The translations under genes and the position numbers were made by a program. From Sphaerodactylus townsendi (Eukaryota), in the NCBI RefSeq assembly GCF_021028975.2, contig NC_059427.1:116498001-116562000 (forward strand): a DNA stretch of 64,000 nucleotides, in the 5' to 3' direction. Shown here piece by piece: positions 1-64,000 of this stretch. Numbering within the stretch: the stretch's first letter is position 1; each line of letters starts with the position of its first letter. The notes beneath the pieces are model-generated. The model ran no database searches and had not been told where the DNA came from. It was given only the letters and a program-made list of their open reading frames with translations.

Positions 1-300
1 CTGGAAAAAGAAAAATGGACAATGGTATTTCTGTGACTTGGAACAGAAACAACTATGGGCATGAACGAAGACATAGAACGTGGGACAACAGTGTGTCACA
101 GAGAATTCATAGGGAAAAAGAGTATTTTGGGTATGGGAATACCAGTTTTAAAGTTGTAAGGAATGAGTCCTAAAGACAGGGTAAAATAGGAAATGCAACA
201 TATTGCTGGTTCTTTTAAGAAGATAGGTATCATAAAGTTCTACTTCATCATATTCTTTCATTTTTCACCAAAAGCAGAATGCTCTTCATGCACACATTAC

Positions 301-444
301 CTTGTTAAGGTTTAGTACCTGGAAGAGCTCCTTCTGATTCTGCTGGAAAACTCTGACAGCTTCTTCTGAGGTTATGCAATTTTCACAAGCTAGGCAGTCA
401 CTGAGGAATATTTTTGCATTAGCCAATTTATGGAATTCACTTTT
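301..444 (-). CDS. NARF: NARF coding exon 3 (iron-only hydrogenase-like protein); gene continues beyond left edge
   Basis: Translates KSEFHKLANAKIFLSDCLACENCITSEEAVRVFQQNQKELFQVLNLNK; ttttcag acceptor, AAG|gtaatg donor; 144 nt; CLAC..C motif as in human NARF. Confidence 0.96.
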
Positions 445-859
445 CTGAAAATGAAGAACACCAACAAAAAAACTTAATAAAAATGCAACAACACTCTGTT
501 AAGCTGCGTTATTCAAAAATGCCATGCTAAAAAATTGTGGCTGGATAACCAGGTGTCAGCAGTTGGTACTGCCTGGAACGAAGACCTAGAGGTGAAGGGC
601 TTGGAACTGCTGGAAATTTCTGCATATACATTCCCTGTTCTACTTCCAAAACACCCCCTAAAATTCTGTCTCTGGGAAGAAAGGGAACCAGGAAGAGTCT
701 GGGGTAAGAGCCAGAGATTTGAAGCGGGGAGGGCGAATCAATAAAAATCATTCCCTTCCCTTCATGGAGGAACCCTCTCCGAAATCCAATCCAATGAAAG
801 AATGAGGTTTTGATCAGGGAGTGATTTACAAGTCCTGATCACAGACAATATTGAATTTA

Positions 860-1050
860 TTTACTTAATCTACTTTCTCCCCCAATGACGTGGCTTACAT
901 GGTTCTCCTCCATTTTATCTTCAGAACAAACCAAGTGAGGTACATTAGACTGAGAGTACGCATCTTGCCCAAAATCATCCAGCAAGCTCCCATAGCAGAC
1001 TGGGGATTCAAACCTGGATCTCCCAAATCCAAATCCCACACTTCCACCAC
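860..1050 (-). mobile_element. Older CORE-SINE copy (others at ~10140-10380, 20665-20795, 28365-28510, 48505-48690)
   Basis: ggggattcaaacctggatctccc antisense B box and CORE remnants. Confidence 0.6.
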
Positions 1051-2701
1051 TGCAATATAGTGACACTCCTCAAAGGCCATGGCAGATTGATTTTTCAATC
1101 AATCTACAGTTGTACGATGTCTAGATTTTGATCAACATGTCTCTTTAAACTTCCTAAATAAACATTTTGGTGCCAACTTTTTAGCCCATTTTTCTCATTG
1201 TTTTCAGAGAACGACTACCATTAAATCATGGTCAAATTATTTGGAGCTCTACTATGAAACACTGTGGAGTACTTGTATTTCTGGAGGCAAAATGGTGCAG
1301 AATAAGGGACATACCATTACACAAGACAGGATTGCTAGCAAGTGGTCTCTGGGTTAGATGTGACTCAGGAATAAAGTATATCAAGCCTGCAGTGGCCCAA
1401 TCAGGCTTAACTCAATGTACTGTTAAAAACTGCCCTTAGGTATCACCCAAAATATTGCTTTTGAATTACGTGAGAGTCAAGACATACTTAACATTTTAAT
1501 GTTACATTCTGTTATGATTTATGCACACAATGTTCTAGCCATACCCCTCTGCACGTACTCTGTAAATATGACTCTCTTAAGTGTTGGAAAAATACCATGA
1601 AGAATGTGTATCCTATCACCTCTATGGAGCAGTACTTTTCAATATCCCCCTCCGGTCTAGCAAAGTCCACTGAGCTCTTGGGGCAGGGGGTATCAGCAGA
1701 CTTTCAGGAGCTGCAAAAGGGAAAGGAGGAGCCAGCGCCACCTGAAAGCCTGGCAATATTTATTTCAATATAAGCTTTCATGTCACAGCTCACTTCCTCA
1801 GACATGCAGTAGATTCAGAAGGAAGTTGCTATAAATTCAATGAAACTTATGCCCAAGTAAGATAGAATCAGACTGCAAAACTGTGCTTTTGTGTCTGACA
1901 AATATTAAATTTATACTTGTTAGAAAGACAACTATGTTAAAAATGTCAATCATGTTAACTTCTTAAATAAAATTTGTGGCATATTTTACTCTTATTCCCT
2001 AGAAGTAAGCCTTCCTTTCTCCAATTACCATTTTTTAAAAATAGTGTGCATCCACTATCAGAAGTCTGAGTAACCATGATATAGATTAGTGGCTCCAAAC
2101 CTGGAGTAAGTGTACCCCTGGGGTACGCCCCACCACATTTGGGGGTACGTGAAAAAAGTACATAATGGGTTTGCTAATATGGGGGCACTTGGATCCAGTA
2201 AATGGCATCTGGGAATTTCTGCCTTCATTGTTACTTTCCCCCCTCTTGTTGCAGCCCAAAATGCCCCAAGGGGACTCCACCTACAGAAATGTTCCACTAG
2301 ATCTCAGTCTAGGATCTCTTAGCAAAGACTTCTGCCTATCTGAGCAGACAGTGCTCAGCCAGATGCACCAATGGTCAGAACAGATATAAAGCAGTTTCTG
2401 TTAAGTTCTGTAGCAGTTACACCATATGGAATGTATCATTTGTTCTGGTTTCATAAAGCCCATATGAGTGTATAATGTTTTCACAAACCAGCAGTGTATA
2501 AGGAAACAAAACAGAATGGCTCCAATGTAGAAACAGTGAGCCATAATGAAGGCAGCAATCCAATGCACATTCACTTGGGAGTATATAAGTAAACACTTAT
2601 GAATACATTATATATCTTATTGAGGCCAGTGGAATAAATTAGGCATTATTTACATTTGAGTCAGGTCAGCATGATTTAGATTAATAAAAATGTGTTATTA
2701 C

Positions 2702-2782
2702 CTCTTCATTTTCTTCATCTGAATTGAGAACATCAGCTCGCATACTTTGTTGTTCATCATTTTTCGGTTTTTTACTACATTC
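2702..2782 (-). CDS. NARF: NARF coding exon 2
   Basis: ECSKKPKNDEQQSMRADVLNSDEENEE; tttcag acceptor, GAG|gtaata donor; 81 nt, phase 0. Confidence 0.93.
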
Positions 2783-5700
2783 CTGAAACATTTAATAGCC
2801 TTTAGTGATAAAACAAAGTACTGTACAATACAGGTAAATGGGCAATGGAAAAGTATCTAACAGTCCAATCCTGATGACCGATGGAGGAGGGGCCAGTGTG
2901 CCAGAGGCAGTACCGCACCGTCTCCAACAAGCTTCCCAGGGTGGAAGCCAACCAATGTCAGCTCCACCAGCGGGAACACCCCTGCCATGGGTGGGTGGGG
3001 GAGCCCTGACATGAGGCCAGGTGCTGTGGCCAGTTGTTGCAGGGCGCCCCAGGAAGGACATTTCTGCAGGTGTAGATTTATGCTGCCTCCAGAGGGGGAT
3101 TCATGCCCTTCCCCCCAAAAAATTGGACATAATGTCATGTGCTAGATAAATAAATAGGGACAAAACAATTAATACAAATAAAGGAACAGGAAACCTTGCT
3201 ATGTAGTACATAGATTTCAACCACTTATTAGGTTACCTAGTTGTGGCTGCTGTGAGGCAAACCCCTGTAGTCTAGCCTTGGAAGATGTAGGAATTAAGGA
3301 TCTAACAACTATCAGTCACAAAGCTCATTGGGTACCTCTGGCCAAGTCCCTATCTGCCAATCTACTTTATAATGATAAATTAAAAACCCCTAAACTATAT
3401 ATAAACTCACATATATACCCATTATGATCCCATATACTCAAATGGCCTGAGGCTCAGGGAGGGAAAAGAAAGTCAAGAAAACAACAGGCAAACTGTAGAA
3501 TGGACAGCAGGGTACAAAATCAATTTGGTAATCAAGGAGAGGCATTTGGAATATAATTAAGAGCTCTGATGCATCTCATTTTGCATGGAATTAGGCTGTA
3601 AATACACTCCTTCTTGATTAAGAAATTTTAAAAAATTAAAAGAAGCAAAAACCAGTCTTGTTTTCTTTGCGGAATTCTTAATGACAAAAGAAAGTTTCCT
3701 AATGGAATCTGTTATTTGATGTGCCCCTGTCTGTGTAACTATTCCTGAGTAACAATATAAATTCAAATCACCCAAAGTATGGTTCTCTCAACGTGGAGCT
3801 TCTGTGCTCTTAAGCAGATTAACAAACTGGTCGGGATGGTGCAACATGTAGAGTTTAAAGCGGGACACACAATCAAGCTGCTACATGCCCAGTACATTCT
3901 TTCAAAGCAGTACCACACACATACTGTTTGTGAATAAATAGGGATCTTCAGAGCCCACCAGAAAGGCAAATCCACATGATGCTATGCTGGGAATCTGACT
4001 TAAGGTAAAAGAGAGAAAGCAAGAGTATATTCTGGGAAGCAGTGGCAAAATGCCCTCTCGCACTGTATGTCTAAAAAATACTCCACAATTTCCCAGACAT
4101 ATGTTGCATGCTGAACCACACAGAGGAGACTGGAAGAGCAGTGCAATGCAGTCCTAAGCAGTAATATCTCTCTAAGACACTTGACTTCAATGGAAACAGA
4201 AGGGTGTGACCTGCTGTGGGGCTGGATCCATACTAAATTGGCCATTTCTATCACTTAACCCTTCCTGCTGCAGCCCCTTCTCATGTTGTTCCTCAAGGTC
4301 CCCTAACCTCCAGAAACAAAATTTAGGCAGACCTTCCACGGGGGAATCTGGGGACAAAATCCCCGGGCGGCTGTCTTTCAGTCACATGGACCCCCCTGGA
4401 AAATCGCCCCCCACACTTCTAGCCTGGTGGGCATGCTCCGTGCAGCGGGTCAAGGCAGAGGGGCGCAGTGTGCACAGGCACAGGAGTGGAGGTGAGTGGG
4501 AAGGAAGCGGCGCAGACTAGCCGCACTGGAGCCTGGAGGCGTTGCACAGGCTGGCTAACAAGCAGGTGCTGCTGGCCGCCAGGCTGAGCGAGTGCCAGGC
4601 AGGAGGGGTGAGCTTCAGGCCCCTGTGCAGTGCGAGTCAGTGCCCCCTCCTTGGGCTTGAGCATGGGCTGGGGGGAGGGGTAGGCGTCGGGCATTTCTTT
4701 GAGAAAAAGGAAGCCAAATTTAGGAAAGTCACTGCCCTGTAGCTCCACTTTAGAGGCACGTCTTGTTCTCATTATACATGTAACAGTATTTGAATGAAAA
4801 GTGTGTTTGTACTGGACGGGGGGGGGGGGGGGACCAAAAAAACTGAGTGCACTTTTCCACAACCTTCATTCCCTTCACCCTGTCTTCAGTGGGGCTCTTC
4901 CCCATTCCCTCTCTGTGTCCTGGACAAAGAACTGGCACCAAATGTTTGGCATCAGAGGGGTAAGGTGGGCTGGAGCAGCAACTGCTATCAGTGGGATCAG
5001 CACTGGTGAGTGGGGGCTGGGGGAGTGGGGAGGGGAGGTTCCAGTTCTCCTCCATGTGGGGGTAGGAGAACTGCCAGGTGCTCCTCTGCTGGGTTCTTTC
5101 TCTCCTCCTTTCTTTCTCTCCCCTTCTTTCATTCTCTCACCTTCTTCCTTCCATTCCTCCCTCCCTCCCTTCCAGATCTCATTCTCCCCCCACCCCCCGG
5201 TGTCCTTGCATGTCCCAGTTCATTGTAGGACATGTGTTCTGTGGATTCTTTACCAAAGGAATCTCCATTGCCTTTTGTCATTTGTAACAATTTATAGAAT
5301 AATACTACTGCCTTTATCACACTCCTGGTCATGGTTGGGGAGGGCAGCTGCCCATACGGGGGGTGGGGAGGCACAGAAAACTCAGAATTTTTTGCCCTGG
5401 GCTCCATTATCCCTAGCTATGCCTCTGGCACAATTTCATGGAAATCAAAGGGCTGCAGGGAAAGGGGAAATGCAGGAAGGTCCCATTCCAGTGATGTAAA
5501 ATTTAGTCTGGATCCAGCTCTAAGACTGCACTTTGACAGCAAGAGCCTTACTCTGTAAAGGATGCCCCTTTCAGAATCCTGCAGTAGAATAACTTAACCT
5601 ATCGAAGTGCCTAAACAGTAACTGCAAAGCATTTCACATATTACAGGACAATACAGCTCTTTCCCTCAGATATACAATATTGAGAAATCCAAAACAAAAG

Positions 5701-6094
5701 GCATATATCCAGGCATTTTATTTTTTCAGAACTTTCACTTATGTCAGAATCTTTTGAAAGTCTATTTTGCAATTTTTTTGCTGTCAAATCATCACTGACA
5801 TAGTGACCTTGTAGGGTTTTCAAGGCAAGAGACATTTGGAGGTGGTTTGCCATTGCCTGCCTCCACATCCTGTCCCTAGTACTCCTTGGAGATCTCCCGT
5901 CCACATAGCAGCCAGGGTCAGGGCTGAGAGTATTCAACTGGCCCAAGGTCACAACTACACCTGTCTTTATTTTGCAATATGGCATATTAAATTTAATGGG
6001 ATTTACTGCTCAGGTAGGATACATAGGATTGCAGCTGTCAAGCTAATGTTATGAATGTTTATTCAGAAACATAATTCACAAGAAAATTACTCAC

Positions 6095-6121
6095 CTTTTT
6101 GGTGCAGTTTTCACACTTCAT
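6095..6121 (-). CDS. NARF: NARF first coding exon (ATG at 6121); exon probably extends as 5'UTR to acceptor at 6234
   Basis: MKCENCTKK|gtgagt (human MKCEHCTRK); pyrimidine-rich tttcag acceptor at 6235-6236. Confidence 0.93.
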
Positions 6122-6559
6122 TTGAAGGTCTTTGTATTACTGTCTTTGGTGTGCTGGGTAAAACCTGCTGGTTCTCATATATTTGTATCAAAGAGATCGA
6201 GAAGAGGAAAACGCTGCCTAGACAGTCCAGCTCCCTGAAACAGTAAAGGCACAAATACAAAAAGGAGTGGTCAGAATCCTTTATTGCTATCATGGCCTTT
6301 CATCCTTCATATAACTATTCTCCTTTGTGACCAAAGCATTCTGCTTCAGCTGCCAATTCTTCCTGTAACTGGGTAAGTCTTTCAGGATCAGGCATTTCAA
6401 AAGTGGGATGGTTCTAATCTAATCTAGTGTTACAGAACTGACTAATCAGCAAACGTCTGCTTTCAACTCACAAGAGACAGAAATACCGTAGCATACCAAA
6501 ACATGAGCAATTCTGATCTTTAGCTCCAATTATACATATTTTACGGTACCACAAGTAGA

Positions 6560-6966
6560 TATAAGAACATAAGAACATAAGAACAAGCCAGCTGGATCAG
6601 ACCAGAGTCCATCTAGTCCAGCTCTCTGCTACTCGCAGTGGCCCACCAGGTGCCTTTGGGAGTTCACATGTAGGATGTGAAAGCAATGGCCTTCTGTGGC
6701 TGTTGCTCCCGAGCACCTGGACTGTTAAGGCATTTGCAATCTCAGATCAAAGAGGATCAAGATTGGTAGCCATAAATCGACTTCTCCTCCATAAATCTGT
6801 CCAAGCCCCTTTTAAAGCTATCCAGGTTAGTGGCCATCACCACCTCCTGTGGCAGCATATTCCAAACACCAATCACACGTTGCGTGAAGAAGTGTTTCCT
6901 TTTATTAGTTCTAATTCTTCCCCCCAGCATTTTCAATGAATGCCCCCTGGTTCTAGTATTGTGAGA
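6560..6966 (-). mobile_element. CR1 LINE 3' end
   Basis: ORF2 C-terminus TRGHSLKMLGGRIRTNKRKHFFTQRVIGVWNMLP...FKRGLDRFM; tandem TTCTTATG tail. Confidence 0.92.
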
Positions 6967-8239
6967 TAAATATATGCATAGCAACTTGCAAATAGCATGT
7001 ATGTATACAGCTTCAAGGTAAACATTTTAGCTACTGTATACCTTAATAGAAGATGGCTGTATACCTTAATAGAAGATGGCTTAATAGAAGATGACCAGGC
7101 ATTCAGGGACAGGTGTGTGTATGTGTGCATGAGAGATGGCCTTGGAGACATACAGTACAGCTAACTTTCACAACATAGGCTGGGGGATCCTAACTGATAA
7201 ATATCTATAGAAGCCTGTTGCTAACAATTACACATTACCAGTTGGTTCCTTCTAAGAGTTGATGCTCCAAAGGAACAACTAGGCCTCTTTCATCTTCAAA
7301 ATGCTATACTAAGAACAAATGAGTAAGTTTGCAATATATCTTCTATCAGGGCCACAGAACGCAAGAGATGCCCTTCATTTCAGAACACACAGTGCCAAAT
7401 TGAAGAAATCCCAGTTCAGCAACATCCATAATTTGGAAACACCAGGCAGCGGTAACGAGCCATTAGCCAAAACTAATTTCTTATCTGTACTTGGTGCCTG
7501 GAATCTACACCAGCCAATCACACCCATACTCACTGGGCAGGGCTTAAACCCACACTTCTTTTTAGAGGCATTTAGGAGTCAAATGCACTTCATTAAGAAA
7601 CTGTGGCCACTGTAGAGAGTACCATAAAGATAGGATTCAACTGTTTTTAATAAAGTGTCTGTACTTCTGTGGAAGGCTTCCCAGCCCAGTTTGCAAGTGT
7701 CTAGAGTCTAGACCCACCTGAAAATCAATACAAGGTTTACTACACCAAACCTGACACAAGGGGTGAATGCACTTGGATTTAGAAACGCAGAATAACCCAA
7801 CCTACTTATTTTCTTAACAAGAGGAGCTATTCCTGTTCCCGTAACAAATGAACAGATCCTCATGGAAATCAACGGCATTTCGACACGTCTGTATAAGACA
7901 CTTCAGCCTGTGCTGCAGAGCTTTACAATTACTTGGAAGTAACTGTAAGACACAGATGTTTCAAGCATACTCAGCAGCACAGTTTATGTATCCCAAGTAA
8001 GGACACGACCCCTCCCCCTCCAGCATCAAACCAGAAACAGCTCTCCTGTATCTTGTGAGGTCTCTGCTTAAACATTTAAGGTGCCTTTTAAAAAATAACA
8101 GCCAAACCTGGTACACTTTATCTCCGGGATTACACAAATGATAACGTGTGTGTGGCAATTGGAGGGAGTTCTGAATTTTGATCCTTTGGAATTGCAGACA
8201 TACATTCAAAACACTCTTCAACATTTTTTTTGCAAGCTC

Positions 8240-8830
8240 CGCATAAAACTAACGATGAACAAATCTTACTCTCGCGACCGCAAGTCATTATTTCGCCTCT
8301 GCAGATGCAGAATTAAGAAAGCGGAAAATAAGCCACCTTAAAATAGGCACCCGGACGTGCAAGAGCAAGCTGCGGCAGCTGCCGCCGCCGCTGCAATTCA
8401 ATTCGTGCAAAGGAATTAAAGGGAAGCAAAGCCGACACAGTACCTTGAAGCATAATTCGCTTAAGTCACAAATGGCATCACTAGATGAAATGAAATAGCA
8501 CCGCTGCTAGAGACTGATGCACGCCGCTATCACCATTTAAAAGCAATCCAGAGCACAAGTAACGGGGTCCTGAACGGCTCCAAAGGAGGACACGACCTTT
8601 CTTTCTTTTTTCCTCTTATTTTGGGGGTAACCTTGTTTCTCCTCCCTCCGCCCCTGCCGTTTGCAAGCGTTCATTGTAGACCTGAGAGCTGTCACGTAGT
8701 CACAAGCGTTTGGTGGAAGTGGGGGAGACAGCGCCTCCCCGCGGAAGAGAAGCGAATGGCAGGCGATATCTTCAATCACCATGCGGTGTTTCCGAAAAAA
8801 AGAAGCAGATGATGCTCCGAGGAAAGCCAT
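8240..8830 (-). promoter_or_regulatory. NARF: CpG-rich region, probable NARF promoter and non-coding first exon
   Basis: Local CpG enrichment, GC box at 8648-8654, RCGTG cores at 8355 and 8693, candidate minus-strand donors after 8444 and 8632. Confidence 0.55.
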
Positions 8831-9102
8831 TCTCCAAGATTATATTCCATTTAAAATACACATAAACTACTTACAGCTTGGTTGTTGTGGGTTTTCCGGG
8901 CTGAGTGGCCGTGGTCTTGTAAATCTTACTTACAGCTTCATTATTTATTTATTTATAATTAGTTTTCTATACCGCCCCTCCCCCGAAGGGCTCTGGGCAG
9001 TGCACAATATAAATAAAGCAACAACAGATGAAGCACACGGACAAAATACAAACTATAAATTAAACAATATAGGCTCCATTAGCCATAACACTATTGTTTA
9101 TC

Positions 9103-9243
9103 GGCCCCTTCCGCACACGCAAAATAATGCGTTTTCAAACCACTTTCACAACTGTTTGCAAGTGGATTTTGCTATTCCGCACAGCTTCAAAGAGCACTGA
9201 AAGCAGTTTGAAAGTGCATTATTCTGCATGTGCGGAATGAGCC
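9103..9243. mobile_element. Harbinger-like MITE
   Basis: ~38-bp imperfect TIRs ggccccttccgcacacgcaaaataatgc / gcattattctgcatgtgcggaatgagcc. Confidence 0.7.
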
Positions 9244-9284
9244 TTGGTTTTTTTTAATTAAACTCGTCTTACCTTCTGGCCTTT

Positions 9285-9510
9285 CCATGCGTGTTAAGTG
9301 CCCTCAAGTTGCTTCCACGGCCCTATGAACTAATGACGTGCACCCCTCTCATTCCCCACGTCCTATCCTTAACAGCCTTGCTCAGGCCATGCAAACTGCA
9401 GGTCGGTACGTCTTGACTGACTGAATCCATCTCATGTTGGGTCTTCCTCTTTTTCTGCTGCCTTCAACTTTTCCTGGCATTACTGTCTTTTGCAGTGACT
9501 CCATTCTTAC
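9285..9510 (-). mobile_element. RTE/BovB-like LINE 3' fragment
   Basis: ccatctcatgttgggtcttcctctttttctgctgccttcaacttttcctggcatt resembles recalled antisense BovB/RTE 3' region. Confidence 0.65.
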
Positions 9511-11499
9511 TCTAGCCAGTCACTAATATATTTATCTTGGATAGCAACTTGTTATAAATAATGCTTCGATTATAAGATATATATCCTATTCAGAGCATGG
9601 GGTAGAATTAGAGGACATGGGACAAACATTCATGAGTTTTAATGTATTGTTGAAGGTTTTAATGAGTTTATTGTTCTCCATCATTTGCTCTGCGTAAGCC
9701 AAAACAAAAACTTATTTAACATTTGCTTTTGATTTTTTAAAATCATCACAAAAATTGGAGCAGATCATCACAATATCTCTAGCCTTTGATCTAACATTTC
9801 AGATTACTCTTTCACAAAGAGTTGCCAGATCCCTGGATGTCTGATGTGCCACATAAGGACGTTTGATGTTCCATATAACGGATGCTTGATGTCCCACATA
9901 AGGATTTGTATTTATATTAGTATTTCTTCATTTGCCTTTTGTGGCTTCATTGTCCATGTATCCATTTATGACCAGTTACCATGGGATCACTCTTCCGATA
10001 GAACAGGCTATTTTTTATGTGGTTAAGAGCTTAAACAGGGGCTAAAATAAGCTGTTTGTCTTCCCACCACAATTCCAGAAGGTGGTGCCAGGAGACTATT
10101 TCTATACCTTATAGCCTTAACTGAAATTTTGTTTTTTTAATTTAGATATTTATACCATCACTCCCCCACCCCCGCCAATGGGGACCCAAAAAATTTACAA
10201 CATTGTCCTCCTATCCAGGCTGTCCTCCATTAAACCAGCTTGAGAGTGTGACTCAAGGGCACCAAGCAACAATCCTGTTAGGCCAAACTGGCAGTACGTT
10301 TGCCCAAGGACACCCAGCGAGCTTCATGGCATAGTCAGATCCAAACCAGGATCTTTCAGACCCTAGTTCAATACTCTATACTGGATGGTCTGATCAAGCC
10401 CAGAGAAGTACTGTTATTTTTGGAATCTATGTGATAGGGTGATAGGTATTCAGCTTATGTTAGGTGTTTGGCATTACCTTGAAAGGTTTGAAGCTGAGGC
10501 ATGCTTTTGGATCCACCCTCTGCACTAACATGTGTAGGCTACACCTTCTGAAGTCTAATGGGTGGCCACTAGAGACAGGGCTTTTCAGCAGTGGCACCAA
10601 GAATATGGAGCTCCTTCCTCCCCTCCCCCCCCCAACCAGATAACTTTCCTGCACTGGGACACACTTGAGATTATTTATTGCCTAGTTTGTTAATGCTCAT
10701 TTTGCTTTTTAGGATAGGTTTAACAATCTACTAATTGTATTTACCTTTTAAATTGTTTATGTCAAGATATGTTTTCATATACATATAATACACATAAACC
10801 AGCCACAAACAGGAAAGATTCTTCCTGAAAAAATCTAGAGCAGGTCTTTGCACTAATGTAGTTAAGCATGATTAATCATCTGAAATGAAGGCCCCTGGGC
10901 ATAGCAGAAGTGTTCAGTCATTCCTGTTCCAGAGCACTTTGGTTGCATTCCACTCTGGGGGCTGTCACTCCAGTCCCAGAGCACAGCCTTTAGTCCTATC
11001 ATTCTACAGTACGGATTTTAATTCAAGGTCCAGAGCAGTCTAATGAGCCCAGAAGTCCATTTTGCCAGCTGGTATTCCAGACCCAGGTTTCCCAAAACCC
11101 CTTCCGTCTTTTCGTTATAACTTTTGTGTGCTTTAATGTTTTCAAATCGTGAGCGCGCAAATCAATTGTCATTCCTGGAATCTATTACATCCAATGGAGG
11201 GTTGTACATCGTGCCTCTCCGATTATTTCAAGTGGGCATTCTTGTCGTTCGTTTTAGTACACTGTGCGTTTCTGCATTTCCTTCTGCTACCTGAAAAAGC
11301 AAAATAGCTTTGATTGCTATTCTCCTTGCTTAGTTCAAGCGACATCTTTGCTTTTGGTTTAAAAACCCTATTATTACGAAATCAGACGCTTTTTGATGAC
11401 GAAGACAGCCACGTTCCAATAGTGTCCTATGAAGACTAATTCCCCGCCATCCCCAAGAGGAATAATTGAGATGCCCAAACCAAATATGGCTGATCAACA

Positions 11500-12550
11500 T
11501 GCAGGGAAATAGTGATAGTTGGCGACGGCTGCAGACTGAATGATTCAGTCTGCGCGTCCGTGCGTGTTGCAGCATGCCTCAGGTTAAGAAGGCAGGTTCG
11601 GAAGTTTCCTTTTGTTGCAGTTCTTCGAAATGGTCACTACACCCCCTCCCCCTGCCAGTTGTTCCCTTTCCCGTGGACGTCGATGCTTGGGGAAAGTAGC
11701 AATGCAGAAAGTAGCAATGCAGACAGGCTGCGAAAGTGAAAGTGCCGCGTCAATGCCCCCTACCGTAGAATGCAGAAAACGAGCTACAAAACGAGCTCAT
11801 GCGCTAGATCAGCATTCTTTCCCCTTCCATGAAGATGCAGACTTGATAAACCTCTACCTGCTACACAGACTTTGAAAACAAAGTCCATAAGGACCCCGCC
11901 CTTATGGACCACTCCAGGTTCCAGGGGGAACCGTCTCTGATTTGCATAAAAAAATACATTGTGACGTGACGGCTTGAGGAATTCTCGTTGCTTGCTACGC
12001 CGGTTTTCTGCCTGCACATCAGGAACATAACGGCACTTTCTCAGCGGTGAGCCTCCACGCGCAGTCCGAAGCGGTGCAATCCGTTCAACTACACCTCTTT
12101 CCTTTGCAAGTGTGAGGCCGGCTGGTCTGTCTCCCAAAACGTTTAGACTTTATTGATGAACTGGACATCGATTGTATATATTAGATATCAACTTCTGACC
12201 ATCCTGCTGCCTCGCCGCCCACCCTGACACTCACACACAAGCCCCTTCCTATTCCAAGGAGGAAGCAGGTGCATCCAGGCGGTGCTTGTGGATTTCTTTC
12301 TCCGTAAAACATTTATGTAGCCCTTTATAACTCTTGCCCCGCGTGAGAAACATACAGTCGGAAGCGGAAATGACATTGTAAAGCAAGCTTATTTCTCCCC
12401 CCTTGGTTTCCCCCCTCCTTGGAACTCTGGAACTACTTTTGAAAAACTCTATGGTTGAGTGTGAAGGAAGGACCTCTGCTTTAAGTGTATTATTATCATT
12501 GAAGCATCGCTCCCCTCTCCCAAGGTGTCTGGAAAAGGATAACTTAGGTA
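11500..12550 (+). promoter_or_regulatory. CYBC1: CpG-rich CYBC1 promoter and non-coding first exon(s)
   Basis: CpG enrichment; GAAAGTGAAAGT 11732, GC box 11894, ATTTGCAT 11940, TGACGTGA ~11962, GGAAGCGGAAAT ~12360; donors CG|GTGAGC (12046) and AG|GTAAGT (12547). Confidence 0.65.
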
Positions 12551-13221
12551 AGTTTGGAAGGTGGGGGGAGGAGAAGAAACTGAGAGAAGTCCTCTAAAAA
12601 ACGCGGCTAAAATATGTGCGGGGAGAGAGGACAGAGCTCCCTCCCCCATTGGAAGATGATGTGGGATGGGGGGAATTATCTGGGCTGCTGTATAAGGGAG
12701 GACCACACCCTTTGACCCTTTACTTTTCCAAATATTCTTTGTTAGCTATAAGATGCACAAGGCGGGAAATGTTAATATGACTTCCTTTTTTCCACACTAT
12801 AATTAAACATTGCTTGTGCAGTAGGGTCCCACCCCCCTCCCCAGTAGGGGAGAAAGGTGGCAAGGCATTTACTTGTTATGCTATTATTTCATTTTATGAA
12901 ACTGAAATTTACTGTCTAGAAAAGCCATGATTTGAAATTTAGTGTTTGCTTAGCCTTAGGCAGATGCTAAAGGTGCAGTTTCTGTTTTAAAGTACATACA
13001 TTTGATTGTCAGCACTTTGCATTGGTCAGCACCTAATACGCTGGTAGAATCTGGTATATAGTTAGATTTCAGGATGTGAAGCATATTAAGGAAAAATCTT
13101 AAGGAAAAATGGGAAAGCTCTGGAAGCAATGCATCAGTGGACATTTTTTCTCTCCATCCTTCTGTAGGTGGCTTTTGTGAACGCAGTTGGGCTCTGTGGA
13201 TTCCCCCTCTTGTCTCTGAAA

Positions 13222-13306
13222 ATGTATATGCTGGCTGAAACCAATTCAAACAATGTTCTTCATTTAAAAAGGTCACCTGGTATCAGATCATGGTCTCTCC
13301 TTGTAG
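13222..13306 (+). CDS. CYBC1: CYBC1/EROS (cytochrome b-245 chaperone 1) coding exon 1; exon starts at 13168
   Basis: MYMLAETNSNNVLHLKRSPGIRSWSLLV-G; G|gtaaga donor; 85 nt. Confidence 0.96.
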
Positions 13307-13917
13307 GTAAGACTACAATCCTTGTATGTATTTTTAATGGATCTCCTTTTTATTTAAGTATAAATATATATATTTTCCCTCAACAACCCTCACTATTGTT
13401 TCTGAGAATGATGACTGTTTCAGAAGTTTCTTTAAGAAATTTTATTTTTCTCTGTTTAGGGGATGTTATAGTACAGGTTAACTAATTGAATATAATGAAC
13501 TTGACTTGTAACAGAAAAATGGCTGAGGAACTTCTTGGATCTATACAAGAGATATTTTATATTTCAAGATGTAACTAATGTTTTGATACGTTTATTTTGC
13601 ACTGGGATTGATTTCCCTTAACAGTCATTGTGTTGTGTTGTACATATAGACTTCGTCAAACAATATTTCTTTGTTACTGATGTATTATACTGTTGTTGTT
13701 CACCGCCCTGAGCCCTTTGGGGGAGGGCGGTATGCAAATCGAATAATACAGTACAATACAATAGGAGGAGGAAGGGATCTATTCTTTGAAATGGAATGAA
13801 GTTGAATAGTAGAAAGGCCCAACAAAGCTTTATGTTTTGTCAAAGTTAGATGATGTTGGTGATTTTTATAAATAGCTGAAGTTACATAGTGAGTTTACAT
13901 TTCTGTCCTCTTTCTAG

Positions 13918-13959
13918 GAATCTCCTCTGTGGGCTTGGCTGCTGCTTACTACAGCTCTG
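13918..13959 (+). CDS. CYBC1: CYBC1 coding exon 2
   Basis: GISSVGLAAAYYSS; tttctag and G|gtaaaa; 42 nt. Confidence 0.95.
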
Positions 13960-14989
13960 GTAAAATTCAGTAACTTCATTTGGTACTTTTCATTAGAACT
14001 CACTAGAACTTGTACAGCCCTTTCCACATCCAGACAAGGAGGCTGTGTTTTGCTACTAAAATCATGGCTTGCAGAGTTACCATAATGAAAGGGTTTTAGA
14101 GATTAGTAATAAACATGGTCTGGCTTGGAATGAAGATACTTGTTGTGTCTCTGAAAATTCATTTTCTGATCTGCAGGACATGCTGTGTGCCCTTCATCAG
14201 CATAGTGTGTGTTTATAATACTGATAGTCTAATAACCTGAATATAAACTTTAAATATGAAATTTCTAGATTCCTTTCAAAGCTGTTTGAAATGCAGAAAC
14301 GATATCAATAAACATTGCTCAAATTCTTAATCTTACATAAACATTAGATATCATTAAAAGTCTGACAGAAGAGAAGTATCATTCGTATGAAAGGTGCATG
14401 TTACACGTGACACAGCCGGACAGATCTCCAAAGGAAGGCAGTTCCATAATGTGTGACTTTAAAAAATCCTCTGTTCTTGGTAGACACCAATATGGTATCT
14501 ACGTGTGATGACATTGGAATAGAACTTCACTGCTAGATCTGAAGGAACAGGAAGTTAGAAGAGCAGTCATTCCCGTGGGAACTCTCCTTGCCGACTGTTG
14601 AGGGATTTCAGGACTAAAATTTGTATCTTGAATTGGGCCCTAAAACAAATGATTAATCAAGGAAGTTGTTGGAGCACATATCACCCCAATTTAGGACTTA
14701 TCAAAAGACAGGCAGCAACAATTTCAGATTAAAATTTCTGTGTGACCTCCAAAGGCAGCTCCGCATAGAACACCTTACAGTTGCATAATGTAGCAGCAAT
14801 CAAGGCATGGATTATAATAGCCAAATCTTTCTGTTCTAGTAATAGACAGAACTGGCAAGCCAGGAAGTCCTACTCAATTATGTTATCTGAGGTTACAGAA
14901 GAGGCTGCAGTCTTAATAATTAAAATGAGCCTGTATATGTGGTTTTGGATTCATCTTTCTAATTGCCAAAATATTTGTGTATTATTCAG

Positions 14990-15063
14990 ATAGCCTTGGA
15001 TGGAAACTTTTCTATATTGCTGGCTGTCTTTTTGTAGCTGTGCAAAATCTTGAGGACTGGGAG
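14990..15063 (+). CDS. CYBC1: CYBC1 coding exon 3
   Basis: DSLGWKLFYIAGCLFVAVQNLEDWE; ttcag and GAG|gtaagc; 74 nt. Confidence 0.96.
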
Positions 15064-15841
15064 GTAAGCAGTGGACTATAAAGTGAAATTTGGGCTGCCT
15101 TAGCCAAATGTCTGTTAATGTTGCTTAGACTGAAGTGCCATGTTAGCTTAGTCCTGAGTTTGCTCCTTGGCATCCTTAGATAAAAGGACTGGGCAGCAGG
15201 TGATGTTCATGCCTTATCCTCTGAGACCTTGGAGAGCCACTGTGAATTGGGATAGATTAAACTGATTTTGACTGCCTAACTGTCTGAGGCTGAAGTCCTA
15301 AAGATACTTTCCTGGGAGTAAGCCTTATTGAATAGCATCGGACTTACTTCTGAGTAGACTTGCTTAGGCTTGCTCCCTGACTGTGTATAAGACAGCTCCA
15401 TGTGAAAATAAACTGACTCCTCAATCCTTGGGGAGGATTGTTATTCCCCCATTCCACAGACTAAGCTAAACTAAACTAAGCTTTAATACAGATGCTAAAT
15501 ATTTGGCTCCTATTTAAGGAGAAGCCCATTTTAAATAAATACCCTGTTCCATTACCAAGAACAGCTGATCCATTTAATCCTCATGGTGTTTTGACAAAGT
15601 TGGTCTGCCAGGTAGATGCTGAGGGCCAAACTGAAGAGTATAATCCAGTAAAAAGACAATAGTGATTATCTATTATTATGTAGCTGTTACACATTTACTT
15701 CTGAGATCATTGAAGTTAATTGGTATAAGAGGATGATAGAGTGTCTGTTTGTGGAGTCATTAATGTCCCGTTTTGAAAGCAACTATTCTTCCTTTGCCTT
15801 ACAGCTATTTCTACACTGATTTTTAAAAATTATTTTTACAG

Positions 15842-15938
15842 GAAGCTGTATTTGAAAAGGACACAGGAAAAGTTATCCTAAAGATATTTAACCTTTACAA
15901 AAAGTTACTGACCCTGTCAAGAGCTGGCCATGAACAAG
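15842..15938 (+). CDS. CYBC1: CYBC1 coding exon 4
   Basis: EAVFEKDTGKVILKIFNLYKKLLTLSRAGHEQ; ttacag and G|gtaaag; 97 nt. Confidence 0.96.
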
Positions 15939-16250
15939 GTAAAGTAAATGAATGCAAAGTACTGTGTTGGGGAAAAAAATTAGTAAAATTTTGGGGACTA
16001 TTTCTTTGTGTGCTGAAGAAAATGTGAAATGTGTGCCATTCTATAACTTGTATAGGTTATAAATTCACCAAATTTGCATAACTCTGCTTCTAGCGGGAGG
16101 AGTGGCAACAGCAAGGACAAAAGTCTAGAAATGTAGTTTATTGTGCATAGTGGTGGACCATGAGCAAAAGATTCTCACGCAAGATAGTAAAATGAACTGC
16201 CTAGGTGAATCTTCACTGTAGTTCACCTGATCTCCTACTTTCCCACGTAG

Positions 16251-16395
16251 TGGTATTTCGTTTGGATGAAATTCGAGCTGTGAACGTAGAGGAGGAGAAA
16301 GTACGTTATTTTGGGAAGGGTTACTTAGTTGTCCTGCGACTTGTTACTGGTCTTTCGGTGCCTCTGACTCAGAATGCAGTGATGGGCTGTAGAAG
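16251..16395 (+). CDS. CYBC1: CYBC1 coding exon 5
   Basis: VVFRLDEIRAVNVEEEKVRYFGKGYLVVLRLVTGLSVPLTQNAVMGCR; cgtag and AG|gtacag; 145 nt. Confidence 0.96.
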
Positions 16396-17802
16396 GTACA
16401 GTATGAATTTACTAAACTGTGATTGGTAAGGATATGTGAGAAAGCTGCATTGAATCCTAGATGTAACAAGAAGATTCTAGATGCTATGGAAGCTGCTGAA
16501 GTTTCATGTATATTTTCAAAGGGTTTTTTTCAGTTTGTATATGATGGCTTGGGTTGCATCAATTCTAGGTAACCACTTATGCATCATAGATTATCTTGGA
16601 AATATGCTATCAAGCTATTAACATATGTTACATGGTAGGTATTTCATTTATGTGTCTTGTTACTCACCCTGTGGCATAAGGTGACATTCCAAGAGTCCTG
16701 GGTAACATCCATTCCTGGGCACTAAGTGTTTTCATAATAGGAGTGCCTGTCAAAAACTTGCCATATTTTCTGTAATATTTTCCCTTATTTTAATTCGTAT
16801 TACTGAAAACATACATTTTTTAGAAGTGTTCTCTGAAAACTGGGCCCCAACAATTTCTTCTAAAGTAATAGATGAGTACAGTTAAAGTGGTAATAAATAA
16901 AGATCAGTAGCTATTCCTAGCAAATCTTTAGTTATTGACTTGTTCTTATGATCTCTGTGCTAGTTTGCCTATGTATGTTGTTAGGAAATAAATCTTCAAG
17001 AGGGGTTGTTGCCTTAGAAGTCACTGTTGATTAGTGTGAGCTATTATAGTTCAGATCAGGTAGCGAATGGAACTAAGATGTACTTTAACTATGGTTAGTA
17101 TGTGAAACCAGAATTCTGCTTATGGACCGTTTTTCCAATCTTGGATTGTCCTGGCAAAATGCTGTTTTCATGGCCTTCTCTCAGTAGCGTGGGAGGGTAT
17201 TATTAGGGAACAAGCCAGGAGGTATGCATTTATATAGTATATGAAACTATAATTATGGCCAACTTTAGACCCTGGTTTGGTATGTAACTAGCTAACTGTC
17301 GTTGTGGGAGAGATCTGCATTCAACAACCTCTGTAACCATGTTTTTTGTGTGATGTCTGAATTGAGTAACTACAGCCTTGCAGGTTCCCAGAAACGGACT
17401 CCTAGGAAATACACCATAATGAAAGCATGCATGGAATTGTTTTTCAGCAGCAGATCCATGGGAGAATAAGCATAATTCTCCATTTGAAGAATTGGTATAG
17501 TTTTCAGCTAATTCTAAGAAGCCAATGTGCTAAAAGGAATGAGTTGACTTCCTTTACATAATTTTTTTGCCATGTCAATGAAGCTTGGGTGAAATTTTGT
17601 GACTTTGGCCAACAGTCACAGGAAAAAAAAACCCCACTCCTTAATAAGTTAATAATTGAAGGGGATTCTTATCAATACTTTCCAGTTTTGTTATCCTGAA
17701 TGATTTCCCCCTTTATTGGATGCTTTCATATTTATTAAAATGCACACACTTCTTTCAGAGGAGCACTTGCTTCATTAATTCTTCCTTGTTTCTTTCCAAC
17801 AG

Positions 17803-17953
17803 TGATGTAGAAGCCGTGGCTCAGCTTGTTACCAGCTTTCTTGGGCTGAACACAGTGCCGAATTATCAAGTTTCCAAGAACAACAGTGAAACAGATGGCA
17901 GTGATGTTGATGATCCCAGGGATTCTGGCGTGCAGGAAACAAAAGCTCTCTGA
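17803..17953 (+). CDS. CYBC1: CYBC1 last coding exon
   Basis: SDVEAVAQLVTSFLGLN...QETKAL-TGA; ccaacag acceptor; total CDS 594 nt. Confidence 0.95.
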
Positions 17954-18547
17954 ATCCTATAAGATAACATCTATAAGTTCTTGCTGAATTCAGAGTTTGG
18001 TGTCTTCCATAGATGCAGAGAGAAGATGCAGAGAGATTTACAATAGCTTGGAATCCTACACATAGTAGCTTTTGAATACTGCATTATGTAATTACTACTT
18101 CAGTGACATTTTTTACTCCTGTTCGGAGGAAATCTACTGTAATTTAGTATGTGAAAGATATGATGTGTAGGTGAAAACTCTCTCATAAATCCTGTGTACG
18201 GTCATTTTTCTTAAGGCCATAGCTATGAGCCTAACTTATTTTTTAAAATATTCTGCTTCTTTTAAAAGGAAAGACAGGAAAGGTACTTAGTGGTATTGCC
18301 AGTAAGTCGTATTGATCTAGAAAGGTTTATTTTAGGCAGTTTGACATTCATCTTCAGGTTTTATACACATTTACCTCCGGTTATGTGAGAGCATTCAAGC
18401 ATCTTGATTTGACAGACACACTTTTGTTGACCTATTCATGATACATACTTTAGAATGTCTAGGATTAGACACCTCTGCACATGTTGAGAACAAATTTTTG
18501 CTTTAGAGCACTCCTACCACCTAAGTTTTTTTAAACTGTTGATCGCC

Positions 18548-18553
18548 AATAAA
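18548..18553 (+). terminator. CYBC1: Candidate CYBC1 polyadenylation signal (another AATAAA near 18660)
   Basis: AATAAA ~600 nt after the stop codon, followed by T-rich sequence. Confidence 0.45.
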
Positions 18554-19117
18554 AAGGTAATATTTAATTTTTTTAAAGTCCACAATATTGGCTATTCAGT
18601 ATTGAGCTTTCTGGTGACATCCACATTTTCCTTCTGACTATGATGTATATACTTAAAAAAATAAAAGTAAGGAATTTTTTTGGAAAATGCCATAGGAGCC
18701 CATTTTGTAAGTACTTGTGAATTTCATTGAGGGCCTAATGAATTGAAATAAGATTGTATACTTTTCTAGCTGAAGTCTGTAAAGCCTGTGATTTTCATAT
18801 AAACTATATATAAAATTTGGTGGTTAAAATTTGGCAACTGACATTTTCTTGTATTGAAATGGATTATAATAGGTTTAAATGCCATCTTGCTATATTTTAA
18901 CTAGCAGCTATCAATCCCCACGTCCTCCAGTACTGAGATTTGTAACTTTAGAAAATTCCAGGAACTTTGGAAATTCAAGTTGTAATAGTATCAGGGGCTG
19001 TCTGAATTCAGCCCCATCTGATAAGACTGTTAATGCAGTACTGAGTGGGATTACATGAAAGGGTTAGGGATTACATGAAAGGGCTCATGGTGTGGCGTGA
19101 ACCCATTGCATAAGTGG

Positions 19118-19407
19118 CATCATGGTGTAGTGGTTAAGAACAGGTGTACTCTAACCTGGAGAACCGGGTTTGATTCCCCACTCTGCCACTTGAGCTGTGG
19201 AAGCTTATCTGGTGAACCACATTAGCTTGTGCACTCCAACACATGCCAGCTGGGTGACCTTGGGCTAGTCACAGCTTCTTGGAGCTCTCTCAGCCCCACC
19301 TACCTCACAGGGTGTTTGTTGTGAGGGGGAAAGGGAGAGGAGTTTGTAAGCCCCTTTGAGTCTCCTATAGGAGAGAAAGGGGGGAATATAAATCCAACTC
19401 TTCTTCA
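19118..19407 (+). mobile_element. Full-length tRNA-derived CORE-SINE (Squam3-like)
   Basis: Box A TGGTGTAGTGG, box B GGTTTGATTCC, CORE gggtgaccttgggctagtcac, tail ending tcttcttc. Confidence 0.85.
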
Positions 19408-22400
19408 TTATCATCAGTGCCGGTGCAGGGGCACTAACATGGTGCCAGAGATGGGGCCCAGTTTAGTCAGCTTCCTATGGCCAGCTTTCTTTCAGCCCAG
19501 GAATGCCACCTTTTGCTGGTGTGGAATTACGCCAGCAAAAAAAGGTGGTGCAGCCCATTGGGCTGCATAGGGGCCTTTCAGCGGGTTGGTGAGTTTTCTC
19601 TCTCTTTTCCTTATTGCGCCTTCACAAACCTCTTGGGAGGTGGCAGGGCTGCGCTGTGCCTGGCTGTGCTCATCTTCCCCTTCTCTCAGTAATAGGTTGT
19701 CCATCTTGTTCTGTCATTTGTGAACCCAGTGTTTATTAGTTTGAATGTTCAACTACTGCTCTGTGCAAGACTGCTCTTGTTTAGAAGATGCATCTGGTAC
19801 AGCACGCTGTTGCCTTCCTGCAAAAAGTACTGGAAGCACATTATGCCTGTGCCTACAAATGCAATGTTATTCAGAGCTACAGTAGTTCAAGCCCACTGAA
19901 ATCCGCAAGCTTAGACTGAAGCTAATCTGTACTGGATTGTGCTGTGTCAGCTCTGACTCTTCATTCTCTTCTAGACACAGATCAAAGGTATTGTGTTTAA
20001 TGTTTAAGGTTCTATAAGGACCAAAATATGTCTGAACCCAGCTGCTTCCTTCCTACCTCATCATAAGTTCTGAAATCAGCTGATGGTGTGCAAACAGCAA
20101 GGCATCTTCTAGAGGCAGGCCCTTCAGTACAGATAGAAGATGTGGTAAAGGTGTGGTTGTTGCAAAAAATGAGCTGGATTTCAAGGATTAGGATTAAACT
20201 GGCAAAATTGGGGATTTTAATACATTTTATGAAACTGTCTGCTCAAAAACTGAAGTAGAATAATGGCCTACTCTGTCCTAAAAGCCTGAGGCAAAGTCCA
20301 AGTCCATATTCTATTTATAGTTGAAGAACAAAAGGTAGTGGTGTGGGCGAACACAGGTGAGTATTCAGTCGTATAAAAATTATTGTGGTATGCAGGTTCG
20401 TGTTTAAAATCCTGGGAAATATCAAGGAATGTTTGAAAGAAGCAAATGTATGTTGGCTTTATAGAACAGCTTTTTCACAGCACAGAAGTTATCAATGGCA
20501 GTTTAAAAAGGTTTGTTCAGGATCATTACATACCTTTAAATCACCAATTTATAGCAGTAGTATACATAATGTAGACCTTAAGATAAAATCATTGGCAGCT
20601 TTTTACTAAACATTCTGAAGTCACAAATGAGTATGTGTAAGCAAGTCTATCTGAATTCTATTTTCGGAGCTCTCTCAGTCCCACCCACCTCACAGGGTGT
20701 TTGTTGTGAGGGGGGAAGGGCAAGGAGATTGTCAGCCCCTTTGAGTCTCCTACAGGAGAGAAAGGGGGGTTATAAATCCAAACTCTTCTTCTTCTGAACT
20801 CCAAAGGACCAATTTATTCACTAACTTGAGGTCCCTCATGCAGTACTTTCTATCTTAGCCACATAACCATAGAACTACAGTCTACAAATGACATTCCAGA
20901 GGGGATTCATTACATTTCACTCTCAAATCTCTTAATGTTTGGGGAGACTCACGGCAAATTGGCACTCTGCCATAGAAGGACACTGGGTGGCAATGGTTGG
21001 AAAATTCCTGGAGATTTGGAGGTGGAACCTGGAAAGTCCAGGGTTTAGGGAGGTCAGGGAGCCCAGCAGGGACACGATGCCACAGAATCTATTATCAGAA
21101 TCTGCCATTTTCTCCAGGGGAAGTGATCTAATGTCTAGAGATCATCACCTGTAATTCTGGGAGAATTCTAGGCCCAACATGGATATTGGCAACCCGACTG
21201 GGTTATCTTGAGTCAATCTCACACATTCAAACCAATTTATCTCACAGGGTTGTAACGAGGATAAGGTGGAAGAAAGAAAAAAGATGTAGGTTGCTAAGAG
21301 TCCCCAGTGTGGAGAAAGGCAGTTAATAAATTAAGCAGATAATAAATGTAGAGCAGATAAAAGGTTGGTTGATGGGTGAGAATGACAAAAGGAAGGAGGG
21401 GGAAATATGATGCCTGCCAGGACAAGGGAAAGATGAAGTACTGTAGGGTTAGGGATACAGGGGAAAGTGAGGTGCCATTTCTAAGTCATTGCAGGCTTCC
21501 CATTGCATGCCTCCCAAATAAGCCTGGCTTAGCAGCTGGTACCATACAGCTCAGCCAATGTTCTGGTGGACAGGGGCTGCTATGGGGAGGAAAGGAGGAA
21601 AAGCTGAAGGAACGGGGTATGTGGGAAAGAGAGAAGGAAATAGAAAAAGGGGAGATGCTATGGAGGCTTTCATGGAAAGGAAAGAATATATGGGGAAATG
21701 GGATGCCTCCACAACTCCTTGGAGGGCTTGTCGCTGTCTAAAATAGTGCTGTGAAAGTTGCTACAGTTGGTCATTTCTGAGACATTTCTACCTTTAAGCC
21801 ATCATCTTCCAAATGCAGACATTCCTGAGGGTTTTTCTACAAGTGCATTTATACACACATTCTCACAGAAATAATTCGTATAATGTAGTACATACCAGCT
21901 CTTTAACCTTCAACTGGTTGTCTCTCTATTACTGTTTCTACACTGATGAACAGATGACAATAGTTGTGAAAACGTTTCATAGAAATTGTTCTGTAAAACA
22001 CATGGCCTGGGATGCAGTCCTGTGAAGTATATCTATGTAGCTAAGTTATTTAAAAAAAACCTGAGACTCTACTACTAAAATGGTTGAGAGGTTTATTAAG
22101 TAACTAGTCAACAATATCCAGCATGTAACATGCGATGCTGCAAATCCACAGGATCTGCCTTGTTTCCTAGTAAATTTCTGCTTAGGCTTTTTCCATCTGA
22201 TTTGTTCTGGAACTTATTGCAGCTTCCTTGTTAATCTCAATTGCTTGGTCTGCTTTCCTAGCTGTTATTGACATGGGTCTCCACAGCTGCCACTGAAGAT
22301 ACTCAAAGCATATTAACAAGGGGATTGTGCAACATTTTAGATTTTATTTTGAAGATAAAGTGTCTGTGCAACAGTCTTGAATTTGGAACTTATCAACTAT

Positions 22401-22598
22401 AATCACCATGAAGTTTTAGGCCAGTTCTCCCTTCTGTATACTGGGAGACACTCTTCAAAAAATCATTTTAAGATTAATTCCAAGCAGGTTAGTGCAATTA
22501 ACACTCAGACAAACTTCTGACATTTACACTACACTATTTTCAGCTGCAGGATACCAGTTGTCACATCCTGAGCCTCCATAAAGCAGTCTGGAACAGTG

Positions 22599-22767
22599 CT
22601 ATGTTAATGCCTGTATCGCTCGGTCCAAGTCATCTACTGTGTCTTGAAGTCTCTGTAGGCTGGGTTGGATATTTTCCTCCATCCATTCCTCCACAGTAGA
22701 CCTATAGAAAACCTTTTCCATGGCTACTTGAAGTTCCTGGGTCACTGTATTCCACTTGGTCAAAAGC
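22599..22767 (-). CDS. HEXD: HEXD (hexosaminidase D, GH20) last coding exon (12)
   Basis: LLTKWNTVTQELQVAMEKVFYRSTVEEWMEENIQPSLQRLQ...ALT-TAG; tttag acceptor. Confidence 0.95.
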
Positions 22768-23809
22768 CTAAACAGAAACCAGTGGTAGAAGTGAATGCAT
22801 TTCAGCAATTACATTTGGTTCTACTATACCACAAAGCAGAAGACTCTGAAAAGATAAACTTAAGTTTTAAAATTGTATGGTACCTACTCACAGCCAAAAA
22901 TCTACCACTAGACTTTAGCAGCTCAAATATTTGTGAATATTGTAGGACTTCAAGGTAGTGTGTCCAAGGGTAGGGGAGAATGCTCAAGGACAGATGACAA
23001 CAAGGAATCTTTTCCTTTTATTTGTTCCAGTTTGGCATCCAAGCTAAAGCAAGGGTTGGGAAAGAAGTTCAGCATCCATACATGGTCCCCTAGTTAGCCA
23101 CTTTTCAGTTTTTTTCTGATTTGATATGATCTTAGGTTTAGTTTCTTTGCACTAAACATTTAATAGAACAAGGATTGTTGAATGTAAGTGACCAAGTGGA
23201 TACTGGATTATTAGGTTCACTGAGAACTGCCTCTCCTTATCTTGGATCATTCATTATTATAGGAATTATAAACTATTGTTAATTCTGTTTCAACTAGCCA
23301 TAAAGCTTGTGTTTCATATGCTTATCATGTATTTTAATCTTTTAATGGTTATTTTATAGACTTTACTTGATACTGTGAATGACACTTCATTATTATTGCT
23401 TTGCTATGGCTTTGAGCTAATTCAATTAAAAAAAACAGAAATATATGATCTTTTAAAAGAGATCAGTTTTAAAAGAGATCACGGATAGAAAGGTGTACAT
23501 TTTTAATGTACCCATTCATGCTGGAATTACTTTCCTTGCCTCAGCCTCCAACATGAGCATTTCTGGCCCGCTCCTGGCTTTTCTGAATTGGCCATTGCTA
23601 TAGTGCAATAATGTTATAATGATCTACTGCCATGATCTACTACAATCTCTGAATTCCTGGCTTTCATGAAAAAAGCCTCAGGTCTTTTTCTTTGTTTAGA
23701 TATCTCTGCGGGAAGGAGGGATGGCAGTGCAGAGGCAAGGAAAGTACGAGGGAAAACTGATGTCTGCAGTCATAGCAGCAACACAATCTGCAGAGAATCT
23801 TTGCTGACA

Positions 23810-24062
23810 ACCAGTGTGATGTAGTGGTTAGGAGTGGCAGACTGTAATATGGAGAACTTGGTTTGATTCCCAAACCCTCCACATGAAGTCTGATGACCTT
23901 GGGCTAGTCACAGTTCTCCCTGATCTCTCTTTGTTCATCACCAACCTCACAAGGTGCCTGTTGCGGGAGGGAAGGGGCGGAGAAGGAAGATGATTGTAAG
24001 CTGCTTTGAGACTCGTTACAGTAATACAGTAAGCAGAGCATAAAACCCAGCTTTTCTTCATC
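23810..24062 (+). mobile_element. Squam3-like SINE
   Basis: Same head, CORE and tail as 19118-19407. Confidence 0.75.
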
Positions 24063-24329
24063 TTCTGTGTGGATGCACCCTGTGTGTGTTTTCCCCTGCT
24101 TTTGTACTAATAAAGCAATAATTGGCATAAAGCAGTACATGGCTTATTTCAGTAAGAGTCCAACTGTGTCAGAAATTTGGCAAATATGTTCAGTAAAACA
24201 CTCCCTCCCCAAACGGAAAGCATCACAGTGGCCTCAGTGAACAAGATTTATTGTGAAGAGAAAGACAAAGTTTTTAAGAGCTTGTAATATGGCTGTGCCA
24301 TGTTAATTTTACAAGTGACCATGAGTTAC

Positions 24330-24419
24330 CTGAGTACATCTGGCTGAAAGAGATGGATCATTATAGGATGGATCTTCTTCCGCTTTCTATGGTAAGGGCT
24401 GAACCAGCCTGTGACATAC
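24330..24419 (-). CDS. HEXD: HEXD coding exon 11
   Basis: [29 protein letters not shown]; ttcag and AG|gtaact; 90 nt. Confidence 0.96.
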
Positions 24420-24670
24420 CTGAAAACACATTTATATGTGATTAAAATGGAAGAACTAATGTGGCAGAGGTGAGACAGAATGCATCATTTCCAAATTTGG
24501 AATTTCAAGTTGCTCTCATAGTATATACACAAGAGAATACATCAAGGATCAGTCACCCCAGACTATATAACCACTTAGTCATAATTAACATTAGGATGAA
24601 CAAAGAGATTCTTTCAGTTTTTACCACAAATGTGTATATATAAGGAGAAACAGTTTTAATTGTATTAGAA

Positions 24671-25018
24671 CAGGGGTCCCCAACATGGTGTTATGAGTGC
24701 TATGGCACCAACCCACATCATCAAGTATTTTTAGAACGTGAGTGGAGCCAGGTGGGTTCCTCCTGATCATGACTTCTGATAGGATACTGATTAGCTGTGT
24801 AGATTAAAATAATGTTGTTTTGGCAGCAGATGCCACCAGTGTTAGTTCTATGCCCTTTCTCAGTGCATGTTTTAAATTGCTCCTCTTTTCCTCAGCATTT
24901 GGGTTTCCTGTCTGTGTCTGTTTCCACCTTCCATGAAAAACATTTTGTGGTTGCACCTACCACCTTGTGCCAGAATTCAAAAGGTGACCACAGGCTCAGA
25001 AAGGTTTGGGGACCCCTG
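24671..25018. mobile_element. hAT-type non-autonomous element
   Basis: TIR CAGGGGTCCCCAA / TTGGGGACCCCTG; 8-bp TSD TATTAGAA / TATTAGAG (7/8 match). Confidence 0.85.
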
Positions 25019-25131
25019 TATTAGAGAATATTAGGTCACGAGATAGCTGTTAGCTTCAGAACAGTGATATTTTATGTAGTCATCAGGCCAATTGTCAGTT
25101 AACAACATGGGATTTTTTCCCCATTCCTTAC

Positions 25132-25233
25132 CTGTTATTTTCCAGAAGTTCATCCACTGAGGGTTTGAGGTAGAAAGCTATTTGGGTCACAAGTGAAAGA
25201 ATTTCACTTCCTGGGAAAGTCCCTGAGACGTCA
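25132..25233 (-). CDS. HEXD: HEXD coding exon 10
   Basis: [33 protein letters not shown]; acag and AG|gtaagg; 102 nt. Confidence 0.95.
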
Positions 25234-25384
25234 CTGTTCAAGAAAACAATTCTTGTAAGCACTGAAGATAACTATAGAGTACATCAACACCTTGCTCCTA
25301 ACTCAAAGTACCTGCTTGGACAATGCTACTACTACCCCGAGTCTGAACAGCTTGCAGAATTCTTTCCTACTGCTACGCCATTCT

Positions 25385-25916
25385 TGTCAGTGATGTTTCA
25401 CAATATAATTTTTTGGTGTGAGTTTTATTTTTGTGTTTTAATGTGGGGTTTTATATGTATGTTGCTGCGATTTAAAATGCAGGTCTCTACAGTATGAAAG
25501 AAGAGGCTTGGATTGGATGATTGAAATGTGTTATGACTGGATGGTAACTGTATCGTAGGGGGTAGAGTTGACTGGTTTGTGAAGAAGGGTTGTGTGTGAG
25601 AGCGTGAGAAGAAAGGAGACTGATTGTGTTGGAAGACTAAGGAGTGTCAGAGAAATATGTTCTTTGTGGAAGTTATTAACCTAAGTTGCAACTGAGGAAA
25701 ATAAACCCTGGTGACTAGGTCTATTTAAGGAATCTTAGAGAAAGGAGAACTGTACTTATGTGAAAGCATAGCACTCGGGTATTAATTTAAAACAGTTACA
25801 CTGGTATACTTGTAAATAAACTCTATGTTTATTTACACAGCTGAACACAGCTGTTTTATTTAGAGTAAAACTCCTTTTTATCTCAGAGCCACTCCCGTGC
25901 ACTGACTGTTCTGTCA
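25385..25916 (+). mobile_element. Candidate solo LTR
   Basis: TGTCAG...CTGTCA ends, 4-bp TTCT on both flanks, internal TATTTAA and AATAAA. Confidence 0.45.
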
Positions 25917-26361
25917 TTCTACCAGATATAAGTAAGCCATTCTGTTCTTTGGGTTCAGCTAAAAAGTTAAGGTGAGAGCCTCTGATGGCAGCAAACATTA
26001 GTAGGAAACGCTGAGGAAGGGAAGGAGGCAGCATCACATGTCATCTCAAAACACTATAGAGAGCGTTGCCATTACAGGTGATGCATATAAGAGGGCTCAG
26101 AAAAGAAGCAAAACTTTCCACTTTCCACTATTCCTGAAAAATCTTTAAAAGATGTGGAGAAGTCAATCAAATCTGTGGCAGTGATTTGATAACAAATCAA
26201 CAAATAACTAGATTAATAAACTTTGAATTAAAGCTTGTGATTGCTTTTTTTGGCTCATCTTCTGATATTAACATGATCAGGAAAGCACATTCTTTCTTCC
26301 ACATGCACACCCCACCCCTCAGTATTGGATCTGTTCACAATTCATAACGTGAACCTTTTAC

Positions 26362-26440
26362 CTCATGAAAGTATCAATTTCCAGACTGGAGATCCCTAGG
26401 AGTTTTTCCACATCTTCTTTCACCTTTTCTGAATAGCCAC
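26362..26440 (-). CDS. HEXD: HEXD coding exon 9
   Basis: GYSEKVKEDVEKLLGISSLEIDTFM; caag and AG|gtaaaa; 79 nt. Confidence 0.94.
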
Positions 26441-27058
26441 CTTGAGAGATTTAAAATAAAAAAGGTGGGGGGAGGAGTAGAGTTAAAGCATGTAAGGGAG
26501 AATTTTTTTTAAAAAAATGTAAAGCCTTTAATCAAAATCAAAGCTGGCATGGACACTGAGTTTCCTGCCACAGAGTGTTCACATGTTAACACAAAGGGCA
26601 AATGGGAATTCCAGGAGCAACCTAGTCAGAATTCAACCATGGCTCATTGTTTATAACATTTCATACTGATGGCAAAGTGACATAACCTGTATTTGTAAAA
26701 CCCTACCCCTGCTCGGCAAAAATTAAAGCATGATGCCAGTCTGCCCAGGTGCTTTCTAAATGATGGATCAGGACTCACCAGGTTATGGAGGAATGGGGAA
26801 AACAAAACAAAACTGTGAATGCACTTTCCAGGTCAGGGATTGGTACAGATACATGGGTCTTGGACTTTGAGGGCAATTCTGAGTTGCCCTGGATTCCCAT
26901 TCAGGAAAAAGTAGGGTATACATTTTAAACAGTTTTCAAATCAAACAGCAGTTTGAAAACAATGTACAGGTTCTGATCTTAGTAAATTTTTAGAGTTTTC
27001 ATGACACTACTAATGTGCACCTGGCTTAGATCTGACCAAGGAGAGAGTCATTCTATAC

Positions 27059-27141
27059 CGTTCGTTAGTGCCTGGAGACATATGGCTAATGATGGGATTC
27101 CTACAGGCAGAAGATCACATAGAACAGAGAAGTGGTCATAC
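27059..27141 (-). CDS. HEXD: HEXD coding exon 8
   Basis: [27 protein letters not shown]; ctag and G|gtatag; 83 nt. Confidence 0.96.
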
Positions 27142-27706
27142 CTAGAGAAGAAAATGCAGGGCTATTTAGTAAATGGCAATGTAGACAGATATTAGATTCA
27201 GTGACTAAAAGAGCTTTAGTGAAGCACAGCTCTTGATTTATGTGAGTACATATTTGCTTGTTCTTTTCTGACACATAAGAACTTGGCATCCTGAAACAAA
27301 GATGTAGATACGCATATACTTAATTTGAGTATTCTTCTTCTAGAACTATTTTTTTTATGGATTGAGATAATGGAATGGAAAAATAGGTCTGGAACATCAG
27401 GAACTTTGAAGAAGGGAATGAGTGAGAAGAGAGCTGGTCAATAAACATGGGTAGCAAATAAGACAGAACAATGGTAAGATCATAAAAGCCCTCTTCTTGC
27501 TTTAACCTCTTTCCTCAGTTCTGAAGTGATCAAATACATTGTAATATGTAACAGTTGTGAGCCACCTTGAGCCCATTTGATGGGGAAAGGCAGCCTAAGG
27601 ATCAAATAAACAAACGTAAAGAAAGAAAGAAAAGAGACTGGGTCCTGTAATTTTCAGTACATTAATAATGCTACAGATATCAATTGCCTTCAGAAATCGT
27701 AATTAC

Positions 27707-27902
27707 CTTTGCCATCCAGTTAAGGCAATTCCTTGGAGGATACTAGGAGGAGTGCTCTCGGCCACTTTTATCCATTGTTGGTGATTTTTAAGATGATGCC
27801 CAATAAATGTAAGACACTGGTTTACTCCAGTGGCCCCTTTAAAAGCACTAGCAAACCATAATTTGGGAAATTTACATTTCTGGTACTTTTCTATGAGAGT
27901 TG
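27707..27902 (-). CDS. HEXD: HEXD coding exon 7
   Basis: [25 protein letters not shown]...QGIALTGWQ; ccag and AG|gtaatt; 196 nt. Confidence 0.96.
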
Positions 27903-28160
27903 CTGGAAGGCAAGACAGAGAAGATTGTCATCAATTGTAGAAAGTGTTAAAATTAGAGAATACGATGCATACTAGTTCCATAAATAGAAGATAATGTACC
28001 CCACCCCATCACAAGAATAGCTTCTTGGATACCACTGAATGAGAATTCTGAAGCGTACACATTTCTTCTGTTGACAGTGCATGGGATCCAACTTGCTTCA
28101 AGTAGAAAATAAGTGAATTGTAACTTGGTGATAAAGATATAAAAGGTGGTAGTCAGGCAA

Positions 28161-28220
28161 ACTTATCCATTTATACGGACTTATCCATTTATACGGATCC
28201 AGACTTATCCATTTATACGG
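28161..28220. repeat. Tandem repeat ACTTATCCATTTATACGG x3
   Basis: Directly visible. Confidence 0.85.
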
Positions 28221-29101
28221 ATCTCTGCCGATTATTCTGAGACAATGCCAAAGAAGTCTCAGATTTCAATAAGAGAACAGTAGAGTATTAGATATAATTC
28301 ACAAACTACTTAATCCAGTTTGCTTGATTCAGGACAGCTTTAGCCTCATTAACTTAACATTGGTAGCCAGTGGGGTATTTATTAGAGTGCTGGACTAGGA
28401 AAACCGAGTTTTCCTAGACCAGCACTCTATTCAGCCATAAAGCTCACTGGGTGACCTCCAGTCAGACATGTTCTTTCAGCCTAACCTATCTACAGGGTTG
28501 TTGATAGAGGAAAAAATATTGTAACTGGAAACCAAATTGGAAACCAACCTGAACTACTACTAATTGAAGAATGAGTGACATTAAAGGAATGACTTGGTTT
28601 AAGGAATAGCTGAAGTGGTTAGGTGGGTTGCAGGTTACAGTGTCAATTAAGAGCCAAACTTGACTTGAAGAGGTCTTCATGTCCACCATGGGATGCCACC
28701 ACCATTTTAAAGTGGTTTAAATTCACTGTAGTGGCCTGGTGCTTGATTAAGCCCACAGAACAGTAGGCTGAAATACTCTTATACCTCCCACACCTTTTCA
28801 TGTGCTGAGAGAGCACTCAGGGGTAGGGAGAGAACAAGAGCACCTCAGCCTGCTGATCTGCGGGCCTGAACATGATTCGCCATCACAGCATTTTTAAATC
28901 TCTTTAAAATGACAGCAGTGTGCCTGTGGCAGACACACACACTGTCATGTTGAGTTTGACCCTTAGGCACATAGATGAAATATTCCGCCAGCTCGGTTTT
29001 ATGTATTCAGTATGTACTGATGCTTGCTGATAAACTATTATGTTGCTCCAAGAGTGTAGCAATAGTTGCCCATTTTATATTCACAATAACTCTGTGAGGT
29101 A

Positions 29102-29354
29102 CCCTGTTTCTCTGAAAATAAGACATCCCCTGAGAATAAGACGTAGTAGAGGTTTTGCTGAAGTGCTAAATATAAAACGTCCCCCAAAAGTAAGATGTAG
29201 CAAAGTTTTTGTTTGGAAGCATGCCCGTCGAACAGAACACCAGAGCATGCAGCTGTGGAGCGGAAAAATAAGACATCCCCTGAAAATAAGACATAGCGCA
29301 TCTTTGGGAGCAAAAATTAATATAAGACACTGTCTTATTTTCGGAGAAACACGG
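29102..29354. mobile_element. Tc1/mariner-superfamily (pogo/Tc2-like) MITE
   Basis: TIR CC(C/G)TGTTTC...GAAAATAAGAC; TA on both flanks; second copy inverted at 44355-44586. Confidence 0.85.
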
Positions 29355-29472
29355 TAGGGCTATGTTTAGTGTGTATCCTGCTAGTATCCTGTGTGCTTTA
29401 TGGCACCGTACAGATTGAAACCCATGATTAGCGATTCTCACTGTTTCTGGCAAATCATAAAACAGTTCTCAC

Positions 29473-29544
29473 CTTTATTGGTGACATCAAGATCAGGAGC
29501 ATAGTCCCAGATCATCAGCTCTACAAGCTGTGCTATCCCAGAAT
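29473..29544 (-). CDS. HEXD: HEXD coding exon 6
   Basis: DSGIAQLVELMIWDYAPDLDVTNK; ttccag and G|gtgaga; 72 nt. Confidence 0.95.
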
Positions 29545-30020
29545 CTGGAAAGATGCAAAAATCTGAGTGATTATAACGAGCTTGTGAAGAGAGTGCAATA
29601 TTTTGTACAAAAGACAGATGAAAAAAACTTCATTTGGGAACAAGGTCCAAAGGCTCAAGGAAAGAAACAGAAAAGCGCCTCTTCCTCAAACAACAACAAC
29701 GACCAACTATAAAGAAAGCAGAGAGAGCTCAGAAGTAGCAATATATTAACAAGACTGGCAGATATTTTTAAAGTATTCCTATGATTCATTACCAAGCGCA
29801 CCTACGACTTCTGTAATTCAGCACAAACTGGAAACCCCTTAGTTCAGACATTTTTACTTTGCCCTTCCTCCCAAGGCTCAGGGTATTATATATCATTGCC
29901 CCCTCTTCCATTTTTTCCTCACAATAACCCTCTGAGATAGTAAGGCTGAGAAAGAGGGACTGGCCTGCAAGAATCATGATTATTGTAGGGATTTTCAGAT
30001 CAGAATTGTGCTCGAGTCTA

Positions 30021-30133
30021 GGAACTACAATTCCCATCAGCCTCTACCAGCATGGCCAATTGGGCATGCTGACAGAGGCTGATGGGAATTGTAGTTCCTG
30101 AACATCTGGAGAGCCGCAGGTTCCCTACCCCTG
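30021..30133. mobile_element. Palindromic hAT-like MITE (copies at ~44828-44915 and ~63250-63350)
   Basis: ggaactacaattcccatcagcc / ggctgatgggaattgtagttcc arms; terminal ttccctacccctg. Confidence 0.7.
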
Positions 30134-30993
30134 TCCTAGATGCTAGTCCAACACTGGTAAATGCAGCACTGTAATGCAGACAAAGCTGAAGAAGTAATAT
30201 TCTGCTACTATTTTAAATGTTCCTCTCCTTCCCTACTGTTTCAAATACAAACTATTTTTATTTTTATATTTCTAAAATATTTGTAAAAAATCAATTTAAA
30301 TGAATGCTTTGATACTAATCTCAGTCTTTTCATTAAGCTCTATAATATCCAATATGCTTTTTAAAATTTTAATGTCAATTAATTAAGCATTCACCTTTTA
30401 AAGTTTCAGTAACCAATGAAGAAGTTTAGAAAACAAGGACATGCGGCTTGGCGCAGCTCATTAAAATTAATACTGACATCCATTTTTTTTTACTCACTCT
30501 TTTCAGTTTCTCTGTATCTCTGAAACATAGCATATGTCCAGGTGTGGACACTGAAGCAAATGTCTACTTTTTTGAAAAGTGTTATTTTTAAATGGTGGTG
30601 CTGATTCTTCTTGGCATTTCAAAAATCTTTCTCCAAAACACAAAGCATTTCTTAAGCTACATTTAGATTGGAATCCCATAGTGCCTCAGAGACCAACAAG
30701 ATTTTTGGAGTATAAGCTTTTGAGATTCAAAGCTCTCTTCAGCAGAGTAGAGAACCTGGCCTCTCAAATGCTTACACCTCAAAGTCTCCAAGGTGCTACT
30801 GAACTCAAACCTAGCTGTTCTATTGAGACCAACATGGCTAATGTCTGAAACTAAGCTACATTTGAAACCCCGATTAATTTTTTTCTTAGCCCCACTCAGA
30901 CATTCACCATGAGACATTCATTGGCTCATTTGGATTACAAGGGTGTTTCAGACATGAAATCAGAATTTAAAAACCCATTCTCTAGTAACATAC

Positions 30994-31177
30994 CTTTCAA
31001 CGTTTCTTCACTCATTTCCCTCAGCATGTCATCCCATACCACAGGTTTCACTGTGGGGTGGGCTGAGACCACATGGCTAGCCACAGCTTTCAAGTGGGCC
31101 AGGCATAGCTTTTCAATGGTATTTTTTTCTTGCTGCAGCCACTTTTTCGACTCTTCCCCTTCACCAAGATAATAAAC
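30994..31177 (-). CDS. HEXD: HEXD coding exon 5
   Basis: [16 protein letters not shown]...[16 protein letters not shown]; ttcag and G|gtatgt; 184 nt. Confidence 0.96.
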
Positions 31178-31986
31178 CTGAAGAAGCCACAAAAGACAAA
31201 TTTCAGCGACTATTACCACTATGCAGTGTGCTAGACACCACTGCAGTAAGAAAGGAAAGTGGTGAGTTTCTCACAAGGAAATAATCCTTTCCAGTCACAG
31301 TAGACAAAACTAAGCTACCCGGTGCAATGATCTGATTCAGGGTGGGACAGCTACATACATTCTCAAAGTATGCTTCATTTCACATACTCAATTATCACAC
31401 CTCTAACCTCCAACAGAATGCAGTTGATGGGGCGAATGTCTACATCTACATTCTGCTAGCATCATTCATTCAATTGCACATACAGGTACAATGCATTGCT
31501 GCATGTTTTAAAGCCAAATGATTTGATATCATTTGTAACAAAACATCTTACAAAGTTAACACCACAAAACCAGGAAAAGGGGGGAGTGCATCCCCGCTCT
31601 TTTCTGCCTTCTTTTATTTGACGCAACTCCTGTTTTTTTCCATGGTTTAGATACCACAGTAGCTATGAAAGGAGAAGGAAAGCTGTGAGAAATTCCCTTC
31701 TCTACTCCACCCCCATCTGTAAAGACATCAAGCACACCGTGGTAATGCCAAGGAACATTTAAACTAGCAGACAAGTTGCCACATGATAATAATGTTATTA
31801 ATATTGTAATGTTTACTACGTGATTATAGAACTTGACATCCCATCATTCCCAGGGACAAGAAAGGCATTCTAACCTCAAGGGAACAATAAAAATGTAGCA
31901 ACAGGAAATGGCCAACTTCCAAGGCTCTTACAAGGTAAAAGTTGTTGCAGTTACTTGCAGGGCAGTTTCAATCCCAGCCTTACAAG

Positions 31987-32118
31987 AGGTTTCACTTGGG
32001 GTGGGCTGAGACCACATGGCTAGCTTTCAAGTGGGCCAGGCATAGCTTTTCAATTGTATTTTTTTTCTTGCTGCAGCCTCTTTTTTGACTCTTCCCCTTC
32101 ACCAAGATAACAAGCCTG
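31987..32118 (-). pseudogene. Decayed partial duplicate (pseudo-exon) of HEXD coding exon 5
   Basis: Aligns by eye to ~31043-31180 with a +1 A, a 6-bp deletion and a 1-bp deletion; flanked by duplicated intron segments ~31820-31984 and ~32142-32304. Confidence 0.9.
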
Positions 32119-32311
32119 TGTTTATTAAGTTATTTACTAAGTGATTATAGAACTTGACATCCCATCATTCCCAGGGACAAGAAAGGCATTCTAACCTCAA
32201 GGGAACAATAAGAATGTAGCAACAGGAAATGGCCGACTTCCATGGCTCTTTCAAAGTAAAAGTTGTTGCAGTTACTTGCAGGACAGTTTCAATCCCAGTC
32301 TTACACTATAC

Positions 32312-32476
32312 CTCATCACAACCAATGTGAAACCATCGAATTTCTTCATGCAGTGCTACCACTTGGTCTATCATTTTGCTGACAAGCTGCAGGGATTCTT
32401 CCTTGTGTGGGCTCACAGTGTTGGGAAATGCTGCCACTTCCCGCAGGTGGAGGAACTCTTTGTGCTTCAGGACAAA
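32312..32476 (-). CDS. HEXD: HEXD coding exon 4 (catalytic HIGCDE motif)
   Basis: [29 protein letters not shown]...WFHIGCDE; gcag and GAG|gtatag; 165 nt. Confidence 0.97.
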
Positions 32477-33559
32477 CTGCAGGAGAAATAGGAATCAGCA
32501 GACGTAGTCAGCAAGCCAAAACAAAAATGCCAAAGGTCAATAGCTTTTGGAAAAGCTCTAAAACCACTGGGCTTAGAGGAGCATGATTCTGCTGAAGAGT
32601 GCCTTAGTATTATATTAGTCCCTTGCGTCACATGATTTTGGATATCCCAGAATATTCCCCAGAAAAAGTACAGCAAAGTGGATAGTCTCCAGAATGAATA
32701 GGGAATACAGCCCCATATATCTTCACATTTATGTAAGATTTTCCAATATAAAAATAACACAAAGATGTTATGTCATACAGATCCAGTGACGAAACGGCTA
32801 CTGTCAAAAGTCTAGAAATCTGCATAGCTATGAATGTAAAATTCAGCTATCTAGTGGCAACCTTCAAAGGAATCCTTGTAAAACTGTCAATCCAACTCCA
32901 GTAGCAAAATACAATTTAAGAATATCATGAGTTGGAGAAGGGAAATAGCCAGACTATGCAAGCAAATAAAGGAAACTTTAAAAGTCAGAAAATAATGCAG
33001 CCATATGGGGTGGAGGAGAGGAAGAAGAAGGATTGCTTATTCTAACAGCTGTGATGCCACATAGGCACTATTCAGCAGGTAGTCAAAAGGAACAGATTCT
33101 ACAAACAAAAAAAATCAGAATACAAACTTCAGGCATTTTATTTTAACTCATTAGTACAGGCAGGAATAGAGGCAAGAAAATAATTTCTCTATACAAACAC
33201 ATAAGAGAGCATATAAACATATGTATGCATGAAAGAAGATACTAGAGGCCTGTGAAGGAACTTTATCCAGGCGGCCAAGGATTAAAACTTGTCCTTCTTT
33301 TGAAGACTAACTTCCTGTCAGGCCACAAAAGGTATCTCCATGCTGGATGCCCATATACCAACTGACATTTTTTGACATATCATTTTTTTCAACAGATGTA
33401 TGATGACCTCTATCAGTCATCTCCCACATCAAAGTATCGAAGTGGCCTCTGGTTAATCCTGGAGAAATAAAATCTCAACTGACTTAAAAGAGGCAAAGCC
33501 CCTAGAATAGATGCCACCCCCCAGGGTTTTCTAAATGTTGATTGGTGGGTGCCTTTCCT

Positions 33560-35155
33560 GGCGTCTTTCTAGCAATTTGACCAGTTATCTTTTCAGGTAC
33601 TGTGGTATGGAAGTAAAAAGAGAAGTAGGAATGACCCAGTGAAATATAAGCATGTTAATTATTTTTAGTAAATTATATGCCAGGCACCTTCTCGATAAAC
33701 TCTCAAATTAATTAGATCAGGAGGGCATAATTACAGAGGGTTTAGAGAGGGTAGATCTACAGCAGACCACTGTCCAACCCTTCAACATCCAATTGAAAAA
33801 TATCACAACAAAGGCGTGTCTTCATTATATGCTGCTTTGGTTGATCTGAAGGCAGCATTTAATTCTATCTCCCAATCTAGACTATGAGAACAACTAGAAT
33901 GATCAACTATAGACTACATGTTATATAAACAACATTGTAAGTTATCTGGACGAAATTGACCTTCACCAACCAAACTAGCAGTTCATCATATATCACCAAT
34001 TCTTCTATACACCAATGATGCAGTCATCATGTCCCGGACTCCAATAGGAAAGAAAAGAGACTTTTAAAAAATTGGGCCAGTGCTGAGATAAAAAAAACAC
34101 TTCTAGATAACCAAAATAATGGCTTTTGGGAAGCATCAGAAAAGCTGGACCTGCAAACTGAATGGCTTTAAACTGGAAAAAGTAAATAAAATATCTTGGG
34201 GTCATCCTTCAGGCCTCTGGATCTAAGGCAGCCCATAATAACTATATGGATGACTTGAGAAAGAAATCAGCTCATAATATTCTCAGGTTTTTTTCCACTA
34301 AAAGAGAGCACTTTGTTCCAGTTGCTTGAAAGTTGTAAAACCTTGGCACAATTCACATATGGGGCCTTTCATGGACCTCCAGAAACCTGTTTTGAGATCC
34401 TAGAGAGAATTCAATCTAAATTTCTCAGAGCTGCCCTTTAAATTCCCACCTGTCTATCAAATTATATCATTGCCGTGGGACAGGCAAGCTGAAAGTCGAG
34501 GCAAGAATCTGTCTTTCATCCTTGTCCTTATGGGTCAAAGCAAATTAAATCTCTGAGATCTATTTCCTCTGACCTCCCCCCCCCCCCCAGCATATAAAAT
34601 ATACATCCTCATACTGGCTGTTCTTCTCCCACTTCTAGAAATTAATAACTACAAAACATCATTTACCTTAGCTAGAAGCTCTGCTTTACCAACAGCATTA
34701 CTGGAAGGTAAGTATAGAAAAATCCCTAGATCAGAGAGGTTATGCCCATGCGAACCAAAGCAAGTGGAATCAATGGATCATGTCTTTTTCCACTGCCCAT
34801 TCTAGGAAGCTGCTTGATTCAAGCTCATCTGTTCATTGTTAGATTTAATTACAGATGGATCTAGATCTGAATGTCAAAATGTTCTTGTCCAATGATAAAT
34901 CTGAGGTCTCTATGCAAATTGTGAATTTTTGTGTATATATATATATGCAAAGCATGTCATCAGGTAGCCAAACAGAAATGCCAGATGGAGTAATGGTATC
35001 TTAGAAATTTAATTACCTTTTATTTAGACTTTTCTTCTTTTGTCAAGTTTTGTATTATGGATTATTTTTATACAGAGTAGAATTCTTATTCAGACTTTTA
35101 AACGCTATTTTTCTATTTGTACATCTGGCCAATGATTTTATTAATAAATAACGTA
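33560..35155 (+). mobile_element. Decayed non-LTR retrotransposon (RTE-X-like) 3' portion
   Basis: VDLKAAF and KYLGVIL RT remnants; C-terminal GKYRKIPRSERLCPC...HVFFHCPF zinc knuckle; AATAAATAA tail. Confidence 0.65.
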
Positions 35156-35392
35156 ACATATCAACTATAAATGTGAGTTTCTGTTTGCAGAACAAATTAC
35201 TTTCTACATCTTAGCAGCTCTGCAAAGATCAAAGCCAGATGTTCTGTGTCTGGAGCTTTATAACACATATCCAGTTATTAGAAGGGTAAAGAAATCTCAC
35301 TTGCCATTTCTGTTAGCACTAAAGGGCTAATGATAAGTCTTATACACATCTGTCCCCAAACGAAAATGAATGTAATCAGTCATGGAACTCAC

Positions 35393-35480
35393 CTCCATGT
35401 GTCCAAAGGTCTGTACCAGAGGGATGACCTCTAACTTGTGCAACTTTGCCAGGTTTAAAATCTCTTTAATCTCAGAGGGA
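35393..35480 (-). CDS. HEXD: HEXD coding exon 3
   Basis: [29 protein letters not shown]; ctag and GAG|gtgagt; 88 nt. Confidence 0.96.
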
Positions 35481-36020
35481 CTAGAAAGAAATAATTTAGT
35501 TGCCAATGCTATATTTGAACATTAAGTATTCTGTTTACTTTGTCTTTCTTATATCGTTATTATCTTGCATCCATGTCAAGAAGCCTGTACTAATTAGCAT
35601 GTTCAGAAATTATTTTCTTTACCCAAGTTGCCACAGACACTTGAAAAAAATCTATAGAAATAATCCCCACTGACAGGGCAATTTTATCTAAGATATTATA
35701 ATACTCATAAGTGAGTACTGTGCTTAGTCTTGAACCAGCAAACTAGACAGAGACTTTCAGCAAGTTTATTATCTTTTTCTGAAAAAAAGAAAACGTTCTT
35801 TTAATTAGACAAGTTAATAAAAATTAGAAACAAATACAAACTAACCCTATAAGTACTGAAAAACCATATGCAAGAAAAATCAGACCTCTAATATTTCTCA
35901 AACATAATTGAATATATGCGATTTAAAGTAAAGCAAATTTCAAATTACTATCTCAGAATGCTTCAGAAAGCTTTGGAAGGCCAATAAACACCCACAGCTC
36001 CGGCAGTCATCTTAAAATTA

Positions 36021-36110
36021 CTGTATATACTCGAGTATAAGCCGAGGGGGGCTTTTTCAGCATTAAAAATCTGCTGAAAAAGTTGACTTATACTCGAGTA
36101 TAAGATACGG
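36021..36110. mobile_element. Short Tc2-like MITE (related end at ~48221-48310)
   Basis: TIR ctgtatatactcgagtataag / cttatactcgagtataagatacgg; TA flanks. Confidence 0.7.
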
Positions 36111-36401
36111 TATCCCATTCTTCCCAGTACAGAAGGATTGTATATATGTGTCAAGATTAATTAATTTATTTCACATGACTCCAAGGAAGCATTTTATAGC
36201 TTTTAACCATGTTTGGTTTTGGCTCTAAATTTTCATAATCATAGCCCTGTTTTTTCCTTATCACTCTACATTCAGACTGGACTTTGCACATTTAGTGACC
36301 TTTTGAGATTTCAATACAGCTTCTGAATTGACAAGCTTCTAATTCTGCTTATTTGAAATAGACACCCAACTGCAAATAGAAGATCGTATTAGTCTTCTCA
36401 C

Positions 36402-36511
36402 CTGTAGGCATCATTTGCTTGGAGTGACTTCAACTCTCCATCGTAAGGGAACATATCTTCATATTCAAGGAGAATTCCATTTGCCCCCAGGTCATGGAAC
36501 AAAGGGAAAAT
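36402..36511 (-). CDS. HEXD: HEXD coding exon 2
   Basis: [36 protein letters not shown]; acag and AG|gtgaga; 110 nt. Confidence 0.97.
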
Positions 36512-37045
36512 CTGTTGGGTTCATAAGACATTTCAAAACTCAAGCCAGTGTGGATTGATAAAACTTCATTTTGTGAGATTGAAGAAGCCTAAACAAGCTC
36601 ACACAGAAGTCAGTTCCATGATAGTCAATGGATCTTACTCCCAGGAAAATGTCCTTAGGATTGTTTTGCCCCTCCGGCAGGGCCCAAATCCTTAGAGAAA
36701 AATCTAAAACAGCCTATCAAAGCCTGTTGCTTCTAATCTTGAGGGAAGATATGATTTTTTTTCTCTCGGAAGACTTTGCAGATGTCTAAAGCAGGGAGTC
36801 TAAAGTCTTACAATGAGATATTGTATTGCAGATTAATGGACTGTTTCATTTGTGACTATATTATGTAAGCCACCCTTGCAATTAAAGTGTAAGGAAAGAA
36901 AACTACATATATGCCTTATATCGCAGGCTGTACAATGCCTAAATGAGGCGAAGTATGTCAAACCATAATGAAGTCTACTATTGAGCCTCAATCAAACTCA
37001 TTCTGTTTTTGTTTTATTTTTGCAGAGTAAATTGAGATCCAGCTA

Positions 37046-37252
37046 CGGTTGCCAACTTCCAGGCTGAGCCAATCTCCCAGAATTACATTTGATTTCCAGA
37101 CTACAGCGATCGATTCTCCTGGACAAAATGGCTGCTTTGGAGGGCAGGCTCTATAGCATTATAATGCAGTGAGGCCCCTCTCCAAACCCTGCCCTACCCG
37201 AGATTCACTTCCAAATCTCCACCAATTTCCAAACCTGGAGTTGGCAACCCTA
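37046..37252. mobile_element. MITE with GGTTGCCAAC TIRs (partial copy ~20990-21195)
   Basis: ggttgccaacttccagg / cctggagttggcaaccc inverted ends. Confidence 0.65.
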
Positions 37253-38113
37253 TTTCCAGCATACCATCAGCAACACTATAAAGTAAGAATACAAAATGGC
37301 TGTTCCAAGAACGCAACTGCAATTTATAGAGAGGACAGGGATGATTCAGGTAACAAGTCAACAAGATTGTAGTTACATTATAGAAATCCATGAATTAACT
37401 GACCACAGATGGATAACTGACAGGATTTTGAAACAGATTAGTACTAGGCAATGTGTGAAAAAAGTTCTGGTTTGTTTCAGTAGCCTTTACTTTACCAGAT
37501 CTCAAGATACTGTAGTGAATGCCAGTGCACTATGGAATATTTCTGAATCCAAAGTTTAATCTTGATATTGGCAAGGAAAAAGCAGAATGGCTAGTTTGTC
37601 TTGAGTCTTAAAGCAGAGCAAAGTCCTTGCAAGTGTATGAAGACAGAGCAAGTTGTGGGTGAAGCCCTCTTACAGTCAATATGTGTAAGATTTAACACCA
37701 GGAAACCGAAACTTTCCCAGAGTTGCCAACTCCATGTCAAGAGAAAATCCAGCAACTTTCTGTGATTTTCCCAGTTTTTCTATTAAGTACAAAAAAAGCA
37801 CAGCATATCAATTTGTGCATGACTCTGACATTTTTTTCTTTAAAAAGTACAAACTAGTTCGGTCTTACCTTCTCAACATAAACTGAGCAAACAATCTCAT
37901 CCTTTTAAAAGTGTTACGCAGTAGAAAGAAGATATAAAGCACTATTGGGCAATATCAGCTACAGCACTGTTAAGTCCTTTCACATAGTTAGAGCAAGACA
38001 AATAGATATTTCTTTTGATTGAACTGATTACTTCTAAAATGGATTTGAACCCTCTCTCTGAACCAAACCAAAGAGTTTTGATTCCCTGGTTACACAGACT
38101 AAATCTTAGTTAC

Positions 38114-38212
38114 CTCAGCTAGGTATGAGACCTTTGGTGGTGCTCCCTTAAGATCCAAGTGCACCAGACGTAGTTCAAAGGGAGAAGAACTCATCACTCT
38201 GTTTTCTTCCAT
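38114..38212 (-). CDS. HEXD: HEXD coding exon 1 (ATG 38212; alternative ATG 38194)
   Basis: [33 protein letters not shown]|gtaact; [12 protein letters not shown] is the HEXD N-terminal motif. Confidence 0.94.
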
Positions 38213-38559
38213 GTTTCCTGCAGGATAACTGTAAGAAGCAAAACCAACTGTTACACCTGGAGCAGTAGCAAAATTACAAATAGGCTCATTTCCCCACATG
38301 ATGAAATGACAATTTTAAAAAACAGAAACTCATTGGCTGCCTTTCCAAGCAGAGATGGCACAGTGAGCAGGATGTGTAGAACTGGGATGCAGGAGTTGAG
38401 AAGTAAAAATTTGCAGTCTTGCAACTTGCTTCAACCAACTTCCACAGATGTCAACAGAACTTCATTCCAATGCAGAACACCCAGACTTGAGGTTTGAAGA
38501 ACTGTACAGCTGAAAGGAGGCTTAAGCCCTGTACTGCCTTAATTATAGAGATCTGTGTG

Positions 38560-38760
38560 TATGAAGTGCCAAGTCACAGCTGACTTATGGCAACCCAGTA
38601 GGGTTTTCAAAGGCAAGAGACTACCAGAGACGATTTGCTATAGCTTTCCTCTGAATAGCAGAGGTATGGTGGTCTCCCATCCAAGTACTAGTCAGATGCA
38701 CCCTGCTTAGCTTCTGAGATCTGTCAAGATCAAGCTAGCCTGTGCCATACAGGTCAGGAC
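38560..38760 (-). mobile_element. 5S rRNA-headed SINE (5S-Sauria-like); truncated relative at ~5782-5922
   Basis: ggtctcccatccaagtacta...ccctgcttagcttctgagatc is antisense 5S internal control region, joined to an RTE-type tail. Confidence 0.75.
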
Positions 38761-38796
38761 AATAGTAGAGATCAGCCATACCCAAATTAATTATAC

Positions 38797-38915
38797 TCAA
38801 TGTATTGTCGAAGGCTTTCATGGCCGGATTCAACTGGTTGTTGTGGGTTTTCCGGGCTGTGTGGCTGTGATCTTGTTCCTAACAAGTCAACAGCCCAGAA
38901 AACCCAATCATCAAT
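38797..38915 (-). mobile_element. Short Penelope pLTR-terminus remnant with inverted piece
   Basis: aatgtattgtcgaaggctttcatggccgga is the reverse complement (1 mismatch) of the PLE 3' end at ~43483-43512. Confidence 0.7.
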
Positions 38916-39339
38916 AATGAATGTCTTTTTGCAGAGATTAAAACCCCCCCAGTGAAATTGACACAAGCAGTAAGATTTATGTGGTGCTGAGCAGACTGAT
39001 GCTGGGAGGAAGCCTGCCTAGATTCCCAGCCTTGACATTGAAAAATGAAAAGTTCGTTTGGCTCTTGTTGCATTCAGATTCATCATACCAGGAAGAAGAC
39101 TTCCTAAGTTCTTATATTACAAGCATGGCCGTGAATGAAGCACAAATTCAGCATTTTACAGGTAACCCCTCTTCCTGGCTGACGTGCGACAGATGCAATA
39201 GGACATGCCACAGAAAATAACAATAACGATATATTGCCTCTGGAATACAAATTAGTCAACATTTTAATAATTTTGGCTGTTCTGGATTAAGACTCGCGTA
39301 CTCCGCTTTTGCATGCAATTGTAGCCTTTCTAGACTTCC

Positions 39340-39780
39340 CACCTGTCTCTTTTGCACTGCGCCCCTGCAACTCTCCCTTCCTCTCCAGCGCGTCGATCTC
39401 CGTCTCTGCACTCTAACCAGCTAGCGTGCCCTAGTTTTCCGCTCTCTTTCTCCGACTTCGGTTGCTTCTGTCTGATGCTCTCTCAGGGGCTTTCGCGTCG
39501 GGGAACGTTCATCCTGATTGGTCACTCGCCTTTGCCTATCCCGCGCCTGCGTAGTGGCTGCCAGGCTGTGCCGCATCAGTGTAAGCCGGGTAACGCGATG
39601 GCTGCTCAGCGTCGGGCCGGTTCCCGGGCTGCAGCGAGCGGTGGGGCTGGCGCGGGTGCCCCGGGAGAGGAGCGCCGACGCCGAAGCAGGTACCCTTGGG
39701 GAGAGGGAGAGAGTCCCGCTGAGAGGCGGTGTTTGCTCTTGCTTCCAGGGAGGTGGTAGCGCGAGCATGCCAGGGACTAT
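39340..39780. promoter_or_regulatory. CpG island / bidirectional promoter shared by HEXD (non-coding exon ending at 39343, minus) and OGFOD3
   Basis: High CpG density; reverse CCAAT (GATTGG ~39516); minus-strand donor CAG|GTGGGA at 39343; OGFOD3 ATG at 39598. Confidence 0.8.
39598..39689 (+). CDS. OGFOD3: OGFOD3 (2-oxoglutarate/Fe-dependent oxygenase domain protein 3) coding exon 1
   Basis: MAAQRRAGSRAAASGGAGAGAPGEERRRRS (human MAPQRRAA...ERRNRS); AG|gtaccc donor, phase 2 matches exon 2. Confidence 0.9.
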
Positions 39781-40093
39781 GGAATATGCTGCCACAGGAG
39801 GTGGTGATGGCCACTAACCTGGATAGCTTTAAAAGGGGCTTGGACAGATTTATGGAGAAGTCAATCTATTCTATGGCTACCAATCTTGACCCTCTTTGAT
39901 CTGAGATTGCAAATGCCTTAGAAGACCAGGTGCTCGGGAGCAGCAGCAGCAGAAGGCCATTGCTTTCACATCCTGCATGTGAACTCCCAAAGGCACCTGG
40001 TGGGCCACTGCGAGTAGCAGAGTGCTGGACTAGATGGACTCTAGATCCATCTAGATCAAGCCAGATCCAGCTGGCTTGTTCTTATGTTCTTAT
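39780..40093 (+). mobile_element. CR1 LINE 3' end, same subfamily as 6560-6966
   Basis: Near-identical to the reverse complement of 6560-6865; ends ...CTTATGTTCTTATG. Confidence 0.9.
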
Positions 40094-40674
40094 GACTCTG
40101 TGGCTGCGTGGCTGCGATGCACACGGGTCTGGGGTAAAAAGACCCGATTGTACTTAGGGGGGTTAGCTTACCTTGGAGCAAGGCCTGCACAGCACCGGGG
40201 TTGCATGTATTTTATTATCTTCCTTACCCCGAGCCAGGTGGTTAAGAGAGGTGAACGGCACTCAGGTCAGGCTGTTTCCTTCTATTATGCTAAGTATCCT
40301 AGAGTGGTTGTCCGCATGACTTCTCATGCATGCTGTGGAGGTGAAGTATTTAAACCAGACATTGCGTGTTCACTTACCAATGTATTTTATTTACGTTTCC
40401 AGTATAATTATAGTCAAAGTAATCAAATCAATACAAACCTTTTTGTGGACCAGATTCCCCCCCCCCCCCCCCCCCCGAATCAGAAGGACTGGTGTAGAAA
40501 TATAGATGAATAAGGTGGTGAAATGCTTTGGGGGTAGATTAAGCTATACCACTTCAGACAGTGGGTAAAGGATTAGAATTGTCCATGTTGACTTCTGGTG
40601 CTGATTTACAATTAGTCAGGAACATATCATCTCTGACCCATAGTGCTCTGACACACACCTTTTCTAGAAATAGA

Positions 40675-40958
40675 TCAACTAGAACACGGAGTAATGGATT
40701 CAAGGTGCAGTAAAAGAGATTCCACCTAAACATTAGAAAGAACTCTCTGACTGTGAGAGCTGTTCAGCAGTGGAATTAACTGCCTCAGAGAGTGATGGAA
40801 TCTCCTTCTTTGGAGATTTTTAAGCAGAGGTTGGATGACCATATGTTAGGAGAGCTTTGATTGTGTGTTCCTGCATGGCAGGGGGTTGGACTTGATGGAC
40901 CTTGTGGTCTCTTCCAACTCTATTATTCTATGATTCAATATTCTATTATTCTATATTA
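40675..40958 (+). mobile_element. CR1 LINE 3' end, second subfamily
   Basis: RTRSNGFK...WN.LP..V.ESPSLEIFKQRLD-like remnant; ATTCTAT(G/T) repeat tail. Confidence 0.85.
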
Positions 40959-42011
40959 TAGTGTTACTTTTGATTTATGGGGTGTGTTGAACCATACAAT
41001 TCATCTGATGGAATGGCATTTCCCTGAGTGGAAGATGGGTTGGTAATTTGCAGATTCCTGTTTCTCATGGCGAATTCATATTTTGTCCTCTGTGCTGTTC
41101 TTGAGCATCTGCTGATGTCCAAGAACAACATGGCAGGGGAGACTTATTTTGCCACAGCAGAGGGATGAAATGGGAAAGTCCTGCTTTGTGGTTGAATACA
41201 TCCCAGTTTATTATTTTGTTGCTCAATCAAAGATTGTCTCTTAAAACTGACTGCAGTTACAGAAGAGGGGTGATCAGCTGCTGACTTCTCTCCCTGTCCT
41301 TCACCATGAATGATTGCTGGAAACTGGGGGAATGGGAGCTTTGGATCAGTCAGAGCCAAATCTAGGCACAATGGAGAGATATTTCTTGCTCTCCTTTCAT
41401 ATTATAACGTGATATAATGCAGGGATCCTCAGTGTTCTATTTGAATTGACTATCTGTGCAGGCTTTAAGTGTAGGACCATAGGGGATATAATTTCTTCTT
41501 CCACTCTAAGGTTTTGACAGCTGGGTCAGTGTCTGCTGCATTGGAAGTGATGCTGCATTGAAACACTTTGGCTTTCAGCATATGCACAGTGTTTTAATAC
41601 ATGTGAGAGTACTTTACGAGATTGTCTTTGTTATATTTTGCTGTAACTACTCATTCTGGTGTGGATGACCTGGGGTTGACATTTCTGTAACAAACTAATC
41701 AGTTTGTACTTCTTTGGGAGTGTTTTTTTCCTCTTCATTGTTGCTTGGTAATGCTCGCTGGCAACTATCCCTTGGTGTTGTCCCCCTGTCATGGGAAAAC
41801 TGCCTGTGTAACTCTTTCACAAACTATATTGTTTAGAAGGTGGAACACAGGTGTTCAGATTCTCTAGGGAATTTAGAAAAATAAATATCTGTAGTTTACT
41901 GTGTCTTTCCATTGTAGAATGAAATGCTGGAGACTAATTTGTTAACATTTTCAGGATGGTTGGGTGCTGTGTGGTTTCCGGGCTGTATGGCCGTGTTCTA
42001 GCAGCATTCTC

Positions 42012-42054
42012 TCCTGACGTTTCGCCTGCGTCTGTGGCTGGCATCTTCAGAGGA
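42012..42054 (-). ncRNA. Identical hammerhead motif on the opposite strand (inverted pLTR)
   Basis: Exact reverse complement of 43383-43425. Confidence 0.75.
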
Positions 42055-43382
42055 TCTGATGTTGGATCAGATGTTTGTGGATCAGAGGATCTGATGTTGG
42101 ATCAGACGTCTGTGGCTGGCATCTTCAGAGGATCTGATGTTTTGAGAAACAAGCCCTGAAAACAGCACCAAAAAAGCCCACCATATAGTTCCGTTATGTG
42201 GATGACACATTCACCATTTGGAGCCACGGAGAAGAAGAACTAAACAAGTTCCTGGATCATATCAACAAGATCCACCCAAACATCCAATTTACTATGGAGA
42301 AAGAAAATGAAGGAAAACTGCCATTTTTAGATGTTTTAGTCATCCGCAAACCAAACCAGCAATTGGGACACACAGTATACAGAAAACCTACTCACACAGA
42401 CAGATATCTACACAAAAACTCCAATCACCATCCAGGGCAAAAAAGGAGCACCATAAAAACTGTGGTACATCGCGCAAACAGAATCTGTGAACCTCACCTC
42501 CTACAAGATGAATTGAATCACCTAAACAGGGCTCTACAGGCTAATGGTTACTCTAATACAGAAATCAGAAGGGCTGCAAGACCAAGAACAAGCCACATGA
42601 ACAAAGATAAAGAGCCATCTAGAGGGAAGGTGTTCTTACCATACATCAAGGGAACCACTGATCGCATAGGAAAACTGATGAAGAAGCACAACCTACAAAC
42701 AATCTACAGACCCACTAAGAAAATTCAACAGATGCTACGTTCAGCAAAGGATAAGAGGGATCCTTTAGCTACTGCAGGAGTCTATCGTGATACCATGCAG
42801 CTGTGGGACAAGTCTACATAGGGAACTCACCAACGCAGCGCATGGCTGGGTGACATCGCATCAAAGAACACGAAAGGCACTGCAGACTATTTCAGCCAGA
42901 AAAATCAGCAATAGCAGAACACATGATAAACCAACCTGGACATAGAATATTATTTGAAAAAACAGAAATTCTGGACCACTCTGAAAGCCACTACGTCAGA
43001 CTACACAGAGAAGCAATTGAAATCCATAGGCACATGGACAATTTTAACAGGAAGGAAGAAACTATGAAAATGAACAGAACTTGGCTGCCAGTGTTGAAAA
43101 ATACTAGGGTCAAGACTATGTCAAACCAGCTCCACACAAACACAGGATGACCATAGACAAAAGAAACAAAGGCCAGGATACTTCTATTCAGATGCTCCCA
43201 CCAGTGACCTTGCTATCTACAGGGTTACTCCCAGGCTATAGTCTTCATTGTTACTCATACTTCTATTCAGATGCCCTCAACTATTGACCTGGTTGCCGCC
43301 TTTGTTACTCACAGACAAGGTTTCCCCACCCACCCTGGACACTCCAACAGATATATACTCCACTTGCTTTCCCAACATCAGA

Positions 43383-43425
43383 TCCTCTGAAGATGCCAGC
43401 CACAGACGCAGGCGAAACGTCAGGA
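43383..43425 (+). ncRNA. Minimal type I hammerhead ribozyme in Penelope pLTR
   Basis: UCCU-CUGAAGA-U-GCC...GGC-GAAA-CG-UC-AGGA: stem I UCCU/AGGA, stem II GCC/GGC, palindromic ACGU stem III, predicted cleavage after GUC at 43421. Confidence 0.8.
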
Positions 43426-43956
43426 GAGAATGCTGCTAGAACACGGCCATACAGCCCGGAAACCACACAGCACCCAAGTGATTCCGGCCGTGAAAGCCTT
43501 CGACAATACATTTTCAGGATGTATTGCTCATATCTGAGGCTAGATGAGGGCTTAGCTGCATCAGACTATGTGAATGAGTCCCTTGAACCAAAGCTATATT
43601 TATCAGGCAGCCTTGCTCTTTGGGTGTTTTTGCCTGTGGCTTCAGGCTTCTCGGTCCACCTTCTTCTGGGCAGCTGCAAAGTGCCTGCTTGTGGTTACAG
43701 GAGTGTGAAATGCAAGTTGATGTTAAAGATGATGGTCTAACAGTTCTCCTGGTTTTATCTTGCAATTCAGCTTTTAAATTGTATACATTTAAAACTTTTA
43801 ATGGTTCTGGATTTACTTGTTCAGTCCACGATGCTTTCTGTTAGAGCTACCCTCTGAGCTAGATCTTCAACACACTCCTTGCTCACAAAATGCATATGGC
43901 AGAGCACATACTTTTCAGTTGTTCTTTTATTTATTTATTTGTTTGTTTGTTTTTAG

Positions 43957-44174
43957 TGTTATGAAAGGAAACAGTCAGAAGAATTCTCAACGGAAATGGC
44001 TGAAAGTGGCATTCCTTCTCTCCTGTGCTGTCCTGGGCTGTCTTCTGAGTCGGAACTATTTGTTCAGTGAAGAAGGAGTTACTGAAGTTTTAGCTCATCA
44101 TGGAGAAATCCTAAAGGACAAATTTATCGAGGTACCCTGTTCAGAGGACTATGACAGCCACAAACGTTTTGAAG
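43957..44174 (+). CDS. OGFOD3: OGFOD3 coding exon 2 (TM anchor)
   Basis: VMKGNSQKNSQRKWLKVAFLLSCAVLGCLL...FIEVPCSEDYDSHKRFE; ttttag and G|gtattt; 218 nt. Confidence 0.96.
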
Positions 44175-44354
44175 GTATTTGCATGTGACCTGTGTGCTGA
44201 AGAAACCTACCTGCCCATTACTTTAATGCCAGAAGGTGGCCAAATATTAAGTCTTTTGTCTCTGCAGGAGCAACAGTTTATTTTTTTTCTTTATGTTTCC
44301 CCATCCCAATTAAGCAGTGACTAAAAAGATGTTATGTGGGTTAAGTCTATACTA

Positions 44355-44586
44355 CCGTGTTTCCCCGAATATAAGACAGTGTCTTATATTAATTTTTGCT
44401 CCCAAAGATGCGCTATGTCTTATTTTCAGGGGATGTCTTATATTTCTGTATTCTGTTCGTCAGGCATGCTTCCAAACAAAAACTTTGCTACGTCTTACTT
44501 TTGGGGGATGCCTTATTTTTCGCACTTCAGCAAAACCTCTACTACGTCTTATTTTCCGGGGATGTCTTATATTCGGGGAAACAGGG
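44355..44586. mobile_element. Tc1/mariner-superfamily MITE, same family as 29102-29354
   Basis: TIR CCGTGTTTCCCCGAATATAAGACA / TGTCTTATATTCGGGGAAACAGGG; TA flanks. Confidence 0.85.
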
Positions 44587-45269
44587 TAGGAATAGCAGCA
44601 TCCAGCATCCAAGTGTGATATAGTGTCCTTTAACAGAATCCTGAGATTTCTTTTTGTTTGACCAAAATTCTTGACATACATGCAATTCCAGATCAAATCC
44701 CCAAAAGTGAAATAAATGGTTGGAGGTGGAGTGGTAGGAACTGGAGTGGAACTTCTTTTGCAGTTCAATTTTCTCCTTAACTCCTTGCCCAAAGGTACTT
44801 TTCTACACTTTTAGAGAGCTTAGGTTAGGGATGTCCAACTCTGGTGCCCCAGTTGGCCATGCTGGCAGGGGCTGATGGGAATTGTAGTCCATGAACATCT
44901 GGGGCACCAGAGTTGTTGTTGTTGTTAATTAAATTTAGTATACCGCCCCATCCCCGAAGGGCTCTGGCTTAGATGACCCCTAATGCATGTAATTTGCGTA
45001 TTTAGCAAAGGCTCATAAGTATGTTGTTGAAATGATCACCATAACTGGAAAAGATAGTCCAAGGCAGGACTGGGCCTGCTAAAAAAAGGACCTCCTTGCA
45101 GACTAGGGGGCAGAGGGCAGAGGCCTGCCCTCAAGCTCCACCCCCCGCCTCCCTGCAAGCAAACCGGAGTTTTTGAAAGCCAGCTGGTGTGTGTGGGGGG
45201 TGGGGGGCGCGGCACTTGGAGAAGGAGTTGTCTCCAGCCGTCATTTCCTACCCATACATCTCTGTTTGC

Positions 45270-48210
45270 ATCCAAAACGTTTTAGCTTTATTACAAGCCC
45301 ATGATAAATGGTAAAACAATCCTTCATGTTCACATTTCCAACAGACATTTGGACTATTTTATATATTTTTGCTAAATTTTGTGGTGACAGTACATCATTT
45401 TATAAAAATTCTCTTTAACACTGGAACTTTTAAATTTAAGGCCCTTTATCCACATATTTTCCCAGTCATCCATTTGTATATTGTACCTAAAGTTACTTGT
45501 CAATTTTATCATACACTCTTTTCCTCATTCTTCTGGTTCACATTTCAACAGAAACTTATACATTTTTGCAATATCATCATCATCTATCTTTTCCAAAGGC
45601 AAGGCGAATTCACGACGGCTCACTTTCTACAGAGCTGCACAGGCGCTCACACTGAGGGTTTTTTTTACATTGTACAATGTGCTCACATCAGTGTGGCCTA
45701 CCCCCTCTGTTCACACTCTTCCAGTTACTCCACCCCTATTTCTCCCCTCCCTTCTCCACTCAGGTTTGGCTGTCCTCCCAACTTCCTCCCCAGTACTAGC
45801 CACCTCTTGGACAAAGTCTGTAAGTTTTATTATGATTGGTGAGATTCTTAATCTTAATCACTGTGCCTGTGTATATGTGAGAGAGTGTCTTTTTTCCTGC
45901 TCTCCTTCCCCTCCTGCCTTAAATCTTTCTGGCAGTGTCAATGGCTTCTCCTGCCACGAAGTGGTGGCAGCCTGAAATTGGGCTGGGGCTGGGGGTGGTT
46001 TGTGAGTGACTCCAGAGGGGGAAAGAGATGCTTTTGGCGGGATCAAGAAGGGAAAGAGAGAGAAAAAGCACACATGCTCATGTTTGGGAAAGGGGAGGGG
46101 ACTGACAGCATGAACATCTCATTTAACTGCTGCCGGCGTAGTAGCATCCCAAGTGGCAACTGAGTAGGTCAGGGGTTTTAGCCAGGGTCTCTCTTTCTGC
46201 CAGTCACCCAAAGCAGTGCCAGTGCCAGAGGAGCGACCCCCTCTCCTCCCCCCTCCCTGACCAAGCTGGCAAATGAACTTAATCCAAGTCACCAACCCTG
46301 TTTTCTAAACCTGTTGTATTTTTCCCACAACAGGCTTTATTGCTAGTTCTCCCATAATTCTGCTTCAGAATCAGTCCTGGGGTCTTCAAAAACCATGTAG
46401 TCTCTTATCTACTATAAATCTTTCTAATTGTGCATAGACAAATCAATAACAAGTCCTTCTGCTACTAAATCTTACCTTGATTTCACTTTACAATCCCCTT
46501 GAGAAAAATCTAGTGTGGCACAATATATTAACCATCCACTTTCAACTATCATTTCTCATCTATATAGTGCTTGTGCTGAGAGCCATAATGGTGTTTTCTG
46601 ACACTAGGTTTATATTTTTCGCATGTATAGCAAGTCTTATATAAAGATTTTTAAAATGCTTCTTGCCGTTCTATTAATAGATGTGCCGCCCAAATCTCAT
46701 GTCAAGTTCCTCTCATTCCAACAGTCTTTTAAATTTTTTTCTGACAGTCCAGAAAATTGAGTGCTTTTGAAGTACAACATTTAATTTCCATCTGAAAGTA
46801 TTAAATTTTCTGTTACAAACCAGATTTACAGGATTATGATCTGAAAAAAGTCTTTGGTAAAATTTCTACTGCAGTTACCTTAATTGTGTCTGTAGAAATC
46901 CAGATCATTTCTATTCTTGAAAGAGATCTCTGTCTTTCTGAAAAATGCATATACTCTCTTGAGTTTCCATTTTTCTGCTTCCATATATCAACCAAGCCCA
47001 AGTTGTTCATCAAATCAAAAACAGTTTTTGACAATTTACTTGTGTCTTTTTAATCATATTTTTCAGAAAATCATTTGAGGCGATACTACTCAATCCCAGT
47101 CTTCTAGCAGACATCCGCTTTCATATGGAAAGTATGTGATCTTATCAATAAGATCTTTATAAAATGTCCTCATTTGGAGCACAACTTCCCAACTTCCCAT
47201 GGGACTTTGCTTGTTATAGCAGATCGAGAATGTATTCTGTAAATCTTGTTAGCTTCCTTCTCTTCCTCTGCAAAAAGTCCAAGTCCACCAAGGCTATTAT
47301 AATCCTTTGTCTAATATCTTTATCTCATATTTTAGGAATATCTCTAAGGCCGTTTCCGCACGGCCTCCAGTCGCCCCCACGCCGCCAAGAGTTCTGGTGG
47401 CGTGGGGGCTTGTAATTTTCTTCCGCTCATAGACGCGAAGCGTGTGCAGGAGCAGGCAGAAGCTGAGGACGGCAGACTGCAGATCTGCATGGCTCAGCAA
47501 TGATGGAGTCGCCTTCTCTTCCCGCTTCACTCATCGGTGTTCTCAGTCAGCAGTTCGTTGGCCTGCCCAGAAGCCTCGCTTCATTTCGCTGCCCTCCGAC
47601 CCCCTGGAGGTCGGAGGGACAGTGTGGCTGGAAGGCGACTTCAGCAGGCTTAATGCACGCAGCGGACACACCGCGGAGTGGGCGGAGATGGAGACGAGAT
47701 GTGCCTCTCGGGCGGCGCTGATTCAAGCATCAAGCGCCGTTGGAAGACGCCTTCCTCAACAACAACCCTTTAAAGGGTTAGTTGTTTAGGGCGGACCTGA
47801 GGTCAGCTTCCTGGGGGGGAGGGAAGCGAGCCCAATTCGCCGGGCTAAGCGCTTGCAGCAGCGGCGCCACGGTGGACCAGGCGGCCTGGGGCAGCTGCTT
47901 TTTACCCCAGGCCCAGGCTTCGTTAATGCACGGTCGTATTGGAAACGGCCTAAATCTTTGATCTAATTCTTTCTCAGTTCCAACTAAATTGTCCATTTCT
48001 CTTTCCATCCTTTTATTCTGAGCTTTTGCTTTACCCTCAAAAACATCAACTTTATCATTTACTTTATTTATTTGTGTTATAGAGCTGTCCATCTGCTTTT
48101 CTGTTTGTTCTAAATTTACCAAACTTCTCATCAGTTTTCTTTTTAGATGTTTCCTACCTAATAGTAATTTGATGAAAGCAATTTTTAACATGTCAGACAT
48201 AATACCAGAA
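45270..48210 (-). mobile_element. Decayed L1-type LINE (ORF1, endonuclease and ORF2 C-terminal fragments) interrupted by nested insertions
   Basis: LVDIWK...SLSRI endonuclease-like remnant at 46834-47034; KENFYKMMY and CWKC remnants ~45300-45450; coiled-coil ORF1-like piece 47955-48200. Confidence 0.75.
47348..47950. mobile_element. Non-autonomous PIF/Harbinger-like DNA transposon nested in the L1
   Basis: TIR GGCCGTTTCC / GGAAACGGCC; TAA TSD at 47345-47347 and 47951-47953; CpG-rich interior. Confidence 0.85.
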
Positions 48211-49389
48211 AAAACTGCTACCGTATATACTCATGTATAAGCCAACCCGTGTATAAGCCGAGGCACCTAATTTTACTGCCCAAACCTGGGAAAACTTATT
48301 GACTCAGGAATTAAGCTCGAAAGTAAGAAGCTTAATTTATAAAAGAACTAAACTTCAAACTTACACAAACCTGCCTTGAGCTTTAAGCATTATTTAAGGA
48401 TGATGTATAAATTTGTTTTCCAAATTTGCTGATCTTTGATTTGTTTGTTACAAATACTGGGGAGCTTATTAGTACCAGGTGTTAGGACCAAGCATTGTAG
48501 AATCAGACTGGCGGTATAGTTATAATGTAAGCCTGAGATCTGCGGGAGACAGGTTAGAATCTCTATTATACCATGGAACATCACTAGGCAATTTTAGGTC
48601 AGCCTCTTATCTGCCTATTCTACTTCACAGGATTGTAATTGAGAGGAAAAAATGGAGGAGGGGAGAAGGATGTTGTAAGTCAATTTTGAAAGAAAGTATC
48701 CAAGCTTCTGGTTAGTCTCATCATGTGCAAACTCCCATCCTATCAGGTGCAAGACTTGTTCCATTGTTGCATCGCATATACCCACTCACTTGCTGTGCAA
48801 ATAGGTAGTCACAATCTATAGTAGCATTAACTGTCCCAGGAACTCCGTCTGCAAAAGAGTTCTAGAAGTGTGGATAAGGTCAGGAAAATCACTGAGCCTG
48901 ATGTTCAGAAATGCCCTTGGGAACAAGAGTATGGCTGTTCCATTCCAGAGAAACACACATGCATGAAGACTTTGTGTTTAGCAACCAGCATTTTTATTTC
49001 TTTCTAAACGGCGGTTTTATTTCTTTCTAAAAAACTGCATTTAGGAAGAGGATTTTCTCCTGCAAGGAAGTGTGCCTTTCTATCACCGCATCAGAAACTG
49101 TTTTAACATTTTGTTAATATTGATGAAGCTTAAGAAACAGTGTATATCTAGCTTTCTTTTTGTCTGTTGCCGGTATACATTGGATGTAAGTTTGATTGTG
49201 AAAGATACCATATTCATGCTAATATAAACACCATATGGACAGTTTGCTTTGTTGCCTATGTGTCTTGAAAACAAGTTTGGTTTTGAAAACTATTTTTATG
49301 TTGATGCAAACAAATTTGGTTATGCAAAGTATATTTATGCTGATGTAAGCATAAGTACTTCTGTCCATTGAAATTTAGTAATTGAACCT

Positions 49390-49665
49390 TGTCAAGGAAG
49401 ACTCCACAGTCCCCTTCTACTTGAATTGCTTATTGATTCAATACACTCATAGAAACTTCTTCTTTTTTGTAGTTTATTACATATAACAGGCAAGCTTACA
49501 AGTTGCTCTAACGAATTCAACTGTGTAAAGAAAAAAACTTCAGGAAAAAAACGAACTGGGCTTCAGCTTCATTTAAACCCTCACTCACTAACTGCCCTTC
49601 CTGTGTTCTGAGCCACATCCTCCTAAACTGACACTTTCTAGAATGTTCCCTTGAACTCTTTCACA
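49390..49665 (-). repeat. 3' LTR
   Basis: TG...CA bounded direct repeat of 55306-55572; adjacent polypurine tract. Confidence 0.92.
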
Positions 49666-52600
49666 TGCCTCCTTTTTCAGCTGAAATTTAGGGGCTAAAT
49701 GTCTCTCAAAATTTCCAGTTAGATCCAATCATTGTATCATATACAGGCAATTATATATAATTAACCATTACCCTGACGTACTTTTAGTGCATCAGCAATA
49801 AATATTGTCGCCTACCCTTTACATGTTCGAATCTCCAAATTCATTAATCTTGTAGGGCTAAGGACCATCTCAAAATACGAGCATTGCTGTTTTTTTCAAT
49901 ATACTTGCTCAAAAAGGCCAAAGGGATTATGGTCAGATCTTACAATAAACTTTAGACCCTATTAAGGTAAGGCGATGTAATTTTGGATTGCCCACAAAAT
50001 GGCGTATGGTGCGATTCCTTCTCGATGCGCTGAGTATGCACATTCCTCTAGGTAACAGCTTTCTACTAAGGAAAACTATTGGATGCATCAATTGGTCTTG
50101 TAGCCTTTCTGAACTAATGTAGCACCTAAACCCTCGTCTTCAAGCATCATCAGGTATACACTTCAAATGGTTTGTTAAAATCCAGGGAGCAACTAATACT
50201 GGAGCATTTCTACAACAGCTCCTTTTTACCCCGTCAAAGCAGTATTGACATCCTATCGCTCCAAACAACTTTAAATGGAGCTCAGCTTACATAAAGTCTG
50301 ATAATGGTGTAGCTAGATTCTACTTAGTTGCTGAGGTATGAACTTTCTATAAAACTCCAACTAATCCTAAAAAGGACTGAATATCCTTTTTGTGGTTGGA
50401 ATAGGCCAATTCTTAATACTGGCAACCCTTAGCTTCAAGAGGCTTGAATTTGACTGCTGTCCGACACAGTATGACTCCACAAGGATTATATCACTCCTCC
50501 TTCCATCCTAAATTGACACATTTATCAGGTCTCAAAGTTAACTCCAGCTTCCTGAACCTTTCTTGCCTGGAAACCTTAATATATTCAGATATATGTTTCC
50601 TCTCTAAATGGGTCCTCCCCAGGGAATCTAGACACTTGATGGCTATATCCATCCCTGATAACCAAAGGCATGCTATCTCCAAATCCCAGAGTAAGAACTC
50701 TTTATCAATCAACTCTCTGGAAGGTTTTGGAAGTCTCCCGTTTAACCCAAAAGGCATTCTCTTAAATTAGAAAATGCCCAAGTTTTCCGCATACAAAGGC
50801 TGTTTTCTCAGAGGCTTTTTTAGTTAGGGGGAATTTGCCAATACCCTCTTTGGAACAGTCCTAAGGTTGCTTATAAACTTAGCACTAGCTAATCTTTTCC
50901 ACCAATTCCTCCAAACGGGGTCAGTGGGATAAGGATCAAAGAGTTGTCATTAGATTAACAACTTTCTAAAGTCTACACAATAATAGTCTGGAATTCAGGA
51001 GGGTCACCCTCCTGAGACACTTGCTTGTTTTCTTCACTAAGGTACTATGGGTGCTCCCCATGCACTGTTAGCTTTTAGGCTCAATAATATCATCCTCACT
51101 TCAACATTTGTTTAAACCTCCCTTCTCTCCACAACTTCTCTTTTTCTATAATGCATTGTTAATTAGGGTATGGTGTGGTTTTTATTAGGTGCTGACACTT
51201 CCAGTGTCAATGTGGTGGTGAAATCTAAGGTGAGTCCAAAAACCCGGGCTGTTCAGTAAACAACAATTCAAAGTCCTTTAACAAATGTCTAACTTGCTTA
51301 CATTGGATGCCCTCTCTGATAAACTTCATCTTGAAATTCTGAACTTTACTCAAGAATCAGAATCACTCCCTCTAAAAATCCCATTCCCACAAACTCATCT
51401 GCGTTAGGTGTCAACTTGTACTGGAAAAGTCATTACAGATCTCTCACAATACTTCTGTTTCTCAAACCTATTCAAGCATGCACAGTTCTCTGCCCATCAT
51501 CTCTTTCTTGAATTACATAATTGGGACATTGGAGTAAAACCTGTATTATGCACATAAGGTCCTTCCAAGCCACTCATGATCCTAACTTAACAGAAGCTTA
51601 TGTCCTGGAACTTTGACAGTATAATAAAACTTTATTACCCACTGTGCAAAGCTGCGTGGTCTAGCCTTAACATCAAAAGTAGGTCTTTTTGTTTTTTTGC
51701 TTGAGCCTGCTTCAAATTCTCTGCTTGCAGCTGTCCTTACTTCCTGCAGAGTTCTTTTTGCAGCTTACATGAAATATGCATTTACATCCTTGGGACCAAG
51801 AGTTGTCAGTAAAGTCTCTCTCCCAACTTTTGCTTCTAGTGCTAAGCCCAAAGGACCTCTCTTGATATCTCTTCTACTCAAACAATTAACTTTGATTTGG
51901 ACTAAATCCTAAGGCTTTCTTGGATCTGAATCTTCACCGGAGAGCAAACGATCAGGAAAATATGGTGTACCGCTTGATCCCATGAATTTGAATGCTTGCT
52001 TGTAAGTACATAAGACTTCAACAATTGTCCTAGAGTTCTAGTGATGATGGCCCTCTCCACTCAAAACCATTTTGACTGAGGGTTATCACGCCACTACAGG
52101 GGCATGCTGGAACCTCAGCCAACTCCTTGCTAGAAGTAATTTTCAGTCACCTGTGACATCAAATTAGGGGCTTGATCAGTCATTAGTACTTTCATCACAC
52201 CATATGTGGACACAAATCTCCATTAAGGCCTTAGTGCTACTGACACAGATGTAATGTTCTCTCCTACACAAAAGTGCACAAAGGTGAAATCTGGTTGCAT
52301 GGTCAACTATAATCTACAATATCACTGTTTTCCCTAGACTACTTTCTTTGTAGGTAAAGGACCTAAAATGTCCAAACCTGACCCTTGCAAAGGGTTCATC
52401 AATTATTTCTGGGTAGGGTTCGTGAGCTTCACACCTAGTTCTATCAGTAGCGTATGCCCAACCCGTTGGACATACATCACGCATGTCTTGGTCCCAGGCA
52501 AATCCTTAACTGCTTTCTAGAATCAACCCTGGCCAAAAAAAAACTGCCTTTGAATTCTTTCCACTTAGTCCCTTCTTATTCCTAGTGTGGGTGTCCAGCC

Positions 52601-55305
52601 AATGGGACACACTATGAGCCAGTTCTGAAAATTTCTTCCCTGTGCTTTCTTGGAATTACTAACTGTGTTTGTTACTTTTCCCTTCTCAGGAAAAGCCCTG
52701 CCTCCATTTTTGGCGATACAATGAAGCCAGATTGCCATATAAATTCCTCTCAGGATTTTCTTTAGATACTTCTCCAGAAGCAACCTCTGCAACCCTTTTC
52801 ACATAGCTCTTTTAAAGAGTGAGTACATGATGCTCTTTGTATCAGTTTTAAAACTGCTCAGACCTTCTATATGCATGACATACATTTTTCTTTTATCCCT
52901 CAAAATGGAAAGTTTCAACTTCCACTTAAGCTGGACTAGGGAGTGCTGTAATTTGACTCCATCTTTCTTTCCACTCCAATTGTGGACTTCAAGTTAACTC
53001 AGCTTTTGCTGTCCAACTCCACTTCCACCCCTACTTTTTCTTTCTTTTTGCTCCAACCTATATTTGACTTAAGTTTTTTCTTCCCAGCTTTAGGATCCTC
53101 TAGTTGGAAACTTCTTTTCATGTCTTCACATCCTCTCCTAATTCCACTCCCTTTGAGCCTTCTGTTTTCTCTCTTTTCTCAGTAGCTTGTTTCTAGCTCT
53201 TTGACCTTAGTACCACTACATGGGCGTTCATTATGTCTAGATTTGGTACAACACATCTGCTCCAATTCATAAAAGTGCATATCAGAAACATCACTGTACA
53301 ATGGCATATATGTCCCTTTTTTTTTTTCAATTCTGTGGAGTCTGGATTATGAATCAATTGTTACGTAAATCCTAAGTACACTTAGGGGGTCCTTCTATAT
53401 GGGGTAACCTGCATCCTTCCCACCAACTGGATGACTTTATTTGCTTTTAACAAATCCCTTTTCCTTGTTGATAGAGACTTATATCTGCCCTCTTGTGTCA
53501 ACATGTGAACTCCTTTCCCACCCACAACTTCCCCAAAGTAACACTTTCATTAGCAAATTCTGAGATCTCCCAACCCACTGTCTCTGTTCTCTCAGATAGT
53601 CACACTATTTACATCAACCAGCTGTAACTCTCCCATTCTCACTCTTTGGTTCTGTGTTCAGTGGATTTTAACAAGTTCCCTCCTCACCAGCATATCTCTT
53701 TTAGTTGTCAGCGCATGAGTTTCTTCCCAGGACTTCTAGCAGAGTTCTTCTTTCATCACCCACGGTGACCCGGCTCTTTCTCCTTTCACTGGGAACAAAC
53801 TTAGAGACTACCTGAGTGAATCATTTAATCTCCTCCCAATCTTCATTTTGCACCAATTCAAACCCGATTATTTCCCCCTAAACATGTTGCACTCTTTGTT
53901 TCCTCTCTTTTATTTCTTGCACATAATTGTGATTTAGAAGTTGTAATCCCCTTTCTCCACAATAAAAAAGCGAAGAGATTATATTCCCTTTGCGTGTATA
54001 GATCTCAGCCGGTTTACTGGGCCTTGGAAAGAAGTCCCTTTCTCTGGAAAGCTGTAAACTTTTTTTTCTCCATCTTTACCCGTAAAACCTCAATATTTCT
54101 CGAGGTTGGTTTTAAACAATTCTCTCTTCTCTGATACAAAACGTGCTGGTTTTCTTTTCCCTTTTGCTTTTTTATGGGATGGCCATCTGGTCTGGCGAAA
54201 AGAAGCCAAGCTCAGATAAATCTAAGTTCTCTTTAGCTTGAACAAGAGCTAGGAGATTTCTTGAGGGAGTGTGTGAAAAAATTGCTCTCTTTGCTTAGTC
54301 AAGTTGCAAAAGTCTTCTATGGACTGAACTCTTTTGCAGCTCTATACCATTGCCTGAATCCTATCAGTTTCAATCCGAGGAGCCATAAAAAAGCAACATA
54401 GCTCTCTCCTTCCTCTTGTAGTGGGGAAAGCTCCCTCAGTTCTTCTCTCAACCTGGATCTGGATTTTCTCCAAATCTGGCTAAGGACCTGCCTTGTAAAA
54501 TTCCTCATAGGTGGCTTCTTCCCCCCAAGTGTAAGTTCCACCTAATAACTGAGCTTAAATCTCCCTTAGCAACGCAAGGCCATAACAGCCCTCCACTTCT
54601 GCTCTCTTCTGGGAACTTCATTTTCTCTCAAGGCAGTTTCTGCTAAAACAAAGCTTAAAAAACTCTTCTCACTGACTCTACCCCTGCTGATACCTGGGGA
54701 ACTGTCTTCTTTCTGCCATAGCTGCAGTCGACTCTCCTCTGTCTATCCACCATCAGCAAGTTCATGGTGGTTTTCTTGTGCGTAGCATAAACGCTTGTTG
54801 CAGCATCCTCATCCATCCCTTCCAGTCGGCTGGATTTGGTACTGATAGTAACGTGGTCTGTAGTCTATACCTATCCCGTTCGCCTGGTTGCATTTTCAAC
54901 TCTGGGTAGTCCTCCCTGGGGTGTACTACATGGTGACCTTTCTTGGTCATTCTCATCCATGTTCTCTCTCAACTCCTTGCCAATTCTAACAGCTGGGTCC
55001 CGCGGTAATTTCCCAACTCTTGAGCTACTCACTCCTGCTAAAGCTTGACCTCTTGGCTCAGCTTGAGAAAAAATGGTGTGTGCATATGCTGGGCTCTTCC
55101 AGTGCGTGACCACTGCACTTCATTCACCTTTTTTTTTTTAGATCGAGGGGTTTCACCACTCACCGAGTTCGAATCCATCTGCACATTCAAGCTGAAATCT
55201 GTGGTTTGTACTAGAGCAAATTCACGCCACTCTTTGCTTAAGCAAGCAACAAAATGCTCACGCTGAGTGTATTTCAAAAAATCCCTCCGCTTGCCACACT
55301 CATTA

Positions 55306-55572
55306 CGTCAAGGAAGACTCCACAGTCCCCTTCTACTTTGAAATTAAGCTTATTGATTCCAATACACTCATAGAAACTTCTTCTTTTTTGTAGTTTATTA
55401 CATATAACAGGCAAGCTTACAAGTTGCTCTAACGAATTAACCAAAGAAAACTTCAGGAAAAAAACGAACTGGGCTTCAGCTTCATTTAAACCCTCACTCA
55501 CTAACTGCCCTTCCTGTGTTCTGAGCCACATCCTCCAACTGACACTTTCAGAATGTTCCTGAACTCTTCACA
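55306..55572 (-). repeat. 5' LTR
   Basis: Direct repeat of 49390-49665; adjacent PBS. Confidence 0.92.
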
Positions 55573-56069
55573 AACCTCAACAGAGGTTTTGTTATTACTC
55601 TTCCACATTCAACAGCGTAGCCTAGACTGGTTTTGAATTAATAGGCTGTTCCATGCTAGACTTACCAGTGGGAGGTAAGATTTAAGATTTTTTTAAAAAT
55701 CATGTTAATTCATATTTTCTTCTTTTTTATCTGGTACAACTTTTTGAAATCTCCACTTGAGGGCACTCTGGAGATGCTCTTTGTGATGTTTTTTATCCAA
55801 CTTGTTTGCAGTGGATGCATGCAGGAAGTTTCTGATTACTTAGCTATATACTGCATGTATTATGTCTAACTGATTGTGCTTAGTGCTCTTAAGGAGTATG
55901 TTGGAACTTATCTCCTGCCTGTTTTATGATGCATGTCTCTTGCTGTTGCTCCAAGTGGTGTTCCTTCCTAGTCATTAAGACTGCTATCATGTAGTATTTG
56001 GCAAAGCACTGCTTTGAGGACAGTACTAGTGCGCTAGAGTAAGGGAAACCTGGTTAGCAGAAGCGAAGC

Positions 56070-56344
56070 GTTTTGGATTTATAAACTGCTGTTCTACCCT
56101 GTAAGGAGTCTCAAAGCAGCTTACAAATTTCCTTCCCTTCCTCTCTCCGTAACAGACACCTTGTGAGGTAGGTGGGGCTGAGAGAGTTCCAAAGAACTGA
56201 GACTATCCCAAGATCACCCCCCCACACAGGCTTCATGTGTAGGAGCAGGGAAACGAATCCAGTTGCTCATGTGGAAGCATGGGGAATCAAACCTGGTTCT
56301 CCAGATCACAGTCCACTGCTCTTAACCACTACACCACGCTAGCT
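56070..56344 (-). mobile_element. Squam3-like SINE
   Basis: Reverse complement of the same family (…cttaaccactacacca). Confidence 0.8.
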
Positions 56345-56817
56345 GTCCATTTTAAGTAGTGAAATACTGCAGAAGGCTCTTAAATATGTTATCTACCCAC
56401 CCTCTTGATTGTACTGTAGTTTAACTGAAGCAGCTGGCAAAAATGTGTTTTTCCTTTTGCCCAGCATTAGATCAACTGGGATTTTTTTTCACATACCCCA
56501 TAAAACTTCTCCCAAAGTCACAGCAGATAATTCCTCCTGTCCATTATGCATGAAGTGCACTTAAATATACTAATGTATGTGTGAAGATACACAAAAGCAC
56601 ATGCTCTTTGATTTTTTCTTTTCCTACCAATTTTGAAGCTCTCTTGTTGGAACTGTAGGATTTGTTCTTTGACAGGGGAAGTCGTGTCTCTGCAGCATCA
56701 TATTTGACCATAATTGGCAATTATACTTTTGCCAGAATGGAAGTGACAGTTCAAATATATTCTGTCCTGATCAGCATGCTGAATTAAACCTTGACATATT
56801 GTGAAGTTTGAAGACTT

Positions 56818-56975
56818 AATGTATTATCAAAGGCTTTCATAGCTGGATTCAACTGGTTGTGGTGGGTTTTCAGGGCTGCGTGGCCGTGGTCTGGTGGCTC
56901 TTGTTCCTAACATTTCGCCTGCATCTATGGCTGGCATCTTCAGAGGTGCATTAAAGAGGGAAGTCTGTTACACAC
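56818..56975 (-). mobile_element. Solo Penelope pLTR fragment with degenerate hammerhead (56905-56947)
   Basis: Reverse strand reads CCU-CUGAAGA-U-GCC...GGC-GAAA-UG-UU-AGG; 3' end resembles the PLE terminus (gaaagcctt.ga.aatacatt). Confidence 0.75.
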
Positions 56976-57787
56976 ATGTCCTTTTTGAACTCTATGCCAG
57001 GAGCCTTTATGCTCCAGAAGTTGTGAATAGTGAAAGATTCTTTTAAAGGTTCTGTATGCTGACAGAATCAGAAATAATCTGTAAAGACAAAACTTTTGAT
57101 CAGTCAGCTAAAACAAGCTATTTGGGAACTTTATTGTGATTTTTTCCTTTGCAGCAATGTTCCCCCTGAAACATTTTGAAGAATAATTTAGGTTTTTGCT
57201 TTTAGAAATCATGAAAAAGCATGCAATATTCCTAGTAGTGTATCTGACTAAAATGTCATACATGCTCACATAAGATTCTGGAGGCACAAAAGACATTCAA
57301 ATGAGTGTTGAAGGCGGCTAAGATGGGTAATTGTCAAGGGGGGGATATTGGATTGTTCCCCTTGTCATCCACAAGAGTGTTCAAATTCAACATATGAAAT
57401 CAATCAGTCTTGCTGTCATGCAGAATATTTTTATCAAGGTGTTGTCAGAGGAGAAGTATGATGTGGTACCAAGGCAAAAACATATTGTAGGATAAGGGAT
57501 CTATGGATTTTGAGGTGATGGAGAATGGTGGAGGAGTGCTAAAGCCCTATTATACATAAATTATTGCTCCTATTTTGTGCATCAGAGCCCTCAGTTTTCT
57601 TGTGCAATCATGAAGAAACATTTTATAATTGACAGTTGACATACCAGTGTTCATAAAAAACAAACGAACACAAGGTTCCTTGCTCTGTAAGTTGAAGCCA
57701 AGGTGATTTCTAGATAAAGAGCAAATATGAAAAAGGCATTAAAAGGTGAGTGAGGGGTACTTAAAACTTTTGTTTTGTTTGTTCCAG

Positions 57788-57863
57788 GCTGCACTCCTAG
57801 AAAATGTGGAAGAGGAATAACAGATGCCATTATCAGCAGGGGAGAAGCTGAGAGAATCCGTAG
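57788..57863 (+). CDS. OGFOD3: OGFOD3 coding exon 3
   Basis: CTPRKCGRGITDAIISRGEAERIR; ttccag and AG|gtaaat; 76 nt. Confidence 0.96.
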
Positions 57864-58084
57864 GTAAATTTCCTTTTCAGAATTTAATTACTTTCATTAG
57901 GATGTGAGAATGTCTGTGGGGGGTGGCCTTTCTGGCACTTATAAGCAGCTTTGTCTTGCCTTACTGAAAGCTCGAAACTCAGTGGTAAATTAATCGCAGA
58001 CACTTCTGGGACCTTTTGTGCAGTGGAATTCTCTGCTACAGTCCTAGTGCCTGCCCAGTTCTGTCTCCCTCCTCCCCATCTCAA

Positions 58085-58341
58085 TTCTCCAGTAGCATTT
58101 TAAAGCACCGCTGTGCACTATTGAGCTTCTTACTTTGATAAAAGAGCATTTTTAGTGCACCCAAAGACTATTTGCAGTACTTGCTTTTTCTTATAACTGC
58201 ACCTGCAATTTTGTGGCAGCTTGAAAAAGGCAAGGATGAACTAAAAATGCTCTTTTATCAAAGTAAGAAACTTAATAGTGCACAGAATAAAGGTTTTGCA
58301 TGAGCGGTACTTAAAATCACTTTTAAAATGCTACCGGAGAA
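58085..58341. repeat. Long inverted repeat (MITE-like foldback)
   Basis: 46-bp arms 58111-58156 / 58240-58285 with 2 mismatches, plus outer 20-bp arms. Confidence 0.8.
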
Positions 58342-59651
58342 TCAGGACATTTTTGAGCTGCCCACACAGGACTGCATTTTTTATCTTTCATTGAGACAAG
58401 GAATATTTATGTGCTTTCTTAATGGAAAAGGGTGTGATAACAGAGAGCATCAACTTTCTTCTCCTATTCCAGGACTGAATAGGATGACCTGCTTGTTTAG
58501 AATGAATGACCTGCTTGTTTAGAACTGCTTGTTTAGAACTGTTAATATATAAGTTATTTTATTTTTATTCTGTTTCCATGGTAGGTCACTGTTATTCCAA
58601 TTTTACCTATTGGGATCTGATAGGGAAACCTATTAAAAACTAACCAATGAGTTTATGTCAGATAAGATACCTTTTTCCAAAAAAATTATTTTGGCTAAAC
58701 AATTGAGAGAGGGATTATGGGCTACATACTTCCTTCTGGATTACAAATTCAGTGTCCACATCAACCATTACGTTGGTAGTGACAGCAAACACAGTTAATG
58801 TGAACAAGATTTTCTATTTAATTAGGATTTGAGACTGGAGTCGCAGTATTCCTTAACTACGGCTAAAACAACAGGGAGCTTGACTTGGCCTTATACCCAT
58901 GTCACTTAGATTCTGTTTTTTAAATAGCAGTCCTGGCTGTTGGAGGGGGCCTACAGTCAGTTGAAAAGTGCAATATGTGAGGATTTTGCTGTAAAGGCAC
59001 ATACTGGAAAGTTGCTGCATGATGCTGCATGTACCTCATCCCAGGATTCAGGTTTGAACCCAGCAGAATAATGTGTCTCTGGCATGGTTTGTTTTCACCT
59101 AACATTTCTGTTACTTTACGCTCACTTCTTCAAAAAGTGGCTTTTCTTGATATGTGCACATTATGTCAATGTTCTGAAGTAAGGAAGACATGGAAGGTTT
59201 CTCTACCCCACAATCTCTCTCATTCTGCCTAATTTTCTTCAGTAAAATGGTACAGCTGTTTTTACAATAACAACTATTCCTATTAGGTCATTCTCTCGAT
59301 GGGCTCTCGCATTCCATCAGTGTAGTATTTGAGGTCTTCTAAATAGAGCTTTATTTACATGTCTCAGGCGTCTGAGCTAAGAAAAATGAGAGTTACTCTG
59401 ACTTTTCCAGTAACCCTGTCTAGAAAAGATCAGGTTAAAGCTGGGCTTTTTATTATCTGGGTTCTTACTCCTCTCTTTTGTTATTGGTATATGCATGTCC
59501 TGTCTTCTGTTTTACTCACAGTGATGCCAGTGGAAGTTCACCTCTATATTCTGTCAGCATTGACAGCAGCAGTTCTTATTTAGCCAAGTACAAATAAACA
59601 GGAAACTTAAAAAAAACCTCAGTTCTGATTTAACATTTTTTTAATCTACAG

Positions 59652-59694
59652 ATTAGCAGAGAAGGGCCTGTCCCTCGGAGGATCAGACGGAGGG
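59652..59694 (+). CDS. OGFOD3: OGFOD3 coding exon 4; gene continues beyond right edge
   Basis: LAEKGLSLGGSDGG; ctacag and GGG|gtgagc; 43 nt. Confidence 0.95.
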
Positions 59695-62600
59695 GTGAGC
59701 AGTGTCCTGTTACCTTTTACATTCTTCTGGTGTCCAGGCAAGATTCTTCAGATTTTGCTTTATAATACATCTTGGGAAGGAGAAGGCGGGTGGGAAAGAG
59801 ATACAACACACATCCAGATGCAAAAAATTTTTTTTTCCTGCAGTTGCCACTTTTAGTGGACCAGTAAGCTGTGCTCATAAAACCCAACATGTGTTACCTA
59901 GCCTTTTGCAGTCAGTTAATAATGTTCCAGCAGAATTAATTGTTACCCAAGGTGGAGACACAGTCCCTCAATATAGTGGGGAATATTAGCTTAGAGCATA
60001 TTCTTATTAATGTTGCAAGAGGCTTGGGTAAGGAATCTTTAATAACAGTAATAACTTTAATAACAGCCCGGTGTGCACTCTGGCTTTTTCGCCCCCCGTG
60101 GCGCCCCCCCATGGCATTCCACCCCACTTACATGTAGGAAAGGAGCAGGCTGGAGAAGAAGGCCGGAAGCCTGCCTGCGTTGCCTGGGCCTGGTGGGAAC
60201 TACAGGCCCAGGCAACACAGGCAGGCTTCCATCCTGCTCCATTCTTAAAAGTAAGTGTGGTGGTGATTTTTCCACCCCCCCCCATGTGACTAGAAATGGT
60301 GCGCCGGTGCGTTGCGCACCCCCTACTCCAGGTGGCTTCGCCACTGCTCTCAGTAGAAAATCCACAGAGAGGAATATGATGCAGATTTGACAATCTTTAT
60401 TGTAAGGATAAGGGGTTCACAGGCAGTAGATTCAATTCAGCAAACATGCACACATCGAGTTCCTAAGAAAATAGATTTTGGAATAGAAAAGGGGTATGGG
60501 GGTATATGGGTAATGTAACCTGTTCATGAAGTGAAGAAGATCCAGGGTTCAGCTTAATCCTGACTTTCCCAAAGATTAATCTTGTTACTGTGCTTTTCCC
60601 TAACATATGCTTTAAATTTGTAGTCATTCATTTCTCTTCCTTCCTAATGTTCTGACAGCATTATTACCCCTCTAATAGAACATTTAATCCAGATTTGTTA
60701 CCATTGCTGTTAGCTGTGAAATTTATGCAGTATTTATGCGAAGAATGGTATCATCTTCCGGGAATAAATGCTTTGCCCTTGAGTTTTGGAAGCCAAATTC
60801 CTGCGCGGGAGACTCCATGATCCTGTGCCACCGCTAGAAACTTCTGTGCAGAAGAAAGAGTTTTTGCTCAGTGATGTGCTGGTCTAGACTGATATTATAC
60901 TGACAGGAAATGCTTATTCCTTTTACATTTTGTTGTTTGTGTGGCCTGAATCAGTCTATCCTGAGGAGTCTAATAAAGCATCAGTTCTGTTTTTTTTTTT
61001 TAAAAAGCAGCTTTGTGCAGAAATCATGAAATTGAGTTGGAACATTTCTCTGTAGCCAGGGAATGCCCATAGAGGGCTAAGCTATGACATCTGAGAGTGT
61101 TGTCTATGTCAGTCAAACTGCTAGGTATTTCCTTTGTGGTAAGCATTATAGTGCTGAGCTGTTGCAGCTCACTGTCTGTTCTTCTCTCAATATTTCTATC
61201 GGTAATATTTCTGTTTCCAACAGGTGAAGGGATTCAGTGAACTTGTTTCCGTCAGGTGAAGGGATTCAGTGAATACTTTTTCTGACATCTATAATATTTC
61301 TCATAGTTTATGCGTCTTCTGCCACTATTTGTTTGTAGTTTATGCAAAAGGTTTACGTCAGTGGAATGATAAATTTCCCCCCACTTTCTTGCTCATATGT
61401 GTTACCTGAACTAACCTTGGCAGTTTTTTGAGTTGTCAGGATGCCTGAAATTGCCTATACATCTTTATCAAGGTTAAGTAGGAGAACAGTATTGTTGTCC
61501 CTGGAATTAATTCAAGAGATTGAACGAATGTGTTTTTTTCTTTTCTGTGGAGGTTAGCAAATCTATTGTCTAAGGATCTAAATAGTCCAATGAGAACTTA
61601 GAATTGAACAAAGGGTAAGAATCAAAACAAGATAAATGTCCTTGGTTCTCTGAGTTTCATTCAAATTAGTGGCAAATGTTCCTTAATTAGATGTGGCAGG
61701 AAACAGTTTTTCTTGTCTATTTATGAGGGAGTTTGATATTATTACCTATTGATGCAGTTCGCTGGTGGGGAGAGGGATATTGATCATATAGGGAAAATAA
61801 TAGCTATATGCAAGACAGAGTTCATTACCTAGTTCATTACCTAGTAATCAAGGTTCATTACCTAGTCATCAAAAGCCAACTTGATTTGTCAACCAGTATC
61901 TTTCCCACTTCTAGTCTGGTTCTCACACCAAGTGAAACCAGCCAAGAGAACTCGGGTTCATGTTAGAGTGATTTCATAAAACATATCTTGAATTGATCAT
62001 ACAGGAAGCTATGTGAGTCATACAGTACATTTTGAAAATTAAGGGACCCTGGGTCTGTGGCTTTTAATGTGTGCAGAGCAAAGAGCAAAACCATGACAAT
62101 CTAAACTTGGATTTTAAAGAAACTTTAAAAATCCTTAACTTTTAAGAAATTTTAAGGTTGAAATTCTTAACTTCAAGAAAAAGCTTGATAATAATTTGTA
62201 TTTGTATTTATACCCTGGTCCATCCCTGCAGGGCTCAGGGCGGCTAACAACATAATGGAAACCTATAGGTTCACAAACCAGAAAGCACATATAGGCCGAT
62301 AATACATGGAACACTTATGCCAAGCCTATTCTCTGCATAGTGGGCTTGTAGTGGGCACTCCTCATGTTTTTCTGTTTATACGTAAGGAGGTAGCTCGCAG
62401 TGCAATTTGTCTGCTGGGTCTCTGCTTCTTCTGGTTCTGTTAACTCTGCCTATCAACAGCTGTAAGGGCACAGGGGTGATATTCTCTCCCCCACTCCCTT
62501 CCCTTCTGTGCACACATGCACACTCTCTGCCGCTATCCCAAGAGAAGAGAAGAAAGAGACTTGTTTTAAAACAGAGTTCTAAAAGCCCTCTAATCCCATC

Positions 62601-64000
62601 AGGGAGGCCAGAAGCAAAGCAGGTGAGGTGGGGTGGAGCCAAAAAGATGCAATCTTGTATTGTTTTTTTTGCAACAGCCCTCTTTGTTGTTGCTTTGTAT
62701 CAAAAGATTGATCTCACAATTTCTCAATATGTGCACTCTAGAGAAGCAGTAAGGAGCCAGCAGCATGGAGAGGGGGGTGAGGGGGAAAGCTCCAGGGCAC
62801 CTGGCAACAGAGGCTGTGCTGGTGGAAGAGAGACGGAGCACACATGTTAAACAGATCAGTTTAGCGATCTCTTGATCAGTTAACTTAGGGAAGCAGGAAG
62901 GAGCCAACAGCATGAAAGGGGTGGGGGGTTAGAGAGAAGGCTTACGAAGCTCTGGGAGGGAGAGGGAAGACTGGCCATGGGTGAAGAGGTTCAGGGCAAA
63001 GCTGGCCCCACTGACAAATCTATCCCACTCTGGCACTGAAGCAAGATTTAACTCGTGCTATAAGTGGTTTCACTTGCCACAAAAAGAGTGGAAAGTGAAA
63101 GTGGGGCTCCAGAAAATACGTCCATCCAAGCAATCTTGCTGCAGTGAACACTGACCTCCACCACACAGCAAACACTTTGTACGTAATTGGCTATAGTACA
63201 TCAATCTTCATATTTTATAGTCTTACATAATCAGGCACTATATCAGTCAGGCACTCCAGATATTAATGGACTACAATTCCCATCAGCCCCTGCAGGATGA
63301 TGGGAATTGTAGTCCATGAACATCAGGAGTGCCATAGGTTCGCCACCACAGCACTATATTGTAGAATAACAGCTGTAGTTTGGAGAAATCCTGTAAGTAC
63401 ATTTATCTGGCTAACTTTCTAAAAATTATTACGTTTTGTCACAAAACGTTAGTTTTTAGTGAAGAAAATTCATATGTAGAATAATGTATAGGTCTAACTT
63501 TATTAGATTTGGATCAAAAAATTCTGCGGTCAAATCCAGAAACAAATGGATCTGTGTCCTTGATCCCAAATGCAAGCTCCCGGATAGTACATCCCATTTT
63601 CAGGACTTAGTATTTATATCAGACCTGATCAGTCCAGAGGCTTAATTTTCCTTACCAATTATTTGGTGAGTGTTGAATGTCCATGTTCTCTCGTAGGTGT
63701 GTGCTCAAAGTGTTCTCTAAAGTCTGAGAATGCATAGTTCATGATGGATCATGAGGTGAGGTCCCAGTTTTATCCATGAGGCTCCCATTTTAACCCCTGG
63801 ATTACCTGACACTAGTGGAGTTAGGTAAGAATAACCCCAAGTTTCCAAACTGCAGTGTCATCCCATTTCAAGTGAGACCACTATAAGCCTTGAGTTGCCA
63901 GCATATCAGCCCAACCATGACCCATGAGGAAAGGTGGGAAATAAATAAAAAGTTGTTTCCAGTTGAACTGTGTGAAAGGGCTTAAGTGAGAAGAAATGTC

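Follow-up and report, generated by a model that had tools for sequence, protein, structure and literature searches.

The closest described relative of the insertion reported here is the Penelope element PAc / Poseidon_Ac of Anolis carolinensis, for which the account of Frangieh et al. (2024, PMC11167929) gives an ORF that starts from stem II of a hammerhead ribozyme, a ribozyme cut 26 nt after the start codon, and RT starts that bound the tail, 111-118 nt into the ORF. The gecko copy has in common with this element the ORF start at stem II, the position of the cut, the RT start at 111-118 nt and a tail lying between two start sites; it is unlike it in being truncated, dead and furnished with an inverted arm, and the likeness described here is one of protein and layout. 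With the endonuclease-bearing Penelope insertions presented in PMC3846280 (Pen2a_Av, from a rotifer) and in Fig. 2 of PMC8557442, the gecko copy shares an inverted, 5'-truncated arm, a tail of 30-40 bp at one end, a short target-site duplication (TSD) and a palindrome or microhomology at the junction, whereas the TSD measures 12-14 bp in the gecko and 8-10 bp in the rotifer (PMC3846280). The minimal hammerheads of metazoan Penelope-like elements (PLEs), in the description of PMC4209133, have the same type I core, the same extra base before stem II and the same palindromic stem III; pairs on opposite strands stand 100-700 bp apart there, as against 1.3 kb in the gecko insert. Finally, Porath et al. 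(2017, PMC5625713) report that double-stranded RNA from Penelope copies serves as a substrate of ADAR in lizard transcripts, with over 40,000 editing sites, Penelope being the most edited LINE-type repeat in lizard brain; the predicted duplex of the gecko insert invites the comparison. The locus is a further copy of a known Penelope kind, and its mirrored layout is already in print. Taken singly it matters little, being one of hundreds of young copies; what is new with respect to the work on Pen2a_Av is the set of counts per class for one genome. In this census an active Penelope of a gecko obeys sharp rules as to where its arms end, how long its TSDs are and how its junctions are built, from which testable predictions on the integration of telomerase-related elements can be made.

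The window (the whole stretch of 64,000 nucleotides of Sphaerodactylus townsendi DNA that was analysed) carries exons of OGFOD3, a gene identified by protein search, in which the exon 2 peptide is 100% identical to the Sphaerodactylus OGFOD3 record (Pfam gave no match for this exon). Exon 2 contains an in-frame ATG and is 74% identical to its counterpart in Anolis sagrei. When the window was extended by 120 kb, the 3' end of the gene was found at about 89.1 kb, for a gene of about 50 kb. The original prediction had placed a hammerhead in intron 1, some 530 nt upstream of exon 2, and this is where it lies, the distance from the predicted cut to exon 2 being 536 nt. The features of the locus are as follows.

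39598..39689, + strand: coding part of OGFOD3 exon 1 (its translation is the N-terminus of P0121; donor GT at 39690)
39690-43956, + strand: OGFOD3 intron 1, which holds the Penelope insert
41945..41958, + strand: left TSD, 14 bp; a related species with the empty site has this sequence once
41960..42065, - strand: the shorter pLTR arm, inverted, which covers -21 to +85 of the element (counted from the start of the ORF) and lacks the 30-nt tail
42066..42141, no strand assigned: junction patch, a 7-nt fold-back plus 19-nt and 35-nt extra antisense copies of the arm
42142..43150, + strand: RT / GIY-YIG-type ORF, 3' portion, its 5' side cut off immediately ahead of the YVDD motif
43372..43477, + strand: sense pLTR segment matched by the inverted arm
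43383..43425, + strand: minimal type I hammerhead motif, located by scan and checked for base pairing, predicted cut after C43421
43478..43510, + strand: tail, to element position +118, on this sense arm only; its last bases overlap the right TSD
43508..43521, + strand: right TSD, 14 bp, identical to the left copy at 14/14 positions
43957..44174, + strand: OGFOD3 exon 2 (protein match to the OGFOD3 record)

The insert spans 41945 to 43521. The 14-bp TSD that had been proposed for it proved exact, and in a related species one contig passes directly from 41944 to 43508 and has a single TSD copy, as expected of an empty site, with 35 other letters differing in 1848 (about 2% divergence). Since the relative has a single copy at its empty site, the duplication dates from the insertion itself, which on the simplest reading is younger than the split between the two species. 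Contigs of two samples from one study, belonging to the best-matching organism (one of the two may be the source of the assembly), run from the left flank into the insert; those of another sample (X4) stop at the TSD on both sides with no bridging contig, and this sample was excluded from the empty-site evidence. The exact inverted copy is also as announced, the two arms being 106 nt long, 100% complementary and 1306 nt apart, and the original prediction had overlooked the patch of re-copied arm pieces and the lack of the 30-nt tail on the inverted arm. We consider this patch a likely result of end-joining with templated insertions, the repair pathway being our reading of its composition. The ORF piece is frameshifted near 42790-42840 and its protein cannot be made: the insert is a young, dead Penelope copy, truncated and frameshifted. 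As a side observation, the ATG at 43393 opens a frame that runs through the tail and the TSD into intron DNA (window 43393-43740, about 115 codons).

The attribution to Penelope is borne out by a 210-aa RT piece (window 42189-42818) that is 90% identical to an 836-aa Anolis protein, P0001, which carries RVT_1 and whose residue 1 aligns at ATG 43393, inside the hammerhead. The YVDD piece of a PLE-type RT is present, as are the other marks of a PLE, namely a pLTR with an inverted arm and a one-sided tail, and a short TSD. The window also aligns to P0001 residues 706-815, some homologs of which are named GIY-YIG; Pfam matched neither of the two ORF pieces of the insert, nor that part of P0001, and both pieces were identified through protein searches, the GIY-YIG label coming from the literature and from the names of homologs. 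Judged by identity to the Anolis protein and by the common layout, this is a Poseidon-type Penelope. A non-LTR retrozyme, made of non-coding tandem units devoid of an ORF, was ruled out, as a 1 kb ORF is present and no tandem unit was found. The identity to Anolis, 90% for the RT piece vs 74% for OGFOD3 exon 2, could possibly reflect horizontal transfer or strong selection on an active lineage. Insect and metagenome matches to the RT piece reach 55-66%.

The family has also left older pLTR fragments (77-85% identity, - strand) at window positions 38801-38873, 56820-56946 and 8877-8917; that at 56.9 kb falls within OGFOD3 intron 2 and was negative in the hammerhead motif scan. Intron 2 also contains two small, MITE-like inverted-repeat elements, one at 44352-44589 (27-nt arms around 184 nt) and the other at 44836-44915 (26-nt arms around 28 nt). 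Elsewhere in the genome, L095:3067-6944 is a near full-length pLTR-ORF-pLTR tandem (unit of 2826 bp) with a 0.9-kb inverted arm and an ORF broken in all frames.

The genome contains 422 exact copies of the 45-nt hammerhead sequence, and our census covers 129 other loci of 10 kb, 86 of them taken from the first 100 listed pattern matches (contigs 1-3) and 43 being top BLAST matches. That insertion is known to yield inverted pLTRs, as had been claimed, agrees with the layout described in PMC8557442 and PMC3846280, and in this family the mirror arm is routine, an inverted partner arm being present in 77 of the 129 loci; 63 of the 129 have a full hammerhead on both arms (46 of the 86 pattern-picked loci, or about 37% after halving for double ascertainment). 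A tailed arm is paired with a tail-less one in 72 of the 77 two-armed loci (two tails in 1, none in 4). Of 206 arm ends, 193 lie either at +83-88 or at +113-118, in agreement with the pair of RT start sites in print. The end of the short OGFOD3 arm, at +85, belongs to the class of 94/206 ends at +83 to +88. A TSD was found in 68 of the 77 two-armed loci, and is 12-14 bp long in 58 of these 68. Mini-palindromes of two short arms, of the 230-bp type, make up 32 of 46 double-armed loci, and the short-plus-long layout of the OGFOD3 insert is seen again at L048. The opposite ends of the arms are clustered too: 57 of 86 focal arms (L031-L110, L137-L142) have their 5' ends at -21 to -7 of the start codon, as do 33 of 59 partner arms, which were not pattern-picked. 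This clustering likely reflects a transcript start just before the hammerhead. We are confident, if not certain, of the following joint reading: the OGFOD3 insert is a young, dead Poseidon-type insertion, its mirror arm is the common insertion footprint of the family, likely made in two RT events on opposite strands, and the predicted duplex protects nothing, being in all likelihood a by-product.

The two arms do not evolve in concert. In 43 double-armed loci (the focal arm being chosen by its exact 45-nt match, with no split by orientation) they differ on average by 3.0 positions per 93 nt within a locus vs 3.2 between loci, and they are identical in 7/43; the differences are mostly C>T and G>A. 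Arms thus decay independently, so that perfect complementarity, as at OGFOD3, marks youth. Gene conversion, or selection keeping the arms identical, is ruled out by this near equality of divergence within and between loci, and the preservation of complementarity over time that one would expect of a selected lock was not found across the 43 loci. The arms of L087 and L107 differ by 12 and 8 of the 93 positions. Between the arms of L036:5783-5998, L031:4873-5154, L089 and L130, inside the TSD, we found 200-330 nt of non-element DNA, possibly captured from the host.

How could such insertions form? We tentatively favour, though we would not put it at even chances, a model in which a dimeric enzyme uses two RNA templates, its subunits starting at +118 and +85 on opposite strands of a staggered cut of 12-14 bp; synthesis would in most cases reach the end of its template at the 5' terminus of the ORF mRNA, some 13 nt ahead of the start codon, and end-joining would follow. 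At OGFOD3 the enzyme of the element would have nicked the two DNA strands 14 bp apart, to judge from the TSD (nicking of both strands in vitro, and a predicted enzyme dimer, are reported in PMC11167929). One nick would have primed copying from the +118 start, giving the long arm with its tail, and the other from the +85 start, giving the short arm without it; the arm ends are observed, and we attribute them to RT starts on the basis of PMC11167929. The short copy would have run off near the 5' end of the element mRNA, just upstream of the hammerhead, if the clustered ends are read as we propose, and host end-joining would have fused the two copies head to head, leaving the patch. Should this model be correct, it would explain the one-sided tail (72/77), the mass of solo hammerhead copies of 100-130 bp and chimeras such as L090, and would tie the two start sites seen in vitro and the predicted dimer to an inverted layout that has long lacked an explanation. 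Our literature searches brought up no papers on the subject other than those cited here.

The alternative is that one cDNA primes itself, or folds back, at the junction palindrome and so gives rise to the inverted arm, as modelled in PMC3846280; the consequence for the host would be the same under either mechanism, namely none. Many junctions do overlap at a GATC palindrome at -12 (13 of the 59 partner ends are exactly there), a 7-nt fold-back opens the junction patch of the OGFOD3 insert, and 4 of 43 loci have a rare variant common to both arms, which speaks for a shared source or for fold-back. However, a fold-back copy of the long arm should start at the 5' end of that arm, in the ORF, where the short arm of the OGFOD3 insert shares nothing with it; the partner frequently exceeds the focal arm in length; and of the 27 copies that lack a partner, 12 likewise begin at -16 to -10, with the reservation that these were ascertained to start at or before -10. 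Moreover, at L090:5856-6107 (contig C2 near 87140388), two arms of different pLTR families lie within one 13-bp TSD; they have the first 25 nt and the tail in common and are about 80% identical in between. This single case suggests, from its sequence, that two RNA templates can enter one insertion. We think that fold-back is an unlikely origin for the mirror arm.

We now come to the ribozyme itself. The minimal type I hammerhead with a palindromic stem III that the original prediction had described at 43383-43425 was recovered by motif scan and pairing check: stem I is formed by 43383-86 and 43422-25, followed by CUGAAGA at 43387, stem II (43395-43413), GAAA (43414-17) and the palindrome ACGU (43417-20), with the ORF start ATG 43393 inside the motif. 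Scanning both strands of the window gave this hammerhead at 43387 (+) and a second one at 42050 (-), from which position the inverted arm carries a complete core on the - strand; a looser scan added one weak, unrelated match. The recommended search with hammerhead models, run through Rfam, had a different outcome from the motif scan: there was no hammerhead match at E<=5 in 38000-48000 (five chance matches were set aside). We therefore call the ribozyme from the motif scan, together with its agreement with the layout published for Anolis.

A fold of the sense transcript of the insert puts all 106 pairs of the two arms in the minimum-energy structure, with a mean probability of 0.999 and a duplex of -234 kcal/mol, so that pairing of the antisense arm with the ribozyme, as first proposed, stands as a prediction. 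The hammerhead would thus be buried in the paired arms of the OGFOD3 pre-mRNA, and splicing would remove the intron with the insert in it. From this came the idea that the arm makes a self-cleaving insertion tolerable, the stronger version being that the hammerhead cuts the pre-mRNA with the help of a protein or of chaperones, that the earlier-transcribed arm blocks it, and that locked sense copies survive better. There is something to be said for it: a protein can switch on the Anolis ribozyme (PMC11167929), and related retrozymes are reported to avoid introns in a 2026 preprint. But the published monomers are inactive. Cervera and de la Pena (2014, PMC4209133) report no cleavage by a single minimal hammerhead and little by dimers, and Frangieh et al. 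describe a cut that occurred only with the element protein and no RNA-seq reads ending at the cut site (PMC11167929). The motif folded alone has a stem I pairing of 0.03, and a motif scan of OGFOD3 (39.6-89.1 kb) gave no second sense-strand hammerhead, hence no dimer partner; a lone hammerhead in this intron would likely be silent as a monomer without the protein. PMC2995048 reports one study in which splicing survived the cutting of an intron by a hammerhead (Dye 2006), and another in which a very fast ribozyme could abort it (Fong 2009). Finally, the opposite strand gains a hammerhead with the arm, which would make any lock symmetric and automatic, and arms at other loci decay freely.

If locks were selected, unlocked copies should be rare in the sense orientation within genes, a bias that the original prediction had put forward as a check. 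We sorted copies into three classes (unlocked, partly locked, double-armed) and took the T-A skew of the flanks, in hammerhead orientation, as a proxy of the transcribed strand; GC skew was abandoned after a G-run outlier at L067. T-A skew was positive in 5/5 OGFOD3 bins (0.047-0.096) and in 10 of 14 Pfam-assigned genes (mean 0.030). For 55 unlocked copies it was +0.0025 +/- 0.0059 (27 positive, 28 negative), which shows no orientation bias by this measure, with a power that is modest, as the value expected if sense copies were fully purged is -0.005 to -0.015 (z of 1.3-2.9) and partial purging would be invisible; one unlocked locus (L133), for which there was no strand call, was left out of the masked skew test.

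The strand of the surrounding gene could be assigned from exons for 18 of the 129 loci (233 candidate exons; 14 loci by Pfam, 2 by PDB, 2 tentatively), leaving 111 without. The latter two are L150, which we take to be in a DIP2-like gene (the PDB search was empty), and L077, presumably in a PPIG-like gene. Double-armed copies are not enriched in genes (8/18 gene-assigned loci vs 55/111 others, p=0.80). Unlocked sense copies do exist in introns: among the gene-assigned unlocked copies 2 are sense and 4 antisense, the former being L066 and L079. L066 lies 3.6 kb upstream of the GRIK2 exon that encodes residues 696-770 of 908, and L079 lies 3.6 kb downstream of the LY75 exon that encodes residues 782-833 of 1693; in each the motif is intact, and the 10 kb examined contain no antisense match longer than 9 nt. 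On the other side, the partly locked gene-assigned copies are all sense (4/4; Fisher p=0.076 against the unlocked ones; in L077 the partner reaches no further than the last base of stem I, and moving this locus to the unlocked class gives p=0.20). All sampled copies are young, which leaves little time for selection. Our view is that the lock, although physically plausible, is likely idle and is not required, and that the proposed gain in tolerance is not supported, with a small selective effect persisting as a weak hint in these counts; a lock with an effect on fitness is very improbable, the least probable of the explanations discussed here. If it were real, nature would here offer a transposon that silences its ribozyme within host genes; the evidence favours a by-product. 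Our literature search returned no published work treating an intronic hammerhead, antisense, a retrotransposon and orientation together.

Could the insert affect OGFOD3 in some other way? The duplex might draw ADAR or slow the splicing of intron 1, or the pLTR might start a transcript into exon 2. The paired arms, a perfect 106-bp duplex with its halves 1.3 kb apart, would be an ADAR substrate if one goes by the published lizard data, so that this part of the original prediction is plausible, with the reservation that editing of lizard Penelope, which is heavy, had already been reported (PMC5625713). The clustered 5' ends suggest a start site near 43380, and a transcript started in the pLTR could splice or read into exon 2 and its in-frame ATG. 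However, the sense strand of the insert has no AAUAAA/AUUAAA and no strong acceptor-like tract, and the sense arm ends 480 nt before the acceptor. We judge such an effect on OGFOD3 improbable, somewhat more so than fold-back.

Finally, copies of the family, young and old, recur in clusters within a few kb (L032, L060, L068, L089, L101), and at L034:5501-6129 two insertions of the family lie 270 bp apart in a PRPF3 intron.
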